Shown: positions 1 through 36,261, counted from the stretch's first letter. The stretch: 36,261 nucleotides of DNA from Eubacteriales bacterium (GCA_045636665.1 JAZTXY010000087.1:1-36261); one strand, 5' to 3'. Numbers and translations: made by a program. The notes: generated by a model not told the origin, from the letters alone.

Positions 1-2
1 CG

Positions 3-623
3 CTTGGCCTCCGACTTTGCTTCGGACTTTCGGCGCATGACGTTTGCAGAACCTATCAAACGCACACAAGCGTCGTTGTTCTTGCCGACGAGGAAAAACG
101 CGGTGTCGGTATCGTAAAACCGAAATTCGATTTCGGTGTCGACGGGTTGGTAACAGCAGAAAAAGACCTTTTGCTTTCGGTACGAACCGCCGATTGCGTT
201 CCCGTTTTGCTTTGCGATAAAAATAAAAGGGTGTGCGCCGCAGTCCATGCGGGATGGCGCGGTACCGTTGGCGGTATTACGAAAAATGCGGTTAATATGA
301 TGACCGATATGGGCATTGAGAAAAAGGATATTCTTGCCGCGATCGGCCCTTGTATCGGAAGCTGCTGTTACGAGGTAGGAAGCGAGGTAAGAGAAGAATT
401 TCTTGGCGTCGATTCCGAATACGGCGCGTTTTTTACTCCGCACGGGCAGAAATTTATGCTTGATTTAAATAAAGCAAACGAAGATATTTTGATCGGTGCG
501 GGATTGTTGCCCGAAAATATTTCTCGGCTCGATCTTTGTACGAAATGTAACGAAAATCATTTTTTCTCCCACAGAAGAAGCGGCACAAGCCGCGGAACTA
601 TGAGTGCGTTTATATGTCTTTAA
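3..623 (+). CDS. pgeF: Peptidoglycan editing factor PgeF / YfiH-family purine nucleoside phosphorylase (5'-truncated by window edge)
   Basis: Frame is open from base 3 (…RTYQTHT…GVDGLVTAE…). Motifs TADCVPVLL, AVHAGWRG, IGPCIGSCCYEVG, CTKCN…FFSHRR…G.M. Confidence 0.93.
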   Translation, partial: LGLRLCFGLSAHDVCRTYQTHTSVVVLADEEKRGVGIVKPKFDFGVDGLVTAEKDLLLSVRTADCVPVLLCDKNKRVCAAVHAGWRGTVGGITKNAVNMMTDMGIEKKDILAAIGPCIGSCCYEVGSEVREEFLGVDSEYGAFFTPHGQKFMLDLNKANEDILIGAGLLPENISRLDLCTKCNENHFFSHRRSGTSRGTMSAFICL

Positions 624-650
624 ATCAACGTTTTAGAGGTGGTATGCAAT

Positions 651-1784
651 ATGGTAAAGGTTTTTCATTGCGCGGATATTCATCTTGACTCTCCGTTTTC
701 GCTTTTCTCTCCGAGAGAAGCCGAAAAGCGCCGTACCGAATTACGCGCGGCGTTTACCTCGGCGCTTATGTATGCGCGCGAGAAGAAGGCAGATATTTTT
801 ATAATCAGCGGCGACCTTTTTGACGGCGAATACGTTACTCGCGACACGCGCGAGCTTTTGGTGCGCGAATTTGCAAAATGCGCAGATATGAAAATTTTCA
901 TCGCTCCGGGTAACCACGATCCGCTTGGTACGGGCTCGCCCTATGAAACCGCCGATTTCCCCAAAAACGTGCATATTTTCGGCGGTGAGCGTGAATGCGT
1001 ATCGCTCGACGATTTGGGAGTTGACGTTTACGGCTTTGGCTTTACCTCTAAAAACTATATTTCCTCGCCCGTTGCAAATTGGAAAATCAAGGATAAATCG
1101 CGCATAAACATTCTTGTCTGCCACGGCGATATGGTCGGCACGGACGAAGCCACCGGCCCTATAACCAAGCGCGAAATTGCGGAATCTGGATTCGACTATA
1201 TTGCGCTCGGTCATATCCACAAGCCGACGGGACTTTTGTGTGAAAACGGCGTTTATTATTCCTACCCCGGCTGTATCGAGGGCAGGGGCTTTGACGAGCA
1301 GGGATACAAGGGCGCAATGTACGGCACTGTCGAAAAGGGCAGGGTTGAAATGACGTTGAAGCGCTTTTCAAAATCGCGTTACGAGGCATTGACCGTCGAT
1401 ATTTCATCGGCGAGAGAAAAGATGGAGGCGCTTGATATCATTCGCAACGCTATCCGTCCTTATACCGACGATACCGCGCTTCGCTTGACGCTTGAGGGCG
1501 AAATGAAGAACGCCTTTGTTATTCTTCAAAACGAAATCGGACGCGGGTGTGAATACCCGTATTACATAGAAATTATCGATAACACCCATATCGAGCCCGA
1601 CCTTGGCGAGCTTGAACAAAGCAACACCTTAAAGGGCATTTTCGTTCGCAAAATATTGGAAGAAATGAACGGGCTTAACGAGGAAAGCGAACAATACCGA
1701 GTTCTTTCGCTTGCGCTTAAATACGGCATTGCCGCACTTGAGGACAGAAACGTTGTCGATTATACGGGAGGTGAGCAGGCGTGA
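651..1784 (+). CDS. SbcD/Mre11-like metallophosphoesterase DNA repair exonuclease (YhaO-like)
   Basis: Motifs HCADIHLD, SGDLFD, PGNHD, VCHG, YIALGHIH, YPGCIEGRGFDE. RBS GAGGTGG at 636-642 favours ATG 651 over the GTG at 639. Confidence 0.9.
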   Translation: MVKVFHCADIHLDSPFSLFSPREAEKRRTELRAAFTSALMYAREKKADIFIISGDLFDGEYVTRDTRELLVREFAKCADMKIFIAPGNHDPLGTGSPYETADFPKNVHIFGGERECVSLDDLGVDVYGFGFTSKNYISSPVANWKIKDKSRINILVCHGDMVGTDEATGPITKREIAESGFDYIALGHIHKPTGLLCENGVYYSYPGCIEGRGFDEQGYKGAMYGTVEKGRVEMTLKRFSKSRYEALTVDISSAREKMEALDIIRNAIRPYTDDTALRLTLEGEMKNAFVILQNEIGRGCEYPYYIEIIDNTHIEPDLGELEQSNTLKGIFVRKILEEMNGLNEESEQYRVLSLALKYGIAALEDRNVVDYTGGEQA

Positions 1785-3976
1785 ACGTTACGATAGAAAA
1801 AATCGAAATAAATTCATTCGGTAAGCTTAAAAACGCAACGGTTACCGCAAAAAGCGGGATAAACGTTCTGTCTGCCCCCAACGAAAGCGGTAAATCGACG
1901 GTCGCCGCGTTTTTGAAGTTCGTTTTTTACGGCTTTTCGGGCGCAAGAATGCAATCGCTTTCGGATAACGAAAGAAAGCTTTATACCCCTTGGGACGGTG
2001 AAATTTCCGAGGGCACGGTTTATATCGTAGCAGACGGCAAGGGATATACCGTGCATCGCCGTTGTCTTGCTTCGGGCAAGGATTCTTGTGAGGTAACCAA
2101 CCGAATGACCGGCAAAGCCGAACATTTCGGCGAGGTACCGGGCGAGGTGTTTTTCGGTGTGTCCGAGGAGGTTTTTGCAAGGACTCTGTTTTTCCGTCAG
2201 CTTACAACTCCGCAAAGCAAGGACGAAATCCTTGCCGATCGATTGCGTAATATCGCAATAAGCGCCGACGAGCAGGTCGGAACGAAAAAAGCGGTAACCC
2301 GTCTTAACGACTGCAAAAACGAATTAAAGGGCAGATTGGGCAGCGGTCTTATTCCCAAAGCGGAAAAGGAACGCGATGCGCTTGAAGAATCGATAACCTT
2401 GGCAACCGACATCCGCCGCGAAGCGGTTCGACTCGGCGACGAAATAAAAAAACGCGCCGATACGATCGACGGCGCATCGGAAAAGCTTGACGATCTTCAC
2501 GCCGAACGCAGAAATATCGAAAAATACGAAGCAAAGCTTAAATTGAGAAATATCGAGCGCTTATCGCTTGAGGAACGCAACGCGCGTGAGGAATACGAAT
2601 CGGTCTCCGCAGGACTAAAAAAGCGTGAGGACAGCGCGTTTAACGAGCTTTTCCAAAAAAACACCGAATACGTTGCCGAGTGCCGCGATTGCGAAAATAT
2701 CGGTAAATCTTTGTCGAGCGCAGAAACCGAAAGGGAAGAGCTTCTTGACGAAATGGTAATCGAAGGCGGCGACGTAAAGCGCGCGCAAAAGGTTATCGAA
2801 TCGTCAAAGCGCAATGCGAATATGCTCTTTTGCGGTGCAGGTATTGCGGTAGTGATCGGTATTATTCTCGGCTTTGCAAGCAGCTCGACAATGGGCTTTG
2901 GCATCGTTCTTGCCGCTCTTGGCGTAATTCTTGCCGTCGTTGGCTTCGTTTCACTTTCGAAGCCGAGCAATCTTGTGCGCGAGCTTGGGCTCGACAGCAT
3001 AGGAGAGCTTCGCAACGCAATAAATACCTACCCCACTCTTGAAAAACAACTTCACGACGTCGAAACGCGCATAAAGGCGCTCAGAAACAATTTTGAAGAA
3101 AGCCGTACCAAGTGTGCGATTTTAAAACGCGAGCTCGATACCGGAATCGGTAATTATATCGACGTTTCGGATGAAAACTATTCCGATCAGCTTCGCCTTA
3201 TTCTTGCAAAATCCTCGGAAAGCGGAGAAAAGCTTGCCGTTTGGCGCGCAAGAAAGGAAGAGCTTGACAATGCGACAAGGGATTGCGACCTGACTGTACT
3301 TGCCGAAGAAGCAAGGGATGCGCGTGAGCCCGAGCGCGAAAGAGGAAAGGTCGACCGCGAGATAAGCTTTTATACAACTCAGTTCAATCAATTGAGCGAG
3401 CTTAACCGTCGCGATGAAATCGAAATCGCCGCGCTCGAAGCTAAGGGTGGCGACCCTGCCGCAATGGTCGGCAAGCGCGATTCGCTTAATGCGAGAATCG
3501 ACAACCTTGCCGTTAAGTATAAGGCGTATGAAACCGCCGTGCGCGTTATCGAGGAAGCATCGGATTATATGAAAAGTATGGTTGCGCCCCGTATCGGTGA
3601 GCGCGCCGATGAATATTTTACTGCCGCAACGGGCGGAAAATACAAGGCACTTGAAATCGATACAAAGCTTTCGATGAGCTTTGGCGAGGATATGCGCAGA
3701 AGCTGTGATTATCTTTCGGCAGGCACTCGTGACAGCGCTTATCTGTCACTTCGCTTGGCACTTGCCGATATGCTTTTCGGCGGTTGCGGTGTACCGATTC
3801 TGCTCGACGATGCTTTTGTCCGTATCGATGACAATCGACTTCGTATGATGTCGGGTGCATTGAAGGAAGCATCGAAAAAGCATCAGCTGTTCATATTAAC
3901 GCACGGCGACCGCGAAATGCGTGCGTTTGAAGAAATAGGTGTGGAATACACCGAAATTTCCATTAAAACGGAGTAA
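1781..3976 (+). CDS. SbcC/Rad50-like SMC-type ATPase of YhaN (SbcE) type with central transmembrane hairpin
   Basis: N-terminal IEINSFGKL and Walker A APNESGKST; long coiled coil; two hydrophobic helices mid-protein; C-terminal LSAGT signature, ILLDDAF Walker B, LTH. GTGA overlap with the upstream stop. Confidence 0.88.
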   Translation: MNVTIEKIEINSFGKLKNATVTAKSGINVLSAPNESGKSTVAAFLKFVFYGFSGARMQSLSDNERKLYTPWDGEISEGTVYIVADGKGYTVHRRCLASGKDSCEVTNRMTGKAEHFGEVPGEVFFGVSEEVFARTLFFRQLTTPQSKDEILADRLRNIAISADEQVGTKKAVTRLNDCKNELKGRLGSGLIPKAEKERDALEESITLATDIRREAVRLGDEIKKRADTIDGASEKLDDLHAERRNIEKYEAKLKLRNIERLSLEERNAREEYESVSAGLKKREDSAFNELFQKNTEYVAECRDCENIGKSLSSAETEREELLDEMVIEGGDVKRAQKVIESSKRNANMLFCGAGIAVVIGIILGFASSSTMGFGIVLAALGVILAVVGFVSLSKPSNLVRELGLDSIGELRNAINTYPTLEKQLHDVETRIKALRNNFEESRTKCAILKRELDTGIGNYIDVSDENYSDQLRLILAKSSESGEKLAVWRARKEELDNATRDCDLTVLAEEARDAREPERERGKVDREISFYTTQFNQLSELNRRDEIEIAALEAKGGDPAAMVGKRDSLNARIDNLAVKYKAYETAVRVIEEASDYMKSMVAPRIGERADEYFTAATGGKYKALEIDTKLSMSFGEDMRRSCDYLSAGTRDSAYLSLRLALADMLFGGCGVPILLDDAFVRIDDNRLRMMSGALKEASKKHQLFILTHGDREMRAFEEIGVEYTEISIKTE

Positions 3977-3978
3977 AA

Positions 3979-6048
3979 ATGGCTTATAAGCTTACCGCCC
4001 AAACACCGATTAAGTACATAAAAGGTATTGGCGAAGCAAGAGGTGAAGCGTTTTTTCGGCTTGGTGTCGAAAATGCTTCCGACCTGCTTGCCTTTTATCC
4101 GCGCGCTTACGAGGAGCGCGGAAACGTGCGCCGTATTTCCGATACAATCGACGGTGAGCTTTGCTCGATCGAGATAACCGTACGCGAAACCTCAAAGGTC
4201 AAAATGCTGAGAAAAGGCTTTTCGGTTTTCCGCACCGTTGTCGAGGATGAAAGCCACGTTATGGAATTCGTCTTCTTCAATATGCCGTTTATGGCAAAAT
4301 CCCTAATTTCGGGCAGAAGATTCCGCGCGTACGGAAGAATGAAGGTCGGACTTTACGGCAGAGAAATGGTTTCGCCAAAGCTCGAGCCGATTATCGAGGG
4401 CGAAAAATTGCCCTATTACGTGCCGATTTACCGACTTTCGCCGCCGCTTACGCAAAAGGCGATTGCTTCGGCGGTTAAGGAGGTGCTTCCGCTTTGCGAA
4501 ACGCTTCCCGAATTGTTGCCCGAATCGGTAAGAATTGAAAAAGGGCTGCTCAGACGTTCGGAGGCGGTAAGAATAATGCATTGCCCGACCGATAAAGACG
4601 AGCTGACTCTTGCGCGAAAAACTCTTGCATTTGCCGAAATAACCACCTTCCGTCTTGCGCTTTCAAGTATGCGCTCGGGACAAAAAAAGGAAAATGCAGA
4701 ACCGCTTAATCTTAAAAACACGGGCATAAAAAGCTTTTTCAATTCGCTCCCCTTTGAATTAACAAACGCTCAAAAACGATCGGTAAAGGAAATCTTTGCC
4801 GATTTGGAAAAGCCGAATCCGATGGCGCGATTGCTTCAAGGCGACGTCGGAAGCGGCAAGACCGCCGTTGCCGCGGCGGCGATATATTTGTGTGTAAAAA
4901 ACGGATTTCAGGCGTGCTTGATGGCTCCGACCGAAATTCTTGCATCACAGCACAAAAAAACGCTTGATAAATTTTTGTCACCCTTCGGCATAAAAACCGA
5001 GCTTTTGGTGTCGGGCTTGCCCGCCGCCGAAAAAAGACGTGTGCGTCAAGGTCTTGCCGAGGGAGAAATCGACGTTGCCGTCGGCACGCACGCGCTTATC
5101 ACCGATGCAACGCTTTTCAAAAACTGCGCGCTCGCGGTTGCCGATGAACAGCACCGATTTGGTGTAAGACAAAGAAAAACGCTTCTTGATAAAAGCGAGC
5201 ATAACGGAAAACGCGCGCATATGCTCGTTATGTCGGCAACACCGATACCGCGTTCGCTTTCGCTTATAATATTCGGTGACTTGGATATTTCTCTGCTTGA
5301 CGAGCTTCCTCCGGGAAGACAAAAAATCGTAACGAAGGTCGTTAAAAAGAACGATTCTTTAAAGGTCTACGACCTTGTGCGTAAGGAAATCGCATCGGGC
5401 GGACGTGCATATTTCGTTTGTCCGCTTATCGAGGAGGGCGAAACCGAAACCGACCGCAGAGCGGCAGAGGATTATTTTGCCGAGCTTTCGACCGAGCATT
5501 TCAGAGGTATCCCGATGGGGCTTTTGCACGGAAGAATGAAGCCGAGCGAAAAGTCTGCCGAAATGGAAAAATTCGCATCGGGCGAAAGCAAAATTTTGGT
5601 TTCGACCACTGTTATCGAGGTTGGTGTTGACGTGCCCGAGGCGACCGTTATGGTTATCGAAAATGCCGAATGCTTCGGACTTTCACAGCTTCATCAGCTT
5701 CGCGGCCGTATCGGCAGAGGCAATAAAAAATCGACCTGTATCCTTGTTCAGGGCGGAGGTAACGAGCAAAGCGCCGACCGATTGAAAATTATGCGCGACA
5801 CCTCCGACGGCTTTAAGGTTGCCGAGGCAGACCTTGAGCGCCGCGGCCCCGGTGATTTCTTCGGCGAACGGCAAAGCGGTGAATTTTCGTTTGCCTGTGC
5901 GGCAATCGGCGATATTTCTCTGCTTTCCGAAACCGATAGCCTTGTAAAAGAAATACTATCAAACCGCGAAAATGCGGAATATGCAAACATATTAAACGCC
6001 GCCGAAATGTTTTTGAAGAAAAACAGCGACGGCAGAACGGTTAACTGA
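3979..6048 (+). CDS. recG: ATP-dependent DNA helicase RecG
   Basis: Motifs RLLQGDVGSGKT, MAPTEILASQH, DEQHRFG, MSATPIPRSL, STTVIEVGVDVP, QLRGRIGRG, RGPGDFFGERQSG. Confidence 0.97.
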   Translation: MAYKLTAQTPIKYIKGIGEARGEAFFRLGVENASDLLAFYPRAYEERGNVRRISDTIDGELCSIEITVRETSKVKMLRKGFSVFRTVVEDESHVMEFVFFNMPFMAKSLISGRRFRAYGRMKVGLYGREMVSPKLEPIIEGEKLPYYVPIYRLSPPLTQKAIASAVKEVLPLCETLPELLPESVRIEKGLLRRSEAVRIMHCPTDKDELTLARKTLAFAEITTFRLALSSMRSGQKKENAEPLNLKNTGIKSFFNSLPFELTNAQKRSVKEIFADLEKPNPMARLLQGDVGSGKTAVAAAAIYLCVKNGFQACLMAPTEILASQHKKTLDKFLSPFGIKTELLVSGLPAAEKRRVRQGLAEGEIDVAVGTHALITDATLFKNCALAVADEQHRFGVRQRKTLLDKSEHNGKRAHMLVMSATPIPRSLSLIIFGDLDISLLDELPPGRQKIVTKVVKKNDSLKVYDLVRKEIASGGRAYFVCPLIEEGETETDRRAAEDYFAELSTEHFRGIPMGLLHGRMKPSEKSAEMEKFASGESKILVSTTVIEVGVDVPEATVMVIENAECFGLSQLHQLRGRIGRGNKKSTCILVQGGGNEQSADRLKIMRDTSDGFKVAEADLERRGPGDFFGERQSGEFSFACAAIGDISLLSETDSLVKEILSNRENAEYANILNAAEMFLKKNSDGRTVN

Positions 6049-6051
6049 TAT

Positions 6052-7005
6052 ATGAAAATTGGAAACATAGAATTCCGCCACGGACTTTTTTTGGCGCCGA
6101 TGGCGGGAATTACCGACCACGCATTCCGTGCGCTTTGCGTTAAAAACGGCGCAGAATGCGTTACAAGTGAATTAATAAGCGCAAAGGGTGCGTTTTACGG
6201 CGACAAAAAAACCGACGGACTTGCAAGAGTCTATGATGACGAAAGAATCGCCGCTATCCAAATTTTCGGAAGTGATCCCGAAATTATGGCAAGCGCCGCA
6301 AAGCTTATGATGCGCTTTTCGCCCGATTATATCGACATAAATATGGGTTGCCCCGTGCCGAAGCTTTACAAAAACGGAGAGGGAAGTGCGCTTATGCGTA
6401 ACCCCAAGCTTTGCGAGGAAATCGTTTCGGCGGTGGTTAAAGCCGTTGACGTGCCCGTAACCGCAAAATTCCGCAAGGCGTGTGACGACGATAAGCCCGA
6501 TTCTGCAATCGAGGTTGCATTGTCTTGTGAGCGCGGCGGCGCGAGTGCGGTTTTTGTTCACGGAAGAACGAGAACCCAAATGTATTCGGGACGTGCGGAC
6601 AGAGAAATCATTAAAAAGGTAAAAAATGCAGTTTCGATTCCCGTAATAGGCAACGGCGACGTCGCTTCATTCGCAGATTATATCGCAATGAAAGAGGAAA
6701 CGGGGTGCGACGGTGTTATGATAGGCCGCGGTGCCTATGGTTCGCCTTGGGTGTTCGAGGAAATCGTTTGCGGACTTGAGGGGCGTGAATATATCGAGCC
6801 GACAAATGCCGAAAAACGCAAAATGCTTACCACTCAGCTTGATACGGTTATATCGGAAAAGGGGTTAAACGGCATTCGCGAATTTCGTCATCACATTTTG
6901 CAGTATTGCAAGGGCTTTTCGGGTAGTGCGAAAATGCGACGCGATATTTCGCTTATCACCTCGCGCGAGTCGGCTGTTCAGGCGATCAATTTTATATTCG
7001 GGTAA
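6052..7005 (+). CDS. dusB: tRNA-dihydrouridine synthase (DusB/NifR3 family)
   Basis: Motifs LAPMAGITD, IDINMGCP, GSALM, VHGRT, VIGNGD, GVMIGRG. Confidence 0.94.
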   Translation: MKIGNIEFRHGLFLAPMAGITDHAFRALCVKNGAECVTSELISAKGAFYGDKKTDGLARVYDDERIAAIQIFGSDPEIMASAAKLMMRFSPDYIDINMGCPVPKLYKNGEGSALMRNPKLCEEIVSAVVKAVDVPVTAKFRKACDDDKPDSAIEVALSCERGGASAVFVHGRTRTQMYSGRADREIIKKVKNAVSIPVIGNGDVASFADYIAMKEETGCDGVMIGRGAYGSPWVFEEIVCGLEGREYIEPTNAEKRKMLTTQLDTVISEKGLNGIREFRHHILQYCKGFSGSAKMRRDISLITSRESAVQAINFIFG

Positions 7006-7009
7006 CTAT

Positions 7010-7038
7010 AAGGGGCAACGGCGGGTTGCTCCTTTTTT
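7010..7038 (+). terminator. Intrinsic terminator after dusB
   Basis: Stem AAGGGGCAAC/GTTGCTCCTT followed by a T-run, 5 nt after the stop. Confidence 0.8.
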
Positions 7039-7043
7039 ATTTG

Positions 7044-7072
7044 TTGACAAGCAGTGCGTTCGATTGTATAAT
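7044..7072 (+). promoter_or_regulatory. Consensus sigma-A promoter for psd operon
   Basis: TTGACA (7044-7049), 17 bp, TATAAT (7067-7072). Confidence 0.9.
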
Positions 7073-7104
7073 GTAAATAATAATGTGAAAATGAGGTACG
7101 GGCT

Positions 7105-7974
7105 ATGATAAAGGACCGTTCGGGCAATATTATCGCACAGGACAGCGCACAAGGAGGCGCTTTGGATTTTCTCTACGGAAACGCTTTCGGCAGATTGATA
7201 ACAAAGCTTCTTTCGCGCAAATTTATTTCCGAAATCGGAAGAATGTATATGAATTCGTCTTTTTCGAAAAGACGTATAAATAAATTGATAAAGTCGGAAA
7301 ATATCGATATGTCGCAATATGAAAACCGCGAATTTGCTTCGTTCAACGACTTTTTCACGCGTAAGCTTGCACCGAATGCACGAGGCATCGATTTTAACCC
7401 TAATTCGGTAATTTCGCCTGCCGATTCGAAGCTTACGGTTTACGATATAACAAAAGATTCGCTTTACCGCGTAAAGGGATGCGATTACAGCATCAAAACC
7501 CTGCTTGGCGGTGACGAAAATTTGGCAAACGAATTTCTGGGCGGTAAATGCTTTGTCTACCGTCTTTCGGTCGATAACTATCACCGCTATTGCTATCCCG
7601 ATGACGGAATCGAGGAATCCTATCGCTTCATCCCCGGTGTTTACCACACCGTCAACCCAATCGCGCTTTTGAAATATGACGTTTACGGCAAAAACTGCCG
7701 TGAGCTTACGGTTTTGCAAACCGAAAACTTCGGCCGAGTTGCTTATATCGAGGTTGGCGCGATGATGGTGGGCAAGATAAACAATATACACCCCAAGGAA
7801 AAATTCAAGCGCGGAGACGAAAAGGGCTATTTTTCGTTTGGCGGCTCGACGATAGTTATGCTTTACAAAAAGGACGTTGTTGAGCTTGACGAGGATATCG
7901 CAAAAAACAGCGCCGAGGAAACCGAAACGACGGTTCTTTTCGGCGAATCTGTCGGAAAACGGAGAGAAATGTAA
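7105..7974 (+). CDS. psd: Phosphatidylserine decarboxylase proenzyme
   Basis: Motifs SFNDFFTR, SPADS, RLSVDNYHR, VNP, EVGAMMVG and self-cleavage motif GYFSFGGST. RBS GAGG. Confidence 0.94.
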   Translation: MIKDRSGNIIAQDSAQGGALDFLYGNAFGRLITKLLSRKFISEIGRMYMNSSFSKRRINKLIKSENIDMSQYENREFASFNDFFTRKLAPNARGIDFNPNSVISPADSKLTVYDITKDSLYRVKGCDYSIKTLLGGDENLANEFLGGKCFVYRLSVDNYHRYCYPDDGIEESYRFIPGVYHTVNPIALLKYDVYGKNCRELTVLQTENFGRVAYIEVGAMMVGKINNIHPKEKFKRGDEKGYFSFGGSTIVMLYKKDVVELDEDIAKNSAEETETTVLFGESVGKRREM

Positions 7975-9846
7975 ATGGAACGTAAAAATTTAGCTTGCGG
8001 CAAAGAAGTTAAGATAATAAACATCGCGCCTATCGAAAACAGCTATGCATCGGTTGAAAAGGGAAGAAAGGATATTCTCACCGACAGCCGTGTCGGCGAC
8101 CCGACCGATTGCTACGGCGGTGATTGGGTTCATTTTTACCGCGGTGTCGGCAGAAAGCTTTTAATCGATTTTGAAGAAATCAAATCGGTGGACGGATTTG
8201 ATATCGGCTTTATCCACGATAGAAATTCGGGCATTTACGCTCCCGAATTCGTTAAATGCTATCTTTCGGTCGACGGAAACGAATTTTTTGAGGTCGCAAA
8301 CGTAAAAGCGCCTTACGAAGCATCGTTTAGCGAAAAGGTACGCGCGGTTTATTCTGCGAATATCGATGCTTGCTGCGCGCGTTATATAATGCTTGAATTT
8401 TACGTTGAGGTAAACGCTTTTTGCGATGAATTGCGTGTTTTCGGCGGAGATTGTATCGGCATTGAAAGCGAGCTTTCGGGCAACAGATACGTTGACGTTA
8501 ATAAAAATTGCTTTGCCTCGCGTGAAAGTCTTAACGGCATTCACGACATCCCCTTGCTTTATTTCGGCTATTGGCCAGAGGACGAAAGGGTTGCAAAGCT
8601 TAAAAAGGACGATTTTCTGCCTTATCTTGCCTATATCGACCGCGAGAAAAACATCAAAGACACGATGTTCGATGCGTTGATGTTCCTTATTGTTCAAGGC
8701 CGTTGCCCGTCGGGCGGATGCTTGGGTTATCACGGCGGCCCTAATTATTTGAGCGACTGGGAATTTATTCTTGACGAGCTTTTTGCCGACGGTCAAAATT
8801 TAAAGGCATACGACCAAGCGGTCGGCGAGCTTAAAAAGTCACTTTCGCTTCCAAGGGATTACAAGCATAAATTCTATCTTACTGCGCCCGTACCGAAGGT
8901 GTCGCTTAACCCCTTTGGCGATATGAACGGCGACGGAATCGAAGAAAAGCTGCTTTCCACCGAGGATTGCATTAATGCCTATGCGTGGTTTATCGATGAA
9001 ACCATAAAGCGCTTTAATGCCGAGCATTTTGATAATATACAACTTGACGGCTGGTTTTGGGTCAACGAATCCGCTTCGCGCGCGAACCGCGATGATGAGG
9101 AAACTTTTGCGACAGGTTGTGTTGCCGAGCTCCATAAGCGCAACCAAAAATGCATTTTTATACCCTATTTCCAAGCGGGCGGCTGTGAAAAGGCCGATAG
9201 GATCGGCTTTGATTGCACGACCATGCAGCCCGGACTTTCGTTCCAAAGTGTGCTTGGCTTAAACCCCGAAGGAATGTTTTGCGATTTTACCGCGCTTTGC
9301 AAAAAATACGGCTTCGGTGTGGAATTGGAAATCCACCACGGCGTTAAAAATCAAGACACCAAGGAGCAATACGGCAAGCTTTTCGATGAATATCTGCTCG
9401 GCTGTATCCGCAACGGTATGATGACCGAAACGGTACACACCTATTATCAGGCGGCAGGCCCCGGCGTTTTCCATTACTGTGCTCACGCAGAGGATGATTA
9501 CCAAAGAGCAATTTACGACAAGCTTTATAAGTTCATAAAAGGAACTCTTACCGAAGCGGACGTTATCGGTAACACCAAAAGGAACGAAGAAATCGAGCCC
9601 GAAATCGATGAGGTAAGTGCAGAGCCCGATTTTGAATCCGAAGCATCAAGCGACGTTGTTCTCGACAACAGCGTAGACGAACAAATTTACGTTGATTACG
9701 AGCCCGAGGAAGAAATCGCTTTCAATTACGAAAAAATAGAAAAGAAAAAGAAAAAACTCAAAAAATATCTCGCCATCGGTGCGGCCGTTGCCGCGGCGGC
9801 AGGTATTGTATATCTTATCTCAAAAGCGTCGAAGGATAAAAAATAA
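7975..9846 (+). CDS. DUF4855-like protein with N-terminal discoidin/F5-8-like domain, acidic linker and C-terminal membrane anchor
   Basis: N-terminal 'LTD…W..F…LIDF…' beta-sandwich pattern. Core resembles DUF4855 (FLPYLAY…DTMFDA..FL, GWFWVNE, FIPYF, MQP, GVELE). Ends in poly-K, a hydrophobic helix and a basic tail. Confidence 0.65.
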   Translation: MERKNLACGKEVKIINIAPIENSYASVEKGRKDILTDSRVGDPTDCYGGDWVHFYRGVGRKLLIDFEEIKSVDGFDIGFIHDRNSGIYAPEFVKCYLSVDGNEFFEVANVKAPYEASFSEKVRAVYSANIDACCARYIMLEFYVEVNAFCDELRVFGGDCIGIESELSGNRYVDVNKNCFASRESLNGIHDIPLLYFGYWPEDERVAKLKKDDFLPYLAYIDREKNIKDTMFDALMFLIVQGRCPSGGCLGYHGGPNYLSDWEFILDELFADGQNLKAYDQAVGELKKSLSLPRDYKHKFYLTAPVPKVSLNPFGDMNGDGIEEKLLSTEDCINAYAWFIDETIKRFNAEHFDNIQLDGWFWVNESASRANRDDEETFATGCVAELHKRNQKCIFIPYFQAGGCEKADRIGFDCTTMQPGLSFQSVLGLNPEGMFCDFTALCKKYGFGVELEIHHGVKNQDTKEQYGKLFDEYLLGCIRNGMMTETVHTYYQAAGPGVFHYCAHAEDDYQRAIYDKLYKFIKGTLTEADVIGNTKRNEEIEPEIDEVSAEPDFESEASSDVVLDNSVDEQIYVDYEPEEEIAFNYEKIEKKKKKLKKYLAIGAAVAAAAGIVYLISKASKDKK

Positions 9847-9873
9847 AAAAAATAAAAAAGGTTAAGGGATGCA

Positions 9874-11760
9874 ATGAATATGAAAAAATCTATTGCGCTG
9901 ATTCTTGTTTTTCTGCTTGTCTTTGCGGCACTTCCTCTTTCGGCTTCGGCGGCAAACGAAACCGAACCGAACGAAAACTATCAAACTGCAACAGTTATCG
10001 CTCTTAATGCCAATATTTACGGCGCGCTTGACAACAGCACCGATGAAGATTGGTATAAGTTTACACTCACCGAAAAGGGTTCGGTGCAAATTTCATTTAA
10101 ACACGAGAATATTAACGAGAGCAATATTCGTTGGGAGATGTATTTATACAGCTCTGATGGCAGCACTCATATCGACGGAGGTAACGGTTTTTGGTCTATC
10201 CCCGGCAACAAGGACGTTACAACCGGTGAAATAGGTCTTGATGCAGGTACCTATTACATAAGAATCAAGCATTGGAACTCGAACTGGGTTGTTTCTTCGA
10301 CCTATACGGTAAGAGCTTCTTTTACGGCTTCGGCGAAATACGAGACAGAAATTAACAATTCTCCTTCAACCGCTGACGAGATTGATAACAATGTTTTCGT
10401 ATATGGCTCAATCAGTTCAGAGGGCGACGAGGATTGGTATAAGTTTACTCTCACCGAAAAAGGATATATCAGCATTTGGTTTGCTCATCCCAAGGCTGAA
10501 GACAATAATACCCGTTGGGAAGTGTACCTTTATCGCGAAGATGCATCGACAAGCGTTGACGGCGGAAAATGCTATTGGGCAATCCCCGGTGACCAAAACG
10601 TGCAAACCGGCGAAATAGGTGTAGAGGCAGGCACATATTACGTAAAAGTTAAGGCGTGGAACGATTCGTGGGTAGTTGATTCTACCTATACGCTCGACGT
10701 ATATTTCACCGCTTCCGACAAATATGAGAGCGAGCAAAACAATACTTATCAAAAAGCCGACACGCTTTCGCTTTTTGGCGAAGCAAACGGCTCGATAAGC
10801 ACGTCCACCGACGTTGACTGGTATAAGGTAACCGTGCCCCAAAATGGCAAATTCCGTCTTTCGTTTACTCATCCGATAGGAATCGAATCTAATTCGCGTT
10901 GGACCGTATACCTTTACCGTAACGACGCATACAGCCAAATTCAAAAGTGGAATATTCCCGAAACTCTCAATCTTAACAATGAAAGCATTGACCTATCTGC
11001 CGGTACCTATTTTATCAAGGTTACCGCGTGGAACGATTCGTGGGTAGTCGATACCACTTATACACTTTCGGCAACTCTCGACCACACCTGCGACGGCGAG
11101 TGGGAAATTGTTGACGAACCGACTTGCGAGAAAACGGGCAGCAAGGAAAAATATTGCGATATTTGCAAAAAGCTTATCGCAAAAGAAACGATTCCGCAGA
11201 ATGAACACTTTTGTGAGGATTGGACGATCGTTACCGAATCGGATTGCAAAAATGAAGGCTTGAAGACCGGTATTTGTGAGTTTTGTGATAAGCCGTTTGA
11301 GAAAAAAATCCCCACAACCGATCACAGCCACAAAACCGTTGTAACTCCTCCTACCTGCACCGAGAAGGGATATACCACCTATACTTGTGAGTGCGGAGAT
11401 ACTTATGTGTCCGATTATATCGTTGAAGACGGACATAAGGACGGCGAATGGGTAGTCGTTAACGAGCCCGAAATCGGAAAACCCGGCAAACGAGAAAAGC
11501 GTTGTTCGGTATGCAACGAGCTTCTTGCACAAGAGGATATCGACGCGCTTGCTCCGACGTATGTAATCGGTGACGTAAATGGCAACGGCGATGTAGAAAA
11601 ATACGACTATATTGCCGTTAAACGCGCGGTTATGGGAACTCTTTCTCTTGATGAAACCCAACAAAAGGCCGCTGACGTAAATGGCGCGAGCGGTGTTGAA
11701 AAGTATGACTATATTTTAATCAAGCGCCATGTTATGGGTACTTTTACAATAGGCAAATAA
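9874..11760 (+). CDS. Secreted non-catalytic repeat protein: 3 PPC/collagen-binding-like domains, Cys/His-rich repeats, C-terminal dockerin
   Basis: Signal peptide ending ASA-A. Three roughly 125-aa repeats (E.E.NN…G…D.DWYKF/VT…AGTYY). PTC..G repeats. Duplicated GDVNGNG..EKYDY / ADVNGASG.EKYDY dockerin loops. Confidence 0.8.
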   Translation: MNMKKSIALILVFLLVFAALPLSASAANETEPNENYQTATVIALNANIYGALDNSTDEDWYKFTLTEKGSVQISFKHENINESNIRWEMYLYSSDGSTHIDGGNGFWSIPGNKDVTTGEIGLDAGTYYIRIKHWNSNWVVSSTYTVRASFTASAKYETEINNSPSTADEIDNNVFVYGSISSEGDEDWYKFTLTEKGYISIWFAHPKAEDNNTRWEVYLYREDASTSVDGGKCYWAIPGDQNVQTGEIGVEAGTYYVKVKAWNDSWVVDSTYTLDVYFTASDKYESEQNNTYQKADTLSLFGEANGSISTSTDVDWYKVTVPQNGKFRLSFTHPIGIESNSRWTVYLYRNDAYSQIQKWNIPETLNLNNESIDLSAGTYFIKVTAWNDSWVVDTTYTLSATLDHTCDGEWEIVDEPTCEKTGSKEKYCDICKKLIAKETIPQNEHFCEDWTIVTESDCKNEGLKTGICEFCDKPFEKKIPTTDHSHKTVVTPPTCTEKGYTTYTCECGDTYVSDYIVEDGHKDGEWVVVNEPEIGKPGKREKRCSVCNELLAQEDIDALAPTYVIGDVNGNGDVEKYDYIAVKRAVMGTLSLDETQQKAADVNGASGVEKYDYILIKRHVMGTFTIGK

Positions 11761-11773
11761 AAAAATAACATAA

Positions 11774-11805
11774 CAAAAGAAGTCCGAATTTGCGGACTTC
11801 TTTTG
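11774..11805. terminator. Bidirectional intrinsic terminator
   Basis: Perfect 13-bp stem CAAAAGAAGTCCG/CGGACTTCTTTTG between convergent genes. Confidence 0.88.
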
Positions 11806-11838
11806 CGTTAGGAGAAACAGAAAGTTTATTTTGGGAAA

Positions 11839-11973
11839 TCATCCGAAGCAGGCGGTAAAAAGCGTGAGTAACGAAATGAACAATGCCGTACCCGTGACGC
11901 CCTTTATAAATCCGTGCACAAAGCCGTCGCGGTCATTGACCGTCTTTTTTGCAACCGTTACGAAATGTTTCAT
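11839..11973 (-). CDS. Small 44-aa hydrophobic protein (not in ORF track)
   Basis: Strong RBS AAGGAGG about 8 nt before ATG. Translates as MKHFVTVAKKTVNDRDGFVHGFIKGVTGTALFISLLTLFTACFG*. Ends just before the 11774-11805 terminator. Confidence 0.72.
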   Translation of the reverse strand: MKHFVTVAKKTVNDRDGFVHGFIKGVTGTALFISLLTLFTACFG

Positions 11974-12146
11974 TTTGTTTTCCTCCTTGTTTTTTGTGTC
12001 GGTTTTTATCTTACGCGTTTATTTTAACGCGACGCGTGTCCGATAATCGGGACAATGGTTGTGAAATTGCAAAATTTTTTCAACATTCGCTTTGCGTATT
12101 TTTAAAGGACATAAGCCTTTGAGAATTGCGAGAATATGATGACCAC

Positions 12147-12182
12147 AAAAAAATACCGCCGTAAATTAATACGACGGTATTT
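12147..12182 (-). terminator. Intrinsic terminator (minus strand)
   Basis: Stem AAATACCGCCGTA/TACGACGGTATTT with a 7-A run on +, which is a U-tail on -. Confidence 0.75.
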
Positions 12183-12208
12183 AGTGACACCTAAAAAAGA
12201 TGTCGGTC

Positions 12209-12365
12209 AAGTGAAGAGCGATTTCGCCGCAAGGCAAAAAGGAGGATTCAAGAAAAGCCCTACGGCGATTTCGTTAAAGTTAATACGATAACTAATCGTG
12301 CAATTCTTAAATTCGTTTTTACTCTTTGCGGAAAAATGCGTTACGTTACGATAACGGCTTCACTT
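12209..12365. repeat. Roughly 157-nt imperfect rod-like inverted repeat (MITE/REP-like element or structured RNA)
   Basis: Nested arms AAGTGAAG/CTTCACTT, CCGCAAGG/CTTTGCGG, AAAAA/TTTTT, GGATTCAAGAA/TTCTTAAATTC and inner CGATT/AATCG. Confidence 0.55.
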
Positions 12366-12392
12366 CATAGAACGCGCTAACGTTCCGTGGAA

Positions 12393-12617
12393 TTACAGGT
12401 CATCGGCATCCTGTACGGGGCGTTTGCCGTCGATGGGTACTCCCGTATAGCTTCCCAACACGTCACTTTTCATTTCGGGTGCCATATTGTTAAGTCCAAA
12501 TAGGTCCGTAACGAGATTTGTCGGGTATCCCGCGCCTAATGCTTGGGGATGAGGATAGTAAAATCTGTCCACATCGTTAATGCCTTTGGGAAACCTGTAT
12601 TTTTTTCGTTTTCCCAT
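12393..12617 (-). CDS. Small hypothetical protein with C-terminal D..GSYTG…PVQDADDL motif (possible spore protein)
   Basis: RBS AGGAG upstream. I recall the C-terminal motif from small clostridial hypothetical proteins. Own terminator downstream. Confidence 0.75.
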   Translation of the reverse strand: MGKRKKYRFPKGINDVDRFYYPHPQALGAGYPTNLVTDLFGLNNMAPEMKSDVLGSYTGVPIDGKRPVQDADDL

Positions 12618-12660
12618 TTGTTTGATGCTCCTGTCTGAACGAATCTCTTTCGTTCAACAC

Positions 12661-12689
12661 TATTATTGCCGTTATATTGTTTTTAATAC
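12661..12689 (-). promoter_or_regulatory. Putative sigma-F/sigma-G-type forespore promoter
   Basis: Minus strand reads GTATT-N14-GGCAATAATA. The -10 matches GGnnAnAnTR; the spacer is 1 nt shorter than the canonical 15. Confidence 0.45.
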
Positions 12690-12700
12690 GCTTTTGCTTG

Positions 12701-12729
12701 TTGACAAAAGTTGGAAAATCAATTAAAAT
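12701..12729 (+). promoter_or_regulatory. Sigma-A promoter for yqgF/ruvX
   Basis: TTGACA (12701-12706), 17 bp, TAAAAT (12724-12729). Confidence 0.8.
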
Positions 12730-12751
12730 AAAACCAATAAAAATTAAGGTT

Positions 12752-13174
12752 GTGAATAACATTAAAATCATAGGAATCGATTACGGCGACGCGCGTGTCG
12801 GCATCGCCGCAAGTGACGGTACGGGTTTTCTCGCTTCCGCGGTATGCACGATAAACGTAAACGGAATGCGTGATGCCTGCAAAAAGGTCGCAGACAAAAT
12901 AAAAGAGCTCGGCGGCACAAAAATTGTGCTTGGACTCCCGAAAAATATGGACGGCACGGAATCCTTCCGCGCCGATAAATCAAAAGCATTCGCCGAAATG
13001 ATTTCCGAGGCGACCAACCTCGAGGTCGTTTTCGTCGACGAGCGCCTTTCCACCGTTGAAGCCTATACTTATATGAATATAACCGACTTCAACGGCAAAA
13101 AACGCCGCCAAGTAATCGACGCTCTTTCGGCACAAATAATTTTACAATCATATCTCGATTCGCAAAGAAGATAA
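12752..13174 (+). CDS. ruvX: YqgF/RuvX family RNase H-like nuclease (pre-16S rRNA nuclease / Holliday junction resolvase-like)
   Basis: Motifs IGIDYGDARVGIA.SD, IVLGLPKNMDG, VDERLST, IDALSAQIILQSYLD. Start placed at GTG 12752 because the ORF-track start lies upstream of the promoter; exact start uncertain. Confidence 0.93.
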   Translation: MNNIKIIGIDYGDARVGIAASDGTGFLASAVCTINVNGMRDACKKVADKIKELGGTKIVLGLPKNMDGTESFRADKSKAFAEMISEATNLEVVFVDERLSTVEAYTYMNITDFNGKKRRQVIDALSAQIILQSYLDSQRR

Positions 13175-13205
13175 CAAAAAAGACGGGCAATACCCGTCTT
13201 TTTGT
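13175..13205. terminator. Bidirectional intrinsic terminator
   Basis: Stem CAAAAAAGACGGG/CCCGTCTTTTTTG. Confidence 0.88.
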
Positions 13206-13247
13206 GTTGTAAGGTAAAGCAATTTTTGATCGGGATGCAACTTAAAA

Positions 13248-15458
13248 TTATACAAACGTATAGTGTTTCTTTCCGAGCAACACACAACCCGATACGCCAA
13301 ACACTTTGTTTTCGGGATGCTTTTTATAATCGATATACGGCGTGCCGCAATGAGGACAATTAAAGGAATTATAATAACGGAAGCATTTCTCTTCGGTTTC
13401 ATAAGTCCAGGTATCCTTGTCGATATTGTATGCTTGAATTTCGCAACAATCCAAACCGTCATCAGAATAGGCTATGTCGCTTTGCGCCATATAGAAAGCA
13501 TATCCTCGGAAGCAGAAGGATTTGCCGCAATCGGGGCAAATACCGATTAAACGAATATTGGAGGGAGTGGTTAAGCCGTGATATTTCAGGCCTTTCATAG
13601 GAAGATCCTGTCCTCTGTTCATATCATAACGCAGCTTGCCTGCTTCGCCTCCACAAGCAAGAAAATGTCCTTCAAAGCGGTAACCGATATCATTCAGTGT
13701 TATCTTACGTTCTTCGGGCGTATCCGAAATAAAACCGTCGATTTGTGCAACAGGTACTGCAGGATTTCCTTGAATGCTAAGTCGGACAGAAATCAAAAAG
13801 TATTTTCCGGTAAAGTCTTCATCGTTCTCTGTTTGCAATACGTATTCCCTTGTTTTTATCCCGTCCTCATAAAGATAAATAGTGGGTTCCTTTTCTTTCA
13901 GCGGGATAACACCGATAAATTCATACATCGGGCTTTGAGGATGGCTTCTTAAGTACGCCACCAAAGCAGCGGAGTCCACATAAATGGCGTTTCCGTTTTC
14001 AACGGTGACAGGCTTGCGTGGTTGAATGGGCTTTGCGAGCTTTAGCTGGTCTGGCGTGCCGAAACTACGGCGAATAAGGGTTTCTATATATGCCGTTGCA
14101 ATTTTTTTGTTTTCTAATGGTAAAATCAATTTTATGATTTGGGTCTGGTTGTAGAAAAATACATTTACGAAACCATGCAAAGATTTACTTTTTCCGAGAA
14201 TAATTGCACAGCTACGTTCTCTTGTCCAGTCCGAGGAATCCTTGCCCGTTTTTTTGCCCTCCAAATAGTTTTGGGTGATATTTGTAAAGTTATCAAAGCC
14301 TCCAACCGATAGTTTAACGGTTGATTTTTCAAGGTCTTGCGTGAATAGGTAGTCAACCGAATTGCGAATATACTCCCACCCGTATCCGCTTGTAAGGCGG
14401 AAAGTGTATACAAACTTGTCGCCGGCATGAATAACCGACATATCTGTGATATAGCTTGTATCATCCAGCATCTTATCGGGAAGGTTTATGTTATATGTGG
14501 GCGTTCCTTTGACAAAGAAGCCTGTTCGCATGAATATAGAGCTAGGAAGGAAAACCATACCAACGCCATAACCTATTATGGAGGGTATAAAAAGAGGTTC
14601 AAACTTAAAAATAGCGGATGCGAAAATCATAACCATACATACTATGGTCAAAACAGAACCCGCCTTGCAAAGAGTATTAAAGAAAACCGAGTGTGACAGC
14701 TTGTTCTGAACAGATGACGCAAGGGAGGTTATAGAGACGTTTTTGTGACCATATATCAAGAGTCCGAGGCCGATGGCACCAAGCACACCGTTAACCACAA
14801 ATCCTCTTGCATCAATAGTATTCTTAATAAGACCGACAGTAATAGATAAAAGGACAAAGGCTAAAAGAATAGATCCGCCGATAATCTTTCCTTTATCAAG
14901 AGTGGAAGATGCTTCGGGGTAAAGCTTTAAAAATTCGCACTTGGCTTGGGCTGTCTTTCCCTTGATTATTTTTGGGTTTACGGGGGAAATATAATTGTTT
15001 AATAGTGTTCGAAGCTCGAGTTCTTCGATCATGATATAGGCCTTTTTTCCGTTTTTTAAACGAATAGTGTACTCTCCAAGATGACCGCCTATACTGTATA
15101 TCCAAGCGAACTGATCGTAAGCTACTACTGAACCGGTTCTTTTGCAGAAAAAAGCCTTTTTTCCACAGTATATTTTAGCTTTCACAAATGTAGGTGTGTT
15201 CAAATCGATATCATCTAAATAGTGCTCATTGCCGCTTTTTTTCAAGATTTTAAAAGTGTGTCCAAACCAAAAAAACTTAACAAAATATGTTATAAAAAAG
15301 GCTATCGACACCCAAAAGCTTAAAAGCGCAAAGGGGGCACCGAGGTCAGGTGCGTGCGAAAAAGGAAAGATGAATAGTAAAGAACAAAAAAGCGAAATGA
15401 TTGCTATGGACAAAAAGACACGACCGATAATCTTTTGCTTTTGAGCATACTTTTGCAT
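13248..15458 (-). CDS. Hypothetical multi-domain membrane protein (about 6 TM helices in pairs; C-terminal Cys-rich soluble domain)
   Basis: 736-aa ORF from ATG 15458 with GGAG RBS. Paired hydrophobic helices in the N-terminal half. CPDCG…CPHCG motifs near the C-terminus. Family not recognised. Confidence 0.75.
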   Translation of the reverse strand: MQKYAQKQKIIGRVFLSIAIISLFCSLLFIFPFSHAPDLGAPFALLSFWVSIAFFITYFVKFFWFGHTFKILKKSGNEHYLDDIDLNTPTFVKAKIYCGKKAFFCKRTGSVVAYDQFAWIYSIGGHLGEYTIRLKNGKKAYIMIEELELRTLLNNYISPVNPKIIKGKTAQAKCEFLKLYPEASSTLDKGKIIGGSILLAFVLLSITVGLIKNTIDARGFVVNGVLGAIGLGLLIYGHKNVSITSLASSVQNKLSHSVFFNTLCKAGSVLTIVCMVMIFASAIFKFEPLFIPSIIGYGVGMVFLPSSIFMRTGFFVKGTPTYNINLPDKMLDDTSYITDMSVIHAGDKFVYTFRLTSGYGWEYIRNSVDYLFTQDLEKSTVKLSVGGFDNFTNITQNYLEGKKTGKDSSDWTRERSCAIILGKSKSLHGFVNVFFYNQTQIIKLILPLENKKIATAYIETLIRRSFGTPDQLKLAKPIQPRKPVTVENGNAIYVDSAALVAYLRSHPQSPMYEFIGVIPLKEKEPTIYLYEDGIKTREYVLQTENDEDFTGKYFLISVRLSIQGNPAVPVAQIDGFISDTPEERKITLNDIGYRFEGHFLACGGEAGKLRYDMNRGQDLPMKGLKYHGLTTPSNIRLIGICPDCGKSFCFRGYAFYMAQSDIAYSDDGLDCCEIQAYNIDKDTWTYETEEKCFRYYNSFNCPHCGTPYIDYKKHPENKVFGVSGCVLLGKKHYTFV

Positions 15459-15507
15459 GAAAAACTCCAAAATTTCAAAACTGTCATTTATAACTTGTTA
15501 TAGTCTT

Positions 15508-15536
15508 ATTGTATCACAGATGAAAAAATATTGCAA
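15508..15536 (-). promoter_or_regulatory. Sigma-A-like promoter for the hypothetical membrane protein
   Basis: Minus strand TTGCAA, 17 bp, TACAAT with TGn extended -10. Confidence 0.6.
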
Positions 15537-15824
15537 CAAATAACGAGAAAACTATTCGATCGGACAACGAAGCTTTCGTTTCTTGATAAAACCAAAACTT
15601 CGCACTGTGAAACTATTTATTCGATTCAGCGTCACTGTGATTTATACATCAAAAAATGGGGGGCGAGTCGTTCAATTTTAACTTTTGCGTGTTTTGCTTC
15701 GAAACGATGAAAAATCTCACTTGCAAAAGCGCCGAAAAACGCTTCCCCGAACCGTTTTTCCCTTGCAAGCCCTTGGTCCCGAGATCGCGACGTGCAAGGC
15801 GGTCGGTTCAATCTTACTAAAACA

Positions 15825-15862
15825 ATAAAAAACAAAGAGTCGCAAGACTCTTTGCTTTTTTA
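15825..15862 (-). terminator. Intrinsic terminator after tRNA-Pro
   Basis: Stem CAAAGAGTC/GACTCTTTG with A/T runs on both sides, directly after CCA. Confidence 0.8.
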
Positions 15863-15939
15863 TGGTCTGAGTGAGAGGATTTGAACCTCCGGCCTCTTGG
15901 TCCCGAACCAAGCGCTCTACCAAACTGAGCCACACCCAG
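15863..15939 (-). tRNA. tRNA-Pro (anticodon CGG)
   Basis: 77-nt cloverleaf CTGGGTG…GCTCAGTTTGGTAGAGC…CTTGG-TT-CGG-GA-CCAAG…GGAGGTTCAAATCCTCT-CACTCAG-A-CCA; CCA is encoded. Confidence 0.97.
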
Positions 15940-16029
15940 ATATTGAAATGTTGATTATTTATGTTGCAAGCTGCCAAGCGCTCTTCCTGTGCCAACAACA
16001 ATTGCCACACCCAGATAAGATGCCCGATT

Positions 16030-16058
16030 ATTATAGCAAAAGCAAAATGGTTTGTCAA
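16030..16058 (-). promoter_or_regulatory. Consensus sigma-A promoter for tRNA-Pro
   Basis: Minus strand TTGACA, 17 bp, TATAAT with TGn extension. Confidence 0.88.
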
Positions 16059-16156
16059 TGCTTTTGCTTGAAAAAACGGGCGGTTATGTTTTTCATATCA
16101 AATAAGCCGAATAATAAAAAACTTTCGGATAACCGCATAAAATTTTCAAAAAGGTA

Positions 16157-16187
16157 TTGACTTGATATTATCAATGTGATATTATCA
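16157..16187 (+). promoter_or_regulatory. NAD operon promoter with overlapping putative NrtR operator
   Basis: TTGACT (16157-16162), 17 bp, TATTAT (16180-16185) with TGn. Two tandem palindromes TGATATTATCA (16163-16173, 16177-16187) overlap the spacer and the -10. Confidence 0.7.
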
Positions 16188-16214
16188 GATTGAAGAAAAC
16201 AACGGGAGGGCAAA

Positions 16215-17054
16215 ATGGGCTTTGAAAAGGAACAACTCACAGAAGAAAAGCTTTTCTTTTCATCATACAGCATGAACGATTACGAAAGGCCGTCGATAGC
16301 GACCGATATTGCGGTGTTTTCGATGTTTGACGAAGAGTCGGACAGTCACCGAAAGGATGCCGAATCGAAGCTTCACGTTTTGCTTATAAAACGCGGCGAG
16401 CATCCGTTTAAAAACAAATGGGCGTTGCCGGGCGGTTTTTTGAAAGCCGATGAAACCGTTGAAGAATGCGCTTTGCGAGAAATCAAGGAAGAAACGAATC
16501 TTGAACCTATTTCTTTATTGCCTATCGGTGTGTTCAGCAAGCCCGACCGCGATCCGCGCGGAAGGATTGTTTCAAACGCATTTGCATCGGTCGTAAATGC
16601 CGAAACCGTTAAAATATCGGGCGGCGGCGATGCAATAATGGCGCAATGGTTTGAGGTGGATTTCAAGAGCTTGGGCGAAAACCGATTTTCAATCGATTTT
16701 ATCAACGGCGACGAAAAAATTCGGGTTGAGCTTTTAGAAACCGAGCGTAAATTCGGTAAAAGCCAATTTGAGATACAAAAGGACACCGGCCTTGCCTTTG
16801 ACCATTCGAAAATAATCGCCACCGCGCTTTTGGTTATGCGAAGCGAAGCGGAACGGTTTGATATAACCTTCGATTTCTTGCCCGAAAAGTTCACGCTTGC
16901 CGCATTGCAAAAAGTGCAGGAAACCTTGTTGAATGATACGCTGTTAACGGCAAACTTCCGAAGAAAAACGGCAAGTCTTGTTGAAGAAACCGACGAATTT
17001 ACCGAGGGCGCAGGGCACAGACCTGCGAGATTATTTAAAAGAAAACCAATATAG
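16215..17054 (+). CDS. nrtR: NrtR-family regulator (Nudix domain + C-terminal wHTH)
   Basis: Motifs LLIKR..HPF…WALPGGF, Nudix box GGF…ET…ALRE..EET, RDPRGR, LAFDH..I, FLPEKFTL..LQ, ANFRRK, G.GHRPARLF. Confidence 0.9.
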   Translation: MGFEKEQLTEEKLFFSSYSMNDYERPSIATDIAVFSMFDEESDSHRKDAESKLHVLLIKRGEHPFKNKWALPGGFLKADETVEECALREIKEETNLEPISLLPIGVFSKPDRDPRGRIVSNAFASVVNAETVKISGGGDAIMAQWFEVDFKSLGENRFSIDFINGDEKIRVELLETERKFGKSQFEIQKDTGLAFDHSKIIATALLVMRSEAERFDITFDFLPEKFTLAALQKVQETLLNDTLLTANFRRKTASLVEETDEFTEGAGHRPARLFKRKPI

Positions 17055-17078
17055 ACTTATTCAAAGGAGAAAAATATT

Positions 17079-17609
17079 ATGAAAAAGCTTTTAATTGTTG
17101 TAGACGTACAAAATGATTTTGTCGACGGCGCGCTCGGTTCAAATGAAGCGGTCGCTATCGTGGATAACGTTGTGAACAAAATCAAAAGCTTCGACGGCGA
17201 CGTTATCGTAACCTACGATACCCACTTTGAAAACTATATGGAAACCCAAGAGGGCAAAAATCTTCCCGTACCGCACTGCATAAAAGGTACTGACGGATGG
17301 CAGCTTAACGAAAAGGTTCAGGCGGCGCTTGACGGAAGGGAATATGCGTCGATTGAAAAGCCGACCTTCGGCTCGACCGAGTTACCCGAGTATATCAAGG
17401 CGAATTTCAACCCTGCCGAGCTTGAAATCGAGCTTATCGGACTTTGCACCGATATTTGCGTTGTGTCCAACGCGCTTTTGTTGAAAGCCAATTTCCTTGA
17501 AGCGAAGGTAAGCGTCGATGCATCCTGCTGTGCAGGTGTGACGGTTGACAGCCATAAAGCCGCGCTTACAACGATGAAGATGTGTCAGGTTAACGTGATT
17601 GGAGAATAA
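17079..17609 (+). CDS. pncA: Nicotinamidase (isochorismatase/cysteine hydrolase family)
   Basis: Motifs VVDVQNDFVDG.LG, TYDTH, PHC..GT.GW, EKPTFGS, GLCTDICV; located in the NAD operon. Confidence 0.85.
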   Translation: MKKLLIVVDVQNDFVDGALGSNEAVAIVDNVVNKIKSFDGDVIVTYDTHFENYMETQEGKNLPVPHCIKGTDGWQLNEKVQAALDGREYASIEKPTFGSTELPEYIKANFNPAELEIELIGLCTDICVVSNALLLKANFLEAKVSVDASCCAGVTVDSHKAALTTMKMCQVNVIGE

Positions 17610-17611
17610 TT

Positions 17612-18409
17612 ATGATAAAGCTTAACGGAAACGAAGTTGCGCTCGGAACCTTTCCCGACGGAACGATGCTTATAAAGCAAAAAGCACCCGAAGCGGAGGA
17701 AATAACTCTTTCGTGGTTTTATGAAAACGACAGAGAATTGGTTGCGATTATATTTCTCGCGAACCATTTAAAAGCGCAGGGCAAGGAAAACATACGTCTT
17801 TATATGCCCTATATCCCCAACGCAAGACAAGACCGAGTTAAAAGCGGTGAGGACGTATTTACCCTTAAATATTTCGCAAACGTCATTAACGGCTTGGGCT
17901 TCAAAACCGTAACGGTGCTTGACCCCCATTCGAGCGTGAGCGAGGCGTTGATTGACAACATAACGATACAAAAGCCTAAAAAATATATCGAGGACGCTAT
18001 ACGCAAAATCGAAGAAATCGAGGGCGAAACGCCTTCGCTGTTCTATCCCGACGAGGGCTCGGGCAAGCGTTATTCGGGTATGATACCGCTTCCTTATGCG
18101 TTTGGGATCAAAAAACGCGATTGGAAGAGCGGAACAATTTTGGGACTTGACGTTGCGGGTGACGTTGAGAATATCAAGGGCAAAAACATCCTTATCGTTG
18201 ACGATATATGCTCGCGCGGCGGAACCTTTTATTTCGCGGCGAAGCATCTTAAGGAATTGGGCGCTCGTAAAATTTATTTGTATATTACTCATTGCGAAAA
18301 CACCGTTTTCGAGGGTGAGGTGCTTACAAGCGGTCTTATTGAAAAGGTATTTACGACCGACAGCATACTTACAAAAGATCACGAAAGAATCGAAAAATTT
18401 GCACTTTGA
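17612..18409 (+). CDS. Short divergent ribose-phosphate pyrophosphokinase-like protein (NAMPT-associated; possible ADP-ribose pyrophosphokinase)
   Basis: Motifs FPDG, MPYIPNARQDR, LDPHS, PDEG..KRY, KKRD, LIVDDICSRGGTF, YITH. At 265 aa it is shorter than housekeeping Prs. Confidence 0.88.
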   Translation: MIKLNGNEVALGTFPDGTMLIKQKAPEAEEITLSWFYENDRELVAIIFLANHLKAQGKENIRLYMPYIPNARQDRVKSGEDVFTLKYFANVINGLGFKTVTVLDPHSSVSEALIDNITIQKPKKYIEDAIRKIEEIEGETPSLFYPDEGSGKRYSGMIPLPYAFGIKKRDWKSGTILGLDVAGDVENIKGKNILIVDDICSRGGTFYFAAKHLKELGARKIYLYITHCENTVFEGEVLTSGLIEKVFTTDSILTKDHERIEKFAL

Positions 18410-18419
18410 GGAGAACGTT

Positions 18420-19889
18420 ATGAGCAAAAATATAAATCCGATGCTGCTGTGCGATTTTTATAAAACCGTTCACAGCGATATGATAAATCCGAAAATGACA
18501 AAATCGATGTCTTATTACACTCCTCGGATGAGCCGTGTAAACCGCTGGGACAAGGTCGTTATGTTCGGTGTGCAGATGTTTTGCAAAACCTGGCTTATCG
18601 ATTATTTCAATGAAAACTTTTTCGAACTTTCCGAGGATGAGGTTGTCGGCGAATACACACGCGTTTTGGATGCGACTCTCGGAAAAGGCATTTACGGAAC
18701 CGAAAAGATAAGAAAGCTTCATAGATTAGGCTATCTTCCCATCGAAATAATTGCGCTTCCCGAGGGAACGATGGTTCCCGTTCACGTTCCGATGTTCGGT
18801 ATTACCAACACTCACGACGATTTCGCGTGGTTGCCTCAAGCACTTGAAAGCCTTATTTCTGCCGAAATGTGGTATCCGCAAATAACCGCAACGGTCGGAA
18901 AGACCTATCGAGATATCGTAAATAAATATTATGCCGAAACGGTCGAGGATGACGTTCCCCGCGCAAGAGCTTTAGGCGCATTCGATTTCCGCGGCGATAT
19001 GTGCGTTGATGCGGCGCTTATGGCGGGTGCGGGCTGGTGCTTATCCTTCCTGCTCACCGCAACCGTACCTGCAATTCCTTATCTTGAAAATATGTTCAAC
19101 TGCGACTGCACGAAAGAGCCGGTTGCGTTCGGTTCGGTTTCGACCGAGCATTTCGTAATGTGCTCGAATTATGCGGTTGACGGCGATGAAATAACCTTCC
19201 TTCGTAAAATGCTGACCGAGCTTTATCCCAACACAAGCTTTTCCTGCGTTCTCGACAGCTATGATTATTGGAACGTTATTGACAATATTCTTCCTCAGCT
19301 TCACGATGAAATTATGGCGCACAACGGATGTATGCTTATGAGAGGCGATTCGGGCGATTGCGTTGAGGTCGTTACCAAAACCGTGTTTAAGCTTTGGGAG
19401 CAGTTTGGCGGAACGGTCAACTCCAAGGGATATAAGGTTCTCGATCCGCACGTAAAGGCAATTTACGGCGACAGCATAACCGTTCAACGCTGTGAAGAAA
19501 TTTACGAAATCCTCAAAAATGCGGGCTTTGCGTGTTCTAACGTCGCATTGGGTGTCGGCTCGTTCTCGATGCACTGTATCGAGGAGGATAATATCTTGAA
19601 GCCCTTCACCCGTGACACCTTCAGCTCCTGCATCAAGGCGTGCTATGCAGAGGTCGACGGCAAATGCTATCCCGTATTCAAAAATCCTAAAGACGGCGGA
19701 TTCAAAAAGAGCCAAAAGGGACTTTGCTACGTTTACGAGGAAGACGGCGTTTTGAAGTATAAAGACGGATACACTTCTGCAGATATTCCCGACGGAAACC
19801 TTTTGGAAACCGTATTTAAGGACGGCAAGATGATAAAGGACTATACCTTAAACGAAATCAGACAGCGTCTGAACGGAGGTAATTTTTAA
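18420..19889 (+). CDS. NAMPT/NadV-fold phosphoribosyltransferase (nicotinamide or nicotinate substrate)
   Basis: Motifs LLCDFYK..H, F.FRG, STEH (catalytic His), DSYD, RGDSGD, IYGDSIT, GVGS, TRDT, KKSQKG. True start is ATG 18420 with GAGGAG RBS; the ORF-track start at 18096 overlaps the prs-like gene. Confidence 0.92.
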   Translation: MSKNINPMLLCDFYKTVHSDMINPKMTKSMSYYTPRMSRVNRWDKVVMFGVQMFCKTWLIDYFNENFFELSEDEVVGEYTRVLDATLGKGIYGTEKIRKLHRLGYLPIEIIALPEGTMVPVHVPMFGITNTHDDFAWLPQALESLISAEMWYPQITATVGKTYRDIVNKYYAETVEDDVPRARALGAFDFRGDMCVDAALMAGAGWCLSFLLTATVPAIPYLENMFNCDCTKEPVAFGSVSTEHFVMCSNYAVDGDEITFLRKMLTELYPNTSFSCVLDSYDYWNVIDNILPQLHDEIMAHNGCMLMRGDSGDCVEVVTKTVFKLWEQFGGTVNSKGYKVLDPHVKAIYGDSITVQRCEEIYEILKNAGFACSNVALGVGSFSMHCIEEDNILKPFTRDTFSSCIKACYAEVDGKCYPVFKNPKDGGFKKSQKGLCYVYEEDGVLKYKDGYTSADIPDGNLLETVFKDGKMIKDYTLNEIRQRLNGGNF

Positions 19890-20632
19890 TGTTTAACGCA
19901 GACAAGGTAAAAAACGAATGTGTTCAATGGATTCGTGATTTTTTCGAGGCTAACGGAAAGGGTTGCAATGCCGTATTGGGCATTTCGGGAGGCAAGGACA
20001 GCTCGGTTGCCGCGGCGCTTTGCGTTGAAGCTTTGGGAAAGGATCGCGTTATCGGTGTGCTTATGCCCCAAGGGGAACAGCACGATATCGATAAAGCGTT
20101 TATGCTCGTTAATCATTTGGGGATAAAGCATTACGTAATAAACATAAAATCCGCCGTCGATGCAATTCTCGAAAATCTTCCGAACGAGCTTGAAATTACC
20201 GCGCAGTCTAAACAAAACCTTCCTCCGCGAATCAGAATGTCGACGCTTTATGCCGTTTCTCAAAGCTGTAACGGCAGGGTTTGTAACACCTGCAATCTTT
20301 CCGAGGATTGGGTGGGATATTCGACTCGCTACGGCGATTCTGTCGGCGATTTCAGCCCGATGTCCAAGCTTACGGTTGACGAGGTTAAGAAAATCGGGTA
20401 TGCTCTCGATCTTCCCAAGGAATTGGTCGACAAGGTGCCGATTGACGGACTTTGCGGAAAGAGCGATGAGGACAATCTTGGCTTTACCTATGCCGAGCTC
20501 GATAAATACATCAGAACCGGCGAAATCGATGATGAAAACAAAAAGGCAATTATCGACCGAAAGCACAATGCAAATCTGTTCAAGCTTCAGCTTATGCCTA
20601 TTTTCGATCCCAAAATCGAAACGAAAGCATAA
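19889..20632 (+). CDS. nadE: NH3-dependent NAD(+) synthetase (single domain)
   Basis: Motifs LGISGGKDS, N…RIRM..LY, NTCNLSE..VGYSTRYGD, P.DGL…SDEDNLG.TY. No glutaminase domain. TAATG overlap with the upstream gene. Confidence 0.95.
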   Translation: MFNADKVKNECVQWIRDFFEANGKGCNAVLGISGGKDSSVAAALCVEALGKDRVIGVLMPQGEQHDIDKAFMLVNHLGIKHYVINIKSAVDAILENLPNELEITAQSKQNLPPRIRMSTLYAVSQSCNGRVCNTCNLSEDWVGYSTRYGDSVGDFSPMSKLTVDEVKKIGYALDLPKELVDKVPIDGLCGKSDEDNLGFTYAELDKYIRTGEIDDENKKAIIDRKHNANLFKLQLMPIFDPKIETKA

Positions 20633-20652
20633 CGGTTGGTTTCTCCTTAAAC

Positions 20653-20684
20653 AAAAAACGGCAGGTGAAATCCTGCCGTTTTTT
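20653..20684. terminator. Bidirectional intrinsic terminator
   Basis: Stem AAAAAACGGCAGG/CCTGCCGTTTTTT. Confidence 0.88.
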
Positions 20685-20695
20685 CAATTCCGTTT

Positions 20696-21928
20696 TTATT
20701 CCCAAGGAATAACGCCTTCAAGGGCGATTTTGTCGGCTGCCTTTTGAAGCTCCTTTGCTTCCGCTTCGGGGAGGTTGAACAATATATCAAGCTCGGTTGC
20801 GCTCTTTCCGAACAACGTCGCATAGAAGGTGCAAACCGCGAGATAACCGCCGCGAGTGTTGGTGTGCGCGTTATCCGAGCCCCAAAGGTTGCCGCCGCAA
20901 TTCTTGATTGCGTAAGCAAAAGCTCTGTTTACGTAAACGCAGGATGCATCGTATTCTTCAGCCGCAGGGGTGAAGTGATCGTCGAACACCTTGCATTGTT
21001 CGAAGTTCTTATATCCTGCGAGGTCCTTTCCGTAAGGAGGTCTTACATAGAAATAGAACTTCGCACCGCTTTCGTGAACCGCTTTTCCGATCTTTTCGAT
21101 TGCCTTTAAGCTCTTTGCACGTTCGGCTTCTGTCACTATCGAGTTGCCGTTTTCTTGGATAAATACCGCATCATAGCCCTTTGCGATTTCTGCAAACAGC
21201 GAAGCGTCTGCCGCGTGCTGTTCAAGAGTGCGTCCGCCGGGAACGATTTGCTTTTGAGTGATGGTGATACCCTTGCTAAAGCAAACCTTTGCAAGATTTG
21301 CAGGGATATCGTTAACGTAGGTTGCGCTGTTACCTATAAAGAGAAGCTTATAGGAAGACTTTTCGGGGAGCTTTGCATCCGAAAGAGAGGGGGACGCAAT
21401 TTCTGTCTTTGCCACGATTAAACTACCGTCCTTTGCGCTGTCGGTGATTTTGTAATAATGCTCTTTGCCCTTTTCATCGGCAAACGAAATGCCGTTTACA
21501 GCTATAATGTCGGCAAACTCGATATCCGCAATGAGCGGTTTTTGAGCGGTTACCTCGGTCGTCTCGAAAAGAATATCGCCAATAACCACTTCGTCGGTAA
21601 GCTCGTCGTTTATCGAGAAAATTTTGACGTTGTAAATGTTCGATTTCGGTGTAATCAAAACTGTCATAACGTTGTATTCTTTTTTCGATTCGTATCTTTG
21701 ACAGTTTTTAATTTTGCCGATATCTTCTTCATTAACAAATTCGGCTGTGAAAAGACCGTCAATCTCTGCTTTCGGATTTTCTTGCTGTTCGGGCTCACTC
21801 GATTCCTCGGGAGTTGAAGATGTTGCAACGTCTTCGTTACTGCACGCCATAAACAGCGGCAGGCACAAAGCCATGCACAAAACGAAACAAAGAAAGGCTT
21901 TAATACGGGTAGATTTTACTGTTTCCAT
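20696..21928 (-). CDS. Lipoprotein with C-terminal SGNH/GDSL-like hydrolase domain
   Basis: Lipobox LFMA-C; block I LLFIGNSATY; GG.TL..H; V.IQE; D..H (SDNAH). Confidence 0.78.
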   Translation of the reverse strand: METVKSTRIKAFLCFVLCMALCLPLFMACSNEDVATSSTPEESSEPEQQENPKAEIDGLFTAEFVNEEDIGKIKNCQRYESKKEYNVMTVLITPKSNIYNVKIFSINDELTDEVVIGDILFETTEVTAQKPLIADIEFADIIAVNGISFADEKGKEHYYKITDSAKDGSLIVAKTEIASPSLSDAKLPEKSSYKLLFIGNSATYVNDIPANLAKVCFSKGITITQKQIVPGGRTLEQHAADASLFAEIAKGYDAVFIQENGNSIVTEAERAKSLKAIEKIGKAVHESGAKFYFYVRPPYGKDLAGYKNFEQCKVFDDHFTPAAEEYDASCVYVNRAFAYAIKNCGGNLWGSDNAHTNTRGGYLAVCTFYATLFGKSATELDILFNLPEAEAKELQKAADKIALEGVIPWE

Positions 21929-21992
21929 ATATTACCTCGCGTTCTTTATTTTGATAATACATTATTATACAGCGGTCGATGCGTTTTATCAA
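21801..21992 (-). repeat. Copy 1 of 192-bp promoter + RBS + lipoprotein signal-peptide cassette
   Basis: Same length as, and colinear with, 24098-24289. Contains TTGATA-17-TATAAT on minus (21964-21992). Confidence 0.85.
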
Positions 21993-22045
21993 TGCCGTCG
22001 AGCCCGAAAACGAAATATCGGTAAGCCGTTTTACCGCGCAAATCA

Positions 22046-22073
22046 AAAGACCGAGGAATGCTCCTCGGTCTTT
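22046..22073 (-). terminator. Intrinsic terminator between the two lipoprotein genes
   Basis: Stem AAAGACCGAGGA/TCCTCGGTCTTT. Confidence 0.82.
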
Positions 22074-22092
22074 GTTTTAAGCTTCATTTGCT

Positions 22093-24225
22093 TCAGGCGG
22101 TGTAAACCGAAACTGTTTTTGTGGCAGTGTCGTACTTAAGACGAATGTCGCTTTCATAAATCGTGCGAGTGTTTATGTTTGCAACCGAGCAATCCTCGAC
22201 CATTCCGCGAGAGAGCATATCGACAAGCTCGTCGATGGGTGCGCCGTGCGCGGTAATTGCAAATCCGCCCTCGGGAATTACGATTTCGTAAAGCTTATAA
22301 CCGAATCCGCCTGACGAATAGTCGTCCATGTAGTTTTCGTGGATTTTGATAGCGGGGTTTTTGGTGTAGTCGGAATAATAGCTGTTGCAGTAATATCCCG
22401 TGCCGTCGGGTCCGCCATATCCGCTATCGGGGTATATAACCGAATATGCGATTCTGCCCTCTGCATCAACGACGATATAATATCTCCAGCTGTTGCCGAT
22501 CCAAGAATAGCTGCCCTTTGAAGCATCGGTAAGAGTGCGGATCTTTGTGCCCGATTCGGTCCAAACCGCAATAGCATCCGCGCCTGCATCGGAGTTGGTG
22601 GATTTGAACGAAAGGCTTGTGGGTGCGTCGGGATTTGATTCAACGTTTTCCGCTTTAATGTTAAGCGTCATTGTTTTGGGATCGAAGATAAAGGTTACGG
22701 ATTTTACCTTTGTTCCCGAATATGTAATGCTTTTATCGTTCGAAAAATAAAGCTTTTGACCTGCCGCTTCGCTCGAGGATGCCGCAATATCACCCGTTAC
22801 CTTTATATCCTTCTTTGTAAGACGCACGCCCTTGTACGCGAACATAAGGTGGTGGTTGGCGTTCATTTTTAACGTTGCTTCGTAGGTGTCGTTTGCCTTG
22901 TTATAGGTTGCCGAGCCATCGAAGGAGCCCAAATAGGTAAGACCTAAGTCATCGCCCGGCTCGGTAGCTACCGTGGTGGTAAAGCTGAAGTCGGACTTGA
23001 AGTTATAAACATAACTATTTCTGGGAAGGTCGTTATCCTCGAAAAGCGTGGAGAAGCCGGTTTGAGGACCGAAGCCCAAGGTGATTCCGTCTTGCTTGAC
23101 TTGGAAATTATAGGTGTGCGCGTGTCCTACGAAAAATGCCTTGGTGCTTCCTTTTTTCACCATAACGTCGTAAAGTCCCGTGTTAACGTTGGTGGGGCCG
23201 CCTGTTTTGATAGAGGAAACGTCGGCATTGGAAAGGGTTTGCTTGATAACGAATTCCGCGCCCTTGCCGTTAAGAGCCGAAACGTAAGCATCGTAAAATT
23301 CGGGAAGCTGAATGTGCGAGAACACCATAGAGGGAATCATTTTGCCGTCGTAAAGCTTGTTGAGCTTATCGATTTCGGAAGAATACCAATTAATCTGTCC
23401 TTCGGTAATTGATTCATAGGTAGCAATGCTTTGCGAATATGTGCCTGCGTCAAATACCATAATAGCGCCGACAAGCTTATCTCCTGCGGGGTTTAAAACC
23501 GATATCGAGAAATTGCCGTAACGGTTTGCCGATTCCTCAACATATCCTTTGCTGTAAATAAGATAGGGGGAATTGCAATTTTCAAGATAATCGGAAAGAG
23601 CTTTTTTCGAATAACCGCTTGCATTGGATTCGGCATCGTGGTTGCCGTAAACAAAGGTCCACGGGGTTTTAAGACTGTCCATCATTGCAACGAATTCTTT
23701 AAGTCCGTCGACACCGGTTGTCGTGATGTTGTCGCCCGTACAGACGATAAGGTCGGGCGCATAGGTATCTACGATATAACGCATATACTTTTTGGTGCGG
23801 TCGGGCTTGTCGTTGTGGTAATCTTTGCCGGGGATTCCAAAGTGAAGGTCGGCAAACTGAGCAATCTTAAGTGTGCCGTTCTTGGGCATTTTGATATAAA
23901 GACCGTTTTCAACGTCGATAGGGTCGCCGCCTTCGTCATCGGAAACGTCGGATTCATCGGAAACGTCGGAATCAACGGACGCGTCGGAATTTTCGGTTTC
24001 GCTTGAATTTTCGGAATTGCTCGATTCTGCCGATTCAACCGAGTTTTCGGTGCTTTCTTCATCGGATACCGATTCGGATGTATTTATATCGCTTTGCGAT
24101 TCCTCGGGAGAGGAGGAATTTGTATTTTCGTCTTCGCTACACGCCATAAACAGCGGTAAACACAAAGCTGCGCACAGTACAAAACAAAGAAAAGCTTTAA
24201 TACGGGTGGATTTCACGGTTTTCAT
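22093..24225 (-). CDS. Lipoprotein with Ser/Glu/Asp-rich linker, calcineurin-like metallophosphoesterase domain and C-terminal beta-rich domains
   Basis: Lipobox LFMA-C; motifs QFADLHFG, CTGDN, YGNHD, FSHIQLPE, FVGHAH. Confidence 0.85.
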   Translation of the reverse strand: MKTVKSTRIKAFLCFVLCAALCLPLFMACSEDENTNSSSPEESQSDINTSESVSDEESTENSVESAESSNSENSSETENSDASVDSDVSDESDVSDDEGGDPIDVENGLYIKMPKNGTLKIAQFADLHFGIPGKDYHNDKPDRTKKYMRYIVDTYAPDLIVCTGDNITTTGVDGLKEFVAMMDSLKTPWTFVYGNHDAESNASGYSKKALSDYLENCNSPYLIYSKGYVEESANRYGNFSISVLNPAGDKLVGAIMVFDAGTYSQSIATYESITEGQINWYSSEIDKLNKLYDGKMIPSMVFSHIQLPEFYDAYVSALNGKGAEFVIKQTLSNADVSSIKTGGPTNVNTGLYDVMVKKGSTKAFFVGHAHTYNFQVKQDGITLGFGPQTGFSTLFEDNDLPRNSYVYNFKSDFSFTTTVATEPGDDLGLTYLGSFDGSATYNKANDTYEATLKMNANHHLMFAYKGVRLTKKDIKVTGDIAASSSEAAGQKLYFSNDKSITYSGTKVKSVTFIFDPKTMTLNIKAENVESNPDAPTSLSFKSTNSDAGADAIAVWTESGTKIRTLTDASKGSYSWIGNSWRYYIVVDAEGRIAYSVIYPDSGYGGPDGTGYYCNSYYSDYTKNPAIKIHENYMDDYSSGGFGYKLYEIVIPEGGFAITAHGAPIDELVDMLSRGMVEDCSVANINTRTIYESDIRLKYDTATKTVSVYTA

Positions 24226-24289
24226 ATACTGTCTCCTGTTTTTTATTTTGATAATACACTATTATACGACGGCAATCGGGCTTTGTCAA
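24098..24289 (-). repeat. Copy 2 of promoter + signal-peptide cassette
   Basis: Colinear with 21801-21992. Contains TTGACA-17-TATAAT on minus (24261-24289). Confidence 0.85.
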
Positions 24290-24352
24290 CCGAAACGGAT
24301 GCATACAGCCAAATAAACATATTATTATATTTAAGAAAATTGCAAAAAAATA

Positions 24353-24381
24353 TCGACAAAGCTATTTTTATGTTTTATAAT
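24353..24381 (+). promoter_or_regulatory. Sigma-A promoter for ClC gene
   Basis: TCGACA, 17 bp, TATAAT. Confidence 0.65.
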
Positions 24382-24419
24382 AGGGGCGAATTAAAGAAGA
24401 AAAGAACGAAGGTGTTAAA

Positions 24420-26006
24420 TTGAAGCACTACAAATACAAAGAATATATCGCAAATGTTTTTCCCTGCATATACTACGGTATAATTTGCGGTTCGGTTACA
24501 GGTGCTTTTATATTTCTGTTTAAAATAGCGGCAAACAAAATTACCGAGCTGTCGCAATTCCTTTATTCCGAATCGAACGGGAATGGGATATATATAGCGC
24601 TTATATTTTTAGCGTTGATCGCATTTGCGCTTTTGATGTACGGCATCCACCGCATAGCTCCCGAAATTAAGGGCGGCGGTATTCCGCGAAGCGAGGGTGT
24701 TTTGCGCGGTGTGCTTTCCTTCCGTTGGTTCAGAACACTTATCGGCACGTTTTTTTGCAGTATGGTAAGCTTTCTTTGCGGTCTTCCCTTGGGAAGCGAG
24801 GGCCCTGCCGTTCTTATGGGCACGTCTGTCGGCAAAATGTGCGGAAATATTTCGAGAAACAAAACCACTTGGAACCGATATATAATGACGGGCGGTGCAG
24901 GTGCGGGCTTTGCCGTTGCAACCGGCGCGCCGTTGGCAGGTATACTTTTTGCGCTTGAGGAGATACACAAGCGCTTCACCCCGATGCTTGTGCTTACCGT
25001 TTCGGTTTCGGTAGTGTCCGCAACGTACGTTAATCAGCTTCTTTGCCAAATTTTCGGCATAAGCGCAAATCTGTTTCATATCGAAAAATTTGCCGATTTT
25101 GAGCTTTCGCATATCGGATATTTACTGCTGCTCGGCTTATTGGTGGCAATCGCCGTAGGGCTTTTCGATTCGTCGATTTCGCTTTTTGCAAGATTTGCGG
25201 CAAGATTTTCGCGGTTTTTAACCGCGCCGGTAAAGCTCGTTTCCATTTTTGTTGTTACGGGTATATTGGCATTTGTTTTTGGCGACGCTTTATACAGCGG
25301 ACATCACACAATCGAGCACGTTATGGAAAACAACAAAACCGTTTGGTTTTTGGTTGCGCTTTTCGCAATTCGCCTTTTGATGATGCTTTTTGTTACCGAC
25401 AGCGGTGTAACGGGCGGTATTTTCATCCCCACGCTTGCAATAGGCGCGGCGTTTTCGGCAATCTGCGCTAAATTGCTTGTTTATATGGGAATGGATGCCG
25501 AATTGTTCCCTGCGGTCGTATTCTTGGGAATGTGCGCCTTTATCGGCGGCACGTTGCGCGCGCCGCTTACCGCGGCAGTGCTGTTTATCGAGCTTACGGG
25601 ACAGTATACGAATCTTCTTTTCGTTGCGCTTGTAATTTTCACGGTAACCTTTATTACCGAAATGCTCAACCGCACACCCTTTTATGATTACGCGCTCGAA
25701 AAAATGGAGCACGCCCAAAATCAAGGCCGTCAGCCTATCATTGCCTGCTTTGAAATGAAGGTGGCGCACGGCTCATTCGTTGTCGGCAAGGCGGTAAGAG
25801 ATATTATGTGGCCCTCGGCATCGGTCGTCGTTTCGGTCACACGCGCCGACGAAACTCGCAAGGATATGGATAACAACGGCGAAAAGAAGCTTTACGTCGG
25901 TGATACGCTTGTGCTTCGGGCAAGGTTTTTCGATGAAGACGAAATAAGAAAAATGCTCGTCGGTCTTGTCGGAAACGAATACGAAATAAAACGCACCGAG
26001 ATTTAG
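24420..26006 (+). CDS. ClC (EriC-like) H+/anion antiporter with C-terminal TrkA-C/RCK-C domain
   Basis: Motifs GGGIP, LGSEGP, GAGAG….APLAG..FALEE, GGIFIP, RAPLT…ELTG, PFY. C-terminal VGK.VRDI.WP…GDTL. TTG start. Confidence 0.9.
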   Translation: MKHYKYKEYIANVFPCIYYGIICGSVTGAFIFLFKIAANKITELSQFLYSESNGNGIYIALIFLALIAFALLMYGIHRIAPEIKGGGIPRSEGVLRGVLSFRWFRTLIGTFFCSMVSFLCGLPLGSEGPAVLMGTSVGKMCGNISRNKTTWNRYIMTGGAGAGFAVATGAPLAGILFALEEIHKRFTPMLVLTVSVSVVSATYVNQLLCQIFGISANLFHIEKFADFELSHIGYLLLLGLLVAIAVGLFDSSISLFARFAARFSRFLTAPVKLVSIFVVTGILAFVFGDALYSGHHTIEHVMENNKTVWFLVALFAIRLLMMLFVTDSGVTGGIFIPTLAIGAAFSAICAKLLVYMGMDAELFPAVVFLGMCAFIGGTLRAPLTAAVLFIELTGQYTNLLFVALVIFTVTFITEMLNRTPFYDYALEKMEHAQNQGRQPIIACFEMKVAHGSFVVGKAVRDIMWPSASVVVSVTRADETRKDMDNNGEKKLYVGDTLVLRARFFDEDEIRKMLVGLVGNEYEIKRTEI

Positions 26007-26013
26007 GAGATTT

Positions 26014-27312
26014 ATGAAAAAAATTCTGATTTCTCTGCTTGTTCTTTTAATCGTTGCAACGCTTTTTACGGGTTGCTTTTTCCCGTTGGGCGAATTGGAT
26101 AAGCTTAAGGATGAAGTCGATAAATTTCAAGACGAAGTGTCGCGTATGATGGAAAGCTATGCCGAAACGTCTTGGCACGAGTCTTCATATCCGCAGTACG
26201 GCGATAATAAAGAACAAAGTGAATACAGCGAACAAAGTGAATATAGCGACTTCAGCGAGCCGAATTATGAGGTGTCCGACTTCAGCGAGCCCGTTGAAAG
26301 CGTAATCGAGCTTAACACGCTTGACGAGGTGCGCGATTTTATAAACGGCAAAAAAGAGCAGGATATTTTCAAGACCGAATTTATTTATAACGGCGACGTT
26401 TACGAGCTTGACGGCCCGACGCTTGCGCGTATTTCTTCTGCCTGCGTAGTTTTTCATTCTGTAGTCGGCAGGAAATATAACGTCACCATTGTCGAATATC
26501 CGGGCGACCGAATCGTCGATGCATATCGAAGCGGTGACCAATCGGATCTTAATACCGACGAAAAGCTTGCCTTAAATGCGGCGGTCGAAATGGTAAACGA
26601 GGCAAAGTCAAAGGCAAATAGCGATATCGAGCTTGAAATTCTTTTACACGATATGCTTGCCGAAAAAATCACCTATTACGGCGGAGCTACCGACATTCCC
26701 GACCATAAAAATCCGCCGCGCCACCTTACCGCGGTCGGAGCGCTTTTGGACGGCAAGGCGAATTGTCAGGGATATACCGACGGGTTTTACGTTCTCGCAT
26801 CGATCGCAGGCTTTGAGGTCGGAAGAATGAACGTTTATAATTCCGACGGCTGGCATATTCTTAATACAATCAAGCTTGACGGCAAATGGTATGCTGTTGA
26901 CGTTACCTTTAACGACTGTATGGTCGATAAAAACGAATATATTCCTTCTTACCGTCTTTTCAATGCAGGGAAAGACAGAATGCTCGAATATTTTTGGGGC
27001 TCGGAGATGGAATATTATCCGTTGGTCGGCGCGAGCGATGAAAAGTACTTTTACTTTATGAACGATGCCGACAGTGAATACGCCTATAAAAAGGCGTATG
27101 CCGATATTGACGTTATGGCGCAGGATATTATCGACCGTTGGCTTGATGAAAAGATATCCGTGCAGTGTGTAATGTATGTCGGCTCAGTTGCGGATTGGGA
27201 AGCATTGAGCAAGGCAATGGAGCAATCCAACGTGCGAAATACTCAAATCACTTGGACGATTTGGTCGTACACAAACGGACTCGATACCTTTTATACAGTT
27301 AAATTACAGTAA
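26014..27312 (+). CDS. Lipoprotein with transglutaminase-like (Cys-His-Asp) domain
   Basis: Lipobox FTG-C; motifs GALLDGKANCQGY, HILN, WYAVDVT. Confidence 0.83.
   Translation: MKKILISLLVLLIVATLFTGCFFPLGELDKLKDEVDKFQDEVSRMMESYAETSWHESSYPQYGDNKEQSEYSEQSEYSDFSEPNYEVSDFSEPVESVIELNTLDEVRDFINGKKEQDIFKTEFIYNGDVYELDGPTLARISSACVVFHSVVGRKYNVTIVEYPGDRIVDAYRSGDQSDLNTDEKLALNAAVEMVNEAKSKANSDIELEILLHDMLAEKITYYGGATDIPDHKNPPRHLTAVGALLDGKANCQGYTDGFYVLASIAGFEVGRMNVYNSDGWHILNTIKLDGKWYAVDVTFNDCMVDKNEYIPSYRLFNAGKDRMLEYFWGSEMEYYPLVGASDEKYFYFMNDADSEYAYKKAYADIDVMAQDIIDRWLDEKISVQCVMYVGSVADWEALSKAMEQSNVRNTQITWTIWSYTNGLDTFYTVKLQ
26212..26291 (+). repeat. Coding tandem repeats in lipoprotein linker
   Basis: GAACAAAGTGAATAYAGC x2 (26212-26247); GACTTCAGCGAGCC x2 (26248, 26278). 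Confidence 0.8.
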
Positions 27313-27344
27313 AAAAGAAGGTGCGGAATTTTCCGCACCTTTTT
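27311..27344. terminator. Bidirectional intrinsic terminator
   Basis: Stem AAGGTGCGGAA/TTCCGCACCTT with A/T flanks. Confidence 0.85.
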
Positions 27345-27356
27345 ATAAGGTTTTAA

Positions 27357-27896
27357 TTAAAACGCGTTAACCTTCTTTTGGAAGTAGGACTTGGGATGCT
27401 GGCAAACGGGGCACATTTCGGGAGCCTTCTTGCCAACGTGAACGTGACCGCAGTTGGTGCAGATCCAAACCTGAACCTCTTCGGAAACGAAAATGGTTTC
27501 TGCGTTGAGCTTTTCAAGGATAGCGCGATATCTTTCTTCGTGTTCCTTTTCGATATTGCCTACTGCTTCAAAGAGGTAGGCGATTCTGTCAAAGCCTTCT
27601 TCTTTAGCGGTCTTTGCAAAGTTAGCGTACATATCGGTCCATTCATAGTTTTCGCCGTCAGCCGCATCGAGAAGGTTGGTTGCGGTATCGGGAACCTTGT
27701 CGCCGTGGAGAAGCTTGAACCAAAGCTTTGCGTGTTCCTTTTCGTTGTTAGCGGTTTCTTCAAAAATGTCTGCGATAACGGTGTAACCTGCTTTTTTAGC
27801 TTCGCTTGCATAGTAGGTATACTTGTTACGAGCCTGAGATTCGCCTGCGAAAGCGGTCATAAGATTCTGTTCTGTTCTGCTGCCTTTGAGTTCCAT
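27357..27896 (-). CDS. rbr: Rubrerythrin
   Basis: Motifs [32 protein letters not shown] and C-terminal rubredoxin-like WICTNCG…CPVC.HP. Confidence 0.96.
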
Positions 27897-27935
27897 TTGT
27901 TGTTTCTCCTTTAAAATAGTTGATTGTTTTATTTT

Positions 27936-28334
27936 TTAATTTAAATCTTTATTTTTACATTCGGGACATTTGCCATAAAACACGGTTTCGTGCTTTGCGA
28001 TTGAAAAACCGCTTCTTGCCTCGATAACCTTATCCAGTTCGGCATCGTAATCGATATCGAAGAAATCGCAAAACCTGCCGCAATCGGTACAGCTTATGTG
28101 GTAATGCGGTGTAAGGTCGCCGTCAAACCTGTCGGGCGAGTTAATAACCGAGATTCGGCGAATAATGCCAAGCTCGGCAAGACGGTTTAGGTTGCGGTAG
28201 ACCGTTCCCAAGCTTAAATGAGGTGCAGCATCGGTGATCATCGCGTGCACTTGCTCTGCCGTCGGGTGGGTTTTTGTGCCCTGCACCGCCGAAAGTATAA
28301 GCGTGTTTTGCTTTGTAGTGCGCTCTTTTATCAT
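27936..28334 (-). CDS. Fur-family transcriptional repressor, PerR-like
   Basis: Motifs HPTAE, SLGTVYRNL, RFDG, HYH..C..C, C..C. Start at ATG 28334 with AAGGAG RBS. Directly upstream of rubrerythrin. Confidence 0.9.
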   Translation of the reverse strand: MIKERTTKQNTLILSAVQGTKTHPTAEQVHAMITDAAPHLSLGTVYRNLNRLAELGIIRRISVINSPDRFDGDLTPHYHISCTDCGRFCDFFDIDYDAELDKVIEARSGFSIAKHETVFYGKCPECKNKDLN

Positions 28335-28346
28335 CGGCAACTCCTT

Positions 28347-28397
28347 AATAGTAATATTTACTAATAAGAATATAACATAGCCGAAAGGATTTGTCAA
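28347..28397 (-). promoter_or_regulatory. perR-rbr promoter with putative Per/Fur box
   Basis: Minus strand TTGACA, 17 bp, TATATT (TGn). Imperfect palindrome AATAGTAAT-A-TTTACTAAT (28347-28365) between the -10 and the RBS. Confidence 0.68.
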
Positions 28398-28477
28398 TAG
28401 GAAATTTTCAATTTTTCTTTACTTTTTTTGTTATGGATGATAAGATATAAGTAATATGAGATATATGAGGGAAATTT

Positions 28478-30367
28478 ATGCCGTTTTTGCCTATTTTTGC
28501 GAATGAAATAGATTATCAGCCCGATTTTGTTATCGTTACGGGCGATGCATACGTCGACCATCCGTCGTTTGGCACAGCGATAATTTCGCGCGTGCTTGAG
28601 GCGGAGGGCTATTCTGTTGCAATTATACCCCAACCCGATTACAAAAGCAAGACCGATTTTATGCGTTTCGGTCGACCTCGTTTGGCATTTTTAGTCAACG
28701 CAGGCAATATCGATTCGATGGTCGCGCATTATACCGCATCGAAAAAACGCCGTAACGACGATTATTATTCTCCCGGATGTAAGATAGGCAAGCGCCCCGA
28801 TCGCGCGGTTATAGTATATTGTAACCGAATCCGCGAGGCATTCGGTGACGTGCCGATAATAATCGGCGGTCTTGAAGCGTCGACGCGTCGCTTTGCGCAT
28901 TACGATTATTGGTCAGATAACGTGCGCAGAAGCGTGCTTGTCGATTCGCGCGCCGATATGCTCACATACGGTATGGGCGAAAATATTTTAAGGCGTCTTG
29001 CATTCCTGCTCGACAAGGGAGTGCCGATACGCAAGATTCGTGACGTGCGCGGCACCTGCTTCTTGGAAAAGCGCGATTTTGTTCCGCATTTTGATTCGGT
29101 ATTCTGCGGCGAATTTGACGATATAAAGAACGATAAACGCGCATTTGCGCAGGCATATAAAATTCAATCCGACAACCAAGACCATATTTACGGCAAAGCA
29201 ATAATTGAGGGCTATGACGAAAAGATATTCGTTCAAAATCCTCCGATGCCTCCGCTTACGAGAAAGGAGCTCGATGCCGTTTATTCTCTGCCGTATATGC
29301 GCACCTACCATCCCGTTTACGAATCGATGGGCGGTGTGCCTGCGATCGAGGAGGTTAAATTTTCGGTCACGCATAACCGTGGTTGCTTCGGCGGATGTAA
29401 TTTCTGCTCGATAGCCTTCCATCAGGGCAGAACGGTAACCTCGCGCTCGATAGAGTCCTGCGTTGCCGAGGCCGAAAAGATAACGCAAATGCCCGATTTC
29501 AAGGGGTATATCCACGACGTCGGCGGTCCGAGCGCAAACTTCCGCACCAACGGATGCGAAAAGGCGAAAAAGTATGGCGTCTGCAAGGGTAAAAACTGTC
29601 TTACTCCGACCGTTTGCAAGAATATGCAGGTCGACCACGGCGAATATATCGAGCTTTTAAAGGCGATTGAATCCGTTAAGGGCGTTAAAAAGGTGTTTAT
29701 CCGTTCGGGCTTGCGATACGATTATATCCTTGCCGATAAAAACAACAAATTCTTCCGCAAGCTTGTTAACGATCACGTAAGCGGTCATTTAAAGGTCGCG
29801 CCCGAGCATTGCTGTAACGACGTGCTTGCGCTTATGGGCAAGCCGCCGATTGAGGAATACGATAAGTTTAAGGCAAAGTTTGCGACACTCACCAAGGAAG
29901 CAGGTAAGGAGCAATATATCGTTCCCTATCTGATTTCCTCCCACCCCGGCAGTACGCTTGAATCTGCAATCGAGCTTGCGCTTTATTTGAAGAAAAACAA
30001 CCTTAATCCCGAGCAGGTGCAGGACTTTTATCCCACACCGGGCACCGCTTCGACCTGTATGTTCTATTCGGGATATGACCCGATGACGATGAAGGAGATA
30101 TACGTCGCGCGGGATTACGAGGAAAAACAGATGCAACGCGCATTGCTTCAATTTGCGCGCCCCGCAAACGCGCCGCTTGTGCGTAAGGCGTTGATAAAAG
30201 CAGGTAGGGAAGACCTTATCGGTCACGGACGCGATTGTCTTGTCCGTCCTGCCGTTAACGTTCAAAAACGTCCCGCAAACGGTAAGCAAAACGGCAGACC
30301 GAGCAACAAGCCGAGCAACAAGCCGAGCAATAAAAAAACGCAAAATCAAAAAAGAGGTAAAAGATAA
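28478..30367 (+). CDS. ygiQ: YgiQ-family (UPF0313) radical SAM protein
   Basis: Motifs VTGDAYVDHPSFG, GGLEAS.RR.AHYDYW, RGCFGGCNFC, DVGGPSAN, SGHLKVAPEH, SSHPG, QVQDFYPTP. Confidence 0.93.
   Translation: MPFLPIFANEIDYQPDFVIVTGDAYVDHPSFGTAIISRVLEAEGYSVAIIPQPDYKSKTDFMRFGRPRLAFLVNAGNIDSMVAHYTASKKRRNDDYYSPGCKIGKRPDRAVIVYCNRIREAFGDVPIIIGGLEASTRRFAHYDYWSDNVRRSVLVDSRADMLTYGMGENILRRLAFLLDKGVPIRKIRDVRGTCFLEKRDFVPHFDSVFCGEFDDIKNDKRAFAQAYKIQSDNQDHIYGKAIIEGYDEKIFVQNPPMPPLTRKELDAVYSLPYMRTYHPVYESMGGVPAIEEVKFSVTHNRGCFGGCNFCSIAFHQGRTVTSRSIESCVAEAEKITQMPDFKGYIHDVGGPSANFRTNGCEKAKKYGVCKGKNCLTPTVCKNMQVDHGEYIELLKAIESVKGVKKVFIRSGLRYDYILADKNNKFFRKLVNDHVSGHLKVAPEHCCNDVLALMGKPPIEEYDKFKAKFATLTKEAGKEQYIVPYLISSHPGSTLESAIELALYLKKNNLNPEQVQDFYPTPGTASTCMFYSGYDPMTMKEIYVARDYEEKQMQRALLQFARPANAPLVRKALIKAGREDLIGHGRDCLVRPAVNVQKRPANGKQNGRPSNKPSNKPSNKKTQNQKRGKR
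30299..30334 (+). repeat. 12-bp coding tandem repeat (PSNK)x3
   Basis: CCGAGCAACAAG x2 plus CCGAGCAATAAA in the basic tail of YgiQ. Confidence 0.85.
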
Positions 30368-30753
30368 TGGTAAAAGGATTTCACCACATCGCGCTTAATG
30401 CAAGCGATTTAGACAAAAGCGTTGAATTTTACAAGGCGTTGGGACTCACCGAGCGTGTTCGCTGGGGCGAGGGCGAGGGCAGAGCCGTTATGATGAATAT
30501 GGGTGACGGCGGATGCATTGAAATTTTCGGACGCGGCGAAGCTCGCGACCGTGTTGACGAGCGTTTTCTTCACCTCGCATTCAAGACCGATGACGTCGAC
30601 GGCACATACCAAGCGGCATTAAATGCAGGAGCAAAGCCCATGCGTGAGCCCTGCGAGGTTGCACCCGAGGGAGCTACTCCCGTAATAAAAATGCGCATCG
30701 CATTCGTTTACGGTCCCGATGGAGAATTGCTTGAATTTTTCGACGAGCATTAA
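30367..30753 (+). CDS. VOC/glyoxalase family protein
   Basis: Motifs HHIAL..SDL..S..FY, IEIF, HLAF..DDVD, F.YGPDGELLEF. TAATG overlap with ygiQ. Confidence 0.9.
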   Translation: MVKGFHHIALNASDLDKSVEFYKALGLTERVRWGEGEGRAVMMNMGDGGCIEIFGRGEARDRVDERFLHLAFKTDDVDGTYQAALNAGAKPMREPCEVAPEGATPVIKMRIAFVYGPDGELLEFFDEH

Positions 30754-30800
30754 ATTTAAAAATTCGTATGCGTTTTAACGAATGCGAAATAACCTAACAA

Positions 30801-31155
30801 AAAACGGCTTTTACAAATGGGCTGTACTCTAAAGGACAGTTTTAAATTCAATAGATATAGCACCTACCGACAGGAAAAGGACAGAGAATGTTTTTTACAC
30901 TCTCTGTCCTCTTTTCTTGACAAGCACTGCATCTGTGGACACAGATGCTATTTTTAGTTATGAGTTATGAGTCTCGCTTTTGCTCGCCGTTATGAATTTG
31001 CTTCGCAAACGTTATGATATGATCGCCCGATTACTTGCAACTGTGCCGAAGGCACATCATAGCTTGGCGCAGCCAATCATAACTCTAAACTCGCCGCAGG
31101 CGATCATAACTGCGTAGTGTCCTTAAGGGCACTACGCTAAAGTAAGAGCCGTTTT
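30801..31155. repeat. Structured non-coding insert bounded by 14-bp inverted repeats, containing several hairpins and GTTATGA/TCATAAC heptamer arrays
   Basis: Terminal AAAACGGCTTTTAC / GTAAGAGCCGTTTT (13/14 complementary). Hairpins at 30872-30918, 30929-30948, 31042-31056 and 31112-31137. GTTATGA x4 followed by TCATARC x3. Confidence 0.7.
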
Positions 31156-31163
31156 CGTTGTTA

Positions 31164-33908
31164 TTAAGGAATTATTGGGTCATTTGGCAACGTCGGATCG
31201 GTCGGAACGTTCGGTACGTTCGGAACTACCGGTTGAGCCGTGGGAAGATAGTGCTCGGTACAAATGCGGTTTGCAGGCTTGGTCTGTGTCGAAAATCCGA
31301 AATTGTATCCTTCGGGGAGAAGGTTTTGGAAGAAGGGCACGTCGGGACTAAGCGGGAAAATATATCCTTCGGGAAGATCCATATAAAGGTATTGCGCGTC
31401 GACAACCTTAACTCCCTCGTGAAGTGCGCGGTAGTCAAGCGTTATTTTACGAAGACCTACGTTAATAATATTTTCCGCAGGACAAGCGCATCCGTCAAAG
31501 CAAATCGCACCCGTCGCTTGGTCCCATTGAACCATAACGTGAGCGTCGCATTCCTCGGTGGGGATTTGATCCTCATAAAGTATACCGCTTACAACGCAGT
31601 CCATACCGTCTTGAATATGGCACAAATCGTTTCGGCAGGCGTCGGTTGCGCGCTTGCCCGAAATAATGCAGAATTCCACGTCCTCGACAAGAGTAGAGGG
31701 AATGTCGAATTGCTTTTGATAGCTAATGCCGTTCTTTTCGTAATAGGTGTAAATTTCCTTGAAAACTGCGTTCCAAAGGTCGGCCGCAGGGTTACCCGAG
31801 GCGGTGATTACCTGATTTCGGTCATAACCGTACCAGCAGCAGGCAACGAGGTCGGGGGTATAGCCTGCAAAGTAAACGTCCTTTTTATCGTTGGTCGTAC
31901 CGGTCTTACCCGCTACTTCAAGACCTTCAAAGTTTTTCCAGAACGTAATTCTTGCTCTTGCGGTACCGTAAGGTCCAGAAACAACGCCCTTAAGGAGGTC
32001 GGTGAGTATTGCGGTCGTGCCTTCCTTATATTTAATGGTGTGCTCTTCCTTGTTGTCAAGAATAACTCTGCCGTTGCTGTCGCGTACCTCGGAATAGGTT
32101 CTTGCCTTCGAGGTTATACCGCTGTTTGCAAGCGTTGCGTAAGCTTGAGTGTGTTCGCGTACGGTAACACCGTAGGTCATACCGCCCAATGCAAGAGGCG
32201 ACGTGTTGATATCCGAAAGCACGGTTCCGTTTGAAAGGGTCACGGAATCGACAAGCGTTGTATATCCGTAATCCTTGAAATTGTTGTAAACGTTTTCAAC
32301 GCCCATCTGCTCGCAAAGGCGGACAACGATGGTGTTGAGAGATGCCTGAATCGCATAAGAGGGCGAAACGAAGCCCTGATATTGACCGTTTGAGTTCTTC
32401 GGCCAATAGCTTTCGGTTTCTTCGTAATAAACGGGGGGGACGTCGTCAAGCGGAGTGTTTGTCGAAACGTATCCGTTGTCGATAGCATAAGCGTAAATCG
32501 AAAGCGGCTTTATCGAAGAACCGCACTGACGGTAGGATTGCGTTGCGCGGTTAAGTCCGCGGTTTTCGCGTTTTTCGCCCAAACCGCCGACAATTGCCAA
32601 CAAATCGCCCGTTTCGGGCTCAATAATGCAAATTGCCGATTGCGCCTGCATACCCGAGGTTTCGGGCCAATATGTGCTGTCGGTAAACACCTTTTCGGCG
32701 CATTGCTGAATAACGGGGTCAAGGCAGGTCACTATCTGCAAGCCGCCTGCGAAAAGCATTTGCGATGCGGTAAGCTCGTCATAACCGTATTCTGCCATCA
32801 AATCTTCGATAACGTCGTCCATTACCGCGTCGATGTAATAGGAGTGAACCTTACCGGAGGTATCCTCTTCCTTTTCGCCTCCCAAATTAAGCGGCGCATC
32901 GTATGCCTCGTCAAATTCGGATTGCGTAATCTTTCCCTGCTCAAGCATAAGCTTAAGAACAAGGTTTCGTCTTGTGAGATTGTTTTTGGGGTTGGAAATG
33001 GGGTCGTAGTGAGTCGGCCATTTACCGATCGAAGCGATCGAAGCGCATTCGGCAAGCGTTAATTCGTGCAATTCCTTGTTAAAATAGGTCTTTGCCGCAA
33101 CGCGCACGCCATAGGAATTATGTGAGAGATAAATGGTGTTGAGATACATTTCCAATATCTCTTCTTTTGTATATTTCGTTTCAACGTCAAGCGCGCGGAA
33201 GATTTCCTGCACCTTACGTTGAATGGTCGCTTCGTTATCGCCCGTTACGTTTTTAATCAGCTGTTGGGTTATCGTCGAGCCGCCGCCGTAGCTTGAGCTT
33301 GTCGGGATAAAGAAGTTATATATCGCCGAGGCGGTTCTTGTCGTATCAACGCCGTTATGCTCGAAAAAGCGTTGGTCTTCAACCGCAACGTAAGCGTCGA
33401 TAAGGTCCTGCGGAATATCGGCATAGCTTGCCCAAAGACGGTTTTCACTGCTGACGAGGGTATCTTCTTCCATCAAAACCTCGTTGCCGTCATTATCGAC
33501 GTAATACATCGTGGTCGAAAGCGCCGAGTCGAATTTAAGGTTATCAAGCCCCGTAAAATTCGGGTCGACGTAGTCCTTGATATAAAACACAAAGCATACC
33601 GCCACTACCGCGCCGGTAATAACGCCCACAAGCAAAATCGTGAGCAATATATTCAGCAAATAGGTCGAAGCCTTGCGGAATGCGAACATAACCGTCGAAA
33701 AGGTCGCCTTTGCCGCGCGTGCGGTAAGCTCGTTGCCGCCCTTTTCTTCGTCTTTGCTATCGTCAACGCTTTCGCCCTTTTCCTTGCCGTCAACGGTGTC
33801 GAAGGTTTTCGTGTGTCCGCCTTCGCTTTGCGGTTCGTTGACAGGCTCAAAATTGCGAGTGGCTTTTCCGTCGCCGTCTGCGTTTTCAAACTTTTCTTTG
33901 TCCAACAT
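31164..33908 (-). CDS. Class A penicillin-binding protein (PBP1A family; transglycosylase + transpeptidase)
   Basis: N-terminal TM; motifs EDQRFFEH.G.D, GGSTITQQ, RK..E, S..K (GSSIKP), SLN, KTGT; Cys-rich C-terminal extension and Pro-rich tail. Confidence 0.95.
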   Translation of the reverse strand: MLDKEKFENADGDGKATRNFEPVNEPQSEGGHTKTFDTVDGKEKGESVDDSKDEEKGGNELTARAAKATFSTVMFAFRKASTYLLNILLTILLVGVITGAVVAVCFVFYIKDYVDPNFTGLDNLKFDSALSTTMYYVDNDGNEVLMEEDTLVSSENRLWASYADIPQDLIDAYVAVEDQRFFEHNGVDTTRTASAIYNFFIPTSSSYGGGSTITQQLIKNVTGDNEATIQRKVQEIFRALDVETKYTKEEILEMYLNTIYLSHNSYGVRVAAKTYFNKELHELTLAECASIASIGKWPTHYDPISNPKNNLTRRNLVLKLMLEQGKITQSEFDEAYDAPLNLGGEKEEDTSGKVHSYYIDAVMDDVIEDLMAEYGYDELTASQMLFAGGLQIVTCLDPVIQQCAEKVFTDSTYWPETSGMQAQSAICIIEPETGDLLAIVGGLGEKRENRGLNRATQSYRQCGSSIKPLSIYAYAIDNGYVSTNTPLDDVPPVYYEETESYWPKNSNGQYQGFVSPSYAIQASLNTIVVRLCEQMGVENVYNNFKDYGYTTLVDSVTLSNGTVLSDINTSPLALGGMTYGVTVREHTQAYATLANSGITSKARTYSEVRDSNGRVILDNKEEHTIKYKEGTTAILTDLLKGVVSGPYGTARARITFWKNFEGLEVAGKTGTTNDKKDVYFAGYTPDLVACCWYGYDRNQVITASGNPAADLWNAVFKEIYTYYEKNGISYQKQFDIPSTLVEDVEFCIISGKRATDACRNDLCHIQDGMDCVVSGILYEDQIPTEECDAHVMVQWDQATGAICFDGCACPAENIINVGLRKITLDYRALHEGVKVVDAQYLYMDLPEGYIFPLSPDVPFFQNLLPEGYNFGFSTQTKPANRICTEHYLPTAQPVVPNVPNVPTDPTLPNDPIIP

Positions 33909-33928
33909 ATCGTTTCCTTTCTATCGCT

Positions 33929-36259
33929 TCATTTGACCGCAATGTTTTTGTCGCCCATAAGCTCTTTTAACTGTATAAGCAGTCTTTCGGTAATATGAGC
34001 CGACCTGCCCTTTGCGGCGGTAAGACGTTTTTCGTCTTCGAAATAGACCAAAATGCGCGAATTGCCCGACTTTTGCGATGCAAGCTCAAGCGCATCCTCG
34101 AAAGCCGAAGCGTTTTCGGCGGTCACCTTAATATAAAGCGATTGTGCGGTATTGCCCGAATCGGTTTTTTCTTCGGGCTTAACGCTGTTTTTATTTTCGC
34201 CGCTACCGTTGTAGGGCTGTTTTTTTGTTTGCGGTCTGTTTTGCGCTTCCTTCAACGCTTCTTCGGGCGTGCAGACCGATTTTAAAAGCACGGTTATATG
34301 CTCTGCGCCTTCTTCACCGAAGGTTTCGCTGATTTCGGGGTTGCCGCTAAAAACGAGTACCTTGTTTTCGGAAATAAGCTCTCCGCTTGTCGTGTAAAGC
34401 GTGGGGAAGCATATCAATTCCGCCTCTCCGCTTTCGTCTTCTGCGGTGATGAAAGCCATTATATCATTCTTTTTGGTAATTTTCGAGCGTTTTTTTGTTA
34501 CAAGACCGATAAATTTTATTAACGAATTCTTTTTTAAGCTTCCGTTTTCCAAGCCCGACCTTATCTGCTCTGCGGTAAGCGAACCGATTTGCTCCTGCAC
34601 GTCGCGGTATCCGTCAAGCGGATGGCCCGAAAAATAAAGTCCGGTCATCTCCTTTTCGCCCTTAAGCATTTCGCTCTTTAGCAATTCGGGAAGGTTCGAA
34701 GCGGGGTATTCGAAAACGCTTTCCTCAACCGCCATTCCGTTTCCGAAAAGCGACATTTGTCCTTCGGCATTGCGGTTGCGGTCCTTTGTTACTGTTTCAA
34801 GCGCCTTGGACAGCCCTGCGAGCATTTGGCTTCGCGGCATACCGAATTCGTCCAAAGCTCCTGCCGTTATAAGAGATTCAAAGGTCTTGATGCTTCCGAA
34901 TTGCGCGCATCTCGAAATGAAATCCTCAAGCGACGAAAAACGCTTTCTTCTTCGCTCGTTGATTATCTTGTCGGCAAAAAGCGCGCCGACGTTTTTGATT
35001 GCGGCAAGACCGAAACGAAGGTTTTGACCCTCGACCGAGAAGCTGCCGAAGCTTTCGTTAACGGTGGGCGCAAGAATTTTTATTCCCATTCTCGCACAGT
35101 CGGCAATATATTCGCCGACCTTTTCGTTATAGCCCATAACCGTGTTAAGCAACGAGCACATATATTCACGCGGATAGTGGCATTTAAGCCAAGCTGTGCG
35201 GTATGCAACGACGGCATAAGCGGCGGCGTGGCTTTTGTTAAACGCGTATTTCGCAAATTCGCTCATCTTGTCGAAAACCGACTCGGCGCTTTGACGCGGT
35301 ATACCGTTCTTTTCGGCGCCCGAAAGGAAAATATCCTTTTCCTTTGCCATAACCTCGGGCTTTTTCTTCGCCATCGCGCGGCGAACGATGTCCGCTCTGC
35401 CATAGGAATAGCCTGCCATGGTACGGCATATCTGCATAACCTGCTCCTGATAAAGCATAACACCGCAGGTCGGAGCAAGTATTTCTTTTAAGCATTCGTG
35501 GTCGTATTGCGTTTTTTCGGGGTTGATGCGGTTACGCAAAAACGAGTCTATCGAAAGCGCGGGACCGGGACGGTAAAGCGAAATTACCGAAATAATATCC
35601 TCAAGATTCTTCGGCTTTAATTTTGTGAGCAGATTTCGCATACCTTCGCTTTCAAGCTGGAATATGCCGATAGCGTGTCCCTCGGAAAGCATTTCATAGG
35701 TTGCGTTATCGTCAAGCAGTAACGCCTCTGCCGAAAAATCGGGTATTTGTTTTTTGATTTGCGCTTCCGTGCCTTGAATAATGGAAAGGAAGCGAAGTCC
35801 CAAAAAGTCCATTTTCAAAAGCCCAAGGTCTGCAACGGTGTTCATCGGGAATTGCGTTACCGTTGCGTTGTCGTTGAGCGCAAGGGGGAGATAATTCGTA
35901 AGCGGCTCGTCGGTGATTACAACGCCCGATGCGTGCGTGCTCGCGTTGCGAGGACGTCCTTCGAGCTTTGCCGCATAATCGATAAGCCGTTTTGCGGCAG
36001 GGTCGTTATCGACTCTCTGCTTTAATTCGGGGTTTTCCTTAAGCGCCGATTCAAGCGTAACGTCAAGATAGCGCGGTATCATCTTCGCAATTTCGTCGAC
36101 GGATGAATAGCTCATACCCAACGCTCTGCCCGCATCGCGCACCGCCTGACGGCAAGCAAGCTTACCGAAGGTGATTATCTGTGCAACGTGAGTTTTGCCG
36201 TATTTTGATGCGACGTAATCGATAACCTCTCCGCGTCTTTCGTCGGAAAAGTCGATATC
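33929..36259 (-). CDS. dnaE: DNA polymerase III alpha subunit (5'-truncated by window edge)
   Basis: Frame is open to the edge (DIDFSDERRGEVI…). Motifs HASGVVI, KMDFLGL, GIFQLES, LYRPGP, YQEQVM, YAFNKSHAAAY, RFGL.AIK.VG, G.Y.SGHPL and OB fold. Confidence 0.97.
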   Translation of the reverse strand, partial: DIDFSDERRGEVIDYVASKYGKTHVAQIITFGKLACRQAVRDAGRALGMSYSSVDEIAKMIPRYLDVTLESALKENPELKQRVDNDPAAKRLIDYAAKLEGRPRNASTHASGVVITDEPLTNYLPLALNDNATVTQFPMNTVADLGLLKMDFLGLRFLSIIQGTEAQIKKQIPDFSAEALLLDDNATYEMLSEGHAIGIFQLESEGMRNLLTKLKPKNLEDIISVISLYRPGPALSIDSFLRNRINPEKTQYDHECLKEILAPTCGVMLYQEQVMQICRTMAGYSYGRADIVRRAMAKKKPEVMAKEKDIFLSGAEKNGIPRQSAESVFDKMSEFAKYAFNKSHAAAYAVVAYRTAWLKCHYPREYMCSLLNTVMGYNEKVGEYIADCARMGIKILAPTVNESFGSFSVEGQNLRFGLAAIKNVGALFADKIINERRRKRFSSLEDFISRCAQFGSIKTFESLITAGALDEFGMPRSQMLAGLSKALETVTKDRNRNAEGQMSLFGNGMAVEESVFEYPASNLPELLKSEMLKGEKEMTGLYFSGHPLDGYRDVQEQIGSLTAEQIRSGLENGSLKKNSLIKFIGLVTKKRSKITKKNDIMAFITAEDESGEAELICFPTLYTTSGELISENKVLVFSGNPEISETFGEEGAEHITVLLKSVCTPEEALKEAQNRPQTKKQPYNGSGENKNSVKPEEKTDSGNTAQSLYIKVTAENASAFEDALELASQKSGNSRILVYFEDEKRLTAAKGRSAHITERLLIQLKELMGDKNIAVK

Positions 36260-36261
36260 AA

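Follow-up and report, generated by a model that had tools for sequence, protein, structure and literature searches.

A candidate chromosomal, NrtR-linked operon predicted to rebuild NAD from ADP-ribose through nicotinate

A stretch of 36,261 nt from a gut Eubacteriales bacterium (GCA_045636665.1, JAZTXY010000087.1; hereafter the window) carries five head-to-tail ORFs on one strand, at positions 16215–20632, which encode NrtR, a PncA-like protein, a short Prs-like protein, a NAMPT-like transferase and an NH3-type NadE. The intergenic gaps are, in operon order, 24, 2, 10 and −1 bases, and no PF01467-type adenylyltransferase gene was found within the operon. This gene content raises the question of which pyridine and which ribosyl donor the transferase joins on the way to NAD. 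A preliminary description of the locus had noted the same tight operon without an adenylyltransferase, with ORF positions that match ours exactly, and had interpreted it as a deamidated relative of NARP1, the Adps and Namat pair described, in the available text of the reports, in phages SPbetaL1, Bas63, Fado and ICP1 and in Paenibacillus foliorum (bioRxiv 10.1101/2024.02.11.579819; PMC12774641; PMC13586617).

The operon and its candidate control region

The operon is flanked by the housekeeping genes RecG, Dus, RuvX, tRNA-Pro, PBP1 and DnaE, and no phage genes were found in these flanks; the locus is therefore chromosomal, as had been claimed. The features of the operon are listed in Table 1.

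Table 1. Features of the operon and its upstream region, in window coordinates
Feature	Position	Strand	Basis
Sigma-70-like promoter	16157..16185	+	TTGACT-17-TATTAT, TG ahead of −10; 10/12 matches, consensus match only
Two tandem near-palindromes, candidate NrtR operators with TG-N7-CA core	16163..16187 (16163–16173, 16177–16187)	+	Two exact copies
nrtR, Nudix-related repressor predicted to respond to ADP-ribose, 279 aa	16215..17054	+	NUDIX 64.8 bits, NrtR_WHD 60.3 bits
pncA-like putative nicotinamidase, isochorismatase family, 176 aa	17079..17609	+	PF00857, 77.8 bits
Adps-like putative ADP-ribose diphosphokinase, short Prs-like, 265 aa	17612..18409	+	Similarity, tree, PP loop
Namat-like transferase, altered pyridine pocket, 489 aa	18420..19889	+	NF006629 414.9 bits, cut-off 405
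NH3-dependent NAD synthetase NadE, 247 aa, synthetase domain only, no glutaminase domain	19889..20632	+	TIGR00552 164.6 bits, cut-off 63.65

The first gene product pairs a Nudix domain with a winged-helix domain at its C terminus, the architecture of NrtR, and scores 107 bits against the NCBIfam equivalog NF050029, under the cut-off of 400. Ahead of the regulated genes lie the two copies of TGATATTATCA, which match by sequence the palindromic TG-N7-CA core reported for NrtR sites in the available text of PMC2330246; at one mismatch or fewer, 0.61 matches are expected in the whole window. This candidate tandem NrtR-type operator overlaps the predicted promoter, consistent with the NrtR control proposed earlier, and similar motifs precede the operon's leading gene in 35 of 75 related loci (two edge artefacts left out). 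The same source, as far as its available text goes, describes release of the Shewanella and Synechocystis NrtR proteins from DNA by ADP-ribose.

The closest solved relatives of the PncA-like protein are nicotinamidases/pyrazinamidases (3PL1, 1ILW). Its D9, D47-x-H49, H66 and the Cys of GLCTDICV align with catalytic and metal residues of Mycobacterium tuberculosis PncA (3PL1), the Lys of the triad falling in a poorly aligned stretch. Pfam assigns the protein to the broad isochorismatase family only, and the NCBIfam nicotinamidase model NF008623 yields 32 bits at a cut-off of 174.

The Prs-like and NAMPT-like pair and the altered pyridine pocket

The short Prs-like protein scored 109.5 bits against TIGR01251, slightly below the cut-off of 113. 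Its best phage match was SPbetaL1 Adps (44.5 % identity, 176 bits), compared with 72 bits for Escherichia coli Prs and 34 bits for the Prs of its own genome. Phylogenetically, it lies inside the Adps clade and apart from housekeeping Prs, grouping with Firmicute-phage Adps (node support 0.899), whilst clostridial Prs forms a separate clade (support 1.0); support is weak (0.573) at the deepest Adps node, where the HY02 and ICP1 proteins join. The PP loop is of the Adps type, reading DDICSRGGTFYF against DDICDGAASFKF in ICP1 Adps and DDMIDTGGTLCK in E. coli Prs. In ICP1 Adps, a remodelled PP loop (Cys215–Ser220) and a Phe lid (Phe221, Phe223) bind the donor ATP, according to the available text of PMC13586617. 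The operon protein has the donor-site Cys215, Phe221 and Phe223 and the K..TG.I hairpin, and Phe221 (ICP1 numbering) is present in 81 of the 111 Prs-like proteins of the loci.

The longest ORF for the transferase opens at 18096; the ATG at 18420 is preceded by GAGGAG and agrees with the N-termini of homologues. The protein scored 371 bits against the Namat structures 9W5X/9W5W and approximately 150 bits against human NAMPT, and shares 42.1 % identity (367 bits) with SPbetaL1 Namat as against 28 % (186 bits) with KVP40-type NadV. The best match of its AlphaFold model (pLDDT 94.6) was 9W5X, with a TM score of 0.92. The catalytic His and NMN-site residues are retained, D12, Y14, F188, R191, H244, R308 and D310 corresponding to Namat D13, Y15, F189, R192, H245, R306 and D308. 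In the tree, the protein sits inside the Namat-side radiation and not with NARP2 NadV, an outgroup on a branch of 1.03. The preliminary description had named grouping outside the Adps and Namat clades as evidence against its reading; since both proteins fall inside them, this objection does not arise.

The pyridine pocket differs at two positions. Namat Asp215, which hydrogen-bonds nicotinamide (PMC12774641), is replaced by Ala214, and Namat Ala242 by Ser241, each substitution being shared by 80/80 relatives. The available text of PMC4919578 and PMC7096376 reports that the equivalent D219A change in human NAMPT abolishes activity and that D219S switches the substrate. In the tree of 151 sequences, all 46 that have Ala, Ser or Val at position 215 fall into a single exclusive clade within the Namat radiation (support 0.998). 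Because Asp215 is Ala in the operon protein and in all 80 relatives, and with Ser at the Ala242 position, we did not class the protein as a nicotinamide transferase. Nor does it qualify as a classical NadV/NAMPT: it reads LTAT where those enzymes have GTDT with the nicotinamide-specifying Asp, and the operon contains no adenylyltransferase partner. The loss of this Asp is what the earlier prediction of nicotinate use would lead one to expect.

The adenine clamp is partly remodelled. Arg40, Phe392 and Thr398-Arg399-Asp400 are retained, and of the 77 relatives with a residue in the corresponding column, 76 share with the operon protein the Arg40-type stacking Arg of the clamp loop. The protein does not follow the motif published for the Namat clamp, GSX-phi-X-phi-X-phi-TRD; it reads GSFSMHCIEEDNILKPFTRD, keeping Phe at position 3 and TRD, with nine inserted residues and loss of the Tyr396 position. 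The insert in the clamp helix is modelled as a confident hairpin, and because it replaces the Tyr396 stretch, the preference of the transferase for ADPR-PP could have changed.

Linkage of pncA and nadE across bacterial and viral loci

The order pncA – Prs-like – NAMPT-like (– nadE) was found again in 80 related bacterial loci and 47 viral contigs, a recurrence that places it far above chance. The adps gene, directly upstream of the transferase gene in the operon, adjoins the Ala/Ser-type transferase in 75/79 distinct bacterial and 35/38 distinct viral loci, and adjoins 196 of 222 Asp/Glu-type loci (136 IMG/VR, 6 phage records and 80 metagenome loci).

We sought neighbouring pncA and nadE genes by tblastn, using two queries each within 6 kb. 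With bacterial and viral loci taken together, pncA adjoins 109 of the 118 distinct loci of the Ala/Ser type. Among the 79 distinct bacterial loci, pncA was beside 74 and nadE beside 69; each gene was beside 34 of the 38 distinct IMG/VR loci, and both adjoin in the phage record MT835544 (1/1). Within the same distance, neither gene was detected beside any Asp/Glu-type locus (0/222 each), including the 28 Asp-type loci with an adjacent nrtR, a count that very divergent copies could escape. Linkage to pncA and nadE is thus tied to the Ala/Ser-215 subclade. It should be noted that the Ala/Ser clade is one lineage, and so the covariation of Asp loss with pncA and nadE is in essence one retained evolutionary event and not many independent ones.

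The four enzymes also occur in large gut phages, where pncA and nadE accompany the Prs-like and NAMPT-like pair without nrtR and the module is flanked by genes for RNA ligase, polynucleotide kinase, thymidylate synthase and diversity-generating retroelements (DGRs). No PF01467 adenylyltransferase was found in the virus records of at least 90 % completeness (0/3). Of the 38 distinct viral loci, 11 carry a macro-domain gene within the module or close to it, as does MT835544, whilst no such gene was found in the window or in the 79 distinct bacterial loci; the available text of bioRxiv 10.64898/2026.01.28.702374 describes macro-domain ADPR-1P phosphatases as NARP1 accessories.

The genome that carries the operon has a NadD-like gene on another contig (C101). 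At 80 % completeness, neither PncB nor NadA was found in it, the operon transferase was the only PF04095 member found, and the operon NadE was the only clear NadE. If the absences of PncB and NadA are real, the transferase may also need to form NaMN from PRPP. PncB is patchy across the genus, being found in 10 of 25 other genomes. All five operon-bearing isolates have a second, PncB-like PF04095 gene (the three proteins scanned were bona fide PncB, at ~690 bits), four of the five have a long glutamine-type NadE, and all carry PF01467 matches of NadD size, which may be NadD, NadM or NadR. Because PncB-like genes and long NadE are also present, the operon enzymes in these isolates are extras and not the basic pathway. 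The earlier term 'self-contained' is apt only in part, given the NadD of the source genome and the PncB-like genes of the isolates.

Proposed route, alternatives and relation to known systems

We favour, with a probability of roughly 0.6, a chromosomal, NrtR-repressed 'nicotinate-type NARP1'. NAD consumers would release ADP-ribose and nicotinamide, and ADP-ribose would lift NrtR from the two candidate operators, as expected from the published NrtR family. PncA, judged by its family and catalytic residues, would turn nicotinamide into nicotinate and NH3. The Adps-like enzyme, by homology to the assayed SPbetaL1 enzyme, would use ATP to convert ADP-ribose to ADPR-PP, and the Namat-like enzyme, having lost the amide-reading Asp, would join nicotinate and ADPR-PP directly to NaAD, bypassing an adenylyltransferase. 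NadE would then amidate NaAD to NAD, the canonical activity of its family. We infer nicotinate as the substrate and NaAD as the product from two pocket residues and gene linkage; reuse by NadE of the NH3 from PncA is pure conjecture. The bacterial copy would represent an accessory, horizontally spread form of the gut-phage four-enzyme module, put under NrtR control. The deamidated NARP1-like interpretation of the preliminary description is supported on every computationally testable prediction (clades, pocket, linkage and operator).

A rival account, unlikely but with substance, is that the operon boosts Preiss–Handler salvage: the NAMPT-fold enzyme would be a nicotinate phosphoribosyltransferase (nicotinate + PRPP → NaMN) supplied with PRPP by the Prs-like protein, and NadD encoded elsewhere (in phages, by the host) would form NaAD for NadE, with mixed use of PRPP and ADPR-PP included. 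The pocket change points to nicotinate and is silent on the ribosyl donor, SPbetaL1 Namat accepts PRPP too in vitro, and the remodelled clamp, the presence of NadD without detected PncB or NadA in the source genome, and the patchiness of PncB all fit this account. However, the Prs-like protein clusters with assayed Adps and has its donor-site residues, the adenine-stacking Arg40, Phe392 and TRD are retained, and the near-complete phage records have no adenylyltransferase, with a macro domain of the ADPR-1P-phosphatase type often present. The isolates already have PncB, so another enzyme forming NaMN would duplicate it there.

It is improbable that the pair is an ordinary NARP1 making NAD from ADPR and nicotinamide, with pncA and nadE as other salvage genes gathered in the NrtR regulon, even though NrtR regulons often collect pncA, pncB, nadD and nadE (available text of PMC2330246) and the P. 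foliorum NARP1 is active with nicotinamide (PMC12774641). The Ala at the amide-binding position in 80 of 80 relatives, the loss of activity in human NAMPT D219A, the phages that keep pncA and nadE in the absence of nrtR, and the lack of detected linkage at Asp-type loci, nrtR-adjacent ones included, argue against it. We consider it very improbable that the altered pocket binds a different pyridine or base and that PncA acts on another amide: pocket identity is inferred and the PncA-like protein is placed only broadly, but the metal-site residues and the catalytic Asp and Cys of a nicotinamidase align in it, and the constant company of NadE, an enzyme known to act on nicotinate nucleotides, argues for nicotinate. 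Slimmest of all is the chance that NadE, like the Francisella enzyme, converts NaMN to NMN, which is then adenylylated. NadE is short and single-domain, and the Francisella NMN synthetase 3FIU is its second-best solved relative; the best is 2E18, an archaeal-type NH3-dependent NAD synthetase, and a related short enzyme of archaeal origin is specific for NaAD and shows no NMN synthetase activity (PMC3376133). The Francisella route accompanies NadM in place of NadD, whereas a NadD-like gene is present here and NadD-sized matches occur in the isolates, and the route needs an NMN adenylyltransferase, which is missing from the phage modules.

Returning to the nicotinate-type NARP1, we lean on balance towards a broader view: the Ala/Ser-215 subclade would comprise nicotinate ADP-ribose transferases which, with PncA, Adps and NadE, form an adenylyltransferase-free 'deamidated NARP1'. 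Large phages of the gut and gut Clostridia would exchange this module, and in bacteria it would have been domesticated and placed under NrtR, the sensor of ADP-ribose, as an inducible loop that repairs NAD after its cleavage by NADases, sirtuins or toxins. If this is true, nicotinate + ADPR-PP → NaAD would be an enzyme reaction absent from print. We found no description of a nicotinate variant of NARP1 in the literature; bacterial NARP1 (PMC12774641) and, in the available text of PMC2330246, nrtR-prs-nadV operons are already published.

Like NARP1, the operon has an adjacent Prs-like and NAMPT-like pair without an adenylyltransferase, with proteins of the same clades and fold (TM 0.92). Identity to the SPbetaL1 enzymes, both assayed, is 44.5 % for Adps and 42.1 % for Namat, and the Adps donor-site residues and the clamp residues Arg40, Phe392 and TRD are present. 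The operon departs from NARP1 in the two pocket substitutions, the nine-residue clamp hairpin with loss of Tyr396, the linkage to pncA and mostly to nadE, NrtR control in bacteria, and a predicted product of NaAD instead of NAD. The macro-domain genes of the viral loci recall NARP1-AP, which includes the phosphatase Adpp; NARP1-AP as published uses nicotinamide, according to the available text of the preprint cited above, and the bacterial loci are without such a gene. By gene content and operator, the locus resembles the NrtR-regulated prs-nadV operons of Shewanella, Acinetobacter, Chromobacterium and Cytophaga (Rodionov et al. 2008), in which nrtR adjoins an additional prs paralogue and a gene of the NAMPT family, the repressor responds to ADPR and the operator is of the TG-N7-CA type; neither pncA nor nadE is interposed in those operons, which are read, in the available text of that source, as converting PRPP and nicotinamide to NMN. 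With NARP2 and classical NadV–NMNAT systems (KVP40; Haemophilus ducreyi NadV, 9KE8) it shares the NAMPT fold and a score above the NF006629 cut-off, 9KE8 being the second-best solved relative of the transferase. Unlike NARP2, a distant outgroup, the operon has no NMN adenylyltransferase partner, and NARP2 NadV has a GTDT / A-x-EH pocket and a GGGLLQ-type loop in place of GSF. Finally, as in Preiss–Handler salvage (PncA, PncB, NadD and NadE), nicotinamide would be deamidated first and the amide restored last by NadE, with NaAD as the penultimate compound; in the proposed route, Adps and the Namat-like enzyme would replace PncB and NadD, drawing AMP and ribose from recycled ADP-ribose and not from PRPP and ATP.

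Operon layout and candidate control region

The operon consists of five tightly packed plus-strand genes with intergenic gaps of 24, 2, 10 and -1 bases in the window, encoding NrtR, a PncA-like protein, a short Prs-like protein, a NAMPT-like protein (the transferase) and NadE. It is flanked by ordinary chromosomal genes (SbcCD-like, RecG, Dus, RuvX, tRNA-Pro, PBP1 and DnaE), and two large flanking ORFs gave no Pfam match at an E-value of 1e-5. A protein elsewhere in the window bears a dockerin, from which we deduce that the organism probably has a cellulosome.

A sigma-70-like promoter is overlapped by two exact copies of TGATATTATCA, which we regard as candidate NrtR operators. The sequence contains the TG-N7-CA core described for NrtR operators (PMC2330246). 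Of 75 related loci, 35 (37 by script, less two edge artefacts) carry a loose form of the motif no more than 200 bases ahead of the operon's first gene, against a background of 0.17 per kb in the window.

The Nudix box of NrtR (residues about 72–96), GFLKADETVEECALREIKEETNL, keeps its Glu residues. The catalytic Nudix consensus is GX5EX7REUXEEXGU. Judged by its closeness to this consensus, the protein might still hydrolyse ADP-ribose and, if so, would compete with the Adps-like enzyme.

No sequencing run searched shared more than 0.15 of the window's words. Contigs of a relative (about 92–95% alike) in one metatranscriptome run cover parts of all five genes and span the pncA/Prs-like, Prs-like/transferase and transferase/nadE junctions; we gave them no weight, since contigs from RNA libraries prove neither transcription nor a single transcript.

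Coordinates of features in the window and, where a locus or contig is named, in related loci and the window's own genome
Feature	Position	Strand	Match or remark
Dockerin-bearing protein	9874-11760		
Flanking ORF, 740 aa	13248-15470	-	
Promoter, TTGACT-17-TATTAT	16157-16185	+	sigma-70-like, consensus match
Candidate NrtR operators	16163-16173, 16177-16187		overlap promoter
nrtR	16215-17054	+	NUDIX + NrtR_WHD (Pfam)
PncA-like, isochorismatase family	17079-17609	+	PF00857
Short Prs-like, 265 aa	17612-18409	+	TIGR01251, 109.5 bits, slightly below cut-off 113
NAMPT-like transferase, 489 aa	18420-19889	+	NF006629, 414.9 bits, above cut-off 405
Single-domain nadE, 247 aa	19889-20632	+	TIGR00552, 164.6 bits
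Flanking ORF, 410 aa	20696-21928	-	
NadD-like gene, own genome	C101:3822-4478		
Macro-domain gene, phage module	L090:13561-14181		phrog_335 'phosphatase'
DGR parts and MazF-like genes, phage loci	L104:9394-11413; L130:194-1228; L090:209-874		few kb from module

Kinship and pyridine pocket of the NARP1-like pair

In the phage pathway NARP1, Adps forms ADPR-PP from ADP-ribose and ATP, and Namat joins it to nicotinamide to give NAD. The best match of the Prs-like protein among 50,697 phage records was the Adps of SPbetaL1 (44.5% identity over 97% of the length), with 176 bits compared to 72 for Escherichia coli Prs and 34 for the Prs of its own genome (contig C125). In a Prs-family tree of 128 sequences, every operon and phage-module protein clustered with phage Adps; the node uniting them with Firmicute-phage Adps had a support of 0.899, clostridial housekeeping Prs formed its own clade (support 1.0), and the deepest node, adding the HY02 and ICP1 Adps, was weak (0.573). 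The ICP1 sequence used agrees with the structurally described protein at 21 of 21 named residues, and the donor-site features described for it are Cys215, Phe221, Phe223 and a hairpin (PMC13586617). The Prs-like protein has this donor site (DDIC..GGTFYF, with Cys215, Phe221 and Phe223) and the hairpin (K-x-R-D-x-x-S/T-G-x-I), at positions where E. coli Prs and the own-genome Prs deviate. A stable complex of Namat and Adps is reported not to form (PMC12774641).

The closest solved relatives of the transferase were 9W5X and 9W5W (371 bits), both verified as SPbetaL1 Namat structures. A NadV of Haemophilus ducreyi, 9KE8, came next at 308 bits, and human NAMPT followed at about 150 bits. Blastp gave the transferase 42.1% identity (367 bits) to SPbetaL1 Namat and 28% (186 bits) to a KVP40-type NadV of NARP2. 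An AlphaFold2 model from 28 sequences (pLDDT 94.6) also matched 9W5X best (TM 0.92, rmsd 1.9). Model and fold search confirm a predicted Namat-like fold only, and are silent on nicotinate versus nicotinamide and on ADPR-PP versus PRPP.

SPbetaL1 Namat is described as holding nicotinamide between Phe189 and Tyr15', with a hydrogen bond from Asp215 and with Ala242 in the pocket lining (PMC12774641). In our transferase, the equivalent residues are Ala214 and Ser241, and this Ala/Ser pair was found in 80/80 relatives from genome contigs. The human NAMPT equivalent of Asp215, Asp219, has been described as defining substrate specificity (PMC7096376), and in a review table D219A appears among the changes that cause loss of activity and D219S among those that switch substrate affinity (PMC4919578). 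The residues that hold ribose, phosphate and adenine are conserved (Arg40', Phe392, Thr398', Arg399' and Asp400'). The published clamp-helix signature is broken by a conserved nine-residue insert (GSFS[MF][HQ]C[IV]EE..L[KL]PFTRD), which the AlphaFold2 model renders as a confident beta-hairpin.

To place the transferase in its family, we sampled the best 150 representatives out of 1.84 billion proteins, together with nine phage proteins and the window's own. Two motif pairs separate cleanly, GTDT with A-T/S-E-H versus x-T/S-A/S-T with S-T-E-H. A tree was built from those covering 80% or more of 471 columns, 151 in all (the other nine were left out as fragments); in it, the 46 sequences with Ala, Ser or Val at position 215 formed one exclusive clade (support 0.998) inside the Namat radiation, within which the long-insert members (n=37) were a subclade (support 0.975); three NARP2 NadV proteins were separated by a branch length of 1.03. 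The phage kinship that the preliminary description had proposed for both proteins is thus borne out, the Prs-like protein grouping with phage Adps and the transferase nesting among Namat proteins. A sequence rule for annotation could follow, in which GTDT/A-T-E-H denotes the nicotinamide type and x-T-[AS]-T/S-T-E-H the nicotinate type, and which could sort genes at present annotated as 'nicotinate phosphoribosyltransferase' or as 'nicotinamide phosphoribosyltransferase'.

Nine basal Ala/Ser-type representatives have a short clamp motif (P0023, P0029, P0031, P0033, P0038, P0044, P0067, P0083 and P0138). Scans of IMG/VR and of metagenomes with their alignment each returned Asp/Glu-type loci only, and the phage collection contained no match to them closer than about 50% identity. 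Many further representatives have lengths of 550–1100 aa and match over two to four stretches. No PncA–Namat fusion was found among six long representatives; the long forms carry insertions, and the N-terminal extras of these six are either without Pfam match or an HNH endonuclease. Three Asp-type representatives (P0048, P0077 and P0078) have, exactly within the GS...TRD clamp motif, about 280 inserted residues that look intein-like in sequence (the insertion starts with C and ends with HN before T).

Linkage with pncA and nadE in bacteria and phages

The type of each locus was read from its residues at the Namat 215 and 242 positions, and about 6 kb of neighbourhood was searched by tblastn (E up to 1e-4, at least 80 aligned residues) with the five operon proteins and a macro-domain protein as queries. 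Identical loci were collapsed to one, except in the metagenome Asp/Glu set.

Genes found beside transferase loci of the two residue types
Type and source	Loci	adps	pncA	nadE	nrtR	macro
Ala/Ser, bacterial	79 distinct	75	74	69	59	0
Ala/Ser, IMG/VR	38 distinct	35	34	34	1	11
Ala/Ser, phage record MT835544	1	1	1	1	0	1
Asp/Glu, IMG/VR	136 distinct	130	0	0	0	18
Asp/Glu, phage records	6	6	0	0	0	0
Asp/Glu, metagenome	80, not deduplicated	60	0	0	28	4

The union of a NARP1-like pair with pncA and nadE, proposed in the preliminary description from one operon, recurs widely: pncA adjoins 74/79 bacterial and 34/38 IMG/VR loci of the Ala/Ser type, and none of the Asp/Glu type. Among the listed Ala/Ser-type loci missing one gene, 14/21 break off near a contig end, and the Ruminococcus albus group is an exception that retains pncA and has nadE elsewhere. 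The Ala/Ser clade being one lineage, the linkage counts as one retained association and not as many independent ones. It persists at divergence down to 43–73% identity, through a change of gene order (nadE ahead of pncA in MT835544) and through insertion of other genes, and it has outlasted passage between phages and bacteria.

In MT835544 and eight sampled IMG/VR contigs, phage-typical genes surround the module, all on the same strand, and include RNA ligase, polynucleotide kinase, thymidylate synthase, DGR reverse transcriptase, HNH endonucleases, integrase and the large phage family phrog_1735. In several phage contigs, DGR parts (reverse transcriptase and Avd) and MazF-like genes occur a few kb from the module, as do RNA ligase and polynucleotide kinase genes. 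In several phage modules a macro-domain gene sits between transferase and nadE (directly after the transferase in L103, L119, L124, L130, L133, L136 and L138); it was found in none of the bacterial loci. The arrangement resembles that of NARP1-AP, in which the accessory Adpp is described as a macro-domain ADPR-1''-phosphate phosphatase (bioRxiv 10.64898/2026.01.28.702374), and the match ties the module to ADP-ribose once more.

The transferase was found in 0/40 relatives (24 other species of the genus and 16 genomes from the order's other families, G011–G050; E 1e-50), yet copies 91–96% identical occur in assemblies that bear the labels of several families, which points to horizontal spread. 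Median conservation is 82% for the transferase, 58% for PncA and 60% for the Adps-like protein. The operon is accessory and looks horizontally mobile.

A relative of nrtR was also seen within 6 kb, without pncA or nadE, at 28 of 74 metagenome Asp-type adps–namat loci (L318–L397), some of which sit on contigs of 300–990 kb. The classical nrtR–prs–nadV operons of environmental bacteria may accordingly represent chromosomal NARP1 of the ordinary nicotinamide type, controlled by ADP-ribose.

Proposed route and comparison with known NAD pathways

The most likely reading of the operon is a four-enzyme route via NaAD under NrtR control. A rise in ADP-ribose would cause NrtR to open the operon; PncA would deamidate nicotinamide, the Adps-like enzyme would pyrophosphorylate ADP-ribose, the transferase would join nicotinate and ADPR-PP to form NaAD, and NadE would convert NaAD to NAD. 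The chemistry of Adps and Namat, the ADP-ribose response of NrtR and the role of the Asp are carried over from published relatives. The present analysis itself supplies the gene content with its order and conservation, the clade membership, the candidate operator and the pocket substitutions linked to pncA and nadE. We infer nicotinate as substrate, ADPR-PP as the donor used by the subclade, and NaAD both as product and as the substrate of NadE. What advantage a deamidated route might offer is open to guesses only, such as a pull exerted by ATP-driven NadE or hosts with rapid nicotinamide deamidation.

The transferase could instead be one more NaMN-forming enzyme. Five carriers that are cultured or near-complete (Konateibacter massiliensis, Lachnospiraceae HCP1S3_C2, two R. 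albus strains and 'Bacterium 0.1xD8-71') argue against this, as the operon enzymes there supplement a complete Preiss–Handler pathway: all five have a second PF04095 gene (the three scanned are bona fide PncB, NF006695 687–695 bits, cut-off 469) and NadD-sized PF01467 matches, and four have a long glutamine-type NadE. The window's own genome, a 1.8-Mb assembly of 139 contigs, is 80% complete; in it the transferase was the sole PF04095 member and the operon NadE the sole clear NadE found, a NadD-like gene was present, and PncB, NadA and a second NadE were not found. With 20% of the genome missing, these absences are no proof; if they are real, the operon would be the organism's only niacin entry. 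PncB is patchy in the genus (10/25 other genomes). SPbetaL1 Namat also takes PRPP in vitro, so that the transferase could have a dual role in this organism.

Adenylylation was considered through whole-record searches of five viral records. Three of them, each 90% complete or better (153, 173 and 103 kb, with the 103-kb record classed as a provirus), contained no PF01467 adenylyltransferase, and one 61%-complete record gave a weak match of 32 bits. Phages that carry PncA, the Adps-like protein, the transferase and NadE without NadD or NadM fit a route free of adenylyl transfer; it is possible that the phage module relies on host NadD for this step.

If the route via NaAD is correct, it would add a reaction to NAD metabolism, the formation of NaAD straight from ADPR-PP and nicotinate, and give NaAD a second biosynthetic origin beside NadD. 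The phage counter-defence NARP1 would have a nicotinate form that is common among phages of the gut and rumen, the hosts of which salvage niacin through nicotinate, and the module would be active in bacterial chromosomes under an ADP-ribose sensor. The operon would then answer both the question of Osterman et al. on the purpose of chromosomal NARP1 and that of Rodionov et al. (2008) on the second prs paralogue beside nadV.

NARP1 itself is published, with occasional non-prophage bacterial copies and a hint of ADPR-dependent regulation (bioRxiv 10.1101/2024.02.11.579819); an active bacterial NARP1 is described from Paenibacillus foliorum (PMC12774641), and NrtR-controlled prs–nadV operons with an unexplained second prs have been reported (PMC2330246). 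Our literature search found no paper tying Namat or ADPR-PP to nicotinamidase, nicotinate, NaAD or NadE, and the main texts of the NARP1, Namat, NARP3, RyDEP, aRES and Aravind papers gave no such link; such loci may be among those in their supplements, for instance in the list of bacterial NARP1 loci that the bioRxiv NARP1 paper gives as Table S1. Relative to the literature found, what appears to be new here is a putative nicotinate variant of NARP1, recognized from sequence, in which the Adps- and Namat-like pair is accompanied by pncA and nadE.
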